Shown here: positions 1 through 10,754 of the stretch, in pieces | How positions within the stretch are numbered: the first letter of the stretch is position 1 | Layout of the letters: each line of letters opens with the position of its first letter | Virus genome (UHGV): UHGV-0300898 | Length of the DNA: 10,754 nucleotides | From: a virus | Direction: 5' to 3' (one strand) | Made by a program: the position numbers and the translations under genes | Notes under the pieces: generated by a model | Databases searched by the model: none | The model's input: only the letters and a program-made list of their open reading frames with translations | Told to the model about the DNA's origin: nothing

Positions 1-322
1 TTACTGCATACTCTAACGTCACCTCCCCTTTTTCTTTCAATTGGTCGCAAAAGCGAGAAAATTGTTTTCCCGGCATCAGTTCAGCAAACCCATTGAGATT
101 CGCGCATCTTCCGTACGATTGATACGTCACGTAAACGATAACCCCATGCTCATCAGCGGGGTTTTTCGAAGCATTTAAAATAAAGCTACCGCCACTGGTT
201 TCAGTGACGTGAATAGGCACGCCAGTGTTATTTTCAAACGTAACGAGTTTCCTCAATCCAGACGTTTGATACAACGAGCGTTCAGAGATACTGGGCACCA
301 CATCGATATCAAGACGTTTCAT
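1..322 (-). CDS. hypothetical protein, N-terminal part only (MKRLDIDVVPSISERSLYQTSGLRKLVTFENNTG...); C-terminus lies beyond the window start
   Basis: ATG at 322..320 on the minus strand; the frame stays open to position 1 with no stop (hand translation). Absent from the ORF track because it is incomplete. Own SD is weak (GGGT), but a 16-codon in-frame uORF with a strong SD ends 12 nt upstream. Confidence 0.5.
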   Translation of the reverse strand, partial: MKRLDIDVVPSISERSLYQTSGLRKLVTFENNTGVPIHVTETSGGSFILNASKNPADEHGVIVYVTYQSYGRCANLNGFAELMPGKQFSRFCDQLKEKGEVTLEYAV

Positions 323-450
323 GGGTGACCCAAGCTAAATTTTAATGATGTTACATATCTTTAGTTTAAACTGTATTATTTCCATACGTACTCCTTTAAA
401 GCCAACTGACTGTCTCCCTTTAATAATATCTATCCAAAAAATAATAGAAA

Positions 451-498
451 GAAAAAAAAAATAAAAGGTCTAAGCCCCGAAGGGCTTAGACTCTTTTT
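451..498. terminator. bidirectional intrinsic terminator (10-bp perfect stem GTCTAAGCCC/GGGCTTAGAC, 4-nt loop) flanked by an A-run upstream and a T-run downstream
   Basis: Stem 468-477/482-491 with loop CGAA (UUCG in the minus-strand RNA). The A-tract at 451-467 becomes a U-tract on the minus strand, immediately after the stop of the 764-aa gene at 507. The T5 run at 493-497 serves the plus strand. Confidence 0.8.
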
Positions 499-506
499 AA
501 GCAAGA

Positions 507-2801
507 TTACTTACCAGCAGCAGCTTTGCCTTCGCCAGCAACGTTACCTGCTACACCACCTTCGGTTTGTTTCTGACCGTTCTGTTCAACAGAAACATTG
601 TAAGCCAGTTTTTCTTCAACCAGTTTGGTGATGCCTTTAACCCAGATCAGACCAGTGATCGGGCAGTGGCAGATGTGCGCGTTACGCGGCTGTACGGCCA
701 GCTCTTTAGAGGTAGAGCCGTTACGCTGAATGTTGATGTTAGTAACCATGATCGGAGACCAGAAGTGGTTACCCCAGTTCAGCACGTTGTAGGAACCATC
801 GTCCGCAGTCGGAACTTTCAGGAACCATTGCAGACGACGAGTCCAGGAACCGTCAGCTGCGTTGTAGATACGCCAGCGGTCATCGTTGGTGGTGATCACT
901 TCGTATTCGTAGCGATCGCCCAGCAGACGTTGGTCGCCCTGTACCAGCAGCAGCATGGATGCAGTCGGTTCGTCGGTTGCAATAACAACCTTCGGCAGAA
1001 TGTCCGGATCGGCAGTGTACAGACGCAGCGCAGGAATGAAGCGAGATTCCTGGATAGCCTGAGTTACCTGATTACCGATACGCTGTACCAGGCCCTGACG
1101 AGCGTTGATCAGTGCATCTTTGGTATCCAGGGACTGTACAACTTCATCAACGTTGTAGTCAGACTCTTTGAACCACGGAGCAACCCAGTGACGGCCCAGA
1201 CCACGAATGGCCGGTTTGTCCCACGGAGTGATCATGCTTGCAGCAGCGTTACGTACCGCTTCGGTGTAAGACAGCGTCTGAGTGATAGCCAGCTGTTCGT
1301 TACGGATGTTAACTGCGGAAATCAGGTCGTCCAGACGTTCGGTATCGTCGTATTCAACACCAACCGGAGACTTGGTCAGAATCGGAGAACCGTATTGCAG
1401 TTTGTAGTTTTCTTGTTCCCAGATTGGGTCAAGCAGCAGACCCTGGGTACGACGGTTTTCGTTGGTACGAGTACCATCGAAGCGCCAGCCCATCAGTTCG
1501 AGCTTCAGACCTTCCAGAACAACTTTGCCGGTACCAGATTTGGTATCAACCTTGTTACCGGTAGCGTCGTACAGACCTTCGATTTCCAGTTTGTGACCCG
1601 CGATGTCAACTTTACCACCAAACTGACCGGTAGTGAACAGAGACATGTTGATGGTGATCACATAACGCAGGGTGTAGGAGTTCTGTTCCAGTGTTTTCAG
1701 AGCCGGAATAGCTGCACCAGTCCAGTCGGTAGTTTTCGCGTTCAGAGAGAATGCGGTACGACGGAATTGCAGTACCAGCTCACGGCCATCGCCTTCAGCA
1801 GGACGCTGGAAGGTTGCGAACTGCATGTCACGAACGTGCAGTTTGATGAATTTACCTGCTTTCGCTTCTTCGGTCGGTTTACGTACAGAAATCAGCAGGC
1901 TGCCCAGAGCACAACCCGGTGCGATTTCATCAGTTTCGTCGTAACCTTCCTGAACGATACCCGGATGCGCAGACAGCTGGAACAGGTTCAGAGTGTCTTT
2001 AGCAAAGCTCAGGTAGTTAGTCGGGTACGGAGGTACACGGCCCAGACGAACAGATTCGTTCGGTACCAGATCTTCGCTTACGAAGTATTCAGCGTTTTCA
2101 CCGGTTTCCATTACGTAAGGAACGATGTTGATCGCTTCGTCCTGGAGAACGGTGTGGTCGGTCAGCGCGTTGTGCAGCGGACGACGATGATCTTCAACAA
2201 CGTCTTTGCTCAGCAGTGCGTTCATTACACCGCGAGAAACGGTGGTCACTTTGGTACGTACGGTAATACCAACATCGTTGGTGTCAACAGTGATGGTCGG
2301 GAACAGAGTCTCAGCGAAACGAGACTGGGTTTCCAGAGCACGTACGTTCAGCGTCCAGGTCAGACCCAGGTTTTTGTCGTAGTCTTTGTTGGTGTAGTAT
2401 TCCTGAGCGACAACCATACGCTCTTTGCCCCAGTCGCCGTTACCAGCTTGGGAACCAGGAATCGCAACGTCCAGGTTAAAACGGCTATGGAATTCTGGTT
2501 TAGCGTATTCTTGCGCTACTTTTTCTTGCAGGTCCATACCGTGACCAGCAGCACCCAGAATCATTGCAGAAGCAACTTCCGCAGCGTGGGACATTTTCTT
2601 ACCGCCAGCAAACGCGTTTGCGTAGTGCTGTGCAGCGTCGTCACGCAGGGTACCAAAAACTTTCGTGTTGCTACGTACAGATTCACCAGCAACGATGGTG
2701 TTCCACATTTCGCCAGCACTGTTGTTACTAATGACGCTTTGTACCAGCGAGTTACCAGCTTGTACGAGTTTCTCCAGATTAGAGATTCGGGTATCTTTCA
2801 T
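507..2801 (-). CDS. major virion structural protein, probably major capsid protein of a jumbo-type phage (764 aa); tail sheath is the alternative
   Basis: Longest ORF in the window. Codon usage is strongly biased toward high-expression codons (CGT, GGT, CTG, AAC, ACC, GAA), so strongly that the antisense strand carries an uninterrupted 752-aa artefactual ORF. SD TAAGGT lies 9 nt upstream of the ATG and a strong terminator follows the stop. Size matches the ~750-aa capsid proteins of phiKZ-like phages as I recall them. No homology search was possible. Confidence 0.85.
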   Translation of the reverse strand: MKDTRISNLEKLVQAGNSLVQSVISNNSAGEMWNTIVAGESVRSNTKVFGTLRDDAAQHYANAFAGGKKMSHAAEVASAMILGAAGHGMDLQEKVAQEYAKPEFHSRFNLDVAIPGSQAGNGDWGKERMVVAQEYYTNKDYDKNLGLTWTLNVRALETQSRFAETLFPTITVDTNDVGITVRTKVTTVSRGVMNALLSKDVVEDHRRPLHNALTDHTVLQDEAINIVPYVMETGENAEYFVSEDLVPNESVRLGRVPPYPTNYLSFAKDTLNLFQLSAHPGIVQEGYDETDEIAPGCALGSLLISVRKPTEEAKAGKFIKLHVRDMQFATFQRPAEGDGRELVLQFRRTAFSLNAKTTDWTGAAIPALKTLEQNSYTLRYVITINMSLFTTGQFGGKVDIAGHKLEIEGLYDATGNKVDTKSGTGKVVLEGLKLELMGWRFDGTRTNENRRTQGLLLDPIWEQENYKLQYGSPILTKSPVGVEYDDTERLDDLISAVNIRNEQLAITQTLSYTEAVRNAAASMITPWDKPAIRGLGRHWVAPWFKESDYNVDEVVQSLDTKDALINARQGLVQRIGNQVTQAIQESRFIPALRLYTADPDILPKVVIATDEPTASMLLLVQGDQRLLGDRYEYEVITTNDDRWRIYNAADGSWTRRLQWFLKVPTADDGSYNVLNWGNHFWSPIMVTNINIQRNGSTSKELAVQPRNAHICHCPITGLIWVKGITKLVEEKLAYNVSVEQNGQKQTEGGVAGNVAGEGKAAAGK

Positions 2802-2813
2802 TTGTTTAATACC

Positions 2814-3338
2814 TTAATGAGATAAATGACATGCGTATAATTGCGTCAGCACTTCGTTAGCGGCAAACTGCGTTGAGGTACTGAAGCAGTCATCCACGAC
2901 GCGAGTCTTGGTACGCATATATTTAAAAAGTTCTGCGCAGAACATCTTTTTCGCAGCGTGGTCTTCACCCGAAGAAAAACCCGAACCGGACTTTGCTTCT
3001 GCAAATGACGCCACAATCGTATCACCACGTTGAGTAAACACCCAACGTACGCGACAAGGAATTGTTTCCCCATATAAATCGTCAAGGGAAACCTTTTCGC
3101 CTGATTCGACCAGACGTAACACCTGATCATAATATTTACCTGGAAGCACAGGCGGAGCCATCAGTGCTTTATAAATAGCAGAACGACTTACTTCAGGTAA
3201 GATGATAGAACTGAAACCATTCGGACAGTCATATAACCAGTTAAAGAACCCTGCCTGGAGCAATTCTATACTTTTAACGGCAGCGCCTTTATCTATGTTA
3301 GGTTGAACTTCCCACGGTGGACTAAAACGAATTTGCAT
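2814..3338 (-). CDS. hypothetical protein (174 aa)
   Basis: Complete ORF in the track. SD GGAG lies 9 nt upstream of the ATG at 3338. Its stop TAA (2816..2814) overlaps the SD of the downstream 764-aa gene, giving a tightly packed co-directional pair. Confidence 0.7.
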   Translation of the reverse strand: MQIRFSPPWEVQPNIDKGAAVKSIELLQAGFFNWLYDCPNGFSSIILPEVSRSAIYKALMAPPVLPGKYYDQVLRLVESGEKVSLDDLYGETIPCRVRWVFTQRGDTIVASFAEAKSGSGFSSGEDHAAKKMFCAELFKYMRTKTRVVDDCFSTSTQFAANEVLTQLYACHLSH

Positions 3339-3351
3339 TTAAGGATGCTCC

Positions 3352-4914
3352 ATGAATAACAAAATGATGTTGATAACCGCCTTAGCCACATTATACGCTG
3401 AAAGTCTTCTGACCGATCCTGAAAAGGACCACGACATCATAAGAAAAGTGCTGTTAGAGGCTAAGCTTCCTGATTACGCAGAGGAAGGTGACGAACGTGC
3501 CGCCCTCGTCGAAATCAAGGATATCATCACATCCATCATAGACGGCGGTATGCCTTACGACCACACAAACGTCATGAAACGTTTGAAACTGGCCACTACG
3601 CAAATACGTCCTCTATACGATACGATTACCAAATTCCTGGAAGATGATATTCCAGAAGAACCAGAAGCACGCATCGAGCATCTTAATCGCCAAGTAGCAC
3701 AATACTACTTTCAGTTACGTCAAGCTATTCAAGGCGTACAACTGAAACAAAAATTGGGTCGTACGTTAGGCGCACTGAACGGTACCGAAACGCGCGTTGA
3801 TTTACAAACGGCGCTCAACGACCTTAAGGATACCTTATCCACGTTCAGTGAACGCTCTCATAATAAGATTCCTTCTCTGGTAGGGGAATTGATTACTGAC
3901 AATAAAGCACCTTTCGTGCACGTATTCGACTCTATCAGTAAGAAAGCGGCAGGGAACGGGTTGCGTACAGGTTGGAAAGCAATTAACCAGATGCTCGGTT
4001 GTAACAAAGGGATCACCGAAGAACTCTGGCTGATGCCTGCTCTCCCCTTTAACTGTAAGTCATTATTCAGTTTATTGCTCTCTATTAGCATTCCCGTTTT
4101 CAACACCCCAGAAAAGGTGATGGCGAATGTTAAGGGTGATCTACAACCGGTTATTCTAGATTTAAGTTTAGAAAACGAATTGGATGTTAACTTGGCTTAC
4201 GCGTATCAGGCACTATACGGACACTTTGAAGGTACAGCCCCGGTAATGGTTGCGCCAGAAACCGCAACTGACGAAGAAAAAGCGTCACATAATGCACAAA
4301 TGTCAGACTACCTCTGTAGTAAGATGCGGGCGAACGGTTGGGAGTATATTTTCCAAAAACACACAAACTCCGATTTTAAAATTCACTATTTAAACGATTT
4401 GATTTTAGATTTAAAACGTCGAGGTTATCATGTAGCTGGAATACGCGGAGACTATTTCGGTACTATCAGCAAAGCAGGGCACGGTAACGGCATTGCGGGT
4501 AGCGACATTAAAGAAATTTATCGTATCGCGCGAAACATCCAAGTGGTACGTAATCGTGGTTTCCTGTTAGCACCACACCAAATCTCACCAGAAGGCAAAA
4601 AATTAAAAGCACTCGACCCAGCAAGTTTCTGTAAGAACTTACCTGGTCGTGGTCTTCACGACAACTGCTCTAGCTTAGACAACGAAGCTGACGGTGAGAT
4701 GTATTTTAACAAACGTGTCGTCAACGGTCACAGCTATTTAGAAGTACAACGCGGTAAACACCGTACCATTATTGATACCAAAGAAGCTTATCATTATACT
4801 GTAATACCTTTCCGCGATGTTGGCATTTTGCCATGGGATTGTGATAAAGAAGAAACTGTAACAGCCTCGTCGATTAACGTATTTACCGGCGGCATGGGTG
4901 ACGAACTCTTTTGA
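3352..4914 (+). CDS. hypothetical protein (520 aa); helical, charged N-terminal region; no recognisable catalytic motif
   Basis: Complete ORF. SD AAGGA at 3340-3344 with a 7-nt spacer to the ATG. TGA stop is followed immediately by a GC hairpin at 4919-4936. The only plus-strand gene in the window. Confidence 0.8.
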   Translation: MNNKMMLITALATLYAESLLTDPEKDHDIIRKVLLEAKLPDYAEEGDERAALVEIKDIITSIIDGGMPYDHTNVMKRLKLATTQIRPLYDTITKFLEDDIPEEPEARIEHLNRQVAQYYFQLRQAIQGVQLKQKLGRTLGALNGTETRVDLQTALNDLKDTLSTFSERSHNKIPSLVGELITDNKAPFVHVFDSISKKAAGNGLRTGWKAINQMLGCNKGITEELWLMPALPFNCKSLFSLLLSISIPVFNTPEKVMANVKGDLQPVILDLSLENELDVNLAYAYQALYGHFEGTAPVMVAPETATDEEKASHNAQMSDYLCSKMRANGWEYIFQKHTNSDFKIHYLNDLILDLKRRGYHVAGIRGDYFGTISKAGHGNGIAGSDIKEIYRIARNIQVVRNRGFLLAPHQISPEGKKLKALDPASFCKNLPGRGLHDNCSSLDNEADGEMYFNKRVVNGHSYLEVQRGKHRTIIDTKEAYHYTVIPFRDVGILPWDCDKEETVTASSINVFTGGMGDELF

Positions 4915-4918
4915 GTCT

Positions 4919-4936
4919 GGGGAGCTTCGGCTCCCC
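4919..4936 (+). terminator. stable hairpin GGGGAGC-UUCG-GCUCCCC directly after the 520-aa gene; no U-tract, so either a 3' stability element or a non-canonical terminator
   Basis: Perfect 7-bp GC stem with a UUCG tetraloop, 4 nt after the stop codon. Followed by CTATAACCCC rather than a T-run. Confidence 0.4.
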
Positions 4937-5019
4937 CTATAACCCCTTATGCGTCTCGAAAAACAAAAAAAAACAGAAGGCTATTAATTATGAACGGAAA
5001 ACAACTACCGAACTAAGTA

Positions 5020-5046
5020 GGGGGTGGTAGCAACACCCCCTTTATT
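5020..5046 (+). terminator. intrinsic terminator, GGGGGTG-loop-CACCCCC plus TTTATT (first member of a three-copy terminator family)
   Basis: 7-bp stem 5020-5026/5034-5040, 7-nt loop, then TTTATT at 5041-5046. Preceded by an 8-codon mini-ORF (4990..5016) that has an SD. Confidence 0.55.
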
Positions 5047-5159
5047 AGTTAGTAACTTATCTCCTTAGAGGTGGTTGCTGAACATTATGGTTGTTAACCG
5101 TTTTCATTACCTTTCGTAATGTTGTAAAAACGTCAACAACTTTATGTGTTGATGCCGTA

Positions 5160-5189
5160 CAGCAGAGACTGGCGGAACAGTCTCTGCTG
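5160..5189 (+). other. perfect 12-bp hairpin (CAGCAGAGACTG / CAGTCTCTGCTG, 6-nt loop) abutting repeat copy 1
   Basis: Exact reverse-complement arms at 5160-5171 and 5178-5189. The position-equivalent hairpin before copy 2 (5561-5586) has an unrelated sequence but the same architecture. Confidence 0.7.
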
Positions 5190-5232
5190 CTTTAACTTCT
5201 CTTTGGAAAAGTTAAAGCTATGAAAAGGGGTG
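5187..5232 (+). repeat. 46-nt conserved element, copy 1 (CTGCTTTAACTTCTCTTTGGAAAAGTTAAAGCTATGAAAAGGGGTG); contains a 9-bp inverted repeat CTTTAACTT-N10-AAGTTAAAG
   Basis: 45/46 identical to 5586..5631, the single mismatch being 5224 A versus 5623 T. The copies are offset by exactly 399 bp. The internal inverted repeat is 5190-5198/5209-5217. Confidence 0.85.
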
Positions 5233-5250
5233 GTGGTGCACCCCTTTTTA
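5227..5250 (+). terminator. intrinsic terminator GGGGTG-GTGGTG-CACCCC plus TTTTTA (family copy 2)
   Basis: 6-bp GC stem, 6-nt loop, then a T5 run at 5245-5249. It begins inside the conserved element. Confidence 0.55.
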
Positions 5251-5291
5251 TTATACTTACGACCACCATCTCGGCAGGTTACTGTACGAGG

Positions 5292-5326
5292 AGGAGAGGC
5301 GCTGACACGCCTCTCCTTTATTTGTT
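5292..5326 (+). terminator. intrinsic terminator, stem GGAGAGGCG/CGCCTCTCC with loop CTGACA, followed by TTTATTTGTT
   Basis: Perfect 9-bp stem 5293-5301/5308-5316, extendable with flanking A-T and G-U pairs, followed by a T-rich tract. Confidence 0.6.
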
Positions 5327-5498
5327 AGTAGTGTTCACTCCTCTTTTCAGTGAATATCCGCGTGAAACGGTTGGTAGACGGTTTTAACCGTTTATCCATG
5401 CCGAGCTGACTATACTTGTAGATACGTTGCTGTAAATTGGTCTTTGCTGCACTCTGCTCTGCAAGCATTTTGTCGGTAAAGTAGTAACCATTGTTCAT
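5325..5498 (-). CDS. small basic hypothetical protein, 57 aa (MNNGYYFTDKMLAEQSAAKTNLQQRIYKYSQLGMDKRLKPSTNRFTRIFTEKRSEHY)
   Basis: Below the 60-aa cutoff of the ORF track and found by hand translation. ATG at 5498..5496 is preceded by SD GAGGG with a 6-nt spacer; TAA stop at 5327..5325. It lies between the two copies of the 46-nt element. Confidence 0.35.
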   Translation of the reverse strand: MNNGYYFTDKMLAEQSAAKTNLQQRIYKYSQLGMDKRLKPSTNRFTRIFTEKRSEHY

Positions 5499-5531
5499 GG
5501 TAAGCCCTCTTTGTAGGGTGATTAAAGAAAT

Positions 5532-5551
5532 CCACTACGGAAACGTAGTGG
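5532..5551 (+). other. perfect 8-bp hairpin CCACTACG-GAAA-CGTAGTGG with a GNRA-type tetraloop
   Basis: Exact inverted repeat with a GAAA loop, about 35 nt upstream (minus sense) of the 57-aa ORF start. Confidence 0.6.
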
Positions 5552-5560
5552 TGTTGTAAA

Positions 5561-5586
5561 GGGTACGCTGTAGCACCAGCGTACCC
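5561..5586 (+). other. perfect 10-bp hairpin (GGGTACGCTG / CAGCGTACCC, loop TAGCAC) abutting repeat copy 2
   Basis: Same position relative to the conserved element as the 5160-5189 hairpin, with a completely different stem sequence. Confidence 0.7.
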
Positions 5587-5631
5587 TGCTTTAACTTCTC
5601 TTTGGAAAAGTTAAAGCTATGATAAGGGGTG
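5586..5631 (+). repeat. 46-nt conserved element, copy 2
   Basis: See copy 1; 45/46 identity at a 399-bp offset. Confidence 0.85.
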
Positions 5632-5656
5632 TGACAGCACCCCTTTATTTTATTTA
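5626..5656 (+). terminator. intrinsic terminator GGGGTG-TGACAG-CACCCC plus TTTATTTTATTT (family copy 3)
   Basis: Same stem as 5227-5244 with a different loop, followed by a long T-rich tract. Confidence 0.6.
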
Positions 5657-5749
5657 GTAGTTACTTCTCCTTTCGGTGAAGATTTGTACTCGTCGATTAT
5701 TAGAAGGTTTAAACCTTTTATTTAATCCAAGCTGTTGAATTTGCGAAAA

Positions 5750-5799
5750 TAAATAAAGTGTACCCCTAATCCTTTTCGGGATTAGGGGTTGCTTTTATT
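5750..5799. terminator. bidirectional intrinsic terminator (10-bp perfect stem CCCCTAATCC/GGATTAGGGG)
   Basis: Stem 5763-5772/5779-5788 with loop TTTTCG. A T-rich tract follows on the plus strand (5789-5799) and an A-rich tract precedes it (5750-5760), which is a U-tract on the minus strand. Sits directly after the stop of the 271-aa minus-strand gene. Confidence 0.75.
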
Positions 5800-6610
5800 T
5801 AGTCGCTACGTATTGAACATGGCCACATTCTTTACATTCCACGTTGGCTTTCGGGATTGTCAGGCCGGTTAAAGGAACACGGATTTGATACTGTGCTCCA
5901 CATTCTTCACAAACAAAATCGTATTCTGGATAGACACGACCTTCTAATTTCTCTTCTTTCCTTAGTGTGCCTGCTAAGAACAGCATCGCACCTAACGCTT
6001 CATTAATCTGCTGTTCCCATTCTCCGTCTAACGGGTAAGCGAACGCACGAGTCAACGTTTCCACCATCTCTGGAGTATTACTTACATAAACGTGTTTCAG
6101 TTCAAACTCAACACGTTGCAAGCCGAACAATACGCGCGCCGTCACGGTAACATTATCCAACGTTTGTGCAAACACAACGGGATTATCGTCACCATACATT
6201 GCGAATAACGCAGCACGTTCGTATTCGATATCACTCCACTCGATTAGTTCTACAGATTTAATCGCTTCCGCAATCTCAGCATTACCGAACGTTTCGTGTT
6301 CCAATAATCCGACGATAACTTCATTCAACGATTTCAATTGCTGTAATCGAATCGTAGGATCGGTATTCACGATAAGTAAACGATGCATTCTGGATTTCAA
6401 CCAGTTAATCGTTCCTTCTACACCGCCCCCAAACGAGCAGATGCTTATCACTTCAGGTTCACGAAGGATAAGAGTTGATTTTCCTGCTGCCGTACTCAAG
6501 TAGAGTTTAAAAGACTTATCGTTAGACTCTGCAACGATGGCAATGTCTTCAGTTGGAACGAAGTTTTCATTGCTCAGCCCACGCGGAAAATAATCTTTAA
6601 TAGTAATCAT
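5795..6610 (-). CDS. hypothetical protein with a C-terminal CxxC-N22-CxxC zinc-ribbon (271 aa)
   Basis: Complete ORF. SD GGAG is 8 nt upstream of the ATG at 6610. C-terminus reads ...VCEECGAQYQIRVPLTGLTIPKANVECKECGHVQY. Terminator immediately downstream. Confidence 0.75.
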   Translation of the reverse strand: MITIKDYFPRGLSNENFVPTEDIAIVAESNDKSFKLYLSTAAGKSTLILREPEVISICSFGGGVEGTINWLKSRMHRLLIVNTDPTIRLQQLKSLNEVIVGLLEHETFGNAEIAEAIKSVELIEWSDIEYERAALFAMYGDDNPVVFAQTLDNVTVTARVLFGLQRVEFELKHVYVSNTPEMVETLTRAFAYPLDGEWEQQINEALGAMLFLAGTLRKEEKLEGRVYPEYDFVCEECGAQYQIRVPLTGLTIPKANVECKECGHVQYVATK

Positions 6611-6625
6611 CTTTTATGCTCCAAT

Positions 6626-6659
6626 TAATAAAAAAATTAAGGGCACCCGAAGGTGCCTT
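6626..6659 (-). terminator. intrinsic terminator for the small lipoprotein-like gene (stem with UUCG tetraloop plus UAAUUUUUUUAUU in minus-strand RNA)
   Basis: Stem 6640-6647/6652-6659 (8 bp including one G-U pair) with plus-strand loop CGAA. The plus-strand A-run 6631-6636 gives a U7 tract on the minus strand, 5 nt after the TAA stop at 6665. Confidence 0.75.
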
Positions 6660-6664
6660 ATACA

Positions 6665-6808
6665 TTAACCACGACCAGTGCACTGTGCAACGGAATTACC
6701 GTTGTCGATGCAAGTGTCGTAGCCTTTGTCGATATCCAGGTACAGGCAACCCAGAACAACAGCGATAACAACAGCGAAGATAGCTTTTTTGTGTTTTACA
6801 GAAATCAT
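6665..6808 (-). CDS. small putative lipoprotein or membrane protein, 47 aa (MISVKHKKAIFAVVIAVVLGC|LYLDIDKGYDTCIDNGNSVAQCTGRG)
   Basis: Below the ORF-track cutoff. ATG at 6808..6806 is preceded by the perfect SD AGGAG with a 7-nt spacer. N-terminus has a basic region, then a hydrophobic stretch, then VVLGC, which fits the lipobox pattern. Leu at +2. Dedicated terminator downstream. Confidence 0.55.
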   Translation of the reverse strand: MISVKHKKAIFAVVIAVVLGCLYLDIDKGYDTCIDNGNSVAQCTGRG

Positions 6809-6902
6809 GATATAACTCCTAATTAGGTATTCGATAAATGAGTATTACGTAAACTCTCACCTAGGTAATATATATCTGAAATCTTTTTGAATCCATATAC
6901 CC

Positions 6903-6932
6903 TCTAGAACGCTCTAAAACGCATTCTAACGC
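6903..6932. repeat. three tandem 10-nt repeats (TCTAGAACGC / TCTAAAACGC / ATTCTAACGC) in the upstream region of the small lipoprotein gene
   Basis: Period of 10 bp, one helical turn. The first two units are 9/10 identical and the third shares CTAACGC. Located 95-125 nt upstream (minus sense) of the ATG at 6808. Confidence 0.6.
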
Positions 6933-7000
6933 AATTTTCTTTTTAAAGGGTAATTAGTCGTCTTAATGGAGAAATGACTTCTGTGTGGCGTTTAGGGATA

Positions 7001-7046
7001 AATAAAAGGTATTCCCGTTACCCACAGAGGTAACGGGAAGTTTTTA
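7001..7046. terminator. bidirectional intrinsic terminator (11-bp stem TTCCCGTTACC/GGTAACGGGAA) ending the minus-strand operon
   Basis: Stem 7012-7022/7029-7039 with loop CACAGA. The plus-strand T5 run at 7041-7045 overlaps the operon stop codon, and the A-rich tract at 7001-7008 gives UUUUAUU on the minus strand. Confidence 0.75.
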
Positions 7047-7844
7047 CAGACCTTGCATCTTATCCATTACAGCGATTTCAGGATCGCTAATGCCCGTCTT
7101 CGAAGAAATCATAAAGCGCTTATCGCTAATAGCTTCTACGGATTCGCGAATAAACAATGACTTTTCTTCCGCAACAGGAAGAATAGAATCGTTATCCTGC
7201 GGACCCACAAGCTGACAACTGAAAGGTACATAGCTGTTGAAGGTCACATAAGGACCTAACTGCAAGACCGGATACACTTCATTGAAGTTATTTGATGTGC
7301 CACTGTCTGTAGAAATAACAGAATAGCGCACCACCGCACGCACAGCCGTGGTATATTCAGGATCGCGGGCTTCACCCACTACGGTAAAACGAAACGCATT
7401 GAAGTCATAGTCTTCCGACTCACTAAAGTGTGAAGGGAGAATACGTTCAATATACTGAGGATAGGTTTCCTGTTGCCCTGGGGTAACCGCTGCAGCCAAT
7501 TTCTGAGCATAGAAGTAACAATAAGCAAAGCCGTATTGCGCTTCTAAAGCACCAGACACCACAGCAGTTGTGATCGCGTGCAGGAACAACAAGTGACCTA
7601 ACGTCCCTTTTTCTTCGATTGGTAATAAGCGACAATTCTGTACACCGTCTACGGTATAGATAACAGAAATCGTTTTGTCAGCGCTGGACGCCATGATGTA
7701 ATCCAACTGGCGTTGTTCGCCACCAGGAATAACATTAAGGCAACGTTCTAACAACTTCGACGGTTTCGAAAAATTCTCTTCTTCGAATTTGTCGATTTGA
7801 ATTAACGTTTGACCAGACATTCTGAAAGTAAGTAGATTACTCAT
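7044..7844 (-). CDS. hypothetical protein (266 aa, starting MSNLLTFRMSGQ...)
   Basis: The ORF track starts at a TTG (7850). I prefer the ATG two codons downstream (7844..7842), which has SD AAAGGA with a 7-nt spacer. Last gene of the operon; terminator hairpin directly after the TAA. Confidence 0.75.
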   Translation of the reverse strand: MSNLLTFRMSGQTLIQIDKFEEENFSKPSKLLERCLNVIPGGEQRQLDYIMASSADKTISVIYTVDGVQNCRLLPIEEKGTLGHLLFLHAITTAVVSGALEAQYGFAYCYFYAQKLAAAVTPGQQETYPQYIERILPSHFSESEDYDFNAFRFTVVGEARDPEYTTAVRAVVRYSVISTDSGTSNNFNEVYPVLQLGPYVTFNSYVPFSCQLVGPQDNDSILPVAEEKSLFIRESVEAISDKRFMISSKTGISDPEIAVMDKMQGL

Positions 7845-7876
7845 TAACAAATCCTTTAGGTTACGGACAACATAAT

Positions 7877-9196
7877 TTACGTAGCGGTTGTAAATTTTTC
7901 ATTAGTCAACCACAACGTCAATTGACTAATGGTATTAAATTGTGGGGACGCCATCGAACCGCCATCAACGGCAGCTTGGAAAACTTCACCAACCAACGTC
8001 CCATAACGAGTGTATACACCGTAATTATTCGCATACAGATATTTTACTGCCATACCCGGCTGCAATAAACCGTACGCTGAACGGTTCCAGGTCGTTGCGG
8101 TAAGTGTCCCTCTGGCGGCAGCCAACTTAGAACGACGGGGCTTATCTGTGTCGCTGAAGTGTTCGTTTGGATCAATAGGCGCATTAACAACACCACCAGG
8201 GTACTGTGTAGGGTCTGCTGCTGAAACAAACGAATCTGACGTCGTTGCTGAAACATCGCCTGGAGAGAAAGAACTTGCACGTCCATCTAAGGCACGGATT
8301 GAACCCACACGGTAACCTGTTCCCTGATTTAGCGCAAGGGCGTCTTTGTCTTCGAAGGTGTGAACATCACCACCACAAATCAGATAAATGACGTCACCTG
8401 CAATATGGCACGTTTTATCTAAATAGGCAACCTTCTCTCTTGGAAGGTTAATTACCACCAGTTTCTTTTTCGCCGTAGAGAATTTCTTAGAGTCCCACGG
8501 CTGAAAGATATGCCAACGGTGTTTATACAAGAAGACACCTAATCCTTGGCTATACACACCGTAACGGTTCTGAATGAAATCGAAAACCGAAAGAAAACTT
8601 TGCGAATCGGGAATCAAAATGTCACGATAAGGCTGTTGTTCTTCTTCCTCGTATTCCACACCAACCAACTGACCTTCTGGTGCATCCCCAGTAGGTAACG
8701 TATCAGCAAGCAATGCACGAACGACACTTAATCCGTCTGTTTCGTGGTAAATCCCTCCTACCTGCCGACAGCGAAGGAACCACATCGATTCGTCCATCAG
8801 TTCCAACGTCACCACACCCAACCCTTTTTGGTCAGACTCACCCAAGAACATTGTGGGCGATTCCATATCGGGATCGTGATTGTTAACCACGATTCCTCGG
8901 TAGTTCAGCTGAGCAATGGTTTTCTTGTTCATTGCCCGCATCAGGATTTTAACCGATAAATCCCCTTCTGCCGACGACGTAAGAATACGTTGCTGGCTCA
9001 GTGGAATTACCACACTGAGATGTGTGATAGTCGTTAAATCCTGAGCGAAATTACTGGCATGGATTATCGACATGGTTTTGTAAACGTCGATCGTCACACC
9101 ACGAACCGTAATAAGGGGTACGTAGTCGATGGCCGGTAATCCCGCCGCTTGTGCAATGTGCACGTTTGCTATGTTCTGTAACCGACCAAACGACAT
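7877..9196 (-). CDS. hypothetical protein (439 aa) with an acidic YEEEEQQ patch
   Basis: Complete ORF. SD GGAGG is 9 nt upstream. The start ATG overlaps the upstream gene's TAA as TAATG, indicating translational coupling. Confidence 0.8.
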   Translation of the reverse strand: MSFGRLQNIANVHIAQAAGLPAIDYVPLITVRGVTIDVYKTMSIIHASNFAQDLTTITHLSVVIPLSQQRILTSSAEGDLSVKILMRAMNKKTIAQLNYRGIVVNNHDPDMESPTMFLGESDQKGLGVVTLELMDESMWFLRCRQVGGIYHETDGLSVVRALLADTLPTGDAPEGQLVGVEYEEEEQQPYRDILIPDSQSFLSVFDFIQNRYGVYSQGLGVFLYKHRWHIFQPWDSKKFSTAKKKLVVINLPREKVAYLDKTCHIAGDVIYLICGGDVHTFEDKDALALNQGTGYRVGSIRALDGRASSFSPGDVSATTSDSFVSAADPTQYPGGVVNAPIDPNEHFSDTDKPRRSKLAAARGTLTATTWNRSAYGLLQPGMAVKYLYANNYGVYTRYGTLVGEVFQAAVDGGSMASPQFNTISQLTLWLTNEKFTTAT

Positions 9197-9708
9197 TACA
9201 GAATTCCTCCACGTCTACGGTATATCTGTTCAATACGGTGCATAATCGTATCGTTGAACTGATGCCGTTCTGTTTCCAATCGGACTTCGCCGAATAACGC
9301 TTGTACAGAAACCGCCATGGTTACTTCAGGTTTCTTAAAGTAACCGTAACGGTTCGCTACCGGGAACAGTTTACGCGCTAACGCATTAAACTGGCGTAAG
9401 CCCTCCATAGGGACTTTACGTGTTGTTAAGTGTGGGGTCTGCATGTAGTTTAGCCAATCGGCTAAGTGCTCCATGATATACCCGTACACGATAATCCCGT
9501 CATGTGGGTCGTGGACGTCTAATGCCGCACCCGTTTCTGCATAAACCGCAACTTCGAAAGGTCGCATGTATACGGTCTTTTTATTTAGCAGTATCGCGCG
9601 TGCTTTTTTCTCGTCTTCCGGTAAGAACAACCCATGTTCCTGAGACATATACGTTGAGATCGTCGTCCATTCAGGAACACGCCATCCTACCCACTTGTGA
9701 AACAGCAT
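9196..9708 (-). CDS. hypothetical protein (about 170 aa, starting MLFHKWVGWRV...)
   Basis: The track ORF 9196..9837 overlaps the upstream gene by 100 nt in another frame, so the true start must be internal. Candidates are ATG 9708 (28-nt gap after the upstream stop) or ATG 9750 (13-nt overlap). Neither has a clear SD; the start is uncertain. Confidence 0.55.
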   Translation of the reverse strand: MLFHKWVGWRVPEWTTISTYMSQEHGLFLPEDEKKARAILLNKKTVYMRPFEVAVYAETGAALDVHDPHDGIIVYGYIMEHLADWLNYMQTPHLTTRKVPMEGLRQFNALARKLFPVANRYGYFKKPEVTMAVSVQALFGEVRLETERHQFNDTIMHRIEQIYRRRGGIL

Positions 9709-9736
9709 AAATGCTGCGCTACGTTTTTCAGCCACG

Positions 9737-10750
9737 TTAATCCCTCGCATAGCGTAACAACAAATACACCATCGGGATGTAATAGAATTGCGCATCCTTC
9801 GGCAAACGGTAAACTTCTTCAAACAACCGCAACGCAATTACTGTCGACAGTGGGCGCTTATTCAGATAGAGATATAAACCGTATTCTAATAACGAACTGT
9901 ACGAGCCCTCGTAAAACGATGGGCTTAACAAATACGGCTTGTAGGTCAGCGGTAAAAACGCAGGGATCGATTCGCCTTCGTTACCCCGATAGTTCTCCAC
10001 TTCAACCGGTTCAAACTCCGTCCACTTCGGCCACTGTCCAGGAAAACGTTGTGCCATCCCATAACCTGGTTTTAATTCATCGGTAAAGAATCGGGTATCC
10101 GAAATTAATGACCAGGTCACAGAATTCCGATGCTGCATCGTGCGGAAGGTTTTTACCTGCCAGACACTGGAATCACGTTTGTAATCCGCTAAGAACGTTG
10201 GCGATTGATTTAACAATGCTGTCCAGACCGTTTCAATATCTTCCACACGCATTGGTGGGTGCGGGTAGATTTGAATATCTTTACCGACGGTCCGTAAGCC
10301 TACAGAGCGTACAAACTGTGCCAAGAACACATCGTAATACGCGCGACTACGCAACCCATCACTATGTCGATCGTGGGGGAAAAGCAACGTTGCCGTTTCC
10401 CCATCGTAAAACCGTTTTACGTAAGTCTGTTCAATATCCGCAATCGCATCAACAATTTTCAAAAACGCACGGTATTCTTTCGGTGTCAGTAACGTATCAC
10501 CGCCCGTCCAGGCACGTTCAGAAACGTAATAATACTCACGAACCGTACAACGACGAATGGTTTCTGCAACGCCCGGATCAACTTCAAACAGCAACGTATA
10601 CTCGATGTTATACGTTGCAATTTTGTTATTAGACATCCGCACGACGTTAGTGACGTTGAACAACGCAAACCGTCCGTCTCCGATCGGGGCAACGAAAAAA
10701 CACCCTTCATTGGGAATCACCGAGTTCGCCATTGTTGCGGCACCGGACAT
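9737..10750 (-). CDS. hypothetical protein (at least 337 aa); the N-terminus may extend beyond the window end
   Basis: Long open frame. The first ATG is only 4 nt from the window edge, so neither an RBS nor an upstream extension can be assessed. First gene of the co-directional operon in this window. Confidence 0.7.
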   Translation of the reverse strand: MSGAATMANSVIPNEGCFFVAPIGDGRFALFNVTNVVRMSNNKIATYNIEYTLLFEVDPGVAETIRRCTVREYYYVSERAWTGGDTLLTPKEYRAFLKIVDAIADIEQTYVKRFYDGETATLLFPHDRHSDGLRSRAYYDVFLAQFVRSVGLRTVGKDIQIYPHPPMRVEDIETVWTALLNQSPTFLADYKRDSSVWQVKTFRTMQHRNSVTWSLISDTRFFTDELKPGYGMAQRFPGQWPKWTEFEPVEVENYRGNEGESIPAFLPLTYKPYLLSPSFYEGSYSSLLEYGLYLYLNKRPLSTVIALRLFEEVYRLPKDAQFYYIPMVYLLLRYARD

Positions 10751-10754
10751 GGTG

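What the first reader, a model, noticed from the sequence alone, without database searches (positions are those of the whole stretch)
507..2825. 764-aa highly expressed structural gene: a jumbo-phage-sized capsid protein
The 764-aa product is much larger than typical tailed-phage capsid proteins (roughly 300-520 aa) and matches the ~750-aa capsid proteins of phiKZ-like giant phages as I recall them. Codon usage is extremely biased and the gene is GC-richer than its neighbours, consistent with the most abundant virion protein. The N-terminal ~130 residues contain several small-residue-X-Glu motifs (AGE, AQE), which is the pattern I recall being cleaved by prohead proteases in these phages, so the N-terminus may be removed as a propeptide. 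I cannot rule out tail sheath.
Basis: inference. Interest (0 to 1): 0.5.

Follow-up and report, generated by a model that had tools for sequence, protein, structure and literature searches.

The report
Jumbo-phage major capsid protein gene

Summary
The 764-aa ORF is real. It lies on the minus strand at 507..2801, not 507..2825; position 2825 is the end of an antisense shadow ORF.

It is the major capsid protein (MCP) of a Chimalliviridae-type jumbo phage:
- Pfam PhiKZ_MCP, E = 2.9e-208.
- PHROG major head protein, E = 4.5e-279.
- 79-81% identity to the MCPs of Erwinia phage Asesino and Salmonella phage SPN3US (gp75), with the same gene order.
- No similarity to tail sheath.

Codon bias is extreme and tuned to the host: Nc 32 against 45-54 for neighbours, E. 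coli CAI 0.74 against 0.25-0.32, and GC 51.5% against 43-47%.

The cleavage site mapped by mass spectrometry in SPN3US (ATE-130|YYTNK) aligns with AQE-134|YYTNK here. [A/G]-x-E|Y is kept in 37 of 37 homologues. Cleavage there would give a 70.4-kDa mature protein and a 14.3-kDa, mostly helical propeptide.

Close relatives sit on roughly 222-kb "plasmids" or contigs of E. coli, Shigella, Salmonella and Enterobacter isolates, labelled "hypothetical protein". That fits the recently described persistent "Bapsvirus" lineage.

Verdict: correct interpretation, low novelty.

The parts
507..2801 (-). Major capsid protein precursor CDS, 764 aa, 84.7 kDa (stop codon 507-509)
   Evidence: ORF list. Pfam PhiKZ_MCP E = 2.9e-208. 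PHROG 3231. PDB sequence hits to solved jumbo-phage MCPs. 79-81% identity to SPN3US gp75 and Asesino gp91.
2400..2801 (-). Predicted N-terminal propeptide, residues 1-134, 14.3 kDa. Helices predicted at 4-94, then a low-confidence linker at 95-136.
   Evidence: Aligns with the 130-residue SPN3US gp75 propeptide removed by gp245 (PMC5694885). Secondary structure comes from the AF2 model. Less conserved than the mature part, 39% against 68% mean identity.
2397..2408 (-). Predicted maturation cleavage site A132-Q133-E134 | Y135
   Evidence: E134 and Y135 are invariant, and [A/G]-x-E is kept in 37 of 37 homologues. It is the positional equivalent of SPN3US ATE-130|YYTNK, mapped by mass spectrometry (PMC10052503 Table 2; PMC7411985 Table 4).
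510..2399 (-). Predicted mature capsid protein, residues 135-764, 70.4 kDa, HK97 fold. Residues 735-764 form a variable Gly/Ala-rich tail.
2811..2816 (-). Shine-Dalgarno-like TAAGGT, 10 nt upstream of the ATG, overlapping the stop codon of the upstream gene
   Evidence: Read directly from the sequence. The same TAAGGT is conserved in SPN3US, Asesino and the E. coli p98232 element.
450..497 (-). Intrinsic-terminator-like hairpin (UUCG loop) with a T-run, starting 10 nt after the stop codon
   Evidence: Terminator scan. Folding energy -22.1 kcal/mol, z = -4.8, matched by 0 of 200 shuffles. SPN3US and Asesino have a hairpin with the same loop but a different, fully compensated stem.
567..2825 (+). 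752-aa antisense shadow ORF. Not a gene; a by-product of codon bias.
   Evidence: It lies in the codon-aligned antisense frame and is open because the MCP gene has no TTA, CTA or TCA codons. About 33 would be expected at the neighbours' frequency (P = 1e-15). It is interrupted in Machina, Phobos and the closest relative, E. coli p98232.
2814..3338 (-). Conserved 174-aa protein of unknown function immediately upstream, possibly co-transcribed (12-nt gap)
   Evidence: phrog_8266 E = 9e-96. Same position in SPN3US, Asesino and E. coli p98232.

Best explanation
The minus-strand gene at 507..2801 encodes the major capsid protein of an SPN3US/Asesino-like (Chimalliviridae, phiKZ-related) jumbo phage with a genome of about 222 kb that infects Enterobacteriaceae.

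Shown here:
- It belongs to the PhiKZ_MCP family.
- It has the HK97 capsid fold.
- It is syntenic with SPN3US gp75.
- It uses almost only the codons preferred in highly expressed enterobacterial genes.
- It is followed by a strong terminator hairpin.

Inferred by homology to SPN3US and phiKZ:
- The 84.7-kDa precursor co-assembles into a large prohead, about T = 27 with roughly 1,560-1,615 copies.
- The phage's S80-family prohead serine protease (the gp245 homologue) then cuts after Glu134 (AQE|YYTNK).
- It probably also cuts at the conserved AGE-40 and AQE-98, so that the helical 14.3-kDa propeptide is broken into small pieces that leave the shell.
- The 70.4-kDa mature protein then forms the expanded, DNA-filled capsid.

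The extreme codon adaptation and raised GC reflect selection for very high translation output late in infection, not recent horizontal acquisition. The same bias is present in the orthologues of SPN3US, Asesino, Machina and Phobos.
For: Family membership: Pfam PF25620 693.5 bits, covering profile positions 2-634 of 635. PHROG 3231 covers residues 1-754.

Solved relatives: phmmer E = 5e-51 (11bt/36za MCP), 4e-34 (8bfl, phi-Kp24) and 5e-32 (8y6v, phiKZ gp120).

Orthology and synteny: 80.8% identity to Asesino gp91 and about 79% to SPN3US-like MCPs. The order MCP, 174-aa protein, divergent DnaB-like helicase, virion proteins is the same in SPN3US, Asesino and the E. coli 222-kb element. The identical protein is on a 222,636-bp scaffold.

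Cleavage: SPN3US ATE-130 aligns with AQE-134. E134 and Y135 are invariant and [A/G]-x-E is kept in 37 of 37 homologues. The SPN3US site is cut in wild type and intact in gp245 amber mutants (PMC7411985 Table 4). An S80 protease 80.9% identical to SPN3US gp245 is encoded in the related E. ludwigii 222-kb record.

Expression: Nc 32.3, CAI 0.738, GC 51.5%. Terminator.
Against: Nothing contradicts the capsid assignment. The caveats are these:
- Cleavage, copy number and T number are inferred from SPN3US and were not observed for this phage.
- The protease gene is outside the window. It was found only in a relative whose MCP gene is about 90% identical in nucleotide sequence.
- No promoter was identified. 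These phages use their own RNA polymerases, so the sigma-70 scan is uninformative.
Confidence: 0.95

Rival explanations
1. It is the contractile tail sheath protein, which the first reader could not rule out.
For: Only the size. The SPN3US sheath is 681 aa, and sheath proteins are also abundant.
Confidence: 0.003
2. The real gene is the 752-aa plus-strand ORF (567..2825), or both strands are coding.
For: A 752-aa stop-free frame is very unlikely in random sequence. It is also open in SPN3US and Asesino.
Against: The frame is the exact codon-aligned antisense of the MCP gene, so it is open whenever TTA, CTA and TCA codons are avoided. The MCP gene has none of these, against about 33 expected. 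Stop codons break the frame in Machina, Phobos and the closest relative, E. coli p98232. All homology lies on the minus-strand translation.
Confidence: 0.01
3. It is a capsid-like gene of a large plasmid or a domesticated element, not of a virion-forming phage, because the closest DNA matches are records deposited as plasmids of E. coli and Enterobacter.
For: NZ_CP173450.1 (circular, 221,873 bp, 'plasmid') and NZ_CP134650.1 (222,441 bp) carry the gene at 90% nucleotide identity. Cluster members occur in many isolate assemblies.
Against: The element is collinear with lytic jumbo phages across the whole window and beyond, including head-tail joining and virion proteins. It keeps the prohead protease. 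Strong purifying selection and extreme expression-type codon bias argue for an actively used structural gene. Two studies interpret such contigs as persistent or carrier-state lytic jumbo phages (PMC12768965; bioRxiv 10.1101/2024.12.31.630880).
Confidence: 0.03
4. It is the major capsid protein, but maturation differs from SPN3US: either there is no cleavage, or the mature N-terminus lies elsewhere (for example after AQE-98 or GKE-127).
For: Cleavage has not been observed in this phage. The window protein has a 3-residue insertion just before the site and Gln instead of Thr at P2. AQE-98 is also well conserved, in 34 of 37 homologues.
Against: The P1 Glu and P1' Tyr are invariant in 37 of 37 sequences, and P3 is always Ala or Gly. 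AQE is itself a confirmed gp245 site in other SPN3US proteins: gp53 AQE-125, gp54 AQE-124 and gp245 AQE-203 (PMC10052503 Table 2). The predicted mature mass, 70.4 kDa, equals that of SPN3US gp75. The site lies in a low-confidence linker between the helical N-domain and the capsid fold, which would plausibly be accessible.
Confidence: 0.08

Closest known systems
Salmonella phage SPN3US gp75 (major capsid protein; RefSeq YP_009153369.1), genus Seoulvirus
   Same: About 78-79% amino-acid identity over the full length. Same neighbours (174-aa protein, divergent DnaB-like helicase). Same propeptide length class (130 against 134 residues) and the same YYTNKD mature N-terminus. Same predicted mature mass of 70.4 kDa. 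Same extreme codon bias (CAI 0.72, no TTA/CTA/TCA codons) and the same type of UUCG-loop terminator.
   Different: P2 of the cleavage site is Gln instead of Thr. There is a 3-residue insertion before the site. The propeptide (39% family-wide identity) and the Gly/Ala-rich C-terminal tail have diverged. The host genome is about 222 kb against 240 kb.
Erwinia phage vB_EamM_Asesino gp91 (putative major capsid protein), genus Erskinevirus
   Same: Best match in the phage collection at 80.8% identity, with the same synteny and ARE|YYTNKD at the cleavage position.
   Different: Different host genus. 769 aa with a longer Gly/Thr-rich tail.
Pseudomonas phage phiKZ gp120 (PDB 8y6v) and Klebsiella phage phi-Kp24 MCP (PDB 8bfl)
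   Different: Only about 20-24% identity. The propeptide sequences cannot be aligned.
T4 gp23 and HK97 gp5 (classical HK97-fold capsid proteins with N-terminal propeptide or delta domain)
   Different: The mature protein is roughly 1.2 to 2 times larger than these, the propeptide is about twice the length of T4's 65 residues (PMC5694885), and there is no detectable sequence similarity.

Membership tests
PhiKZ-type major capsid protein (Pfam PF25620 / PHROG 3231) | Full-length sequence match to the family profile above the curated threshold | tested here: met
   693.5 bits against a cut-off of 27, covering profile positions 2-634 of 635. PHROG 3231 E = 4.5e-279 over residues 1-754.
PhiKZ-type major capsid protein (Pfam PF25620 / PHROG 3231) | HK97 capsid fold, not a sheath or other fold | tested here: met
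PhiKZ-type major capsid protein (Pfam PF25620 / PHROG 3231) | Encoded once per genome in a jumbo (>200 kb) myovirus genome, in the conserved position | tested here: met
   The identical protein is on a 222,636-bp scaffold. One place per record in 212 phage genomes. Synteny with SPN3US, Asesino and E. coli p98232.
PhiKZ-type major capsid protein (Pfam PF25620 / PHROG 3231) | Long N-terminal propeptide ending in small-x-Glu at the position cleaved in characterised members | tested here: met
   AQE-134 aligns with SPN3US ATE-130. [A/G]-x-E|Y is kept in 37 of 37 homologues. This tests the sequence motif only.
PhiKZ-type major capsid protein (Pfam PF25620 / PHROG 3231) | Actual proteolytic removal of the propeptide by the cognate prohead protease | not testable with these tools
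   Needs virion mass spectrometry or an in-vitro protease assay. Indirect support: an S80 protease 80.9% identical to SPN3US gp245 is present in the related 222-kb E. ludwigii record.
PhiKZ-type major capsid protein (Pfam PF25620 / PHROG 3231) | Most abundant protein of the virion, forming the icosahedral shell | not testable with these tools
   Only indirect evidence: host-optimal codon usage (CAI 0.738, Nc 32.3), and homology to SPN3US gp75, the most abundant virion protein (PMC5694885).
Contractile tail sheath (considered as a rival) | Sequence or fold similarity to sheath proteins | tested here: not met
   No sheath family in Pfam or PHROGs. BLASTP against the SPN3US sheath is not significant. 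No sheath among the structural hits.
Proposed genus 'Bapsvirus' (Chimalliviridae) of assembly-associated jumbo phages (PMC12768965) | Genome of about 220-249 kb found in Salmonella, E. coli and Shigella assemblies, syntenic with but well diverged from Seoulvirus | tested here: inconclusive
   Scaffold and contig sizes of 221-227 kb, the host list and the synteny all fit. The best phage-record match is about 80% identical over 40% of the window. The accessions CP173450 and CP134650 were not found in the supplementary files held for that paper, so membership is inferred, not shown.

The most novel reading that the evidence does not exclude
The 134-residue propeptide may act as a built-in, delta-domain-like assembly module. 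This would be the helical bundle at residues 4-94 plus a flexible linker. It would be cut at three conserved sites (AGE-40, AQE-98, AQE-134) into fragments of about 4-6 kDa that can leave through pores in the shell.

If so, the capsid protein of this uncultured, host-persistent jumbo-phage lineage would carry part of its own scaffolding function. That would be in addition to, or instead of, the separate scaffold candidate (gp22) proposed for SPN3US.
Probability: 0.3. Interest if true: 0.3.

Novelty: new member of a known kind. Interest (0 to 1): 0.15.

Why it matters
There is little new biology in the gene itself. It is a clear orthologue of an experimentally characterised capsid protein, in a family that already has a Pfam model and solved structures.

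Its practical value is in annotation. The same protein cluster has 378 member sequences and is labelled "hypothetical protein" in E. coli, Shigella, Salmonella and Enterobacter genome records. The roughly 222-kb elements that carry it are filed as plasmids. Recognising the capsid gene, with its predicted 70.4-kDa mature form starting at YYTNKDYDK, marks these records as genomes of a persistent jumbo phage. It also gives a concrete proteomic marker for finding virions in carrier isolates.

Tried and rejected
- The sigma-70 promoter scan around the gene found 2 sites against 3.5 expected, none placed to drive the MCP gene. It is uninformative because phiKZ-like phages transcribe with their own RNA polymerases (established knowledge), so no promoter is claimed.
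- The tRNA and Rfam scans of the window were empty.
- I considered recent horizontal acquisition as the cause of the higher GC and rejected it. Orthologues in SPN3US, Asesino, Machina and Phobos show the same GC excess and codon bias relative to their neighbours.
- I considered the antisense ORF as a gene and rejected it.
- I looked for the two plasmid accessions and the word 'Bapsvirus' in the supplementary files of PMC12768965 and found nothing, so the genus assignment stays an inference.
- Biopython's built-in E. coli codon index was not available. Nc and the raw codon counts do not depend on them.
- I looked for the phiKZ gp120 cleavage position in the searchable literature, but the papers held gave only the S/A-x-E motif. 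No residue number is claimed for phiKZ.
Full report
**1. Observation**

The window has a 764-aa ORF, but it is on the minus strand at 507..2801. It overruns the true start codon by 24 nt into the upstream gene (2814..3338, minus).

The N-terminus MKDTRISNLEKLV matches the annotated starts of the SPN3US and Asesino orthologues. A conserved TAAGGT lies 10 nt upstream, so the ATG at 2801 is the start.

The compositional claims hold:
- GC is 51.5% against 42.8-46.7% for the other seven ORFs.
- Nc is 32.3 against 45.4-54.0.
- The preferred codons are exactly those of highly expressed enterobacterial genes. They are CTG 94% of Leu, CGT 85% of Arg, CCG 75% of Pro, ACC/ACT 94% of Thr, AAC 93% of Asn, TAC 96% of Tyr and ATC 68% of Ile.
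- CAI is 0.738 against 0.245-0.321 for the neighbours.

The N-terminal motifs also exist: AGE-31, AGE-40, AAE-75, AQE-98, GKE-127 and AQE-134. A-x-E occurs five times in the first 134 residues and twice in the remaining 630 (shuffle P = 0.001-0.003).

**2. What it is**

Sequence evidence:
- Pfam gives one hit, PF25620 "Bacteriophage PhiKZ major capsid protein gp120", at E = 2.9e-208 and covering the whole profile.
- PHROGs gives phrog_3231 "major head protein" at E = 4.5e-279.
- Against PDB sequences, the protein matches four solved jumbo-phage capsid proteins. These include phi-Kp24 (8bfl, E = 4e-34) and phiKZ gp120 (8y6v, 747 aa, E = 5e-32).
- tblastn against 50,697 phage records finds one copy in each of 212 genomes. 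The best matches are Erwinia phage Asesino (80.8%) and the SPN3US group (about 79%).

Gene order supports orthology. The order MCP, 174-aa conserved hypothetical, divergent DnaB-like helicase, small ORFs, virion proteins is the same in SPN3US, Asesino and a 222-kb E. coli element.

Structure prediction:
- An AlphaFold2 model was built from 37 homologues, with mean pLDDT 62.8.
- Foldseek finds only jumbo-phage capsids at significant E-values.
- No sheath protein appears, and BLASTP against the SPN3US sheath is not significant.

The sheath alternative is therefore excluded.

**3. How it most likely works**

For SPN3US gp75 the published data are:
- It is the most abundant virion protein, with about 1,560-1,615 copies in a T = 27 shell.
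- It is made as an 83.9-kDa precursor and trimmed to 70.4 kDa by removal of 130 residues after ATE-130 by prohead protease gp245.
- Peptides spanning TPLVATE-YYTNK are present only in gp245 amber mutants.

The sources are PMC5694885, PMC10052503 Table 2 and PMC7411985 Table 4.

In the alignment, ATE-130 corresponds to AQE-134 in the window protein (VVAQE|YYTNKDYDK). Across 37 homologues, down to 34% identity, Glu134 and Tyr135 are invariant and position 132 is always Ala or Gly. AQE is itself a verified gp245 site in other SPN3US proteins (PMC10052503 Table 2).

Cleavage at this site predicts a 70.4-kDa mature protein and a 14.3-kDa propeptide. The model places helices at residues 4-94. The cleavage site falls in a low-confidence linker (95-136) ahead of the capsid fold.

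Two other motifs are conserved: 38-40 in 29 of 37 homologues and 96-98 in 34 of 37. They are candidate secondary cuts. The motifs at 29-31, 73-75 and 125-127 are not conserved and are probably incidental.

A protease 80.9% identical to gp245 is encoded on the related 222-kb E. ludwigii record, where it is annotated "S80 family phage morphogenetic serine protease".

Membership, fold, site conservation and the expression signals are shown here. Assembly, cleavage and copy number are inferred from SPN3US.

**4. Expression signals**

Codon adaptation follows protein copy number in SPN3US: MCP 0.72, sheath 0.46, protease 0.42, terminase 0.30.

The bias and the GC excess are shared by all orthologues examined. 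They are therefore an old, selected property and not a sign of recent transfer.

Ten nucleotides after the stop codon there is a 15-bp hairpin with a UUCG loop and a T-run. Its folding energy is -22.1 kcal/mol (z = -4.8). SPN3US and Asesino have a hairpin with the same loop and a different but fully complementary stem. That pattern is what a functional terminator would show.

No promoter can be assigned with the tools available.

**5. The antisense ORF**

The 752-aa plus-strand ORF is in the codon-aligned antisense frame. It is open only because the MCP gene contains no TTA, CTA or TCA codons. About 33 would be expected at the neighbours' frequencies (P about 1e-15).

The frame is interrupted in Machina, Phobos and the closest relative, E. 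coli p98232. It is a side effect of codon bias and not a gene.

**6. Provenance and comparison with what is known**

- The identical protein is on a 222,636-bp metagenome scaffold. The window is about 99% identical to that scaffold but is not the same sequence.
- The protein's 90%-identity cluster has 378 members.
- The named members read are on contigs of up to 227 kb from Shigella flexneri, several Salmonella serovars and Enterobacter ludwigii. All are called "hypothetical protein".
- Two complete genomes carry roughly 222-kb "plasmids" with the gene at 90% nucleotide identity.
- No phage record is closer than about 80%.

This fits the proposed genus "Bapsvirus". That genus is described as having genomes of about 220-249 kb in Salmonella, E. 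coli and Shigella assemblies, syntenic with Seoulvirus and placed in Chimalliviridae (PMC12768965). It also fits the "persistent virulent phages" reported independently (bioRxiv 10.1101/2024.12.31.630880). I could not confirm membership by accession.

**7. Verdict**

It needs corrections for strand, for coordinates, and for which motifs matter.

The gene is a new, unannotated member of a well-characterised family, so novelty and interest are low. The remaining open points are experimental: the actual mature N-terminus, the secondary cleavage sites, and whether the propeptide has a scaffolding role.

Noticed in passing
window 567..2825 (+): A 752-aa antisense ORF in the codon-aligned frame of the capsid gene. 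It is open because the gene has no TTA, CTA or TCA codons. The same full-length shadow ORF exists in SPN3US and Asesino but is broken in Machina, Phobos and the E. coli p98232 relative.
   Followed up: yes
whole window; L005 (ENA ERZ28649287 scaffold_7, 222,636 bp); L006 (NZ_CP173450.1); NZ_CP134650.1: This jumbo-phage lineage is repeatedly sequenced inside bacterial isolate assemblies (Shigella, Salmonella, E. coli, Enterobacter) as contigs of about 221-227 kb, or as circular 'plasmids', with nearly every gene labelled hypothetical. It matches the published description of persistent jumbo phages and the proposed genus 'Bapsvirus', but I could not confirm the accessions.
   Followed up: partly
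window 450..497 (-); L001, L002, L006 downstream of their MCP genes: The terminator hairpin after the capsid gene keeps a C(UUCG)G tetraloop across genera, while the stem sequence is completely different yet still perfectly paired (GTCTAAGCCC/GGGCTTAGAC here, GCTTACTCCC/GGGAGTAAGC in SPN3US and Asesino). This is covariation that supports function.
   Followed up: partly
window 3339..3351: Only 13 nt separate the divergent start codons of the 174-aa gene (minus) and the DnaB-like helicase (plus), and the spacing is 14 nt in SPN3US. Any promoters for these genes must therefore lie inside the neighbouring coding sequences.
   Followed up: no
window 4915..5794: An 880-bp stretch has no ORF of 60 aa or more. 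It holds a 57-aa ORF (5325..5498, minus) and a 105-nt direct repeat (5150-5254 and 5549-5653, 75% identical). Each repeat copy contains two hairpins (GCTTTAACTT...AAGTTAAAGC and AAAGGGGTG...CACCCCTTT). The near-identical scaffold L005 has 113 extra bases at about window position 5103, overlapping a 53-aa gene called there.
   Followed up: partly
window 9196..9837 (-): The listed 213-aa ORF (TTG start) overlaps the upstream gene by 100 nt. The PHROG match begins at residue 35, and the gene called on L005 is 179 aa, so the real start is probably the GTG at 9735.
   Followed up: partly
window 9737..10754 (-): The 337-aa ORF is cut off at its 5' end by the edge of the window. On L005 the gene is 456 aa and carries both head-tail joining domains (PF24214 and PF24215). 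The Pfam match in the window starts at profile position 83 of 170.
   Followed up: partly
window 507..599 (-), residues 735-764: The capsid protein ends in a Gly/Ala-rich tail that differs in length and sequence in every relative (27% mean identity). Here it contains a further AGE motif (755-757), which reads AGD in the E. coli p98232 orthologue, so it is unlikely to be a conserved cleavage site.
   Followed up: partly
window 5795..6610 (-): The 271-aa protein is poorly conserved (phrog_10180, E = 4e-7). It has a C-terminal CxxC...CxxC zinc-ribbon-like motif that gives only sub-threshold Pfam hits. Its function is unknown.
   Followed up: no

What the first reader, a model, noticed from the sequence alone, without database searches (positions are those of the whole stretch)
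4915..5794. 880-bp hairpin-dense non-coding island between convergent genes
Between the stop of the plus-strand 520-aa gene (4914) and the stop of the minus-strand 271-aa gene (5795) there are at least ten perfect or near-perfect hairpins: 4919-4936, 5020-5040, 5160-5189, 5190-5217, 5227-5244, 5293-5316, 5532-5551, 5561-5586, 5626-5643 and 5763-5788. There is also the 14-nt perfect palindrome AAGGTTTAAACCTT at 5704-5717. Several carry T-tracts and would act as stacked plus-strand terminators. This is far more structure than is needed simply to insulate two convergent genes in an otherwise tightly packed genome. It suggests a locus for small structured RNAs or a recombination hotspot.
Basis: seen in the sequence. 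Interest (0 to 1): 0.6.

Follow-up and report, generated by a model that had tools for sequence, protein, structure and literature searches.

The report
Decayed small-gene array with flipping hairpins
The hairpin-dense "non-coding island" of this giant phage is a fast-changing array of tiny accessory genes, each bracketed by hairpins; most copies here have been deleted, and the hairpin loops flip orientation between closely related phages.

Summary
The 880 nt fold far better than shuffles (z about -10 and -21). Perfect hairpins are 10-30 times denser here than in the flanks.

The island is not simply non-coding. The window comes from an SPN3US-like, phiKZ-type jumbo phage. In 21 relatives this interval (693-1354 nt) holds one to four small minus-strand genes (48-61 aa, five paralogous types) in varying order. 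This window keeps one intact gene (5325-5498) and three deletion remnants. The deletions kept the hairpins, which explains the dense packing.

In relatives, 46 of 48 intact small genes have a perfect hairpin 7-21 nt after the stop and another 30-63 nt before the start. I read the hairpins as cassette terminators and leader elements.

A conserved 30-nt hairpin (B) is fully paired only in minus-strand RNA and never inverts. Its neighbours occur with exactly reverse-complemented loops on identical stems, in about ten hairpin classes across the relatives. This is the signature of template switching.

The closest analogue is the PeSL cassettes of T4-like hyperplastic regions. No sigma-70 promoter is present and the elements are not dispersed. 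I rate it a new variant of a known kind, of moderate interest.

The parts
4919..4936 (+). Hairpin after the helicase stop (GGGGAGC TTCG GCTCCCC). It has a cUUCGg tetraloop in the helicase sense and no T-tract.
   Evidence: dG -14.1. The loop is identical in 21 of 21 relatives and never inverted. It is conserved in SPN3US with loop TTAG.
5019..5041 (.). Hairpin C0 (AGGGGGTG-N7-CACCCCCT), followed by TTTATT on the + strand. It is the 3' hairpin of the first small-gene cassette.
   Evidence: The loop is hypervariable among relatives and includes reverse-complement pairs such as TGGTCG/CGACCA.
5057..5107 (-). Remnant of small gene type g1. It is a 16-codon ORF (MKTVNNHNVQQPPLRR) left by a 118-nt deletion between two TTTTC microhomologies.
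   Evidence: The alignment with L004, L005 and L007, which carry the intact 53-aa gene. Also tblastn and translation plus junction check.
5105..5121 (-). Small hairpin CATTAC-GAAAG-GTAATG (minus-strand sense). The Shine-Dalgarno-like GAAAGG lies in the loop and the g1 ATG lies in the stem.
   Evidence: Read from the sequence. dG is -4.3 on the - strand. The role is inferred only.
5160..5189 (.). Hairpin A: a perfect 12-bp palindrome with a 6-nt loop (GCGGAA).
   Evidence: The loop is the exact reverse complement (TTCCGC) in L004, L040 and L041 on the same stem. L005 and L021 carry a compensatory C-G to T-A stem change.
5189..5218 (-). Hairpin B, copy 1 (GCTTTAACTTCTC TTTG GAAAAGTTAAAGC). This is the conserved 30-nt joint between cassettes.
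   Evidence: There are two identical copies in the window. In IMG/VR it occurs only at this locus. About 40 copies in 21 genomes all have the same orientation. It carries a U.G pair in the minus sense in 24 of 24 distinct copies, which is a C.A mismatch in the plus sense. dG is -14.4 (-) against -11.5 (+).
5223..5248 (.). Hairpin C (AAAAGGGGTG-N6-CACCCCTTTT), a bidirectional terminator-like hairpin. It is the 3' hairpin of the deleted D-type gene.
   Evidence: T-runs lie on both sides.
5257..5292 (-). Remnant of small gene type D. It keeps the last 11 codons plus the stop (SSYSNLPRWWS*).
   Evidence: tblastn and translation. The intact 61-aa gene is in L004, L024 and others. The junction with unrelated sequence lies at the base of hairpin E.
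5290..5319 (.). Hairpin E (GGAGGAGAGGCG CTGACA CGCCTCTCCTTT). It is the 3' hairpin of the intact 57-aa gene. The T-tract is on the + strand only.
   Evidence: The loop is inverted (TGTCAG) in L040 and L041.
5325..5498 (-). Intact small gene (type B, 57 aa).
   Evidence: ORF. Homologues at 73-96% identity, E down to 4e-29. Variable sites by codon position are 8/5/20 for this gene and 31/19/74 for the five gene types together. An in-frame 4-codon deletion variant exists, P0003.
5532..5551 (.). Hairpin D (CCACTACG GAAA CGTAGTGG) in the 5' leader of the 57-aa gene.
   Evidence: Relatives carry GAAA (5) or TTTC (10) on the stem CCATTACG, which differs from this window's stem by a compensatory change.
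5560..5587 (.). Hairpin A', a perfect 11-bp palindrome with loop TAGCAC.
   Evidence: The loop is GTGCTA, the exact reverse complement, in L005. The related stem AAGGTACGCTG carries CACCAA (8) or TTGGTG (2). Seven of 11 stem pairs show two-sided compensatory change across copies.
5588..5617 (-). Hairpin B, copy 2, identical to 5189-5218.
5624..5645 (.). Hairpin C' (AAGGGGTG TGACAG CACCCCTT), followed by TTTATTTTATTT. It is the 3' hairpin of the truncated C-type gene.
   Evidence: The loop is CTGTCA in L005. Across relatives TGACAG occurs 9 times and CTGTCA 4 times.
5654..5743 (-). Remnant of small gene type C. It keeps the last 29 codons plus the stop (QIQQLGLNKRFKPSNNRRVQIFTERRSNY*) and has no start codon. 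It contains the palindrome AAGGTTTAAACCTT (5704-5717) as codons K-R-F-K-P.
   Evidence: Translations and tblastn to the intact 55-aa gene of L007.
5762..5789 (.). Bidirectional terminator-like hairpin after the 271-aa gene (ACCCCTAATCC TTTTCG GGATTAGGGGT).
   Evidence: One search detects it on both strands. The loop is TTTTCG in 13 relatives, CGAAAA in 7 and CGAGAA in 1.
5150..5254 (.). First copy of the 105-nt direct repeat (A + B + C + T-tract). The second copy is at 5549-5653, 399 nt away. Only the B+C part, about 66 nt, is well conserved.
   Evidence: repeat D1, 75% identity. Homology blocks start at 5187-5190 and 5586-5588 and end at 5252-5255 and 5647-5654.

Best explanation
The island is a hypervariable array of small accessory-gene cassettes in an SPN3US-like, phiKZ-type jumbo phage, seen here in a largely decayed state.

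The cassette. Each cassette is a 48-61-aa gene on the minus strand. The genes belong to a lineage-specific paralogous family. A GC-rich hairpin lies 7-21 nt after the stop, with A/T tracts that make it terminator-like in one or both directions. One or more hairpins lie 30-63 nt before the start. Between neighbouring genes the hairpin order on the minus strand is C (terminator), then B (conserved and orientation-fixed), then A (perfect palindrome), then a leader hairpin, then the ribosome-binding site.

State in this window. Deletions have removed most of three of the four genes and kept their hairpins. About 570 nt of stacked hairpins therefore surround one intact 57-aa gene.

Inferred working.
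- The C-type hairpins terminate or attenuate transcription. They insulate each cassette from its neighbours and from the converging helicase transcript.
- B acts in the minus-strand RNA, as a leader, processing or stability element.
- B is also the only long sequence shared between otherwise unrelated cassettes, so it may serve as a homology patch for cassette exchange.
- The perfect palindromes are kept perfect, and are repeatedly inverted, by replication template switching.

Shown: the gene family and its decay, the hairpin-gene geometry, the length and order polymorphism, the loop inversions, and the strand asymmetry of B.

Inferred: termination, RNA-level function, the mechanism of inversion, and the role in recombination.
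For: Context. Major capsid protein, DnaB-like helicase and head-tail genes of phiKZ/SPN3US type flank the island. SPN3US annotates two 48-aa genes at the same place, SPAsTU annotates one, and other Seoulviruses annotate one or two.

Architecture. There are 21 distinct versions of the interval, 693-1354 nt long. Five gene types occur in different orders, and this window reads g1-remnant | D-remnant | B | C-remnant.

Coding. Variable sites by codon position total 31/19/74 over the five types. A shared core motif, KQxxFNQR-hydrophobic-xE, is present. A profile search finds 65 clusters, all 44-87 aa, mostly on contigs of about 220-244 kb, many of the rest on short fragments.

Geometry. 46 of 48 intact genes have a perfect hairpin 7-21 nt after the stop and 30-63 nt before the start.

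Structure. 99.2% of stem cells are paired in 24 distinct C-B-A blocks, and 10 pairs show two-sided change. z-scores come.

Strand. B has a U.G pair in the minus sense in 24 of 24 copies, 0 of about 40 copies are inverted, and dG is -14.4 against -11.5.

Inversions. Exact reverse-complement loops occur on identical stems in about ten hairpin classes. In the stricter set of stems of at least 8 bp, 6 of 7 island classes are inverted against 0 of 12 outside. One further case is in the Seoulvirus clade. All four loop combinations occur among genomes with the same architecture.

The variability is structural. Among five genomes with the same architecture, point variation is lower inside the island (39 variable columns per kb) than in the flanks (77 per kb).

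Background. phiKZ and 201phi2-1 have more than 100 mapped terminators, many single-gene transcription units and bidirectional terminators between convergent genes (PMC10914365, PMC11512511). Template switching creates and maintains perfect hairpins and inverts their loops (PMC8794818).
Against: - There are no transcript data. Termination, promoters and RNA processing are all inferred.
- Hairpin E and the helicase hairpin lack a U-tract in the sense of the gene they follow. Most T-tracts are on the + strand, opposite to the small genes.
- No promoter could be identified. The sigma-70 scan is at chance level, and the promoter motifs of this phage group are not available to me.
- Homology breakpoints are not significantly concentrated at hairpin edges (6 of 22 clusters, p = 0.36).
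- Compensatory changes in perfect palindromes can arise from template switching without selection, so covariation here is weak evidence of function.
- Four of the eight protein clusters for the 57-aa gene carry frame disruptions, so even the intact gene may be under relaxed constraint.
Confidence: 0.62

Rival explanations
1. The repeated A-B-C units (5150-5254 and 5549-5653) are plus-strand small-RNA genes. Each would be a three-hairpin RNA of about 100 nt ending in a canonical GC-hairpin plus U-tract terminator, made antisense to or between the small ORFs.
For: The 105-nt repeat ends exactly at a hairpin plus T-tract on the + strand. phiKZ-type phages make short RNAs from a start site closely followed by a terminator (PMC10914365, PMC11512511). 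The fold z-score is strongly negative on the + strand.
Against: B is better paired in the minus sense (U.G against C.A, -14.4 against -11.5 kcal/mol), and this asymmetry is fixed in all copies. Loops of A and C are freely inverted and substituted, so there is no conserved single-stranded seed. No Rfam family reaches its threshold; the best hit is McaS at 23.9 bits against a gathering score of 42. No plus-strand promoter was found. TATG between B and C is not conserved: TAAG, TTTG and GAGG variants occur.
Confidence: 0.12
2. The hairpins have no present function. They are leftover terminators of deleted genes plus palindromes created and kept perfect by template switching in near-neutral DNA.
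For: Three of the four cassettes in this window are remnants. Erwinia phages Asesino and phiEaH2 have only about 115-120 nt between the helicase and the next gene, so the array is dispensable at this position. Loop orientation is unconstrained. Template switching alone can keep stems perfect (PMC8794818).
Against: The hairpin-gene geometry holds at 46 of 48 intact genes in 21 genomes. B is conserved in sequence and orientation in about 40 copies, with one compensatory pair. Point variation in the island is lower than in the flanking genes. These points argue for constraint in genomes where the genes are intact. For the orphaned hairpins of this particular window, this reading may well be right.
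Confidence: 0.16
3. The island is a DNA-level cis element next to the helicase gene. Candidates are a replication origin, a helicase or primosome loading zone, or a packaging or recombination signal that works through extruded hairpins.
For: It lies directly downstream of the DnaB-like helicase gene. The homologous interval is the densest cluster of perfect palindromes in the SPN3US genome. Loop inversions indicate that the hairpins take part in replication-associated strand switching. SPN3US encodes an SbcD-like palindrome nuclease.
Against: Cumulative GC skew in SPN3US has no extreme at 67 kb. There are no iterons and no AT-rich unwinding block; GC is 0.38-0.45, as in the flanks. Content and length vary freely (693-1354 nt), and the array is absent at this position in Asesino and phiEaH2. 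B is found nowhere else in the genome.
Confidence: 0.05

Closest known systems
PeSL (promoter-early stem-loop) regulatory cassettes in the hyperplastic regions of T4-like phages (Arbiol et al. 2010, PMC2839356; Comeau et al. 2014, PMC4122927)
   Same: Both are short intergenic cassettes containing a GC-rich (polyG/polyC) stem-loop. The stem-loop lies between the stop codon of one small gene of unknown function and the start of the next. Both sit in a region where closely related phages differ by insertion, deletion and replacement of small genes. In both, the repeated cassette is the only homology between unrelated neighbours.
   Different: No sigma-70-like promoter is present; phiKZ-type phages use their own RNA polymerases. 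The conserved element B is confined to this one locus, with 1-3 copies, rather than about 50 dispersed copies. Each junction holds three to four hairpins in series rather than one. Recombination at the cassettes is not demonstrated. Loop inversion has not been reported for PeSLs, as far as I found.
Intrinsic and bidirectional terminators and single-gene transcription units of phiKZ-like phages (Putzeys et al. 2024, PMC10914365; 201phi2-1 study, PMC11512511)
   Same: The phage lineage is related and GC-rich hairpins follow genes. Bidirectional termination regions lie between convergent genes. Many transcription units hold a single small gene flanked by a start site and a terminator. Paired terminator motifs also occur.
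   Different: Those elements were mapped experimentally in Pseudomonas phages; nothing is mapped here. The density in this island is the highest of the whole genome in SPN3US. Several hairpins here are no longer next to a gene.
Minute hairpin-loop inversions and template-switch mutations. These are known from plastid non-coding DNA (own knowledge; see PMC6005162 and PMC9653739) and from rRNA and microRNA genes (Monttinen and Loytynoja 2022, PMC8794818).
   Same: Loops are exactly reverse-complemented between unchanged inverted-repeat stems. The inversions are recurrent (homoplasious) among close relatives. Multi-base compensatory stem changes occur.
   Different: Here the inversions are in a phage genome and concentrated in one interval of about 1 kb. 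About ten hairpin classes are affected. Gene terminators with UUCG-type tetraloops in the same genomes are not inverted.
phrog_18219, the 48-aa proteins of unknown function of SPN3US-like phages
   Same: Same genomic position, strand and size. They share the central FNQR-type motif with the window's 57-aa protein and its paralogues.
   Different: The window's protein does not hit the PHROG model; only the related E type hits it, weakly, at E = 0.11. The C-terminal KGLGG motif of the SPN3US proteins is absent.

Membership tests
PeSL cassettes (T4-like phages) | A stable stem-loop between the stop of the upstream ORF and the Shine-Dalgarno/start of the downstream ORF | tested here: met
   46 of 48 intact small genes have a hairpin 7-21 nt after the stop and 30-63 nt before the start. 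Hairpin energies are -11 to -22 kcal/mol.
PeSL cassettes (T4-like phages) | A strong sigma-70-like early promoter (-35/-10) within the cassette | tested here: not met
   The promoter scan found 3 sites against 2.5 +/- 1.5 in shuffles. The only minus-strand site in the island lies inside the 57-aa ORF.
PeSL cassettes (T4-like phages) | Location in a hyperplastic region next to small genes of unknown function that differ between close relatives | tested here: met
   The interval is 693-1354 nt, with five gene types in at least nine orders among 21 versions.
PeSL cassettes (T4-like phages) | Many copies dispersed over the genome (about 50) | tested here: not met
   The hairpin B pattern is found only at this locus, 1-2 exact copies per contig, in IMG/VR. 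There are no other copies in the window.
PeSL cassettes (T4-like phages) | Indels and replacements between relatives bounded by the cassettes (recombination at the cassette) | tested here: inconclusive
   B+C is the only block shared between unrelated cassettes, and the D-remnant junction lies at the base of hairpin E. However, endpoint clusters are not enriched at hairpin edges (6 of 22, p = 0.36).
Intrinsic (Rho-independent) terminator | A GC-rich stem-loop immediately followed by a U-tract in the transcribed sense | tested here: inconclusive
   Met on the + strand for C0, C, E, C' and the 271-aa gene hairpin. Met on the - strand (the sense of the small genes) for the 5532-5551 leader hairpin and the 271-aa gene hairpin (both called), and only a short T-run (TTTTC) follows C. 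It is weak for C0 and C' and absent for E on the - strand.
Intrinsic (Rho-independent) terminator | Transcripts end at the site in vivo or in vitro | not testable with these tools
   No transcript data are available for this phage.
Template-switch loop inversion | The loop is the exact reverse complement between sequences with identical inverted-repeat stems | tested here: met
   Examples are GCGGAA/TTCCGC, TAGCAC/GTGCTA, TGACAG/CTGTCA, TTTTCG/CGAAAA, GAAA/TTTC, CACCAA/TTGGTG, CCTATA/TATAGG, CGGTAA/TTACCG, CTGACA/TGTCAG and TGGTCG/CGACCA. Stems of 8-12 bp are far shorter than assembler k-mers, so a graph artefact is unlikely (inference).
Integron attC recombination site (considered for hairpin B) | Core sites RYYYAAC ... 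GTTRRRY, extrahelical bases, and a neighbouring IntI integrase | tested here: not met
   CTTTAAC ... GTTAAAG matches 6 of 7 positions in each box (read from the sequence). B is 30 nt, against at least about 57 nt for attC (own knowledge). No recombinase is among the window's proteins. This resemblance is a lead only.
Rfam RNA families / tRNA | A covariance-model score at or above the gathering threshold | tested here: not met
   The best hit is McaS at 23.9 bits against 42. No tRNA or tmRNA was found.
phrog_18219 small proteins | A significant match of the window's 57-aa protein to the family model | tested here: inconclusive
   The 57-aa protein gives no PHROG hit, and the related E type scores E = 0.11. 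The alignment shows shared position, size and central motif.

The most novel reading that the evidence does not exclude
The interval downstream of the helicase gene is a dedicated cassette-exchange site of nucleus-forming jumbo phages. Perfect DNA palindromes there would be generated, kept perfect and flipped by replication template switching, and perhaps cut by the phage's SbcCD-like hairpin nuclease. The orientation-fixed hairpin B would serve as the common joint. Together these features would drive rapid gain, loss and reshuffling of small accessory genes. This would be a hairpin-based analogue of PeSL or integron cassette systems, without a dedicated recombinase.
Probability: 0.15. Interest if true: 0.7.

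Novelty: new variant of a known kind. Interest (0 to 1): 0.45.

Why it matters
Accessory-gene turnover in phiKZ-like (Chimalliviridae) jumbo phages is poorly described.

This locus gives a compact, well-sampled example. One 0.7-1.4-kb interval holds a five-type family of 50-aa genes that are shuffled, duplicated and truncated among otherwise collinear genomes. The boundaries are built from hairpins. It extends the T4 "hyperplastic region / regulatory cassette" idea to a lineage that does not use host sigma-70 promoters.

It also supplies a clean natural data set of recurrent hairpin-loop inversions. About ten hairpin classes flip, next to a hairpin and tetraloop terminators that never flip. 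That contrast could be used to measure template-switch rates and to separate mutational from selective maintenance of RNA and DNA stems.

The practical lesson is that "non-coding, structure-rich" islands in phage genomes can be decayed small-gene arrays. Covariation in perfect palindromes is not by itself evidence of RNA function.

Tried and rejected
- Rfam scan at permissive E-values gave only sub-threshold chance hits. ARAGORN found no tRNA or tmRNA.
- Megablast and blastn of the island against 50,697 phage records gave no match beyond position 4936-4973. The island itself is absent from the isolate phage collection.
- The sigma-70 promoter scan was at chance level. I could not obtain phiKZ-type promoter consensus sequences from the papers, because the motifs are given only in figures. 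A candidate motif, TTTACAAC, occurs on the minus strand upstream of three genes and was left untested.
- Genome-wide dispersal of hairpin B is rejected.
- Enrichment of homology break points at hairpin edges is not significant.
- A replication origin or terminus inferred from GC skew has no support in SPN3US.
- An assembly artefact as the cause of loop inversion is rejected on first principles. Stems of 8-12 bp are far shorter than assembler k-mers. The same states recur in independent assemblies from NCBI, ENA, Logan and IMG/VR. The paper on "inverted loops" in assembly graphs concerns palindromic k-mers, not this case.
- Pfam and PHROG searches of the small proteins gave no function.
- I did not run a structure prediction, because it would not bear on the hairpin question.
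Full report
**Context.** The window belongs to a phiKZ-type jumbo phage close to Salmonella phage SPN3US (Seoulvirus).
- 507-2801(-) is a PhiKZ-type major capsid protein.
- 3352-4914(+) is a divergent DnaB-like helicase.
- 9737-10750(-) is a head-tail protein.
- The flanking genes are about 80% identical in DNA to SPN3US-like Salmonella, Escherichia and Erwinia phages.
- Nothing in 50,697 deposited phage genomes matches the island itself beyond position 4936-4973.

- Sliding 120-nt windows have a mean z of -4.0 and -4.3 (+/- strand) inside the island, against -0.6 and -0.8 in the rest of the window.
- The whole 880 nt folds with z = -10.5 (- strand) and -21.1 (+ strand).
- Terminator-like sites number 9, against 1.7 expected.
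- Perfect stems of at least 8 bp occur at 9.2 per kb in the island and 0.30 per kb outside. The contrast repeats in 13 related loci of 10-20 kb.
- In the complete SPN3US genome there are 103 such hairpins, or 0.43 per kb. The homologous interval is the single densest 700-nt window.

So the structure is not only above chance. This is the hairpin hotspot of the genome.

**It is not simply non-coding.**
- SPN3US annotates two 48-aa minus-strand genes at this position, SPAsTU annotates one, and other Seoulviruses annotate one or two.
- The window has a 57-aa ORF at 5325-5498(-). Its homologues reach 73-96% identity (E down to 4e-29) and lie on contigs of up to 226 kb.
- I collected 21 distinct versions of the interval between the helicase stop and the 271-aa gene stop, from IMG/VR, NCBI, ENA and Logan assemblies. 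They range from 693 to 1354 nt.
- They hold five types of small gene (g1 53 aa, B 57 aa, C 55 aa, D 61 aa, E 52 aa) in at least nine different orders. Examples are g1-E, B-E, B-C, B-D, g1-D, g1-C-E, B-D-E and B-D-C.
- These are real genes. Variable sites fall 31/19/74 on codon positions 1/2/3.
- The types share a central KQxxFNQR-hydrophobic-xE motif with the SPN3US proteins, which belong to phrog_18219.
- A profile search finds only 65 clusters, all 44-87 aa, mostly on jumbo-phage-sized contigs (many of the rest on short fragments) from Escherichia, Shigella, Salmonella and Erwinia sources. No function is known.

**Anatomy of this window.** Read against its relatives, the island is four cassettes, three of them broken.
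1. g1 is reduced to a 16-codon ORF (5057-5107) by a 118-nt deletion between two TTTTC repeats.
2. D is reduced to its last 11 codons plus stop (5257-5292). The junction lies at the foot of hairpin E.
3. B is intact (5325-5498).
4. C is reduced to its last 29 codons plus stop, with no start codon (5654-5743).

The deletions removed coding sequence and kept the hairpins. That is why the hairpins look stacked. The 399-nt direct repeat (5150-5254 and 5549-5653) is the hairpin block A-B-C that sits between neighbouring genes.

**How hairpins relate to genes.**
- Of 48 intact small genes in the 21 versions, 46 have a perfect hairpin of at least 7 bp starting 7-21 nt after the stop. 46 have one 30-63 nt upstream of the start.
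- Between two genes the order on the minus strand is: stop, A-rich spacer, C-type hairpin (GGGGTG-N6-CACCCC), about 10 nt, hairpin B, hairpin A, then a leader hairpin (D type) and the start.
- The C-type hairpins have T-runs on the + strand and, for C, on both strands. The 271-aa gene hairpin is bidirectional.
- This geometry is that of single-gene units with their own terminators. Such units are mapped experimentally in phiKZ and 201phi2-1. Those phages have more than 100 terminators, many one-gene transcription units and bidirectional termination regions between convergent genes (PMC10914365, PMC11512511).
- That these hairpins terminate transcription here is my inference, and it has weak points. 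Hairpin E and the helicase hairpin lack a U-tract in the sense of the gene they follow. Most T-tracts are on the strand opposite to the small genes.

**Hairpin B is different from the rest.**
- GCTTTAACTTCTC-TTTG-GAAAAGTTAAAGC occurs twice in the window. In IMG/VR it occurs only at this locus.
- In 24 distinct C-B-A blocks, 99.2% of stem positions pair.
- B has one position that is U.G in the minus sense in 24 of 24 copies, and therefore C.A in the plus sense. It also has one compensatory A-U to U-A pair.
- It is more stable as minus-strand RNA (-14.4 against -11.5 kcal/mol).
- Many copies have a GAAA loop in the minus sense.
- None of about 40 copies is inverted.

B is thus orientation-constrained, and in the sense of the small genes. 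This argues against the plus-strand small-RNA reading of the A-B-C unit. B plus C (about 66 nt) is also the only block shared between otherwise unrelated cassettes.

**Loop inversions.** This is the most unexpected result. Most perfect hairpins of the island occur in both loop orientations among the relatives, as exact reverse complements on identical stems.

| Stem | Loop states (number of versions) |
|---|---|
| CAGCAGAGACTG | GCGGAA / TTCCGC |
| AGGGTACGCTG | TAGCAC / GTGCTA |
| AAGGTACGCTG | CACCAA (8) / TTGGTG (2) |
| AGTAGGGACTG | CCTATA (4) / TATAGG (2), and CGGTAA / TTACCG |
| (A)AGGGGTG | TGACAG (9) / CTGTCA (4), and TGTCAG / CTGACA |
| AGGAGAGGCG | CTGACA / TGTCAG |
| CCATTACG | GAAA (5) / TTTC (10) |
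| ACCCCTAATCC | TTTTCG (13) / CGAAAA (7) |

- With stems of at least 8 bp, 6 of 7 island hairpin classes show both states, against 0 of 12 classes in the 10-20 kb of flanks.
- Only about four of those 12 outside classes are intergenic terminators. Of the two I examined, one (after the capsid gene) has a UUCG tetraloop in the sense of its gene and one (7012-7039) has a 6-nt loop. The contrast is therefore suggestive rather than decisive.
- The helicase hairpin (cUUCGg) is identical in 21 of 21 versions.
- Genomes with the same architecture show all four combinations of loop states at pairs of hairpins 275-570 nt apart. So either flipping is recurrent or recombination within the island is intense.
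- The Seoulvirus clade shows one such flip at the homologous position.
- An assembly artefact is unlikely. The stems are far shorter than assembler k-mers, and the states recur in independent data sets.
- The pattern is the known signature of replication template switching. That process also copies one stem arm onto the other and so keeps palindromes perfect (PMC8794818). It is familiar from plastid non-coding DNA.
- One consequence follows. The abundant two-sided "compensatory" changes in hairpin A (7 of 11 pairs) cannot be taken as proof of selection on RNA structure.

**Is it a recombination hotspot?**
- Structurally, yes. Length, gene content and gene order vary, truncated copies accumulate, and loops flip. 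Meanwhile point variation in the island (39 variable columns per kb) is lower than in the flanking genes (77 per kb) among five genomes with the same architecture.
- My crude test of whether homology break points cluster at hairpin edges was not significant (6 of 22 clusters, p = 0.36). I therefore do not claim that the hairpins are the crossover points.
- SPN3US encodes an SbcD-like palindrome nuclease and an SMC-domain protein. These could turn extruded hairpins into recombinogenic breaks. This is a lead only.

**Rivals.**
- Plus-strand sRNA genes. The unit ends in a good + strand terminator. Against it stand the asymmetry of B, the unconstrained loops, the lack of a promoter and the lack of an Rfam match.
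- Functionless debris. This is plausible for the orphaned hairpins of this window. It is not plausible for the conserved geometry and for B in genomes with intact genes.
- Replication origin or another essential DNA element. SPN3US has no GC-skew extreme at the homologous interval, there are no iterons, the content is freely variable, and the array is absent at this position in Erwinia phages Asesino and phiEaH2.

**Comparison with what is known.**
- In the way it works, the nearest system is the PeSL cassettes of T4-like hyperplastic regions (PMC2839356, PMC4122927). Those are terminator stem-loops between small genes of unknown function, in regions where close relatives differ by cassette-sized indels.
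- It is not a PeSL. The defining sigma-70 promoter is absent and the conserved element is not dispersed.
- A resemblance of B to integron attC core sites (6 of 7 positions per box) is noted, but no other attC feature is present.

**Verdict.** The "non-coding" premise is wrong. The "recombination hotspot" idea is supported in the sense of structural hypervariability. The "small RNA locus" idea is not supported, though it is not excluded either. I rate this a new variant of a known kind: a regulatory-cassette-bounded array of small accessory genes, in a lineage and with features (serial palindromes, recurrent loop flipping, one oriented joint hairpin) not described for such arrays. Interest is moderate.

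Noticed in passing
window 567-2825 (+): A 752-aa ORF (TTG start) runs antisense to almost the whole major capsid gene (507-2801, -). It has no Pfam or PHROG match. It is probably a codon-bias artefact.
   Followed up: partly
window 3338-3352: The 174-aa gene (-) and the helicase gene (+) diverge with only 13 nt between their start codons. Both promoters must therefore lie inside the neighbouring coding sequence.
   Followed up: no
window 5654-5797 (-): The C-type gene remnant is in the same frame as the 271-aa gene. After that gene's TAA (5795-5797), 46 sense codons follow up to the remnant's stop. This is most likely a one-in-three coincidence, but stop-codon read-through would add a basic tail.
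   Followed up: no
L024-L033, L042-L051 (NCBI GCA_ assemblies): Near-complete genomes of this phage lineage (contigs of 199-226 kb) sit inside NCBI isolate assemblies labelled Escherichia coli, Shigella and Salmonella. This suggests carriage (pseudolysogeny or carrier state) or culture contamination.
   Followed up: no
window 6611-7043: This is a second small-ORF region. It has a 47-aa ORF at 6665-6808(-) that is also called in relatives. A perfect 11-bp hairpin at 7012-7039 lies after the 268-aa gene. Its 6-nt loop shows point changes but is never inverted in 14 genomes.
   Followed up: partly
window 7893, 5559, 5127, 4004 (- strand): TTACAAC (usually TTTACAAC) occurs four times on the minus strand and never on the plus strand. 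Three of the four lie 20-61 nt upstream of minus-strand gene starts (the 268-aa gene, the 57-aa gene and the g1 remnant). It is a candidate phage promoter element.
   Followed up: partly
L062 21020-22168 and L065 18900-21410 (SPN3US record 21020-22168 and 168900-171410): SPN3US encodes an SbcD-like subunit of a palindrome-specific endonuclease and an SMC-domain protein. Such an enzyme could act on the island's DNA hairpins.
   Followed up: no
L042, L044, L050 about 12695-14746, compared with L043, L045 about 12461-14759: The major capsid gene is called as 683 aa in some relatives and as 761-764 aa in others. This may be a start-site, frameshift or annotation difference.
   Followed up: no
L062-L066 (SPN3US genome), near positions 1, 113.7 kb, 167.5 kb and 239.7 kb: Four other 700-nt windows hold three perfect hairpins each, including both ends of the deposited genome. 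These may be further small hairpin clusters.
   Followed up: no
P0005-P0008 (relatives of the 57-aa protein): Four of the eight protein clusters for the 57-aa gene have frame-shifted N- or C-termini. Either the gene decays often in nature or these are assembly errors.
   Followed up: no

What the first reader, a model, noticed from the sequence alone, without database searches (positions are those of the whole stretch)
5020..5656. Family of three GGGGTG-loop-CACCCC terminators with variable loops
The hairpins at 5020-5040, 5227-5244 and 5626-5643 share a GGGG(G)TG/CACCCC(C) stem and a following TTTATT-type tract but have different loops (GTAGCAA, GTGGTG, TGACAG). Each follows within 10-30 nt of an ATG preceded by a GCTAT-type sequence (GCTATTAATTATGA, GCTATGAAAA, GCTATGATAA). 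Stem conservation with loop variation is consistent with a reused terminator module and possibly a short leader-like unit.
Basis: seen in the sequence. Interest (0 to 1): 0.45.

Follow-up and report, generated by a model that had tools for sequence, protein, structure and literature searches.

The report
Repeated terminator hairpins between small phage genes
The three look-alike hairpins are real, but they are copies of one two-way transcription stop signal that sits behind each of several tiny, duplicated and reshuffled genes on the opposite strand of a giant (SPN3US-like) phage genome, so this is an ordinary kind of element rather than a new leader or regulatory unit.

Summary
GGGGTG-loop-CACCCC occurs three times (5021-5039, 5227-5244, 5626-5643), against 0 expected by chance.

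The window comes from an SPN3US/phiEaH2-like jumbo phage. The hairpins lie in an 880-bp gap between the converging helicase gene (+) and a 271-aa gene (-).

The genes they accompany are on the minus strand. They form an array of small paralogous ORFs (48-61 aa, pN/pS about 0.18). In this window only one is intact (5325-5498); three are deletion relics. Each hairpin sits 5-10 nt after a stop codon of such a gene.

Two of the three hairpins belong to a roughly 100-nt three-hairpin spacer, C-B-A:
- C is the GGGGTG hairpin.
- B is a near-invariant AU-rich hairpin.
- A is a GC hairpin with 7 of 11 covarying pairs.

I found 19 distinct copies of this spacer in 13 related metagenomic contigs. Gene content and order of the array differ between almost all of them.

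The 'GCTATG' ATG is not conserved and starts no conserved ORF.

T-tracts are conserved on the + strand (22 of 23 copies), while TTAT or TTTT follows on the gene strand. The best reading is two-way terminator or insulator hairpins inherited with each gene cassette. They are local to this array, not a genome-wide module.

Hairpin loops often flip to their exact reverse complement between relatives.

Interest is low to moderate.

The parts
5020..5040 (.). Hairpin C1 (GGGGGTG-GTAGCAA-CACCCCC). It is the terminator at the point where the helicase gene (+) meets the last small gene of the array (-). The + strand tail is TTTATTAG.
   Evidence: It is present at the end of the array in every relative, whichever gene is last.
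5227..5244 (.). Hairpin C2 (GGGGTG-GTGGTG-CACCCC). It follows the stop codon of the SL gene relic on the minus strand. It is flanked by an A-tract and a T-tract on both strands.
5626..5643 (.). Hairpin C3 (GGGGTG-TGACAG-CACCCC). It lies 10 nt after the stop codon of the S2 gene relic on the minus strand. TTAT follows on the minus strand and TTTATTTTATTT on the + strand.
5189..5218 (-). Hairpin B, copy 2: GCTTTAACTTTTC-CAAA-GAGAAGTTAAAGC on the minus strand. It has 13 pairs including one U.G.
   Evidence: Folding energy is -15.9 kcal/mol on the minus strand and -12.7 on the + strand.
5588..5617 (-). Hairpin B, copy 3. It is 100% identical to copy 2.
5160..5189 (-). Hairpin A, copy 2 (CAGCAGAGACTG-loop-CAGTCTCTGCTG). 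It abuts B and lies upstream of the S3 leader.
5560..5587 (-). Hairpin A, copy 3 (AGGGTACGCTG-loop-CAGCGTACCCT). The stem sequence differs from copy 2 but the position is the same. It lies upstream of the S57 leader.
5290..5319 (.). Hairpin C' (GGAGAGGCG-loop-CGCCTCTCC). It has a different stem but the same position as C, directly after the S57 stop codon. The + strand tail is TTTATTTG.
   Evidence: Its homologue in L003 is followed directly by B and A.
5325..5498 (-). S57, the only intact small gene of the array in this window (57 aa, ribosome-binding site AAGAGGG).
   Evidence: pS is 0.3-0.39 against pN of 0.06-0.07 when compared with orthologues.
5057..5107 (-). Relic of small gene S3. A 118-bp in-frame deletion flanked by GAAAA microhomology leaves 16 codons.
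5257..5289 (-). Relic 3' end of small gene SL (SYSNLPRWWS*).
5654..5743 (-). Relic 3' half of small gene S2 (...RVQIFTERRSNY*).
5762..5789 (.). T0, a two-way terminator hairpin after the 271-aa gene. It marks the upstream edge of the array on the minus strand.
   Evidence: Its loop is CGAAAA in 8 relatives and TTTTCG in 5.
5532..5551 (-). Leader hairpin between A3 and the S57 ribosome-binding site.
4917..4936 (+). Hairpin directly after the helicase stop codon, with no T-tract. It is conserved in SPN3US and Asesino.
3352..4914 (+). DnaB-like helicase gene. It is the only + strand gene whose transcripts could run into the hairpins.
5795..6610 (-). 271-aa gene (homologue of SPN3US gp196), upstream of the array on the minus strand.
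6856..6881 (-). Nearest match to the SPN3US-derived early-promoter-like motif (TTTCAGATATATATTACCTAGGTGAG). It is the probable start of the minus-strand transcription unit that runs into the array.

Best explanation
The three hairpins are copies, related by descent, of one intrinsic-terminator-type palindrome. Each copy sits directly behind a small paralogous gene, or the relic of one, on the minus strand. These genes form a variable array between the 271-aa gene and the converging helicase gene of an SPN3US-like jumbo phage.

Each internal copy is the first hairpin of a roughly 100-nt three-hairpin spacer, C-B-A, that separates successive gene cassettes.

How it most likely works, all of it inferred:
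1. The hairpins act in both directions.
2. On the + strand, C has a full T-tract. C1 ends the helicase transcript, and the internal copies are back-up stops that shield the minus-strand unit from antisense read-through.
3. On the minus strand, C has only a short TTAT or TTTT tail. It therefore attenuates rather than blocks, so the array is read as an operon. After transcription C also caps the 3' end of each cistron.
4. B and A fold in that minus-strand RNA at the front of the next cistron.

What is shown here: the positions, the homology, the covariation, which strand carries the genes, that the T-tracts are conserved, and that the module is confined to this array. Actual termination and its direction are inferred.
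For: Position and strand:
- The hairpins are non-random.
- The small ORFs are on the minus strand and under purifying selection.
- Every C copy lies 5-12 nt after one of their stop codons.

Homologous site in SPN3US:
- SPN3US has GGGGTGTTCGAGCACCCC followed by TTTTAACT directly after the stop of small gene gp195 at the same locus.

Tails of the hairpins:
- At least 5 T in the + strand tail in 22 of 23 distinct copies, against 6 of 23 on the gene strand.
- The phiKZ terminator motif is a stem-loop followed by TTAT (PMC10914365). TTAT-containing tails are also common after SPN3US hairpins.

The spacer and its RNA strand:
- 19 distinct C-B-A copies gave 98.9% paired cells. Helix A has 7 of 11 pairs changed on both sides.
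- B carries an invariant U.G on the minus strand. All single-sided changes in A and B give G.U on that strand. So RNA polymerase must pass C on the minus strand.

Local rather than genome-wide:
- B pattern scans and the covariance model found the module only in these arrays.
- No early-promoter-like motif lies inside the array. The nearest is at 6856-6881 on the minus strand.

Outgroup:
- Asesino has no array. It has a single hairpin flanked by an A-tract and a T-tract where the two genes converge.
Against: - No transcript data exist for this phage or its close relatives. Termination, its efficiency and its direction are untested.
- By the canonical rule the minus-strand tails are weak, and C1 has none (TACTTAGT).
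- In SPN3US, hairpins that follow genes on the same strand almost never carry a T-tract on the opposite strand (2 of 36). The conserved + strand T-tracts of the internal copies are therefore unusual and not fully explained.
- No + strand promoter or gene other than the helicase is known that would need six back-up stops.
- B's near-invariant sequence is not explained by a terminator role.
Confidence: 0.6

Rival explanations
1. RNA processing and stability elements rather than terminators. The minus-strand polycistronic RNA would be cut in the AU-rich linker between C and B. C would then protect the 3' end of the upstream cistron, and B-A would protect the 5' end of the downstream cistron. This overlaps with the main explanation rather than excluding it.
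For: - A and B are selected as minus-strand RNA hairpins: G.U-only single changes and an invariant U.G.
- Weak U-tracts follow C on that strand.
- The type of A hairpin always goes with the downstream gene, and C and the linker go with the upstream gene.
Against: - No cleavage data exist.
- This reading does not explain the conserved + strand T-tract next to C (22 of 23 copies).
Confidence: 0.25
2. These would be + strand terminators, each coupled to a short upstream ATG or leader unit. A variant of this model treats the TATG as a phiKZ-type late promoter that fires into the hairpin.
For: - Canonical + strand terminator shape.
- TATG is the phiKZ late-promoter core, with G at +1 (PMC7598289). 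It lies 6-7 nt before C2 and C3.
Against: - The ATG/TATG is absent from 5 of 19 distinct copies, including near-identical relatives.
- The ORFs starting there are not conserved and have no ribosome-binding site.
- A transcript from the TATG would be only about 30 nt.
- The sequence before C1 is unrelated to the B-C linker.
Confidence: 0.07
3. The conserved B hairpin, or the whole C-B-A unit, would mainly be a recombination joint. Gene cassettes would be exchanged, deleted or duplicated at it, by homologous or site-specific recombination. Any effect on transcription would be secondary.
For: - Array content and order differ in almost every relative. Observed neighbours include S1-S3, S1-S2, S1-SL, S1-S57, SL-S3, SL-S2, SL-S57 and S2-S57.
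- B loop variants combine with different upstream and downstream partners.
- B changes far less than synonymous sites do: 1 change in 30 nt at pS of about 0.35.
- PeSL elements of T4-type phages set a precedent (PMC2839356, PMC4122927).
Against: - The deletions mapped in this window end at microhomologies, not inside B.
- No recombinase was seen in the window or annotated in the syntenic SPN3US and SPAsTU regions, though I made no dedicated search.
- SPN3US has the same GC/AU/GC hairpin layout with a different AU hairpin. This suggests B arose from paired U- and A-tracts of back-to-back terminators.
Confidence: 0.12
4. A + strand small RNA made of A-B-C, with C acting as its Rho-independent terminator. 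It would be antisense to the leaders of the small genes.
For: - The layout, a 5' hairpin followed by an AU-rich hairpin and then a terminator with a U-tail, resembles bacterial sRNAs.
- Its length would be about 95 nt.
Against: - B has an invariant C.A mismatch on the + strand. All single-sided changes in A and B would be mismatches on that strand.
- No promoter-like site lies upstream on the + strand.
- No Rfam family reaches its threshold; the best match is McaS at 23.9 bits against a gathering score of 42.
Confidence: 0.04

Closest known systems
Two-way (bidirectional) intrinsic terminators between converging bacterial or phage genes
   Same: A GC-rich palindromic stem flanked by an A-tract on one side and a T-tract on the other, placed where transcription from the two strands meets. 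C1 occupies exactly this position. Asesino has a single such hairpin there.
   Different: The internal copies C2 and C3 lie between genes that point the same way. Their stronger face points against those genes. Two further hairpins follow them.
Conserved terminator motifs of phiKZ and 201phi2-1 (stem-loop followed by TTAT; PMC10914365, PMC11512511)
   Same: A related group of jumbo phages that encode their own RNA polymerases. Many of their terminators share one stem sequence. TTAT follows the stem: on the + strand in all three copies here, and on the minus strand in C3.
   Different: The stem sequence differs (GGGGTG/CACCCC against CCYCCCC/GGGRRGG). The phiKZ motif occurs about 60 times across its genome, whereas this one is confined to a single array. 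SPN3US has only 3 copies in 240 kb.
PeSL, the promoter-early stem-loop cassettes of T4-type phages (PMC2839356, PMC4122927)
   Same: Conserved stem-loop-containing spacers that flank small genes of unknown function in a variable region. Gene gain, loss and reshuffling between close relatives map to them.
   Different: No promoter half was found. The repeats occur at one locus only. The genes they flank are paralogues of each other, not unrelated ORFs.
Inversion of the spacer of short inverted repeats by template switching (PMC8604942; chloroplast hairpins, PMC2903610)
   Same: The loops of perfect hairpins are replaced by their exact reverse complement between close relatives: 13 such pairs in 10 stem families.
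   Different: Here it is seen in a phage array of terminator hairpins. B, whose stem is not a perfect palindrome, never flips.

Membership tests
Intrinsic (Rho-independent) terminator | GC-rich stem-loop | tested here: met
   Stems of 6-8 pairs with at least 5 G-C pairs. Folding energy is -13 to -21 kcal/mol with flanks, and z is -3.2 to -4.6.
Intrinsic (Rho-independent) terminator | T/U-rich tract directly after the stem on the transcribed strand | tested here: met
   Met on the + strand for all three, and in 22 of 23 relatives' copies. On the minus strand it is only partly met: TTAT or TTTT in C3 and C2, none in C1, and 6 of 23 copies overall.
Intrinsic (Rho-independent) terminator | Lies downstream of a gene on the same strand | tested here: inconclusive
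   On the minus strand all three follow stop codons of small genes or their relics. On the + strand only the helicase lies upstream; C1 is 105 nt after its stop, C2 about 310 nt and C3 about 710 nt.
Intrinsic (Rho-independent) terminator | RNA 3' ends and transcript release at the site | not testable with these tools
   No transcript data were available.
phiKZ-type conserved terminator motif (BCCYCCCCHWWDGGGRRGGBYTTATKYYGT) | The shared stem sequence CCYCCCC...GGGRRGG | tested here: not met
   The stem here is GGGGTG...CACCCC.
phiKZ-type conserved terminator motif (BCCYCCCCHWWDGGGRRGGBYTTATKYYGT) | TTAT after the stem, and many copies at gene ends across the genome | tested here: inconclusive
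   TTAT is present. The many-copies part fails: the nearest complete genome, SPN3US, has only 3 copies, 2 of them at gene ends. The full genome that holds this window was not available.
PeSL (promoter-early stem-loop) | A composite of a terminator stem-loop with an early promoter | tested here: not met
   A matrix built from the SPN3US motif AGATAGATATTATCT scores 27-30 at 414-439 and 6856-6881. Nothing in 4915-5794 reaches a score of 6.
PeSL (promoter-early stem-loop) | Flanks insertions, deletions and gene swaps between close relatives | tested here: met
   Array composition differs in nearly all of the 13 relatives' loci.
PeSL (promoter-early stem-loop) | Dispersed over several variable regions of the genome | tested here: not met
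   The B pattern occurs only at this locus in ten contigs of 150-228 kb. The covariance model found nothing elsewhere in SPN3US.
Leader peptide or attenuator unit | A conserved start codon and short ORF upstream of the terminator | tested here: not met
   The ATG is lost in close relatives, and ORF lengths are inconsistent at 4, 8, 12 and 55 codons.
Described RNA families (Rfam 15) | A match at or above the family's gathering score | tested here: not met
   The best match is McaS at 23.9 bits against a gathering score of 42. All others are lower.

The most novel reading that the evidence does not exclude
The C-B-A spacer could be the jumbo-phage counterpart of a gene-cassette joint. On this reading the near-invariant, orientation-fixed B hairpin (13-nt arms, 4-5-nt loop) is a specific recognition site. 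A phage protein, possibly one of the small basic array proteins, would bind it as RNA or as single-stranded DNA. It would either drive exchange of small-gene cassettes or regulate all of them together.
Probability: 0.12. Interest if true: 0.65.

Novelty: new member of a known kind. Interest (0 to 1): 0.3.

Why it matters
For annotation, the result settles the strand question. The real genes in this gap are tiny ORFs on the minus strand, most of them decayed in this window. The hairpins are their 3' flanks. There are no + strand leaders.

More broadly, it gives a compact example in a nucleus-forming-type jumbo phage lineage of a variable array of small genes. Its spacers are hairpin clusters conserved much more strongly than the genes they separate.

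If the strand-asymmetric behaviour is real, meaning leaky for sense transcription and tight for antisense, these hairpins would be useful insulator parts. They would also be a test case for how phage-encoded multisubunit RNA polymerases terminate.

The frequent loop flips are a clean natural record of template switching at hairpins in a phage.

Tried and rejected
- tRNA/tmRNA scan of the window: nothing found.
- Rfam at permissive thresholds, on the whole window and again on 5000-5800: only chance-level matches.
- blastn of 4900-5830 against 50,697 phage records at distant sensitivity: no match. The gap sequence is absent from isolated phages. Relatives had to be found by pattern scans of IMG/VR and metagenome contigs.
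I used the complete SPN3US genome instead.
- Sigma-70 promoter scan: no excess of sites (13 found against 16.8 expected) and none useful in the array.
- Early promoter inside the module, the PeSL idea: rejected by the motif-matrix scan.
- B as a double-stranded DNA operator: I consider this unlikely. Variation is confined to the 4-5 loop positions, includes a length change, and the three pairs next to the loop never vary.
- Replication origin next to the helicase: set aside, because array content varies freely between relatives and the array is absent in Asesino.
- Type I toxin-antitoxin: set aside. The small proteins are hydrophilic and basic, and the evidence on which strand folds argues against a + strand RNA.
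- Pfam and PHROGs on the small proteins: no family, except that the SPAsTU/SPN3US 48-aa type matches phrog_18219, of unknown function.
- Not run: the large protein homology searches and structure prediction. The function of the small proteins is peripheral to the finding.

Full report
**1. The observation**

The three hairpins exist at the stated coordinates with the stated loops and + strand tails. GGGGTG-N4-9-CACCCC matches only those three places in the window. It matched none of 200 dinucleotide-preserving shuffles. Each hairpin folds far better than shuffled sequence on either strand, with z between -3.2 and -4.6.

Copies 2 and 3 are embedded in a 105-nt direct repeat, 5150-5254 and 5549-5653. 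Its core 34 nt are identical in the two copies.

**2. Where the window comes from, and which strand is coding**

The window is about 80% identical over its capsid and helicase genes to the SPN3US, phiEaH2 and Asesino group of jumbo phages. The finding lies in the 880-bp gap between the helicase gene (3352-4914, +) and a 271-aa gene (5795-6610, -) that converge on each other.

The gap has no match among 50,697 isolated phage genomes. Pattern and protein scans did recover homologous gaps in 4 IMG/VR contigs and 9 metagenome loci.

These relatives show that the gap holds an array of small paralogous genes on the minus strand.
- There are six types, which I label S1, S2, S57, S3, SL and S6. They are 48-61 aa long and 15-31% identical to one another.
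- Orthologue comparisons give pS of 0.3-0.39 against pN of 0.06-0.07 for S57, with similar ratios for SL and S2. These are real protein-coding genes.
- In this window only S57 (5325-5498) is intact.
- S3 has lost 118 bp between GAAAA microhomologies. S2 and SL survive only as 3' ends.

Each GGGGTG hairpin begins 5-12 nt after the stop codon of one of these minus-strand genes or relics.

**3. The larger unit**

B is GCTTTAACTTTTC-loop-GAGAAGTTAAAGC.

I collected 19 distinct copies. On their alignment 98.9% of cells pair.

| Helix | Result |
|---|---|
| A | 7 of 11 pairs changed on both sides; 100% paired |
| B | 12 of 13 pairs invariant; one compensatory A-U to U-A swap, with A.A and G.U intermediates |
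| C | largely invariant |

- B has an invariant U.G on the minus strand, which is a C.A mismatch on the + strand. It folds at -15.9 against -12.7 kcal/mol.
- All three single-sided changes in A, and the one in B, give G.U on the minus strand. This is suggestive rather than proof: four of four, about 1 in 16 by chance. It points to A and B being selected as hairpins of the minus-strand RNA.
- For that RNA to exist, polymerase must pass C on that strand.
- The type of A hairpin always goes with the downstream gene. C and the linker go with the upstream gene. B is the common joint.

**4. The 'ATG preceded by GCTAT'**

In copies 2 and 3 this is the B-C linker read on the wrong strand. In relatives it appears as GCTAAGA, GCTTTGA, GCGTAAAAA, GCGAGGAGG or GCGCCTATGG.

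The sequence before C1 is unrelated to it, and its ATG heads ORFs of 8 or 4 codons. The 55-codon + strand ORF at 5220 overlaps S57 on the opposite strand and has no ribosome-binding site. The leader idea is not supported.

**5. Local or genome-wide?**

- The B pattern occurs only at this locus in ten contigs of 150-228 kb.
- A covariance model of C-B-A scores 88-109 bits on the arrays of this clade. Elsewhere it finds nothing except two weak hits at the homologous SPN3US junctions.
- SPN3US has three GGGGTG..CACCCC sites in 240 kb. One follows small gene gp195 at the homologous locus, with the tail TTTTAACT on the gene strand. One follows the tail-fibre gene. One is inside a gene.
- Asesino has no array, only one hairpin flanked by an A-tract and a T-tract at the convergence point.

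The family is therefore a product of cassette duplication at one variable site. It is not a module reused across the genome.

**6. Direction of action**

By the canonical rule the hairpins face the + strand. At least 5 T occur in the tail in 22 of 23 distinct copies on the + strand, against 6 of 23 on the gene strand. The scan tool calls C1, A2, C', A3, C3 and T0 as + strand terminators.

This is unusual for the family. In SPN3US, strong hairpins between same-direction genes carry the T-rich tail on the gene strand in about 20 of 36 cases. They carry it on the opposite strand in only 2 of 36.

On the gene strand, C is followed by TTAT or TTTT. phiKZ terminators are a stem-loop followed by TTAT (PMC10914365), and TTAT is common in SPN3US tails.

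No copy of the SPN3US-derived early-promoter-like motif lies in the array. That motif is AGATAGATATTATCT, with about 15 intergenic copies including one upstream of an RNA polymerase gene. The window's two copies are at 414-439 and 6856-6881, both on the minus strand. The array is therefore probably reached by read-through from the unit that starts near 6881.

The most economical reading is that the hairpins work in both directions. They would be tight against + strand (helicase or antisense) transcription, and leaky on the gene strand, where they would also cap 3' ends.

SPN3US and SPAsTU have the same GC/AU/GC three-hairpin layout before their first small gene. There the AU hairpin is formed by the U-tract of the first hairpin pairing with the A-tract of the third. 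This suggests B arose from the paired tracts of back-to-back terminators.

**7. What remains unexplained**

B changes far less than synonymous sites, with 1 loop change in 30 nt at pS of about 0.35. It also never inverts. A terminator role does not account for this. A recognition or recombination role, comparable to PeSL (PMC2839356, PMC4122927), cannot be excluded. However, the PeSL-defining promoter and genome-wide dispersal were tested and not met.

**8. Seen in passing**

The loops of the perfect hairpins often differ between close relatives by exact reverse complementation. There are 13 such pairs in 10 stem families, including C, A, C', T0 and a leader hairpin. Inverted-repeat spacer inversion by template switching would produce this (PMC8604942, PMC2903610).

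**9. Verdict**

This is a real repeat family with an ordinary kind of function: terminator or insulator hairpins inherited with duplicated small-gene cassettes. The leader reading is wrong and the genome-wide reading is not supported. Novelty is modest, resting on the conserved three-hairpin spacer and the strand asymmetry. Interest is 0.3.

Noticed in passing
window 5027-5033, 5172-5177, 5571-5576, 5632-5637, 5773-5778, and the homologous hairpins in L002-L018: Loops of perfect hairpins are replaced by their exact reverse complement between near-identical relatives. I found 13 such pairs in 10 stem families, for example C3 CTGTCA/TGACAG, A3 GTGCTA/TAGCAC, A2 TTCCGC/GCGGAA, and T0 with CGAAAA in 8 copies and TTTTCG in 5. 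B, whose stem is not a perfect palindrome, never flips.
   Followed up: partly
window 414-439 (-) and 6856-6881 (-); SPN3US L139-L143: An over-represented SPN3US motif, cAGATAGATATTATCTnnGTGA, has about 15 intergenic copies, including one upstream of an RNA polymerase subunit gene. It looks like this group's early promoter. The window has two strong matches. One lies just after the capsid gene terminator and one lies before a 47-aa membrane-like ORF (6665-6808).
   Followed up: partly
window 507-2801 (-) and 567-2825 (+): The major capsid gene (764 aa, minus strand) is shadowed by an almost full-length 752-aa open reading frame on the opposite strand. This is probably a codon-usage artefact.
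   Followed up: no
window 5057-5107, 5257-5289, 5654-5743: Three of the four small genes of the array are relics in this window. One lost 118 bp between GAAAA repeats, and another junction shows TCG microhomology. This copy of the array is therefore decaying.
   Followed up: yes
window 4917-4975; L139 17900-17985; L144 6835-6900: The stretch just after the helicase stop codon is conserved across three genera. It consists of a hairpin without a T-tract, then TTATGCGTC, then a run of about nine A. Its function is unknown.
   Followed up: no
L139 17338-17440 (SPN3US) and L001 6100-6205 (SPAsTU): The junction before the first small gene in Seoulvirus phages has the same three-hairpin layout of GC, AU-rich and GC hairpins. 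The sequences differ from those in this window.
   Followed up: partly
window 5661-5667 versus 5605-5611 (minus strand): The 3' coding end of the S1/S2-type genes (GAAAGGAGAAGTAAC) resembles the loop and 3' arm of B (AAAGAGAAGTTAAAGC). The shared GAGAAGT could pair alternatively with the 5' arm of B. This could be a trace of B's origin or a coincidence.
   Followed up: no

What the first reader, a model, noticed from the sequence alone, without database searches (positions are those of the whole stretch)
5160..5656. Duplicated 46-nt conserved element flanked by hairpins that keep their shape but not their sequence
The 46-mer CTGCTTTAACTTCTCTTTGGAAAAGTTAAAGCTATGA(A/T)AAGGGGTG occurs at 5187-5232 and 5586-5631, 45/46 identical and exactly 399 bp apart in direct orientation. 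Each copy has the same three-part architecture. First comes a perfect GC-rich hairpin whose sequence is unrelated between copies (12-bp stem at 5160-5189, 10-bp stem at 5561-5586). Then the conserved core, which holds a 9-bp inverted repeat with a 10-nt loop CTCTTTGGAA. Then a GGGGTG...CACCCC hairpin with a different loop in each copy (GTGGTG versus TGACAG), followed by a T-tract. Conserved core plus structure-preserving variation in the flanks points to selection on structure or function rather than a recent duplication. It could be a structured small RNA, a promoter or operator for a phage-specific factor, or a mobile regulatory cassette. Promoter-stem-loop cassettes of this general kind have, as I recall, been described in T4-type phages. 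An ATG sits in the core, but the downstream frames differ between copies (55 versus 12 codons), which argues against a conserved peptide.
Basis: seen in the sequence. Interest (0 to 1): 0.78.

Follow-up and report, generated by a model that had tools for sequence, protein, structure and literature searches.

The report
Terminator-pair boundary between small phage gene cassettes
The repeated 46-mer is the shared centre of a hairpin / AT-rich palindrome / hairpin boundary that separates small genes on the opposite strand of an uncultured SPN3US-like jumbo phage; it most likely works as a two-way transcription stop, and it is the point where related phages have swapped and lost these genes.

Summary
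Two 46-mers (5187-5232 and 5586-5631) differ at one base, lie 399 bp apart, and each sits between GC hairpins.

The window comes from an SPN3US/phiEaH2-like jumbo phage. The 880-bp gap holds a decaying tandem array of small paralogous genes on the minus strand. One is intact (5325-5498) and three are remnants.

I compared 12 close relatives. On the minus strand every junction reads: stop codon, hairpin T1, linker, 30-nt AT-rich palindrome (the true core), hairpin H2, 5'UTR, next small gene.
- T1 follows the upstream gene and H2 follows the downstream gene.
- Only the core is common to all junctions.
- Nine different gene pairings meet at the core, and one core is a chimera. The core is therefore the recombination joint.

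The ATG/TATG inside the 46-mer is not conserved. The core occurs only at this locus.

In this phage family terminators are a GC hairpin followed by a CTTTTATTT-type tail. The palindrome arms look like two such tails facing each other, and SPN3US has the same single-copy arrangement.

Best reading: a two-way terminator/insulator that also serves as a PeSL-like shuffling joint. A further sequence-specific role (promoter, or minus-strand RNA hairpin) is not excluded. Interest is moderate.

The parts
5189..5218 (-). Core copy 1: a 30-nt AT-rich palindrome. Minus strand reads GCTTTAACTTTTC-CAAA-GAGAAGTTAAAGC.
   Evidence: It is identical or nearly identical at junctions in 12 related genomes.
5588..5617 (-). 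Core copy 2, same sequence as copy 1.
5161..5188 (-). H2 hairpin, type A. It abuts core copy 1 with no spacer and travels with small gene A. On the plus strand it is followed by the tail-like GCTTTAACTTCTC.
5560..5587 (-). H2 hairpin, type B. It abuts core copy 2 and travels with small gene B.
5223..5248 (.). T1 hairpin, copy 1 (AAAAGGGGTG-GTGGTG-CACCCCTTTT). It is the terminator-like hairpin that follows the remnant of gene C and has T-rich tails on both strands.
5624..5645 (.). T1 hairpin, copy 2 (AAGGGGTG-TGACAG-CACCCCTT). It follows the remnant of gene D. Its loop is the reverse complement of the loop in L005 and L148.
5325..5498 (-). Small gene B (57 aa), the only intact cassette gene in this window. 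The two core copies flank it.
   Evidence: dN/dS is about 0.14 between orthologues. It is paralogous to genes A, D and E, and E and F link the group to SPN3US gp194/gp195.
5292..5317 (.). Hairpin after the stop codon of gene B, with a TTTATTTG tail on the plus strand.
5257..5289 (-). Remnant of the 3' end of small gene C. In L004 the rest of gene C is present, together with its own core and H2.
   Evidence: window B->A' junction compared with the L004 C->A junction.
5057..5107 (-). A 16-codon remnant of small gene A, produced by an internal deletion. Gene A is intact (53-56 aa) in L004, L005, L007 and L021.
5654..5739 (-). 5'-truncated remnant of small gene D. Gene D is intact (55-56 aa) in L007, L147 and L148.
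5737..5754 (-). Half palindrome CTTTATTTATTTTCGCAA. This is the canonical terminator tail after the 271-aa gene's hairpin, and it equals the left arm plus loop of the palindrome found in relative L011.
5762..5789 (.). Bidirectional terminator hairpin of the 271-aa gene (5795-6610, minus strand).
   Evidence: Its loop is inverted in 5 of 12 genomes.
5019..5041 (.). Hairpin after the stop codon of gene A, at the last position of the array.
5532..5551 (-). Hairpin in the 5'UTR of gene B. Its loop is TTTC or GAAA (reverse complements) in different genomes.

Best explanation
What it is. Each copy is the centre of a compound boundary between neighbouring small-gene cassettes that are transcribed on the minus strand.

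How it most likely works. In this phage family an intrinsic terminator is a GC-rich hairpin followed, within a few bases, by a CTTTTATTT-type tail. At each boundary two such terminators face each other.
- On the minus strand, hairpin T1 plus the left arm of the palindrome (CTTTAACTTTTC) stops transcription coming out of the upstream small gene.
- On the plus strand, hairpin H2 plus the complement of the right arm (CTTTAACTTCTC) stops antisense transcription coming from the convergent helicase side.
- T1 also carries a canonical tail on the plus strand.

Why it looks as it does. Both tails follow the same consensus and lie back to back, so together they read as an AT-rich palindrome. The hairpins only need to keep their shape. 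They therefore drift by compensatory changes and their loops flip. The tails are constrained in sequence, so the core stays constant.

How it behaves in evolution. The array arose by tandem duplication of the unit [palindrome, H2, 5'UTR, small gene, T1]. The genes have since diverged to 27-42% identity. The 30-32 bp core is the only homology left between cassettes, so recombination between cores deletes, swaps and reorders cassettes.

What is shown and what is inferred.
- Shown: the anatomy, the restriction to one locus, the gene array, the mosaic with break points at the core, and the resemblance of the arms to the family's terminator tail.
- Inferred: that the hairpin-plus-tail units really terminate the phage RNA polymerases, and that homologous recombination is the exchange mechanism.
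For: Context.
- The window is SPN3US-like: a phiKZ-type capsid gene and a divergent DnaB helicase, the latter 85% identical to phiEaH2.
- The 880-nt gap carries small minus-strand genes. These are under purifying selection and form one family with SPN3US gp194/gp195.

Anatomy.
- In 20 distinct modules taken from the window and 11 related loci (12 genomes), the order on the minus strand is always T1, linker, core, H2, UTR, ATG.

Recombination joint.
- T1 and the linker follow the upstream gene. H2 follows the downstream gene.
- Nine pairings meet at the core: E|D, E|C, E|A, E|B, D|B, C|B, C|A, C'|A and F|D.
- Homology ends at the edges of the core.
- The L147 E|D core has an AAC-type left arm and a GATAA-type right arm, which indicates a crossover inside the core.

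Terminator tails.
- In SPN3US, 22 of 118 GC hairpins carry TTTATT+ within 20 nt, against a background of 0.5%.
- The two hairpins flanking the SPN3US palindrome each carry that tail, on opposite strands. They are the only closely spaced hairpin pair in 240 kb with an AT-rich palindromic spacer.
- The same tail follows hairpins outside the array in this phage group.
- The core arms match it at 7 of 9 positions. The CTTTATCTTTTC variant is almost identical to the tail after the 271-aa gene (CTTTATTTATTTTC).
- Where H2 is absent, upstream of gene E, only the T-rich half is present.
- The polarity is the same in four other lineages: T-rich arm next to T1, A-rich arm next to H2.
- The plus-strand consensus scan flags both H2 hairpins, and T1 copy 2, as terminator-like.

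Literature. Sequence-specific terminator motifs with a TTAT tail are documented by transcript-end mapping in phiKZ and 201phi2-1 (PMC10914365, PMC11512511).

Single locus. Exact-pattern scans of IMG/VR and of the metagenome collection find the core only here, in about 10 genome-length contigs.
Against: - A tail consensus alone does not explain why the cores are identical over 30 nt at paralogous junctions, including the off-consensus AAC/GTT.
- It also does not explain why the two arms co-vary (AAC/GTT versus ATC/GAT). Both features require either concerted evolution by recombination or template switching, or an extra sequence-specific function.
- The centre of the core is never inverted in 27 copies, while the loops of 7 neighbouring hairpin families flip freely. 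That points to a polar, sequence-specific constraint.
- About five independent G.U events, against no A.C events, favour a minus-strand RNA structure for core plus H2. This does not fit selection on H2 as a plus-strand terminator.
- If T1 terminates efficiently, each downstream small gene needs a promoter, and none has been identified.
- Some junctions lack the core altogether (L007 D->A, L148 D->B).
- There are no transcript data for this phage or for SPN3US.
Confidence: 0.55

Rival explanations
1. PeSL-type composite cassette in the strict sense. T1 is the terminator of the upstream gene. The AT-rich core is, or contains, a promoter for a phage RNA polymerase that restarts transcription of the next small gene. 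H2 then forms the protective 5' stem-loop of that mRNA.
For: - The core is the only sequence shared by all junctions between a terminator-like hairpin and the next start codon.
- It is AT-rich, like the early and middle promoter elements of RNAP-encoding jumbo phages (PMC7598289).
- H2 starts 0-3 nt after it in all lineages.
- The orientation of the core centre is fixed.
- The layout matches stop / stem-loop / AT-rich promoter / SD / ATG as described for PeSLs (PMC2839356).
Against: - A promoter class should recur across the genome. The core is confined to one locus, and SPN3US has a single such palindrome in 240 kb.
- It does not resemble the conserved TTTCAGATATATATTAC motif of this family.
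- TATG is not conserved.
- A palindromic shape is not needed for a promoter.
- Gene E, and the genes at the core-less junctions, manage without the right arm and H2.
Confidence: 0.17
2. A cis-acting RNA element on the minus strand. Read-through transcripts fold the core into a 13-bp AU-rich hairpin stacked on H2. A nuclease or an RNA-binding protein recognises this, either to process the polycistronic RNA between a 3' protective hairpin (T1) and a 5' protective hairpin (H2), or to gate expression of the next gene. The binding protein could be one of the small proteins.
For: - The minus strand pairs in 99.6% of cells, with about five independent G.U events and no A.C events.
- The minus-strand fold is more stable in most of the 20 modules. 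The summed energy is -1002 versus -944 kcal/mol. The core alone is -14.4 versus -11.5.
- There is no spacer between the core and H2.
- The core sequence is far more constrained than a hairpin requires: stems differ at 0-2.6% of sites, against 5-8% for H2 stems.
- The element co-occurs strictly with the small-gene family across genera.
Against: - It requires read-through of T1.
- The G.U count is small (p about 0.03).
- The fixed U.G pair was imposed by my search pattern in the metagenome hits.
- Template switching can keep the arms complementary without selection (PMC8794818).
- There is no Rfam match.
- The small proteins match no known RNA-binding family.
Confidence: 0.18
3. A structured small RNA on the plus strand. 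It would consist of H2', the core hairpin and T1', end at the strong T-tract after T1', and be antisense to the 5'UTR of the neighbouring small gene.
For: - The plus strand folds into three hairpins with z from -8 to -10.
- T1' has a canonical terminator tail on the plus strand.
- phiKZ makes abundant short RNAs that end at terminators inside 5'UTRs (PMC10914365).
Against: - No promoter-like motif lies upstream on the plus strand.
- H2' carries its own tail, so a plus-strand transcript should stop before reaching the core.
- The mismatches fall on the plus strand as A.C.
- Hairpin identity follows the minus-strand genes.
- There is no Rfam hit.
Confidence: 0.05
4. A DNA-level site: either an operator for a dimeric phage protein, or a cruciform-prone recombination hotspot that is cut by the phage's palindrome-specific nuclease. 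In the second case cassette shuffling would be its main 'function'.
For: - The arms are perfectly symmetric and vary symmetrically.
- Break points lie at the core.
- SPN3US annotates an SbcD-like palindrome-specific endonuclease subunit.
- Frequent loop inversions show that the inverted repeats in this region do pair within a strand.
Against: - The central 10 nt is asymmetric and its orientation is fixed, which a symmetric DNA site would not require.
- The T-rich/A-rich polarity of the arms is conserved across genera.
- No candidate binding protein has been identified.
Confidence: 0.05

Closest known systems
PeSLs (promoter-early stem-loop cassettes) of T4-type phages (Arbiol et al. 2010, PMC2839356; Comeau et al. 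2014, PMC4122927)
   Same: - Short composite intergenic motifs sit between small orphan genes in a variable region.
- A G/C-run stem-loop lies right after the upstream stop codon, followed by an AT-rich conserved segment.
- Insertions, deletions and replacements between close relatives end inside the motif.
- Two direct copies flank a single gene, so excision by recombination is possible.
   Different: - No sigma-70 promoter is present, and this phage family uses its own RNA polymerases.
- The conserved part is a palindrome that resembles two opposed terminator tails.
- A second hairpin (H2) follows the conserved part.
- The element is confined to one locus with 1-2 copies per genome. PeSLs occur as dozens of copies across several variable regions.
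Sequence-specific intrinsic terminators of phiKZ-like phages: hairpin plus TTAT tail, some bidirectional (Putzeys et al. 2024, PMC10914365; 201phi2-1 study, PMC11512511)
   Same: - A GC-rich hairpin is followed by a conserved T-rich tail that contains TTAT/TTTAT.
- They occur between convergent genes.
- In SPN3US and in this phage group the same hairpin-plus-CTTTTATTT form recurs.
   Different: - Here two terminators on opposite strands share complementary tails that form a perfect palindrome.
- The tail is off-consensus (CTTTAACTT).
- The tail pair is duplicated along with gene cassettes.
Integron attC sites and gene cassettes
   Same: Small genes are separated by palindromic elements, and the cassettes differ in number and order between relatives.
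   Different: - No integrase is present in the window.
- The palindrome is conserved in sequence rather than only in structure.
- The chimeric core fits homologous exchange rather than site-specific exchange.
- Each cassette has its own UTR and hairpins.
Hairpin-loop inversions and arm homogenisation by replication template switching (PMC8794818, PMC8604942)
   Same: Loops that are exact reverse complements between genomes, with unchanged stems, and compensatory stem changes.
   Different: This is a mutational process, not a functional class. It explains how the hairpins stay perfect but does not say what they do.

Membership tests
PeSL (T4-type promoter-early stem-loop cassette) | Lies in intergenic gaps between small orphan genes of a variable region | tested here: met
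   Small minus-strand genes A-F flank every copy. They have no significant PHROG or Pfam match; the best E-values are 0.03-0.1, below any cut-off.
PeSL (T4-type promoter-early stem-loop cassette) | G/C-run stem-loop immediately after the upstream stop codon, acting as a terminator | tested here: inconclusive
   The T1 hairpin (GGGGTG..CACCCC) is present with T-rich tails. Terminator activity cannot be tested here.
PeSL (T4-type promoter-early stem-loop cassette) | [quoted passage not shown] | tested here: not met
   The consensus scan finds no sigma-70-like site on the core or H2. RNAP-encoding jumbo phages transcribe with their own polymerases (PMC7598289).
PeSL (T4-type promoter-early stem-loop cassette) | Many copies spread over several variable regions of the genome | tested here: not met
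   The core is found only at this locus in about 10 genome-length contigs. SPN3US has one such palindrome in 240 kb.
PeSL (T4-type promoter-early stem-loop cassette) | Indels and replacements between close relatives have their end points in the motif | tested here: met
   Nine gene pairings are joined at the core, homology ends at the core edges, and one core is a chimera.
PeSL (T4-type promoter-early stem-loop cassette) | Cassette mini-circles formed by recombination between flanking copies | not testable with these tools
   This needs inverse PCR on infected cells or virions.
phiKZ-family intrinsic terminator (hairpin plus TTAT/TTTAT tail) | GC-rich perfect hairpin | tested here: met
   T1 and H2 have 8-12 bp stems. 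Seven of the 11 H2 pairs covary.
phiKZ-family intrinsic terminator (hairpin plus TTAT/TTTAT tail) | Conserved T-rich tail (CTTTTATTT-like) within about 0-8 nt of the stem | tested here: inconclusive
   The tail is canonical for T1 on the plus strand. The core arms CTTTAACTT(T/C)TC match at 7 of 9 positions, and the variant CTTTATCTTTTC contains TTTAT.
phiKZ-family intrinsic terminator (hairpin plus TTAT/TTTAT tail) | Transcript 3' ends map to the tail | not testable with these tools
   No transcriptome was found for SPN3US-like phages.
phiKZ-type late promoter | Invariant TATG overlapping the transcription start (PMC7598289) | tested here: not met
   The plus-strand TATG of the 46-mer reads TAAG, TTTG or CGTA, or is absent, in relatives.
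SPN3US-family early-promoter-like motif | TTTCAGATATATATTACYTAGGTGAG followed by a hairpin and a conserved leader | tested here: not met
   SPN3US has six copies. The window has one, at 6856-6881(-), and it is not at the element.
Any curated RNA family (Rfam 15) | Covariance-model match at gathering score | tested here: not met
   There are no matches at the gathering score. The permissive search gives only chance-level hits.
Integron attC / gene cassette | Adjacent tyrosine recombinase; attC conserved in structure rather than sequence | tested here: not met
   No recombinase is among the window's genes. The core is conserved in sequence.

The most novel reading that the evidence does not exclude
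The palindrome is not merely two terminator tails. It would be a dedicated, polar cis-element that co-evolved with this small-gene family. It could act as a hairpin-dependent start signal, or as a put/nut-like RNA signal for a jumbo-phage RNA polymerase. It would then make each small gene an autonomous cassette that can be moved by recombination. That would amount to a gene-cassette system in nucleus-forming jumbo phages, analogous to PeSLs or integrons but built on different parts.
Probability: 0.15. Interest if true: 0.7.

Novelty: new variant of a known kind. Interest (0 to 1): 0.4.

Why it matters
If this reading holds, three things follow.

1. Nucleus-forming jumbo phages would shuffle small accessory genes at short shared regulatory boundaries, as T4-type phages do with PeSLs. 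Here the shared piece would be a pair of opposed terminator tails rather than a host-type promoter.

2. It yields a concrete, testable terminator grammar for SPN3US-like phages: a hairpin plus a CTTTTATTT-type tail. It also gives a single-copy model of the module in a cultivable phage (SPN3US, positions 67,345-67,425).

3. The locus is a clean natural example of hairpin-loop inversion and stem homogenisation. That matters for anyone who reads covariation as proof of selected RNA structure.

None of this overturns current views, so the interest is moderate.

Tried and rejected
Searches that failed or were wasted
- The first viral scan used the wrong spacer (12 N instead of 14) and found nothing.
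As a result I cannot exclude isolated half-cores elsewhere in these genomes.
- There is no nucleotide match in GenBank phages in near or distant mode.
- The exact helicase protein is not on record.
- There is no match in bacterial or archaeal genomes, so no host clue.
- No transcriptome of an SPN3US-like phage is in the paper library.

Hypotheses tested and rejected
- Known RNA family: none found.
- Sigma-70 promoter at the element: none found.
- Conserved peptide starting at the core ATG: rejected because the ATG is not conserved.
- phiKZ-type TATG late promoter: rejected for the same reason.
- Early-promoter class: the family's conserved TTTCAGATATATATTAC motif is different and lies elsewhere.
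- Replication origin next to the helicase gene: the cumulative GC skew of SPN3US shows no turn near 67 kb, and there are no iterons.
- Genome-wide dispersed repeat or MITE: rejected, because the element is at one locus only.
- Type I toxin-antitoxin: the small proteins are hydrophilic and basic rather than membrane peptides.

No result
- The small proteins have no significant PHROG or Pfam match; the best E-values are 0.03-0.1, below any cut-off.
Full report
CHECK OF THE OBSERVATION

The 46-mer CTGCTTTAACTTCTCTTTGGAAAAGTTAAAGCTATGAWAAGGGGTG occurs exactly twice, at 5187-5232 and 5586-5631. None of 200 shuffles gave a match. The copies are 399 bp apart, and the similarity runs over 105 nt at 75% identity.

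The flanking GC hairpins are all present:
- 5160-5189, with a 12-bp stem;
- 5560-5587, with an 11-bp stem;
- the GGGGTG..CACCCC hairpins with different loops and T-rich 3' flanks.

Each 98-nt module folds far better than shuffled sequence on either strand, with z from -8 to -10.

WHERE WE ARE

The window encodes several recognisable genes:
- a phiKZ-type major capsid protein (507-2801, minus strand);
- a divergent DnaB-like helicase (3352-4914, plus strand);
- virion proteins.

The helicase is 85% identical to that of Erwinia phage phiEaH2 and 83.5% identical to that of Salmonella phage SPN3US. There is no nucleotide-level match in GenBank phages. The source is therefore an undescribed member of the SPN3US-like jumbo phages.

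The finding lies in the 880-nt gap between the convergent helicase gene and a 271-aa gene (5795-6610, minus strand). In SPN3US the same gap holds two annotated 48-aa genes, gp194 and gp195, on the strand of the 271-aa homologue.

RELATIVES

A peptide-pattern search with the helicase found four IMG/VR contigs of 150-225 kb with 97-100% helicase identity. An exact-pattern scan of metagenomes added ten more stretches, most of them from contigs of 200-228 kb.

In all of these contigs the core occurs only in this gap, in one or two copies. The scans required a near-exact core, so diverged or half copies elsewhere cannot be excluded. Two looser scans were swamped by chance hits.

THE REGION IS AN ARRAY OF SMALL MINUS-STRAND GENES

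Across the 12 genomes the gap holds two to three intact small genes (50-61 aa), plus remnants, all on the minus strand. They fall into six types, which I label A to F.
- They are real genes. For gene B, dN/dS is about 0.14 at dS up to 0.55.
- They are paralogues of each other and of SPN3US gp194/gp195.
- They have no significant PHROG or Pfam match; the best E-values are 0.03-0.1, below any cut-off.

In this window only gene B (5325-5498) is intact. Three others survive as remnants:
- A, reduced to 16 codons (5057-5107);
- C, reduced to its last codons (5257-5289);
- D, which has lost its 5' half (5654-5739).

ANATOMY OF A JUNCTION

Read on the minus strand, every junction that carries the element has the same order:
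1. stop codon;
2. hairpin T1 (usually GGGGTG..CACCCC);
3. a 6-10 nt linker;
4. the palindrome GCTTTAACTTTTC-NNNN-GAGAAGTTAAAGC;
5. hairpin H2, with no spacer;
6. a gene-specific leader of about 55 nt with a Shine-Dalgarno sequence;
7. ATG.

CTATGA reads CTAAGA, CTTTGA, CGTAAA or CGCCTA, or is absent. Neither the ATG nor a TATG is therefore conserved.

T1 and the linker go with the upstream gene. H2 goes with the downstream gene. Only the 30-32 nt core is common to all junctions.

THE CORE IS THE JOINT WHERE CASSETTES ARE EXCHANGED

The junctions seen are E|D, E|C, E|A, E|B, D|B, C|B, C|A, C'|A and F|D. Homology between genomes ends at the two edges of the core. The order of cassettes also differs: B then C in L004 and in the window, but C then B in L143 and L141.

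One core (L147 and L144, junction E|D) combines the left arm of the AAC type with the right arm of the GATAA type. This is what a crossover inside the core would produce.

In this window the two cores flank gene B as direct repeats.

In effect this is what was described for PeSLs in T4-type phages, where recombination between short composite regulatory motifs moves orphan genes (PMC2839356, PMC4122927).

STRUCTURE AND STRAND

On the minus strand 99.6% of cells of the core-plus-H2 alignment form standard pairs.
- Seven of the 11 H2 pairs change on both sides.
- The core has one such pair (A-U to U-A).
- About five independent G.U events have no A.C counterpart. This favours the minus strand, with p about 0.03.

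The minus strand is also the more stable fold in most of the 20 modules, with summed energies of -1002 versus -944 kcal/mol.

Two cautions apply. First, my metagenome search pattern fixed most core positions, so the invariance of the core is partly ascertainment. The five genomes found through the helicase are unbiased, and they show the same picture. Second, hairpin loops in this region are very often exact reverse complements of one another between genomes while the stems stay unchanged: 11 such pairs in 7 hairpin families. That is the signature of template switching between inverted-repeat arms, which also homogenises arms and can mimic compensatory evolution (PMC8794818, PMC8604942). Covariation here is therefore weak evidence for selection on structure.

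The centre of the core, in contrast, is never inverted in 27 copies. Its stems differ at 0-2.6% of sites between orthologous junctions. The comparison values are 5-8% for H2 stems, 8% for the leader, 14% for third codon positions and 53% for H2 loops. The core is therefore constrained in sequence and in orientation.

WHAT THE CORE IS MADE OF

A covariance model of core plus H2 gave weak hits at the homologous position in more distant relatives with 74-83% helicase identity. There the order is:
1. the terminator hairpin of the 271-aa homologue;
2. an AT-rich palindrome;
3. a second GC hairpin;
4. a leader of about 25 nt;
5. a small gene of the same family.

The palindromes in these relatives are:

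| Relative | Palindrome |
|---|---|
| SPN3US | TTTATTTTC-CGAAAA-GAAAATAAA |
| L011 | CTTTATTTATTTTC-GCAA-AGAAAATAAAAG |
| L014 | TTTATTTTTTC-ATTGC-GAAAAAATAAA |

Relatives that lack the small gene also lack the palindrome.

In the complete SPN3US genome this is the only AT-rich palindrome of its kind. It is also the only close pair of GC hairpins with such a spacer. It is therefore not a general promoter class.

The key result is the terminator tail.
- 22 of the 118 GC hairpins of SPN3US are followed within 20 nt by TTTATT+, against a background of 0.5%. The usual form is hairpin, then 0-8 nt, then CTTTTATTT.
- The two hairpins around the SPN3US palindrome each carry that tail, on opposite strands.
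- The same tail follows hairpins outside the array in the present phage group.
- Transcript-end mapping in phiKZ and 201phi2-1 has shown that terminators of this phage family carry sequence motifs, including a TTAT tail (PMC10914365, PMC11512511).

The arms of the core, CTTTAACTT(T/C)TC, are tail-like at 7 of 9 positions. The variant CTTTATCTTTTC is almost identical to the tail after the 271-aa gene (CTTTATTTATTTTC). Upstream of gene E, where there is no H2, only the T-rich half remains.

MOST LIKELY MECHANISM

The module is a two-way transcription stop between cassettes.
- T1 plus the left arm ends minus-strand transcripts.
- H2 plus the complement of the right arm ends plus-strand (antisense) transcripts coming from the helicase side.
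- T1 also has a canonical plus-strand tail.

Two tails of the same consensus placed back to back read as a palindrome. Hairpins are constrained in shape only, while tails are constrained in sequence. Tandem duplication of the cassette multiplied the module, and the shared tail pair then served as the homology for shuffling.

I put this at about 0.55.

WHAT THIS MODEL LEAVES OPEN

Four features are not fully explained:
- the exact identity of paralogous cores, including the off-consensus AAC/GTT;
- the co-variation of the two arms;
- the fixed orientation of the centre;
- the minus-strand G.U bias.

These can be explained by concerted evolution and template switching. They fit equally well with an additional sequence-specific role. 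That role could be a promoter for a phage polymerase, with H2 as the 5' stem-loop (the strict PeSL reading, about 0.17). It could instead be a minus-strand RNA hairpin recognised by a nuclease or binding protein (about 0.18).

The plus-strand small-RNA reading is unlikely (about 0.05), and so is a purely DNA-level site (about 0.05). No transcript data exist to decide between these.

OTHER IDEAS TESTED
- Rfam gives nothing.
- There is no sigma-70 site at the element.
- The family's early-promoter-like motif is different and lies elsewhere.
- The GC skew of SPN3US gives no hint of an origin at this locus.
- No copy was found in bacterial genomes.

VERDICT

The feature is real and non-random. It is best described as a terminator-pair boundary module of small orphan-gene cassettes that acts as a recombination joint. 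It works like a PeSL but fails two defining PeSL features: it has no sigma-70 promoter and it is not dispersed in many copies. It is a new variant of known kinds of element, of moderate interest.

Noticed in passing
window 5172-5177, 5571-5576, 5632-5637, 5540-5543, 5773-5778; same hairpins in L004, L005, L007, L143-L148: Hairpin loops are exact reverse complements between genomes while the stems are unchanged. Examples: GCGGAA/TTCCGC, TAGCAC/GTGCTA, TGACAG/CTGTCA, TTTC/GAAA, TTTTCG/CGAAAA. There are 11 inverted pairs in 7 hairpin families across 12 genomes. H2 loops differ at 53% of sites, against 14% at third codon positions. This looks like very frequent template-switch inversion.
   Followed up: partly
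window 6856-6881 (minus strand), upstream of ORF 6665-6808(-): The motif TTTCAGATATATATTACCTAGGTGAG is followed by a short hairpin and a leader with a Shine-Dalgarno sequence. SPN3US has six near-identical copies, each followed by a hairpin and most by a conserved AATCGACTATTA..AAGGAG leader. This is probably the virion-RNAP early-promoter class of this phage family. It is a more literal promoter/stem-loop cassette than the finding itself.
   Followed up: partly
window 4919-4975; L001 5571-5640; L002 5575-5640: After the helicase stop codon come a GGGGAGC-TTCG-GCTCCCC hairpin, then CCCCTTATGCGTC and a run of 8-9 A. This arrangement is conserved across genera (this phage, SPN3US, phiEaH2). The TTATG segment resembles the phiKZ terminator tail.
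   Followed up: no
window 5057-5107, 5257-5289, 5654-5739: Three of the four small-gene cassettes in this genome are deletion remnants. A has an internal deletion, C retains only its 3' end, and D retains only its 3' half. The array is decaying in this lineage, although the same genes are intact and under purifying selection in relatives.
   Followed up: yes
window 567-2825 (plus strand): A 752-codon open frame runs antisense to almost the whole major capsid gene (507-2801, minus strand). The PHROG and Pfam matches are to the minus-strand product, so this is presumably a shadow frame, but its length is striking.
   Followed up: no
L141 (ERZ1026973.508), contig end next to the array: The metagenome contig ends in CTGTCTCTTATACACATCTCCGAGCCCACGAGAC. 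From memory, this is the Nextera adapter sequence, so that contig end would be an assembly artefact.
   Followed up: no
L001 5860-5950 (SPN3US gp195-gp194 junction): The second SPN3US small gene has no AT palindrome upstream. Instead it has CAGCGATATATTAAC, a degenerate form of the early-promoter-like motif, embedded in an imperfect hairpin about 24 nt before the ATG.
   Followed up: no

What the first reader, a model, noticed from the sequence alone, without database searches (positions are those of the whole stretch)
5187..5631. Small basic ORF bracketed by the direct repeats, giving a cassette-like arrangement
A 57-aa minus-strand ORF (5325..5498) with a good SD (GAGGG, 6-nt spacer) lies between the two direct copies of the 46-nt element and is bounded by hairpins on both sides. 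Direct repeats flanking a small gene resemble a moron or mobile regulatory cassette, or a duplication substrate in which recombination between the repeats would delete or amplify the ORF. The protein is rich in Lys and Arg, which would suit a nucleic-acid-binding or regulatory role.
Basis: partly seen in the sequence, partly recalled or inferred. Interest (0 to 1): 0.5.

Follow-up and report, generated by a model that had tools for sequence, protein, structure and literature searches.

The report
Shuffling small-gene array in a jumbo phage
The small gene and its two flanking repeats are one unit of a fast-rearranging row of related small genes in a giant E. coli phage, in which a conserved hairpin element in front of each gene marks where units are swapped, gained or lost; what that element does is not known.

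Summary
In detail: two 46-nt copies (45/46 identical) flank a real 57-aa basic gene, with hairpins on both sides. The window comes from a PhiKZ-type jumbo phage about 80% identical to SPN3US and phiEaH2, probably a 'Bapsvirus'. The 880 bp between its helicase and a 271-aa gene hold a decayed tandem array of paralogous small genes. Each unit is a conserved 30-nt palindrome (E), a GC hairpin, a leader hairpin with SD, the ORF and a terminator hairpin. The upstream repeat belongs to ORF57's own leader. The downstream repeat belongs to the next gene, which a 113-bp deletion has destroyed here. Across 48 related loci I found at least 16 architectures with 1-3 E copies, including genomes whose flanks are 99% identical. 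ORF57 follows four different neighbours, always joined through E. Erskineviruses have no array and no E. E occurs only at this locus, so it is not a genome-wide promoter and not a dispersed element. The three deletions in this window are microhomology scars, not repeat-mediated. The closest analogue is PeSL-mediated shuffling in T4-type phages, but E has no sigma-70 promoter and is confined to one locus. Its molecular role is inferred, most likely a sense-strand RNA leader hairpin.

The parts
6864..6879 (-). Nearest copy of the phage's recognisable promoter-like motif (TCAGATATATATTACC, followed by TAGGTGAGAG). It lies upstream of a 47-aa ORF, the 271-aa gene and the array.
   Evidence: Perfect match in the window. 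In the complete relative genome about 20 plausible copies, nearly all gene-sense, carry the extended consensus. None lies inside the array.
5762..5789 (.). Terminator hairpin after the 271-aa gene. This is the upstream boundary of the array.
   Evidence: Conserved in all related loci.
5654..5740 (-). Remnant of paralogue A2: the last 28 codons plus the stop, with no start codon. The deletion scar, an imperfect microhomology of about 7-10 nt, lies at 5733-5742.
   Evidence: 79% aa identity to residues 28-55 of the intact 55-aa A2 of L008. BLAST segments overlap at 5733-5742, and 409 bp are missing relative to L008.
5624..5645 (.). HP1: GGGGTG-N6-CACCCC terminator-like hairpin that closes the upstream cassette.
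   Evidence: Its loop is the reverse complement of the L005 loop.
5586..5631 (-). 46-nt repeat, copy 2, with core E at 5588-5617. On the gene-sense strand E forms a 13-bp hairpin (one G.U pair) with a CAAA loop. It is the first element of ORF57's own leader.
   Evidence: In every locus that holds ORF57, an E copy lies about 119 nt before its ATG.
5560..5587 (-). HP3 (57-type): an 11-bp GC hairpin that abuts E with no spacer. Its sequence type always follows the downstream ORF.
   Evidence: 7 of 11 pairs show compensatory changes.
5499..5551 (-). Rest of the ORF57 leader: hairpin HP4 (5532-5551), then a nearly invariant 32-nt stretch with the SD GAGGG (5505-5509).
   Evidence: Outside the loops the leader is almost unchanged, while third codon positions differ by 21-22%.
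5325..5498 (-). ORF57: a 57-aa basic protein, the only intact member of the small-gene family in this window.
   Evidence: Homologues are P0001-P0008. pN/pS is 0.13-0.23. The family profile finds 61 clusters, nearly all on jumbo-phage-sized contigs or their fragments. AlphaFold2 predicts a helix at residues 3-35.
5290..5319 (.). HPx: terminator-like hairpin directly after ORF57.
5257..5289 (-). Remnant of paralogue B: the last 10 codons plus the stop. The deletion scar TCG lies at 5287-5289.
   Evidence: 91% identity to residues 51-61 of the 61-aa ORF-B of L006. 264 bp are missing relative to L009, with a 3-nt overlap.
5223..5248 (.). HP1': the terminator-like hairpin that closed cassette B.
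   Evidence: (I3).
5187..5232 (-). 46-nt repeat, copy 1, with core E at 5189-5218. It is the leader element of the next cassette (C), not part of ORF57's unit.
   Evidence: In L005, L006 and L004 the same E, HP3 and leader precede an intact 53-aa ORF-C.
5160..5189 (-). HP3 (C-type) hairpin abutting E copy 1. Its loop is the reverse complement of the loop in L006.
5057..5107 (-). 16-aa in-frame stump of ORF-C, left by a 113-bp deletion between two GAAAA repeats (scar at 5101-5105).
   Evidence: 5-nt overlap of the two BLAST segments against L005.
5019..5041 (.). Terminal hairpin of the array, before the convergent helicase gene that ends at 4914.

Best explanation
ORF57 and the two 46-nt repeats are one unit, plus the start of the next unit, of a tandem array of paralogous small basic-protein genes. 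The array lies between the 271-aa gene and the convergent DnaB-like helicase of a Bapsvirus-like Chimalliviridae jumbo phage.

Each cassette reads [E palindrome - GC hairpin HP3 - leader hairpin and SD - ORF of 50-60 aa - terminator hairpin HP1]. Upstream of E, the tract 'ORF tail - HP1 - linker - E' (about 60-100 nt) is shared by all cassettes. Downstream of E, the sequence is private to each ORF type.

Shown: homologous recombination or gene conversion within the shared tract, whose right-hand edge is the end of E, joins cassettes in new orders and adds or removes them. Microhomology deletions then erode them. This window's array is a decayed version carrying three such scars, and ORF57 is the only intact gene.

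Inferred: E acts on the gene-sense strand as a 13-bp RNA hairpin at the head of each cassette's leader, for example as a stability, processing or translation-control signal, perhaps bound by a protein. I put this at about 0.4. Its conservation also makes it the homology patch for shuffling.
For: Paralogy:
- ORF57/A2 and C/A2 are significant even against a notional database of 1e6 sequences (E about 2e-3). The other pairs are weaker, but share position, size, pI and the motif KQxxFxQR[IVLM].
- The family profile recovers all types and the two SPN3US 48-aa genes.

Real gene: pN/pS is 0.13-0.23 at pS up to 0.42.

Array variation:
- At least 16 complete architectures occur among 48 loci.
- Junction types through E are A1>A2, A1>B, A1>C, A1>57, A2>B, A2>57, B>C, B>57, 57>B and B>A2.
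- Genomes with flanks 98.5-99.2% identical differ in architecture. One example is [E|A2|E|57] against [E|A2|E|B|dC] at 99.17%. The window against L009 is 98.9%.
- The HP3 type always follows the downstream ORF, whereas HP1, linker and E-loop alleles are shared across junction types. In L134 two copies share an identical HP1-linker-left arm.
- Chimeric ORFs exist: P0021 is A2 joined to 57, and P0022 is A1 with a B tail.

Empty sites: phiEaH2 and Asesino have neither the array nor E.

Scars in the window.

Structure:
- Both copies fold into four consecutive hairpins, with z-scores of -8.8 and -8.5.
- 98.3% of cells are paired. HP3 has 7 of 11 compensatory pairs. In E, 9 of 13 pairs never vary, and the T.G pair is invariant; it would be a C.A mismatch on the other strand.
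- The variant E' keeps 13 pairs through two G.U pairs.
- Variation in E is concentrated in the apical loop (CAAA, GAAA, CGAA, GAAAA).
- The centre of E is never inverted in 95 copies, whereas HP1, HP3 and HP4 loops flip freely.
- Outside the loops the leader is almost invariant, against 21-22% divergence at third codon positions.
- A covariance model gives weak hits on the sense strand at the two homologous leaders of SPN3US.
Against: There are no transcript data, so it is unknown whether E is transcribed or where transcription starts.

Covariation within E itself is thin. Only one position varies on both sides, and an A.A mismatch allele is common (21 of 95 copies). That allele could be a recombinant or a tolerated mismatch.

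The first cassette (A1) has no E. SPN3US paralogues lack a clear E. So E is not required to express a family member.

The many loci are closely related, so the counts are not independent events.

The deletions actually visible in this window are not at E.

Shuffling by crossover at E is inferred from mosaic patterns; it was not observed directly.
Confidence: 0.65

Rival explanations
1. E is a DNA-level promoter or operator. Each cassette is then an independent, moron-like transcription unit that starts at the E/HP3 boundary, so HP3 would be a 5'-terminal stabilising hairpin.
For: E lies 8-9 nt after a terminator-like hairpin followed by a T-run. It is the only sequence shared by all cassettes upstream of their ORFs, at a constant 112-119 nt from the ATG. 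HP3 begins with a purine. The array holds no copy of the phage's recognisable promoter motif.
Against: E is unique to this locus in a complete 222-kb genome, so a phage RNA polymerase would need a promoter class used nowhere else. There is no sigma-70-like site in E, no TATG on the sense strand, and no resemblance to the GATAKATATTAYC motif. The invariant T.G pair and the G.U pairs of E' fit a sense-strand hairpin better than a duplex site. A1 is expressed without E.
Confidence: 0.2
2. E has no regulatory role. It is kept alike only by concerted evolution, because it lies in the tract where cassettes recombine. On this reading it is a recombination-homogenised or selfish palindrome.
For: Identical HP1-linker-E alleles occur at different junction types and twice within one genome, L134. 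E is dispensable for A1 and for the SPN3US paralogues. A mismatch allele is common.
Against: Orientation and stem sequence are invariant in 95 copies, although neighbouring hairpin loops invert freely and stems change by compensation. The whole leader is far more conserved than synonymous sites. Homogenisation alone does not explain why E is so much less variable than HP1 within the same tract.
Confidence: 0.15
3. The hairpins serve the opposite strand. On the + strand, HP3 followed by the T-rich arm of E (GCTTTAACTTCTCTTT) would form an intrinsic terminator that stops transcription running in from the convergent helicase gene.
For: The terminator scan flags HP3 plus the E arm on the + strand at 5160-5189 and 5560-5587, and HP1 and HPx as well. 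This would explain why HP3 and E abut with no spacer.
Against: The T-tract is interrupted and is sequestered in E's own 13-bp stem. On the + strand E has a C.A mismatch where the sense strand has G.U. One terminator after the helicase gene would be enough. The idea does not explain conservation of E's 3' arm and loop orientation.
Confidence: 0.08
4. E is the core site of a site-specific or structure-specific recombination system, like integron attC or lox: inverted arms around an asymmetric spacer. Cassettes would be excised and inserted as circles.
For: The shape fits: 10-13-nt inverted arms with an asymmetric centre whose orientation is fixed. Boundaries at E are sharp. An allele combines the left arm of one type with the right arm of another.
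Against: PGAP annotates no integrase or recombinase among the 225 features of the complete relative genome. E lies within a longer homologous tract, so ordinary homologous recombination is sufficient. E is found at no other site and in no other element.
Confidence: 0.05

Closest known systems
PeSL (promoter-early stem-loop) cassettes of T4-type phages (Arbiol et al. 2010, PMC2839356; Comeau et al. 2014, PMC4122927)
   Same: A short conserved intergenic element with a stem-loop or terminator component lies immediately upstream of small genes of unknown function in a hyperplastic region. Close relatives differ by insertion, deletion and replacement of these genes, with the element as the point of exchange.
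   Different: A PeSL contains a sigma-70-type early promoter and occurs about 50 times per genome. E has no such promoter. Its host phage family transcribes with its own RNA polymerases (PMC7598289). E is confined to one array. The genes it separates are paralogues of each other rather than unrelated genes. Mini-circles were not tested.
Morons of lambdoid and other tailed phages (my own knowledge: Juhala et al. 2000; Hendrix et al. 2000)
   Same: Extra genes with their own terminator hairpins lie between two genes that are adjacent in related phages, phiEaH2 and Asesino.
   Different: An own promoter is not shown. Base composition is not atypical. The insert is a tandem paralogue array rather than a single foreign gene.
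Small 48-aa genes between the helicase and the 286-aa gene of Salmonella phage SPN3US (RefSeq ACQ60_gp194 and gp195)
   Same: Same locus, strand, size and basic character. The two genes are paralogous to each other (E = 1.7e-6) and are recovered by the family profile. Each is followed by a GGGGTG..CACCCC hairpin. The first leader carries an AT-rich hairpin plus a GC hairpin that gives a weak hit to the covariance model.
   Different: There is no recognisable E sequence. The SPN3US record shows two genes; architecture variation in that genus was not examined.
Integron gene cassettes with attC sites (my own knowledge)
   Same: Arrays of small ORFs are separated by imperfect palindromes with fixed orientation, and cassette content and order vary.
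   Different: No integrase is annotated. E precedes the ORF it travels with. Ordinary homology is available for recombination. The array is confined to one phage locus.

Membership tests
PeSL (T4-type promoter-early stem-loop) | Contains a sigma-70-type early promoter (-35 and -10 boxes) | tested here: not met
   The consensus scan of 4850-7100 finds a single promoter-like site, inside the ORF57 coding sequence, against 4.1 expected from shuffles. None lies in E.
PeSL (T4-type promoter-early stem-loop) | Contains a stable stem-loop that can act as a terminator or attenuator | tested here: met
   HP1, E and HP3 are predicted hairpins with z-scores near -8.7. The region has 11 terminator-like sites against 2.1 expected. 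HP3 shows compensatory changes. Termination itself was not measured.
PeSL (T4-type promoter-early stem-loop) | Dozens of copies per genome, concentrated in several hyperplastic regions | tested here: not met
   nhmmer and the covariance model find one copy in the complete 221,873-bp relative genome, at this locus only. Collection scans find E only at this locus.
PeSL (T4-type promoter-early stem-loop) | Close relatives differ by indels or replacements of small genes, with the element at the junction | tested here: met
   At least 16 architectures and 11 junction types through E, found in genomes whose flanks are 98.5-99.2% identical.
PeSL (T4-type promoter-early stem-loop) | Recombination between neighbouring elements yields circular DNAs | not testable with these tools
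   This needs outward-facing PCR or read-level data from phage DNA.
Moron | Lies between two genes that are adjacent in a related phage | tested here: met
   In phiEaH2 and Asesino the helicase and the 292-aa gene are separated only by their terminators. This holds for the array as a whole.
Moron | Own promoter and own terminator | tested here: inconclusive
   Terminator-like hairpins are present. No recognisable promoter of either the sigma-70 type or the phage's own motif lies in the array.
Moron | Base composition unlike the surrounding genome | tested here: not met
   GC is 0.41-0.44 across the array and its flanks.
Tandem array of paralogous genes | Neighbouring ORFs and remnants are homologous to one another | tested here: met
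   Alignment and phmmer. The profile search recovers all types. The remnants in the window match the intact A2, B and C genes of relatives.
Integron-like cassette array | A site-specific recombinase (integrase) is encoded with the array | tested here: not met
   No integrase or recombinase appears among the 225 PGAP-annotated features of NZ_CP173450.1. This rests on annotation only; I did not run a profile scan of every protein.
Any Rfam RNA family | Match at or above the family's gathering score | tested here: not met
   The best match scores 23.9 bits against a threshold of 42 (McaS). All matches fall far below threshold.

The most novel reading that the evidence does not exclude
E is a dedicated cis-site of a self-contained cassette system in a nucleus-forming jumbo phage. 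On one version, it is an RNA operator bound by the small basic proteins the array encodes, making this a self-regulating and diversifying family, possibly anti-defence or host-takeover factors. On the other, it is a structure-specific recombination site that lets cassettes be exchanged as units, an integron-like system without a known integrase.
Probability: 0.12. Interest if true: 0.75.

Novelty: new variant of a known kind. Interest (0 to 1): 0.45.

Why it matters
Regions of phage genomes packed with fast-changing small genes of unknown function are where anti-defence and host-takeover genes tend to lie. How such regions turn over is documented mainly for T4-type phages, through PeSLs. Here the same kind of modular shuffling appears in a Chimalliviridae jumbo phage that does not depend on host sigma-70 transcription. 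It is organised around a different, locus-specific hairpin element, and hundreds of natural variants are already available in bacterial assemblies ('Bapsvirus', PMC12768965). That makes two questions directly testable: what the element does, and what drives the turnover of this gene family. The frequent inversions of hairpin loops also suggest that these sequences often form hairpins or cruciforms in phage DNA in vivo.

Tried and rejected
- Megablast of the region against INPHARED gave no match. A distant search with the 61-nt element gave only chance hits with E >= 0.4.
- tblastn of ORF57 against phages gave only chance hits. PHROGs and Pfam gave nothing for ORF57.
- An exact-sequence look-up of the window's ORF57 found nothing on record.
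- Rfam gave nothing near threshold.
- A 16-mer half-site scan of IMG/VR returned more than 120 chance hits and was useless.
- Two metagenome hits, L180 and L186, are unrelated palindromes with none of the array's genes or hairpins around them. There were no hits in the GTDB representative genomes.
- I considered a sigma-70 promoter in E and rejected it.
- I considered the PhiKZ late TATG motif. It occurs only on the non-coding (+) strand, next to E, and varies between copies.
- I considered the phage's own GATAKATATTAYC promoter class. It is absent from the array.
- I first took the allele with an AAC left arm and a GAT right arm as a clean recombinant. In the larger sample it is common (21 of 95), so it may equally be a tolerated mismatch or an evolutionary intermediate.
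- A literature search for SPN3US gp71-73 expression data found nothing.
- I did not run a fold search, because the model is a single helix with mean pLDDT 70.

Full report
**Observation**

The two copies of the 46-nt element (5187-5232 and 5586-5631) differ at one base. The repeat finder extends the pair to 105 nt at 75% identity with 399-nt spacing, and nothing else in the window comes close. The core of each copy is a perfect palindrome, GCTTTAACTT-N10-AAGTTAAAGC. ORF 5325..5498 (-) encodes 57 aa, with GAGGG six bases before the ATG and hairpins on both sides.

**Context**

- The window encodes a PhiKZ-type major capsid protein (PF25620, 2.9e-208), a divergent DnaB-like helicase, and head and virion proteins.
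- The nearest deposited phages are Erwinia phages Asesino and phiEaH2 and the Salmonella SPN3US group. They are about 80% identical in DNA and 83-85% identical in the helicase protein.
- Much closer relatives (96-99%) are IMG/VR contigs of 220-225 kb and contigs of about 222 kb in E. coli and Shigella assemblies. One of these is a complete 221,873-bp 'plasmid', NZ_CP173450.1.
- This fits the recently proposed genus 'Bapsvirus' (PMC12768965).
- The finding lies in the 880-bp zone between the 271-aa gene (5795-6610, -) and the convergent helicase (3352-4914, +).

**What the locus is**

Read on the minus strand, the zone contains more than ORF57. It also holds three gene remnants:
- the last 28 codons of a paralogue, A2 (5654-5740);
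- the last 10 codons of another, B (5257-5289);
- a 16-codon stump of a third, C (5057-5107).

All three are intact in relatives. The three deletions are defined by overlapping BLAST segments:
- 409 bp, with about 7-10 nt of microhomology at 5733-5742;
- 264 bp, with TCG at 5287-5289;
- 113 bp, with GAAAA at 5101-5105.

A1, A2, 57, B, C and the two 48-aa SPN3US genes align as one family of basic proteins of 48-61 aa. They share the motif KQxxFxQR[IVLM]. A profile of the family finds 61 clusters, essentially all from jumbo-phage contigs (up to 244 kb) or fragments of them; none has a name or a Pfam domain. ORF57 is under purifying selection, with pN/pS 0.13-0.23 at pS up to 0.42. AlphaFold2 predicts a long helix at residues 3-35 (pLDDT about 86) and a low-confidence basic tail.

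**Cassette anatomy**

Every family gene except the first in an array is preceded, 112-119 nt before its ATG, by E. The order is as follows:
- the terminator-like hairpin HP1 of the previous gene (GGGGTG-N6-CACCCC followed by a T-run);
- an 8-9-nt linker;
- E;
- a GC hairpin, HP3, with no spacer after E;
- a second leader hairpin, HP4;
- the SD and the ORF.

Both copies in the window fold this way, with z-scores of -8.8 and -8.5.

The upstream repeat is therefore the head of ORF57's own leader. The downstream repeat is the head of the leader of ORF-C, which has been destroyed in this window. The two repeats are not the ends of one unit.

**Variation among relatives**

- phiEaH2 and Asesino have no small genes and no E at this site. 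SPN3US has two family genes but no recognisable E.
- Among 48 loci of the Bapsvirus-like clade there are at least 16 complete architectures with one to three E copies.
- ORF57 is found after A1, A2, B or an A2 remnant. B is found after A1, A2, a 57 remnant or the 271-aa gene. C is found after A1 or B. A B>A2 junction also exists.
- Single-E arrays without ORF57 exist: A1|E|C in L010 and in NZ_CP173450.1.
- Architectures differ between genomes whose flanks are 98.5-99.2% identical. One example is [E|A2|E|57] against [E|A2|E|B|dC] at 99.17%. The window and its closest relative, L009, differ at 98.9%.
- The sequence to the right of E (the HP3 type and the leader) always follows the downstream ORF. 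HP1, linker and E-loop alleles to the left are shared across junction types, and occur twice within one genome, L134.
- Chimeric ORFs (P0021, P0022) and a genome with a window-like ORF57 coding sequence but an L131-like leader show that recombination also occurs inside the units.

I infer that cassettes are reassorted by homologous recombination or gene conversion in the shared tract, whose right edge is E, and are then eroded by microhomology deletions. The mosaic pattern is shown. The recombination events themselves are inferred.

**What E is not**

- In the complete relative genome, an E profile (nhmmer) and a covariance model of HP1-E-HP3 each find exactly one copy, at this locus.
- Scans of IMG/VR, metagenomes and GTDB genomes find E only at this locus of related phages, apart from two unrelated chance palindromes.
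- E is therefore not a genome-wide promoter and not a dispersed element.
- The phage does have a clear repeated promoter-like motif, AAAATAnnTCAGATAKATATTAYCTAGGTGAGAG. It has about 20 plausible copies, nearly all gene-sense, and the window copy lies at 6864-6879. This motif fits the AT-rich early-promoter type described for such phages (PMC7598289). It is unlike E and is absent from the array.
- E has no sigma-70-like promoter and matches no Rfam family.

**What E most likely is**

- On the gene-sense strand E forms a 13-bp stem with a 4-5-nt loop. One of the 13 pairs is a T.G pair that is invariant in 30 distinct copies; on the other strand it would be a C.A mismatch.
- The variant E' keeps 13 pairs through two G.U pairs.
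- Variation is concentrated in the apical loop.
- Only one stem position changes on both sides (A:T to T:A), and an A.A allele is common there. Covariation within E is therefore weak.
- By contrast, HP3 has 7 of 11 compensatory pairs.
- The loops of HP1, HP3 and HP4 occur as reverse-complement pairs between near-identical genomes, with at least eight such pairs for HP3. The centre of E is never inverted in 95 copies. This points to an orientation-specific function.
- Outside the hairpin loops the ORF57 leader is almost invariant, while third codon positions differ by 21-22%.
- The covariance model gives weak sense-strand hits at the two homologous leaders of SPN3US. The first of these has an AT-rich hairpin, UUUAUUUUC-CGAAAA-GAAAAUAAA, between a terminator and a GC hairpin.

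I therefore favour a sense-strand RNA leader hairpin, at about 0.4. The rivals are a private promoter or operator (0.2), a recombination-homogenised patch with no function (0.15), an opposite-strand terminator (0.08) and a recombinase site (0.05). No transcript data were available.

**Comparison with known systems**

The behaviour matches PeSL-mediated modular shuffling in T4-type phages (PMC2839356, PMC4122927). It fails two defining PeSL features, the sigma-70 promoter and the genome-wide distribution. The array as a whole meets the moron criterion of lying between genes that are adjacent in relatives. It has normal base composition and no demonstrated promoter.

**Verdict**

I class it as a new variant of a known kind of phage genome plasticity, of moderate interest.

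Noticed in passing
window 5566-5571, 5171-5176 and 5632-5637; related loci L005-L009 and L131-L179: The loops of hairpins HP1, HP3 and HP4 occur as exact reverse complements between near-identical genomes, for example GTGCTA/TAGCAC, TTCCGC/GCGGAA and CTGTCA/TGACAG. There are at least eight such pairs for HP3 alone. These are frequent small inversions of hairpin loops, which suggests hairpin or cruciform formation in the phage DNA. The centre of E is never inverted.
   Followed up: partly
window 6864-6879 (-), and a weaker copy at about 418-433 (-): A promoter-like motif, TCAGATATATATTACC followed by TAGGTGAGAG and preceded by an A/T-rich stretch. About 20 plausible copies, nearly all gene-sense, occur in the complete relative genome NZ_CP173450.1. 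It is probably the promoter class of the virion RNA polymerase (early genes) for this phage group.
   Followed up: partly
window 6665-6808 (-): A 47-aa hydrophobic ORF (MISVKHKKAIFAVVIAVVLGCLYLDI...) lies directly downstream of the promoter-like motif and is followed by a hairpin at 6642-6657. It is called as a gene in all related loci. It may be a small membrane protein.
   Followed up: no
L002 (SPN3US) 6123-6210 and 5874-5950, minus strand: The covariance model of HP1-E-HP3 gives weak hits (19.8 and 19.5 bits) at the leaders of the two SPN3US small genes. The first has an AT-rich hairpin between a terminator and a GC hairpin, which may be a diverged counterpart of E.
   Followed up: partly
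proteins P0021 and P0022; locus L148: Natural chimeras occur within the family. P0021 has an A2 N-terminal half and a 57 C-terminal half. P0022 is A1 with the tail of B. L148 combines a window-like ORF57 coding sequence (2.3% different) with a leader of another lineage (11.7% different).
   Followed up: partly
loci L131-L140 (P0004): In many E. coli assemblies ORF57 is annotated as 70 aa (MDFFNHPTKRAYTMNNGYY...). A 2-nt insertion there puts an upstream ATG, which lies within leader hairpin HP4, in frame. The SD-preceded MNNGYY start is the one conserved across genomes. In the window the upstream codons are out of frame.
   Followed up: yes
whole window; NZ_CP173450.1: The source phage has no close relative among deposited phage genomes (best about 80% DNA identity). 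It is common as contigs of about 222 kb in E. coli and Shigella isolate assemblies, and once as a circular 'plasmid' record. This fits the carrier-state 'Bapsvirus' lineage described in PMC12768965.
   Followed up: partly
window 567-2825 (+): A 752-aa ORF lies on the strand opposite the major capsid gene (507-2801, -). It is almost certainly a shadow ORF of the capsid gene.
   Followed up: no

What the first reader, a model, noticed from the sequence alone, without database searches (positions are those of the whole stretch)
6626..6872. Unannotated 47-aa lipoprotein-like gene forming its own transcription unit
The ORF at 6665..6808 (-) has the strongest SD in the window (AGGAG, 7-nt spacer). 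Its N-terminus looks like a lipoprotein signal peptide (MISVKHKK, then AIFAVVIAVV, then lipobox VLGC), leaving a 27-residue mature peptide with two more cysteines and Leu at +2, which would predict outer-membrane sorting in an enterobacterial host. It is bracketed by a canonical terminator downstream (6626-6659) and a ~200-bp upstream region ending at another terminator (7001-7046), so it appears to be monocistronic. Small phage lipoproteins are known as o-spanins (Rz1-like) and as receptor-blocking or superinfection-exclusion factors (phage T5 Llp). No spanin partner or lysis genes are visible nearby, which favours the exclusion or host-modification possibility.
Basis: partly seen in the sequence, partly recalled or inferred. 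Interest (0 to 1): 0.65.

Follow-up and report, generated by a model that had tools for sequence, protein, structure and literature searches.

The report
Small early jumbo-phage membrane protein
The 47-codon ORF is a real, conserved gene of SPN3US-like giant phages, probably switched on at the very start of infection, but it is more likely a tiny membrane-spanning protein with a disulfide-looped tip in the periplasm than an obligate lipoprotein, and its target is unknown.

Summary
The ORF at 6665..6808 (-), its AGGAG ribosome site and both flanking terminators are present as described. The window is from an uncultivated SPN3US-like nucleus-forming jumbo phage.

The ORF belongs to PHROG 8574 (function unknown; SPN3US gp66). 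It is annotated "hypothetical protein" in more than 60 phage genomes, always between the gp65-like gene and the helicase. Synonymous variation over invariant residues shows it is translated.

The gene lies 57 nt downstream of the best copy of a repeated 36-nt promoter motif. That motif has 23 same-strand copies in SPN3US, none in shuffles, and also precedes putative non-virion RNA polymerase genes. By analogy with phiKZ and AR9 it is the virion-RNA-polymerase early promoter. Early timing is inferred, not measured.

The "lipobox" cysteine occurs in only 18 of 43 family members and has switched at least 6 times. The invariant features are a 15-22-residue apolar segment and a C-terminal C-x9-C...CTGRG module. 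AlphaFold gives one continuous helix through Cys21.

The closest architectural precedent is E. coli MgrB: 47 aa, a VLAC motif, predicted lipoprotein, shown uncleaved. There is no homology to it.

No spanin partner or lysis neighbours were found. Function, whether superinfection exclusion or host envelope modulation, remains inferred.

The parts
7012..7039 (-). Terminator-like hairpin (TTCCCGTTACC-TCTG-TGGGTAACGGGAA plus T-rich tail) that ends the upstream gp65-like gene (7044..7850)
   Evidence: 12 pairs, 6 GC
6908..6932 (-). Three 10-bp-phased direct repeats, GCGTTnnAGA. This cis element is specific to this locus, lies upstream of the promoter, and has unknown function.
   Evidence: 2 overlapping matches, 0.03 expected; conserved at the orthologous position in SPN3US, ChrisDB, pEa9, Caitlin, Huxley, Asesino and phiEaH2; absent from the other promoter copies
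6854..6889 (-). Promoter motif CAAAAAGATTTCAGATATATATTACCTAGGTGAGAG (core TATATTAC at 6872-6865). Inferred to be the virion-RNA-polymerase early promoter.
   Evidence: PWM score 50.9 bits, higher than any SPN3US copy. One copy lies upstream of the family gene in all 14 relatives examined. SPN3US has 26 sites of at least 14 bits, 23 on the coding strand, with 0 in shuffles. The 45-50-nt stretch is 91-97% identical in other genera, and several of those genomes hold it at 2-3 places.
6816..6820 (-). Shine-Dalgarno AGGAG, 7 nt before the ATG
6665..6808 (-). CDS of 47 aa plus stop; member of PHROG 8574 and orthologue of SPN3US gp66 (ACQ60_gp200)
6737..6784 (-). Codons 9-24, AIFAVVIAVVLGCLYL. This is the apolar segment: a transmembrane anchor or a signal-peptide h-region.
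   Evidence: apolar run of 15-22 residues in every member; continuous helix 4-35; KD maximum 2.96
6746..6748 (-). Cys21 codon (TGC), the proposed lipobox +1 cysteine. It is not conserved in the family.
6668..6724 (-). Codons 29-47, G-Y-D-T-C33-I-D-N-G-N-S-V-A-Q-C43-T-G-R-G. This is the near-invariant C-x9-C module, predicted to be periplasmic.
   Evidence: invariant C33, G37, S39, C43, T44, G45, R46; turn at NGNS, second helix 40-44; synonymous variation
6630..6657 (-). Intrinsic terminator: GGCACC-UUCG-GGUGCC followed by TTAATTTTTTT
   Evidence: Huxley has the equivalent terminator with a different stem sequence and the same UUCG loop (L015 1636-1655)

Best explanation
The ORF is a genuine, conserved gene of SPN3US-like nucleus-forming jumbo phages (PHROG 8574; SPN3US gp66).

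Expression. It is transcribed from a perfect-consensus copy of the phage's repeated promoter. That promoter is inferred to be the early promoter used by the injected virion RNA polymerase. In this phage the transcript ends at its own intrinsic terminator.

Product. The most likely product is a 47-residue bitopic inner-membrane protein:
- a basic N-terminus (K5, H6, K7, K8) in the cytoplasm;
- one transmembrane helix (about residues 9-24) that includes Cys21;
- a roughly 20-residue C-terminal module exposed at the periplasmic face, where C33 and C43 probably form a disulfide across an NGNS turn.

Likely action. The anchor varies freely in sequence, whereas the C-terminal module is almost invariant across phages of Erwinia, Salmonella and Escherichia. 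The module is therefore the working part. It most likely binds a conserved periplasm-exposed partner early in infection. My preferred guess is a block to DNA entry by superinfecting relatives, in the manner of T4 Imm or HK97 gp15. Modulation of a host inner-membrane protein, in the manner of MgrB, is close behind.

Shown: gene reality, family membership, synteny, promoter and terminator anatomy, and the conservation pattern.
Inferred: early timing, topology, the disulfide and the target.
For: Gene reality and family:
- phrog_8574 match, E 3.4e-23, full length.
- Homologues in 61-63 phage records in conserved synteny.
- Synonymous codon variation over invariant residues.

Promoter:
- The same motif is found once upstream of the gene in all 14 loci examined.
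- A genome-wide SPN3US scan gave 26 sites, 23 on the coding strand and 0 in shuffles.
- Sites also precede genes annotated 'RNA polymerase beta subunit' at 29014 and 17704. I take these, from memory, to be non-virion RNAP genes.
- The literature reports that conserved AT-rich motifs centred near -10 are the early vRNAP promoters in every RNAP-encoding jumbo phage profiled. It also reports that middle and late promoters cannot be found bioinformatically (PMC7598289; phiKZ has 32 early promoters, PMC8244752).

Topology:
- The apolar run of 15-22 residues spans the site in all members, and the n-region is positive.
- AF2 gives pLDDT 86, a continuous helix 4-35, a turn, and a helix 40-44.
- Cys21 is absent from 25 of 43 members, and the deepest relatives P0032 and P0035-37 keep the TM plus C-x9-C module without it.

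Precedent:
- MgrB is 47 aa with a VLAC motif and was predicted to carry a type I or II signal. It was shown to be an uncleaved inner-membrane protein, and its two periplasmic cysteines are essential (PMC2789325 section 7; bioRxiv 10.1101/438515).
Against: - No transcriptomic or proteomic timing data for any family member were found.
- SignalP and LipoP could not be run.
- The window variant has the shortest apolar run (16 residues) and Asp at +5. This fits a cleaved type II signal better than most members do.
- It passes PS00013, and UniRef auto-labels the Kwan homologue 'Lipoprotein'.
- Cysteine is concentrated in this one column: 18 there against 1 elsewhere in the apolar segment. It nearly always follows A or G. 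This could reflect selection for lipidation in some lineages.
- No partner or target has been identified. The exclusion role is a guess by analogy.
- Coinfection by related chimalliviruses is documented (PMC12908238), so exclusion is at best incomplete in this group.
Confidence: 0.5

Rival explanations
1. First reader's model. The precursor is a type II (Lgt/LspA) substrate. It is cleaved before Cys21, and the 27-residue mature peptide is triacylated. With Leu at +2 it is sorted by Lol to the inner leaflet of the outer membrane. There it blocks a receptor or otherwise modifies the envelope, in the manner of T5 Llp or Cor.
For: - The n-region is MISVKHKK, the h-region is 12 uncharged residues, and V-L-G-C passes PS00013 plus its rule and a G+LPP-type pattern.
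- Of the 18 Cys-bearing members, 17 have A or G at -1 and 16 pass PS00013 plus its rule.
- UniRef names the Kwan homologue 'Lipoprotein'.
- Cys recurs at exactly this column in several lineages.
- The window variant has a charged residue soon after the site.
Against: - Cys is absent in 25 of 43 members, including SPN3US, Asesino and Huxley, and in all deep relatives.
- The strict lipobox [LVI][ASTVI][GAS]C is met by none.
- Hydrophobic residues follow the Cys (C-LYL, C-SYITL), unlike typical mature lipoprotein N-termini (my own knowledge).
- Outer-membrane sorting in some members and inner-membrane anchoring in others would place an invariant module on opposite membranes.
- MgrB carries the same motif and is not processed (PMC2789325).
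- The gene is not adjacent to a receptor-binding protein gene, and no Llp, Cor or other family hit was found.
Confidence: 0.25
2. Lysis component: an o-spanin or u-spanin, a single-TMD holin or antiholin, or a colicin-lysis-protein-like or entericidin-like small lytic lipoprotein.
For: - Its size and shape resemble Rz1, bacteriocin release proteins and entericidins (my own knowledge).
- My literature searches found no description of holin or spanin genes for SPN3US-like phages.
- In Asesino, phiEaH2 and pEa29 an 81-aa three-TMD protein with a basic tail, which is holin-like in shape, sits immediately upstream.
Against: - The adjacent ORFs are soluble and none resembles an i-spanin.
- The mature part contains no proline.
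- The SPN3US endolysin lies 70 kb away.
- The gene is driven by the early-type promoter.
- Most members are not lipoproteins.
- There is no Pfam hit to Lysis_col, Rz1 or entericidin even at E of 10 or less.
- The 81-aa protein is absent from SPN3US and from this window.
Confidence: 0.1
3. Secreted peptide. The N-terminus is a type I signal peptide cut at the same site (AFA|V, AFG|S, ALS|V in Cys-less members). This would release a soluble disulfide-looped peptide of about 27 residues into the periplasm.
For: Small residues at -1 and -3 are common across the family. The same ambiguity was raised for MgrB (PMC2789325).
Against: - The apolar run of 18-20 residues continues past the site, with no polar c-region or helix breaker.
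- AF2 gives a continuous helix.
- Several members have V, T, I, L or F at -1.
Confidence: 0.1

Closest known systems
PHROG 8574 / SPN3US gp66 (ACQ60_gp200, YP_009153360) family of hypothetical proteins
   Same: Full-length sequence family: 43-56% identity to most relatives and 98-100% to metagenomic copies. It has the same length, the same C-x9-C...CTGRG end, the same position between the gp65-like gene and the helicase, and the same promoter upstream.
   Different: In this phage the gene stands alone between promoter and terminator, whereas most relatives have it in an operon. This variant carries the Cys21 'lipobox', which SPN3US lacks.
E. coli MgrB (PF13998), a 47-aa inhibitor of the PhoQ sensor kinase
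   Same: Same length, N-in/C-out single helix, a [V/A]L[A/G]C motif inside the helix that predictors read as a type II signal, and two conserved periplasmic cysteines 9-10 residues apart (PMC2789325; bioRxiv 10.1101/438515).
   Different: No detectable homology: hhalign probability 23% over the TM only and no PF13998 hit. MgrB is host-encoded, and here the target is unknown.
Small envelope exclusion proteins of lytic and temperate phages (T4 Imm and Sp, HK97 gp15, T5 Llp, Cor)
   Same: Small, early or constitutively expressed, membrane- or lipid-anchored with a periplasm-facing part. Llp needs a disulfide (my own knowledge).
   Different: There is no sequence or profile similarity. The gene is not next to a receptor-binding protein gene as llp is. 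No phenotype is known.
phiKZ/AR9-type early (virion RNA polymerase) promoters
   Same: A conserved AT-rich core near -10 with a T-rich stretch upstream, tens of copies per genome on the coding strand, also upstream of putative non-virion RNAP genes, usually preceded by a terminator (PMC7598289; PMC8244752).
   Different: The sequence is specific to the SPN3US clade (TTTCAGATAKATATTAYCTnnGTGAG). No TSS or timing has been mapped for this clade in what I could find.

Membership tests
PHROG 8574 (SPN3US gp66-like) | Full-length profile match | tested here: met
   E 3.4e-23, residues 1-47 on profile positions 1-47 of 47
PHROG 8574 (SPN3US gp66-like) | Conserved genomic position and upstream promoter | tested here: met
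Bacterial lipoprotein (Lgt/LspA substrate) | Positively charged n-region plus an uncharged h-region of 7-22 residues | tested here: met
   K5, K7, K8, then A9-G20
Bacterial lipoprotein (Lgt/LspA substrate) | Lipobox ending in Cys | tested here: inconclusive
   VLGC passes the permissive PS00013 pattern and rule but fails [LVI][ASTVI][GAS]C. LipoP and SignalP were not available.
Bacterial lipoprotein (Lgt/LspA substrate) | The +1 Cys conserved among orthologues | tested here: not met
   18 of 43 members have it; at least 6 switches; outgroups lack it
Bacterial lipoprotein (Lgt/LspA substrate) | Lipid modification and globomycin-sensitive cleavage | not testable with these tools
   Needs experiment
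o-spanin (Rz1-like) | Adjacent, overlapping or embedded i-spanin gene | tested here: not met
   The neighbouring ORFs here and in relatives are soluble or unrelated; a terminator follows the gene
o-spanin (Rz1-like) | Location in a lysis cassette and late expression | tested here: not met
   The SPN3US endolysin is at 135.4 kb and gp66 at 65.5 kb; the promoter is of the early type (timing inferred)
o-spanin (Rz1-like) | Lipoprotein with a proline-rich periplasmic domain | tested here: not met
   No proline in residues 22-47; Cys is not conserved
T5 Llp / Cor receptor-blocking lipoproteins | Sequence or profile similarity | tested here: not met
   Only phrog_8574 was hit; no Pfam, NCBIfam or PDB hit of note
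T5 Llp / Cor receptor-blocking lipoproteins | Adjacency to the receptor-binding protein gene | tested here: not met
   Neighbours are a gp65-like 268-aa protein and a 271-aa protein of phrog_10180
MgrB (PF13998) | Profile match to the periplasmic region | tested here: not met
   PF13998 hits MgrB itself at 2e-18 but no family member at E of 10 or less; hhalign gives 23% over the TM only
Colicin lysis protein (PF02402) / entericidin | Profile match | tested here: not met
   No hit at E of 10 or less for 14 members
Jumbo-phage early (vRNAP) promoter | Conserved AT-rich motif repeated on the coding strand upstream of operons, including putative nvRNAP genes | tested here: met
   with the annotation
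Jumbo-phage early (vRNAP) promoter | Mapped TSS, and transcription early and independent of protein synthesis | not testable with these tools
   No transcriptome of an SPN3US-like phage was found

The most novel reading that the evidence does not exclude
The family is an early periplasm-facing effector whose anchor toggles between a transmembrane helix (inner membrane) and a lipid anchor (outer membrane) in different lineages. The invariant disulfide-stapled C-x9-C hairpin binds a component that all these phages share, for example the DNA-ejection apparatus of a superinfecting relative. This would make it the first superinfection-exclusion or entry-control factor described for nucleus-forming jumbo phages. 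Its promoter would be under dedicated control through the locus-specific GCGTT x3 repeat array.
Probability: 0.12. Interest if true: 0.6.

Novelty: new member of a known kind. Interest (0 to 1): 0.3.

Why it matters
- Host-takeover and envelope functions of nucleus-forming jumbo phages are almost unknown. The two reviews I searched (PMC13282480, PMC12908238) name no holin, spanin or exclusion genes for them.
- A 47-residue protein that sits behind the best early-type promoter, keeps an invariant periplasmic tip across phages of several enterobacterial genera, and is absent from bacterial genomes is a cheap, well-defined target. Suitable tests are expression, knock-down and pull-down experiments in the genetically tractable SPN3US system.
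- The case is also a caution for annotation. Pattern-based 'lipoprotein' calls on very small proteins, such as the UniRef label on the Kwan homologue, can be contradicted by family-level conservation, as happened with MgrB.

Tried and rejected
- **Entericidin, colicin-lysis-protein or MgrB homology.** These were suggested by size and a GN-S motif. No Pfam or NCBIfam hit was found at E of 10 or less, and hhalign against MgrB aligns only the TM.
- **Solved-structure and fold searches.** PDB profile hits were noise at E 0.03 or worse. BFVD Foldseek returned only likely family members (two unnamed 45-aa viral proteins) plus noise.
- **Spanin pair.** Neighbouring ORFs in five relatives were translated and none resembles an i-spanin. 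The 81-aa multi-TMD neighbour of Asesino, EaH2 and pEa29 has no counterpart in SPN3US or the window.
- **Prophage or bacterial 'moron' origin.** The Salmonella 'TPA' protein P0010 lies on a phage contig with the same synteny. A scan of 185,579 species genomes gave only an out-of-frame chance match.
- **Known RNA in the region.** Nothing approached an Rfam gathering score.
- **5' leader hairpin in the window transcript.** It is not better than shuffles (z 0.63), although paralogous SPN3US leaders have clearer hairpins.
- **Sigma-70 promoter for the gene.** None was found.
- **Literature on SPN3US gp66, spanins or exclusion in this clade.** Nothing relevant was found.
- **Context of the repeat-containing protein P0033.** The contig is too short to be informative.

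Full report
**What is in the sequence.**
- On the minus strand, 6808..6665 encodes MISVKHKKAIFAVVIAVVLGCLYLDIDKGYDTCIDNGNSVAQCTGRG.
- AGGAG (6820-6816) lies 7 nt before the ATG.
- Eight bases after the stop comes GGCACC-TTCG-GGTGCC (6657-6642), followed one base later by TTAATTTTTTT. The terminator scan reports this site.
- The scan also reports the hairpin at 7039-7012, which follows the upstream 268-aa gene. It found 12 terminator-like sites in 3 kb, against 2.9 in shuffles.
- One detail is overstated: the SD of the 439-aa gene (GGAGGA, -9.3 kcal/mol) is stronger than this one (-6.8).

**Where the window comes from.**
- The major capsid protein (507..2801, -) and a DnaB-like helicase (3352..4914, +) are about 80% identical at DNA level to Salmonella phage SPN3US and to Erwinia phages Asesino and phiEaH2.
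- Proteins identical to the 47-aa product occur on IMG/VR contigs of 151-225 kb. A 98% identical one occurs on a Logan contig.
- The window therefore belongs to an uncultivated SPN3US-like jumbo phage. SPN3US and Asesino are experimentally nucleus-forming Chimalliviridae (PMC13282480).

**It is a real gene of a known but uncharacterised family.**
- The product matches phrog_8574 (unknown function) over its whole length, E 3.4e-23.
- tblastn finds it in 61-63 GenBank phages of the genera Seoulvirus, Machinavirus, Erskinevirus and Wellingtonvirus. It is almost always annotated 'hypothetical protein'.
- The SPN3US orthologue is ACQ60_gp200, which is gp66 in the original numbering.
- It always lies between the gp64/gp65-like genes and the helicase. 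This holds even in a distant metagenomic relative and on a phage contig inside a Salmonella assembly.
- Invariant residues are encoded by different synonymous codons in different phages: GGT/GGC/GGA/GGG, TCC/TCT/TCA, ACT/ACA/ACC, CGT/CGC. The protein sequence is therefore under selection.
- A scan of one genome from each of 185,579 bacterial and archaeal species found only an out-of-frame chance match. The family is phage-only.

**The transcription unit.**
- A megablast of the region gave an unexpected result. A 45-50-nt stretch at 6893-6843 is 91-97% identical in phages whose flanking DNA does not align, and several of those genomes hold it at 2-3 places.
- The stretch is TTTCAGATATATATTACCTAGGTGAGAG. 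Every relative has exactly one high-scoring copy, 80-1350 nt upstream of the family gene on the same strand.
- A weight matrix built from SPN3US copies finds 26 sites of at least 14 bits in that genome, 23 of them on the coding strand. Five shuffled genomes gave none.
- The sites sit in intergenic gaps, usually just after a terminator hairpin. Some precede genes annotated 'RNA polymerase beta subunit' (28957 before 29014; 15602 before 15768/17704), which I take from memory to be non-virion RNAP genes.
- The window copy scores 50.9 bits, higher than any SPN3US copy. A second, weaker copy lies at 447 (-).
- The literature states that in every RNAP-encoding jumbo phage a conserved AT-rich motif centred near -10 marks early operons. 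It proved to be the virion-RNAP early promoter wherever transcripts were profiled, and middle and late promoters cannot be found bioinformatically (PMC7598289). phiKZ has 32 such promoters with a T-rich part upstream (PMC8244752).
- I therefore infer that the 47-aa gene is an immediate-early gene. No transcript data exist for this clade in what I could search.
- In this phage and in Huxley the gene is followed directly by a terminator. The stems differ in sequence and the UUCG loop is the same.
- In SPN3US, Asesino, ChrisDB and others the gene is the first to third gene of a 3-5-gene operon of small soluble proteins.
- 'Monocistronic' is therefore true here but is not a family trait.

**Is it a lipoprotein?**
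- I collected 43 distinct members, 40 of them within the core family.
- Invariant positions are C33, G37, S39, C43, T44, G45 and R46. Y30, N36 and G47 are nearly invariant. Together these give a C-x9-C module ending ...CTGRG-COOH.
- The column holding Cys21 is the opposite of conserved. It has C in 18 members, V in 10, S in 5, A in 4, T in 2, L in 2, and I and W in one each.
- Members of one genus differ: in Machinavirus, ChrisDB has C and Huxley has S; in Wellingtonvirus, Kwan has C and pEa11 has S.
- A rough NJ tree needs at least 6 changes, and the deepest relatives lack the Cys.
- Of the 18 Cys-bearers, 16 pass the permissive PS00013 pattern and rule. None passes [LVI][ASTVI][GAS]C.
- In every member the apolar run is 15-22 residues long and continues 3-6 residues beyond the site.
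- AlphaFold2 with the family alignment (pLDDT 86) gives one helix from residue 4 to 35, a turn at NGNS, and a short helix 40-44.
- The basic N-terminus and acidic C-terminal part fit an N-in/C-out orientation.
- If Cys-bearers were lipidated, their +2 residues (S, A, L, G) would send them to the outer membrane in enterobacteria, while Cys-less members stayed in the inner membrane. That is an awkward split for an invariant module.
- A direct precedent exists in E. coli MgrB. It is also 47 aa and has VLAC inside its hydrophobic stretch. [quoted passage not shown] Its two periplasmic cysteines C28 and C39 are essential (bioRxiv 10.1101/438515).
- There is no homology between the families; the parallel is architectural only.
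- Several points count for lipidation of this variant. It has the shortest apolar run (16 residues) and Asp at +5. Cys is concentrated at this one column and nearly always follows A or G. UniRef auto-labels the Kwan protein 'Lipoprotein'.
- I put lipidation of the window variant at about 0.25-0.35, and lipidation as a family trait near zero.

**What it probably does.**
- No annotated family, solved structure or fold match gives a lead.
- A lysis role is unlikely. No i-spanin-like neighbour exists, the mature part has no proline, the SPN3US endolysin is 70 kb away, and the promoter is of the early type.
- The anchor sequence drifts freely while the periplasmic tip is nearly frozen across phages of Erwinia, Salmonella and Escherichia. 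The tip is therefore the interaction surface, and its partner is highly conserved.
- That partner could be a phage component common to the clade, such as the ejection machinery of a superinfecting relative. This would be exclusion in the manner of T4 Imm, Sp or HK97 gp15.
- Alternatively it could be a conserved enterobacterial inner-membrane or periplasmic protein, giving modulation in the manner of MgrB.
- I favour exclusion slightly, but this step is inference only.
- The module seems to be an autonomous unit. A 381-aa metagenomic membrane protein carries four tandem AYNxCIGNGNSASQC copies.

**Verdict.** The gene is a new member of an already catalogued, functionally unknown phage family. 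Its interest is moderate to low as it stands, though it is a tidy experimental target.

Noticed in passing
window 6908-6932 (-): Three 10-bp-phased direct repeats, GCGTTAGAAT GCGTTTTAGA GCGTTCTAGA(GGG), lie 36-60 bp upstream of the promoter core. The pattern GCGTTN5GCGTT occurs twice here against 0.03 expected. It is conserved at the orthologous spot in SPN3US, ChrisDB, pEa9, Caitlin, Huxley, Asesino and phiEaH2. It is absent from the other promoter copies and occurs at only 2 places in the whole SPN3US genome. It may be a binding array for a regulator of this one promoter.
   Followed up: partly
SPN3US (L043-L047) 56282, 65401, 94227, 113974, 165675, 223265; window 6835-6827 (-): The strongest promoter copies come as a cassette: promoter, then a 5' hairpin whose stems differ between copies but stay complementary (GAGAGTT/AACTCTC, GAGCGTTA/TAACGCTT, GATAGA/TCTATC). 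An AATCGACTAT box follows, 15-25 nt before the start codon. ATCGACTAT occurs 8 times on the + strand, once on the - strand, and about once by chance. The window leader has only a degenerate ATCGAATAC, and its hairpin is not significant.
   Followed up: partly
window 412-447 (-): A second, weaker copy of the promoter motif (33 bits, TTTTTGGATAGATATTATTAAAGGGAG) lies after the capsid gene and its terminator. It has an AAGGAG ribosome site and an ORF running off the window end. It matches the SPN3US sites at 72474/72672.
   Followed up: no
L013 1175-1420 (Asesino gp83); L016 233-478 and 1205-1450; L011 1189-1434: An 81-aa protein with about three hydrophobic segments and a KAKFKK tail sits immediately upstream of the family gene in Erskinevirus phages and in pEa_SNUABM_29. 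It is present in two copies in phiEaH2. It is absent from SPN3US and from this window.
   Followed up: partly
P0033 (metagenome contig L054 448-1593): A 381-aa predicted membrane protein contains four tandem copies of a motif like the family's periplasmic module (AYNxCIGNGNSASQC). This suggests the C-x9-C unit folds independently.
   Followed up: partly
window 5795-6610 (-): The downstream 271-aa protein (weak phrog_10180 match) ends in two CxxC pairs (CEECG...CKECG), which is zinc-ribbon-like. The window lacks the gp67-gp69-like small genes that separate it from the family gene in SPN3US.
   Followed up: no
window 4915-5795, both strands: The helicase-proximal intergenic stretch holds an unusual density of strong hairpins with T-tails on both strands (5019, 5160, 5290, 5560, 5624, 5762). 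It also holds only small unconserved ORFs, such as the 57-aa ORF at 5325-5498.
   Followed up: no

What the first reader, a model, noticed from the sequence alone, without database searches (positions are those of the whole stretch)
6809..7000. Upstream region of the small lipoprotein gene with 10-bp tandem repeats and an AT-rich promoter-like motif
Three tandem units of period 10 bp (TCTAGAACGC, TCTAAAACGC, ATTCTAACGC at 6903-6932) lie 95-125 nt upstream of the gene. Helical-turn spacing is typical of binding sites for a regulatory protein on one face of the DNA. On the minus strand at 6872..6865 is TATATTAC, which matches what I recall (without certainty) as the early-promoter consensus reported for phiKZ-like phages. 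Together these suggest a separately regulated, possibly early, transcription unit.
Basis: partly seen in the sequence, partly recalled or inferred. Interest (0 to 1): 0.45.

Follow-up and report, generated by a model that had tools for sequence, protein, structure and literature searches.

The report
Jumbo-phage early promoter plus shared repeat block
The region upstream of the small lipoprotein gene holds an ordinary jumbo-phage early promoter, but the 10-bp repeats next to it are a roughly 38-bp non-coding element also found almost unchanged in unrelated enterobacterial phages, plasmids and genomic islands, and its binding partner is unknown.

Summary
Both observations are exact. The three 10-bp units lie at 6903-6932 and TATATTAC at 6872..6865 on the minus strand. 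Neither is significant alone; comparison makes both real.

The window comes from an uncultivated SPN3US-like jumbo phage. TATATTAC is the core of a 36-nt promoter, GGATTCAAAAAGATTTCAGATATATATTACCTAGGT. This promoter recurs 3-9 times per genome, only in such phages, always in intergenic DNA on the coding strand. It matches the published virion-RNA-polymerase early promoter family of phiKZ, OBP, N1M2 and AR9. The predicted start is G6858. A 5' hairpin whose stem covaries between copies usually follows, then a 50-nt leader, AGGAG and the ATG. Terminators on both sides make the 47-aa gene its own transcription unit. This part is a new member of a known kind.

The repeats are a separate module. A block close to AAAAnCGCTTAGAATGCGTTTTAGAGCGTTTTAGAGGGTAT, always in 10-bp register, also lies in non-coding DNA of T5-like phages, Vequintavirinae, Ounavirinae, E. 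coli islands, IncX plasmids and a 2-kb iteron plasmid. I found no description of it and no known binding site that fits. It is probably a phased protein-binding array, perhaps for a host factor. That is inference.

The parts
7012..7039 (-). Rho-independent terminator of the upstream gene (268 aa, orthologue of SPN3US gp65). The hairpin is TTCCCGTTACC/GGTAACGGGAA and also reads as a terminator on the + strand.
   Evidence: The stem is kept, with base changes, in the orthologous regions.
6941..6952 (-). Distal arm (TACCCTTTAAAA on the sense strand) of an imperfect inverted repeat. Its other arm (6898-6909) overlaps the last repeat unit. An equivalent pair, ACCCTCTAAA...TATAGAGGGT, is present in SPN3US.
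   Evidence: pair I4, 12 nt, 83% complementary.
6895..6932 (-). Phased-repeat block. On the sense strand it reads GCGTTAGAAT GCGTTTTAGA GCGTTCTAGA GGGTATAT, preceded by an A-run at 6933-6941. It is a module shared across replicon types; its recognition partner is unknown.
6859..6894 (-). Extended promoter of the virion-RNA-polymerase (early) type, GGATTCAAAAAGATTTCAGATATATATTACCTAGGT.
   Evidence: 70.4 bits. Family consensus.
6858..6858 (-). Predicted transcription start (G). It lies 6 nt after the conserved element, following the AR9, phiKZ and phiR1-37 rule.
   Evidence: Rule taken. In 29 of 41 copies (41 distinct 220-nt contexts; 34 distinct leader sequences) this G is the first paired base of the 5' hairpin. 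Inferred, not mapped.
6839..6858 (-). 5'-terminal leader hairpin region, GAGAGUUUACGUAAUACUCA. It is weak in this copy (-2.7 kcal/mol, pairs +3..+6 with +16..+19) but strong and covarying in most other copies.
6809..6838 (-). Rest of the 50-nt leader, with the Shine-Dalgarno AGGAG at 6820..6816.
   Evidence: Median leader length in the family is 51 nt.
6665..6808 (-). 47-aa gene, MISVKHKKAIFAVVIAVVLGCLYLDIDKGYDTCIDNGNSVAQCTGRG. It has a signal peptide with a lipobox-like VLGC. It belongs to phrog_8574 (unknown function) and is the orthologue of SPN3US gp66.
6642..6657 (-). Rho-independent terminator that closes the one-gene unit (GGCACCTTCGGGTGCC followed by a T-run).

Best explanation
The 235-nt spacer is a composite regulatory region made of two independent modules.

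(1) A promoter of the class used by the virion-packaged multisubunit RNA polymerase of phiKZ-related jumbo phages. The polymerase would recognise ...ATTTCAGATATATATTACCTAGGT and start at G6858. The resulting one-gene mRNA begins with a 5' stem-loop, carries a 50-nt leader with AGGAG, encodes the 47-aa lipoprotein-like product and ends at the hairpin at 6657..6642. The upstream terminator at 7039..7012 insulates it from read-through. The 5'-terminal hairpin most plausibly protects the early mRNA from 5'-end-dependent decay, or is part of the initially transcribed signal.

(2) About 20 bp upstream sits a 38-bp block of three to four 10-bp units (GCGTT-N5 in exact helical register). It is a portable cis-element shared with unrelated enterobacterial phages, IncX plasmids, a 2-kb iteron plasmid and integrative islands. 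The most likely mechanism is head-to-tail binding of several copies of one sequence-specific protein along one face of the DNA. Because a 2-kb plasmid that seems to encode little beyond its Rep also carries the block, that protein is more likely host-encoded than phage-encoded. Here it could modulate, or simply sit beside, the early promoter.

Shown: conservation, copy distribution, architecture, covariation. Inferred: which polymerase, the timing, the start site, any binding protein.
For: Identity of the phage. Capsid and helicase DNA is about 80% identical to SPN3US and to Erwinia jumbo phages. The window is 96-98% identical to two uncultivated 220-225-kb contigs and syntenic with SPN3US gp65-gp66.

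Promoter.
- In a 2-kb query around the site, the only DNA matching other jumbo phages was this 40-100-nt stretch.
- A 33-nt core is invariant upstream of different genes in four phages.
- The exact 21-nt core occurs only in jumbo-phage contigs: 41 distinct contexts, 3-6 per genome.
- SPN3US has 8-9 sites, all on the + strand and in intergenic DNA. One precedes the gp22-gp23 RNA-polymerase-subunit operon.
- The published consensus family fits: phiKZ TATATTAC, 201phi2-1 ...TATATTACDWHDGTG, N1M2 ...TTTCARRYAKATATTATYWAAGTGWA, and AR9 AAATATATATTAT-(6N)-G+1 with the start 6 nt downstream.
- Such motifs mark early operons transcribed by the virion polymerase.

Other anatomy. No sigma-70 promoter is present, and terminators lie on both sides. 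For the hairpin, 39 of 41 copies fold from +1 to +3, with a mean z-score of -2.0. Pair types vary at +4, +5, +7 and +8. Native leaders fold to -5.4 kcal/mol against -2.9 for chimeras.

Block. The units keep a 10-bp register without indels in every lineage.
Against: No transcript mapping exists for SPN3US-like phages in the literature I could search, so the polymerase, the timing and the start site are by analogy only.

There are only about 9 sites per 240 kb, against roughly 30 in N1M2, OBP and AR9. This could be a subclass of early promoters rather than the whole class.

The window's own 5' hairpin is weak (z = -0.2).

For the block:
- No binding protein is identified.
- No highly similar copy sits in the core E. 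coli chromosome; only 816 of 5426 genomes match, and the one chromosomal hit I examined lies in an island.
- The spacing between block and promoter varies (0, +2, +10, +10 bp). This argues against a rigid activator geometry.
- Its orientation relative to neighbouring genes is not constant.
- In nucleus-forming jumbo phages a host protein may not reach the DNA after the first minutes of infection.
Confidence: 0.75

Rival explanations
1. The repeat block is a replication-associated cis-element: a priming or single-strand initiation signal, or an origin accessory site. It would not be a transcriptional regulator, and its position beside the promoter here would be incidental.
For: In IncX4 and IncX1 plasmids it lies between the R6K-like gamma origin (iterons plus DnaA boxes) and the next operon. 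In the 2-kb plasmid pRGI01177 it lies about 250 nt from four 22-bp iterons. In T5-like phages it abuts DnaA boxes. In the E. coli islands it precedes an operon with an HTH_36 replication-initiator-like gene. There are 1-3 copies per replicon. Many copies can form a small hairpin, AACGC-N7-GCGTT, with one compensatory variant ATCGC/GCGAT.
Against: It shows no similarity to the G4 complementary-strand origin. The hairpin is absent from the window's own copy and from the island copies. Published work places T5 replication origins mid-genome, not in the terminal repeat. The IncX alpha and beta origins lie elsewhere. In jumbo phages it sits directly upstream of promoters at several different loci.
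Confidence: 0.2
2. The block is bound by a protein encoded by a mobile element, which phages, plasmids and islands have exchanged together with its site. Examples would be a small ribbon-helix-helix, helix-turn-helix or winged-helix regulator.
For: The block is confined to mobile elements in everything examined. The IncX4 copy is about 31 of 34 identical to one jumbo-phage variant (by eye), which suggests recent exchange. Direct repeats at helical spacing are typical of such regulators.
Against: No flanking gene is shared between contexts (tblastn). The only annotated helix-turn-helix regulator of SPN3US, gp101, has homologues only in jumbo phages. The 2-kb plasmid appears to encode little beyond a Rep and a short lipoprotein-like ORF (read by eye).
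Confidence: 0.15
3. The repeats have no function of their own. They would be a recombination scar or short mobile linker that spreads between phage and plasmid non-coding regions, and the promoter alone accounts for expression.
For: Copy number and location are irregular. Only 9 of 41 promoter copies carry the block. Its orientation relative to neighbouring genes varies. In SPN3US one copy lies between convergent genes.
Against: The 35-40 nt are held at about 70-97% identity (4-9 mismatches of 36) across at least four phage families plus plasmids, while the adjoining spacer DNA is unalignable. The 10-bp register is never broken by indels. It has a fixed position at the start of the conserved injection-stop region in hundreds of T5-like genomes. 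All of this indicates purifying selection.
Confidence: 0.08
4. TATATTAC and its surroundings are a host sigma-70 -10-like element, or a chance AT-rich patch, rather than a phage-polymerase promoter.
For: On window statistics a single octamer is not significant.
Against: There is no -35/-10 pair. A 30-36-nt consensus is conserved at 54-70 bits, against at most -11 bits in shuffles. It is exclusive to jumbo phages in IMG/VR. It matches published early-promoter consensus sequences.
Confidence: 0.03

Closest known systems
Early (virion RNA polymerase) promoters of phiKZ-related jumbo phages: phiKZ TATATTAC; 201phi2-1, OBP and N1M2 extended consensus; AR9 AAATATATATTAT-(6N)-G+1
   Same: It has an AT-rich invariant core containing TATATTAC. 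The TTTCA(R)(R) box upstream and the (A/G)GTG box downstream match the OBP, N1M2 and 201phi2-1 consensus. A G lies 6 nt after the core. It recurs upstream of operons on the coding strand, and it is found only in genomes that carry split beta/beta' polymerase genes.
   Different: There are far fewer copies per genome (about 9 in SPN3US, 3-4 exact cores in the window's closest relatives). The conserved stretch is very long (about 36 nt, almost invariant between genera). It is followed by a covarying 5'-terminal hairpin and a semi-conserved leader, so it behaves as a whole promoter-leader cassette. I found no transcript mapping for this clade.
Promoter-early stem-loop (PeSL) cassettes of T4-type phages (recalled from memory: Arbiol et al. 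2010)
   Same: Short portable regulatory cassettes, consisting of a terminator hairpin, an early promoter and a leader, are reiterated in front of different small early genes.
   Different: Those cassettes use host sigma-70 promoters. Here the promoter belongs to the phage-polymerase class, and the hairpin lies at the 5' end of the transcript.
Phased direct-repeat operator arrays, such as OmpR/PhoB/CpxR-type response-regulator sites, MraZ boxes, excisionase or Cox boxes, and ParR/StbA centromere repeats
   Same: It has three to four units in the same orientation at exactly one helical turn. On the complementary strand many copies read CTAAA-N5-CTAAA, which resembles the CpxR box GTAAA-N5-GTAAA (consensus recalled from memory).
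   Different: No known consensus fits across the whole 10-bp unit. Conservation extends over all 38 bp rather than a 5-6-bp core. No cognate protein is identified.
The non-coding injection-stop-signal region (Repeat Region 3) of T5-like phages
   Same: The T5-like copy of the block lies at the left edge of this region. It sits about 50 nt after the last first-step-transfer terminator and directly before a LexA-box-like palindrome and the DnaA boxes.
   Different: The published descriptions list palindromes, inverted repeats, DnaA boxes and the DRA-DRE repeats. I could not identify the block among them: it is not annotated in either T5 record I read, and I did not see the paper's figures. The jumbo phage has none of the other elements of that region.

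Membership tests
phiKZ-type virion-RNA-polymerase (early) promoter | A highly conserved AT-rich element of about 10-13 nt containing or resembling TATATTAC | tested here: met
   AGATATATATTAC lies at 6877..6865.
phiKZ-type virion-RNA-polymerase (early) promoter | The motif is over-represented and lies upstream of operons on the coding strand | tested here: met
   SPN3US has 8-9 matrix hits of 14-68 bits, the weakest (14.3 bits) being marginal. All are on the + strand and intergenic, against a shuffle maximum of -11 bits. IMG/VR holds 41 distinct copies, only in jumbo-phage contigs. This was tested in relatives. The window itself holds a single copy.
phiKZ-type virion-RNA-polymerase (early) promoter | The genome encodes two sets of split beta/beta' RNA polymerase subunits, one of them packaged in the virion | tested here: inconclusive
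   Five beta and one beta' subunit genes are annotated in the syntenic relative SPN3US. The 10.7-kb window contains none. That the window belongs to such a genome follows from 96-98% identity to 220-225-kb contigs and about 80% identity to SPN3US capsid and helicase DNA.
phiKZ-type virion-RNA-polymerase (early) promoter | Transcription starts about 6 nt downstream of the element, at a purine (G) | not testable with these tools
   The sequence is compatible: G6858 lies 6 nt after TAC, and hairpins begin there in 29 of 41 copies. No 5'-end data are available.
phiKZ-type virion-RNA-polymerase (early) promoter | Early timing, with independence from the host polymerase and from new protein synthesis | not testable with these tools
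   The only indirect support is that one site precedes the gp22-gp23 polymerase-subunit operon in SPN3US.
Sigma-70 promoter | -35 and -10 hexamers at 16-18-bp spacing | tested here: not met
   None found in 6500-7200 on either strand.
   The units are exactly 10 bp apart with no indels in any lineage. The block stands out as a conserved footprint in the orthologous spacers.
   The candidate gp101 helix-turn-helix protein is confined to jumbo phages. No flanking gene is shared between contexts.
G4-type single-strand initiation signal | Sequence or structure resemblance to the G4 complementary-strand origin | tested here: not met
   G4 3870-4030 was read. It shares only a 7-nt CCCTCTA.
T5 single-chain interruption (nick) site | Consensus R/GCGCRGG | tested here: not met
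   The consensus comes and is absent from the block. The annotated T5 nick at 9748-9749 lies about 360 nt from the block.
Known RNA families (Rfam) | A covariance-model match | tested here: not met
   No credible hit in the window at 6600-7100, nor in five block-bearing loci.

The most novel reading that the evidence does not exclude
The 10-bp repeats are one copy of a previously undescribed, strongly conserved 38-bp cis-element (about AAAAnCGCTTAGAATGCGTTTTAGAGCGTTTTAGAGGGTAT). It is common to otherwise unrelated mobile replicons of Enterobacterales: SPN3US-like jumbo phages, T5-like phages (inside the injection-stop region), Vequintavirinae, Ounavirinae, IncX plasmids, minimal iteron plasmids and integrative islands. 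A single, probably host-encoded, factor would recognise it, and incoming foreign DNA would exploit that factor for establishment, through early expression, replication or priming, or anchoring.
Probability: 0.35. Interest if true: 0.7.

Novelty: new member of a known kind. Interest (0 to 1): 0.5.

Why it matters
The promoter result gives a ready sequence definition for the SPN3US, Erwinia and Salmonella jumbo-phage clade: a roughly 36-nt consensus, a predicted start site, a 5' hairpin and a leader. No transcription map was found for this clade. With this definition, early operons can be annotated by sequence and the predictions checked with a single dRNA-seq experiment.

The repeat block matters more if it holds up. 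It is a non-coding sequence kept nearly identical across phage families that share no genes, and across plasmids and islands. That points to a common dependency on one cellular factor or process. The block sits at the edge of the T5 injection-stop region, whose mechanism is still unresolved, and beside the origins of IncX resistance plasmids. Identifying its partner could therefore bear on both questions.

Tried and rejected
- **T5 nick site.** The consensus R/GCGCRGG does not match the block.
- **Sigma-70 promoter** in or around the block or the TATATTAC element. None was found, and hand checks of TAGAAT as a -10 element found no -35.
- **Known RNA families.** None matched.
- **G4-type priming origin.** No resemblance.
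- **IncX alpha or beta origin, or oriT.** Published maps place these elsewhere.
- **SPN3US gp101 helix-turn-helix protein as a shared binding factor.** Its homologues occur only in jumbo phages.
- **Co-transferred flanking genes.** None found.
- **Known binding sites, compared by eye and from memory.** DnaA, LexA, IHF, Fis, CRP, Lrp, PurR, DeoR, GlpR, OmpR, CpxR, lambda CII and boxA were checked. Only a weak CpxR-like CTAAA-N5-CTAAA turned up.
- **Literature searches by sequence string.** They returned only sgRNA-scaffold primers and unrelated hits.
- **The one scan of bacterial genomes.** The pattern was too short for a 596-Gb collection and returned mostly chance hits. I reused those hits as a flank-conditioned negative control.
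- **RNAalifold on an ungapped leader alignment.** It found no structure because loop lengths differ. I replaced it with per-sequence folding and a chimera control.
- **A universal hairpin in the first repeat unit.** It is present in many copies but absent from the window and the islands.

Full report
**1. What the sequence shows**

TCTAGAACGC, TCTAAAACGC and ATTCTAACGC lie at 6903-6932. TATATTAC occurs once, at 6872..6865 on the minus strand.

The relevant strand is the minus strand. The region 6809-7043 is the spacer between two minus-strand genes. One is 7044..7850 (268 aa). The other is the 47-aa ORF 6665..6808, MISVKHKKAIFAVVIAVVLGCLYLDIDKGYDTCIDNGNSVAQCTGRG, which has a signal peptide with a lipobox-like VLGC.

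Within the window alone neither feature is significant. Tandem Repeats Finder reports 2.1 copies with score 35. A single TATATTAC arises by chance in 54 of 200 shuffles. Everything that follows rests on comparison with other sequences.

**2. Where the window comes from**

The capsid and helicase part of the window is about 80% identical in DNA to Salmonella phage SPN3US and to Erwinia jumbo phages. The window is 96-98% identical to two uncultivated viral contigs of 225 and 221 kb. Gene order matches SPN3US gp65, spacer, gp66, where gp66 is a 47-aa protein of phrog_8574. SPN3US carries several split RNA-polymerase beta/beta' genes.

**3. The TATATTAC element is a conserved jumbo-phage promoter**

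In a 2-kb query around the site, the only DNA that matched other jumbo phages was a 40-100-nt piece of this spacer. It matched intergenic sites in front of unrelated genes. An alignment of four such sites gives an invariant core, AAAAGATTTCAGATATATATTACCTAGGTGAGA.

Copy distribution:
- The exact 21-nt core AGATATATATTACYTAGGTGA occurs in IMG/VR only in jumbo-phage contigs. There are 41 distinct contexts, with 3-6 per genome.
- In the complete SPN3US genome, 6 of the 9 TATATTAC copies lie 60-90 nt upstream of start codons.
- A position matrix finds 8-9 sites at 14-68 bits, the weakest being marginal. All are on the + strand and intergenic. One precedes the gp22-gp23 polymerase-subunit operon. 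Shuffled genomes never exceed -11 bits.
- The window's site scores 70.4 bits. The matrix includes the window's own copy and its two near-identical relatives, so that figure is somewhat circular.

Agreement with published promoters:
- Published predicted or mapped early promoters are phiKZ TATATTAC, 201phi2-1 ...TATATTACDWHDGTG, and OBP and N1M2 ...AWWWWWTTTCARRYAKATATTATYWAAGTGWA.
- AR9 is AAATATATATTAT-(6N)-G+1, and the phiKZ and phiR1-37 starts are also 6 nt downstream.
- The element here, ATTCAAAAAGATTTCAGATATATATTACCTAGGTGAG, fits this family position by position.
- Such motifs mark early operons read by the virion-packaged polymerase.
- No sigma-70 promoter is present.

I therefore assign the element to the virion-polymerase promoter class and predict a start at G6858. 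The polymerase, the timing and the start site are inferred by analogy. I found no transcript map for this clade.

**4. A promoter-leader cassette**

In 19 of the 41 copies a terminator hairpin and T-run sit directly upstream of the promoter.

Downstream, 39 of 41 leaders fold into a hairpin that begins at +1 to +3. In 29 of them it begins exactly at the predicted +1. The mean z-score is -2.0. The stems differ between copies but stay paired. Examples are GAGAGUUA/UAACUCUC, GAGCAUUGA/UCAAUGCUU, GAGGAU/AUCCUC and GAUAGA/UCUAUC. Several pair types occur at +4, +5, +7 and +8. Native leaders fold to -5.4 kcal/mol, against -2.9 for chimeras that join one copy's 5' arm to another copy's remainder.

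The window's own hairpin is weak (-2.7 kcal/mol). Median leader length is 51 nt; the window's is 50 nt.

Terminators at 7039..7012 and 6657..6642 bracket the gene. It is therefore a self-contained one-gene unit.

**5. The 10-bp repeats are a separate and much more widely distributed module**

Read on the sense strand, the block is GCGTTAGAAT GCGTTTTAGA GCGTTCTAGA GGGTATAT (6932..6895).

Within jumbo phages:
- In six orthologous spacers, the block and the promoter stand out as conserved footprints while the rest of the spacer diverges.
- Only 9 of 41 promoter copies, at four different loci, carry the block.
- The spacing from block to promoter varies by 0, +2 or +10 bp.
- SPN3US has a second copy between convergent genes, with no promoter beside it.

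Outside jumbo phages, near-identical blocks occur in:
- T5-like Demerecviridae, for example GCGTTAGAATGCGTTACAGAGCGTTTTAGAGCTATATTAG. In T5 itself the block lies inside the annotated injection-stop-signal region. It sits about 50 nt after the last terminator and directly before a LexA-box-like palindrome and the DnaA boxes.
- Vequintavirinae, in EspYZU15 and PVP-SE1.
- Ounavirinae, in Arno162.
- E. coli integrative islands, upstream of an operon with an HTH_36 replication-initiator-like gene.
- More than 1,300 enterobacterial plasmid records matched at a permissive threshold. In the three I examined the block is clear: IncX4 and IncX1 plasmids, where it lies between the R6K-like gamma origin and a toxin-antitoxin operon, and the 2,006-bp iteron plasmid pRGI01177.

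In every example I examined the block is non-coding, the 10-bp register is never broken by an indel, and the flanking genes are unrelated. Among the organism names listed for the phage matches, all are hosts in Enterobacterales.

As a control I used 113 chance loci from bacterial genomes that contain the same central 18-mer pattern. They match the window at 4.8 +/- 2.1 of the 18 flanking positions. The phage, plasmid and island loci mostly match at 8-18.

**6. What the block might be**

I could not identify its partner. The following were rejected by sequence:
- the T5 nick consensus;
- a sigma-70 promoter;
- Rfam families;
- the G4 priming origin;
- the IncX alpha and beta origins and oriT.

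By eye, and from remembered consensus sequences, the DnaA, LexA, IHF, Fis, CRP, Lrp, PurR, DeoR, GlpR, OmpR and lambda CII sites and boxA do not fit. Only a weak CpxR-like CTAAA-N5-CTAAA appears on the complementary strand.

The SPN3US helix-turn-helix protein gp101 is confined to jumbo phages. Many copies can form a small AACGC-N7-GCGTT hairpin with one compensatory variant, but the window and island copies cannot.

Three features fit a head-to-tail protein array on one DNA face: the helical register, conservation of the full length, and independence from orientation. The block's presence in a 2-kb plasmid that seems to encode little beyond its Rep favours a host factor, or a replication or priming role. 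This is inference. String searches of the open-access literature found no description of the element. Davison's account of the T5 region lists many repeats, and I could not identify the block among those it names.

**7. Verdict**

The promoter and separate-unit reading is supported by strong comparative evidence, and the promoter is a new member of a known kind. The idea that the repeats are this gene's regulator sites is only partly supported. They do look like a phased binding array, but they belong to an element shared between replicon types, whose function is unknown. That element is the more interesting lead.

Noticed in passing
window 6839-6858 (minus strand); 41 related copies in L014-L066: Transcripts from this promoter class are predicted to begin with a stem-loop that starts at +1 to +3. 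The stem sequences differ between copies but stay paired (compensatory changes at +4, +5, +7 and +8). This suggests a conserved 5'-end structure on early jumbo-phage mRNAs.
   Followed up: yes
L009:1252-1330, L187:1015-1130, L190:1050-1250 (T5-like phages): In T5-like phages the block is followed within about 30 nt by a near-perfect LexA-box-like palindrome, TACTGTATAAATATACAGTA, and then by paired DnaA boxes. All of this lies inside the annotated injection-stop-signal region.
   Followed up: partly
L216:3496-3536 and 3686-3716 (IncX4 plasmid); L217:3501-3536 (IncX1); L218 minus strand 690-640 (2-kb plasmid pRGI01177): The same block occurs in IncX plasmids, between the gamma origin and a toxin-antitoxin operon, and in a minimal iteron plasmid. 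The IncX4 copy is about 31 of 34 identical to the variant in the jumbo-phage contigs L048 and L050.
   Followed up: partly
L012:4001-4041; L017, L025, L027, L030 (E. coli and IMG/VR integrative elements): The block also lies in small integrative islands (the E. coli one, L012, sits next to tRNA-Thr). These carry an integrase, a resolvase, Mrr-like and other restriction-endonuclease-like genes, and an HTH_36 rep-like gene. The block sits about 250 nt upstream of the small-ORF operon that leads to the rep-like gene.
   Followed up: partly
SPN3US 137545-137579 (L006:37546; L022:3936) and 240167 (minus strand): SPN3US has a second full copy of the block between the convergent genes gp158 and gp159, next to a bidirectional terminator and with no promoter. 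A weaker third copy lies near the end of the deposited sequence.
   Followed up: partly
window 507-2825: The major capsid gene (507..2801, minus strand, 764 aa) is shadowed by an almost full-length open frame on the opposite strand (567..2825, plus strand, 752 aa, TTG start). An antisense frame this long without a stop codon is unusual.
   Followed up: no
window 6665-6808: The 47-aa product has a signal peptide with a lipobox-like VLGC and a 27-residue mature part (counted from the lipobox Cys) holding three cysteines in all. It is conserved at exactly 47 aa in SPN3US gp66 (phrog_8574, unknown function). An early small lipoprotein could be a superinfection-exclusion or receptor-blocking factor like T5 Llp. 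That idea is speculation.
   Followed up: partly
L189 (PP355766.1, Klebsiella phage vB_Kpn_AM_K4, 288 kb, filed under Straboviridae): This record contains a segment whose gene layout is nearly coordinate-for-coordinate the same as that of the T5-like phage Roth37 (L190). The 288-kb record may be a chimeric assembly of a T4-like and a T5-like phage.
   Followed up: no
L199:4380-4475 (248-kb IMG/VR jumbo-phage contig): A more distant jumbo phage carries the block directly upstream of a variant promoter, TTTCAGATAGATATTACTAAGGTGAAC, followed by a hairpin. The block-promoter pairing therefore recurs with a diverged promoter.
   Followed up: no
window 6859-6866: Between the core and the predicted start, the promoter contains the perfect 8-bp palindrome ACCTAGGT. 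The frequent variant ACTTAGGT breaks it, so the symmetry is probably incidental.
   Followed up: no
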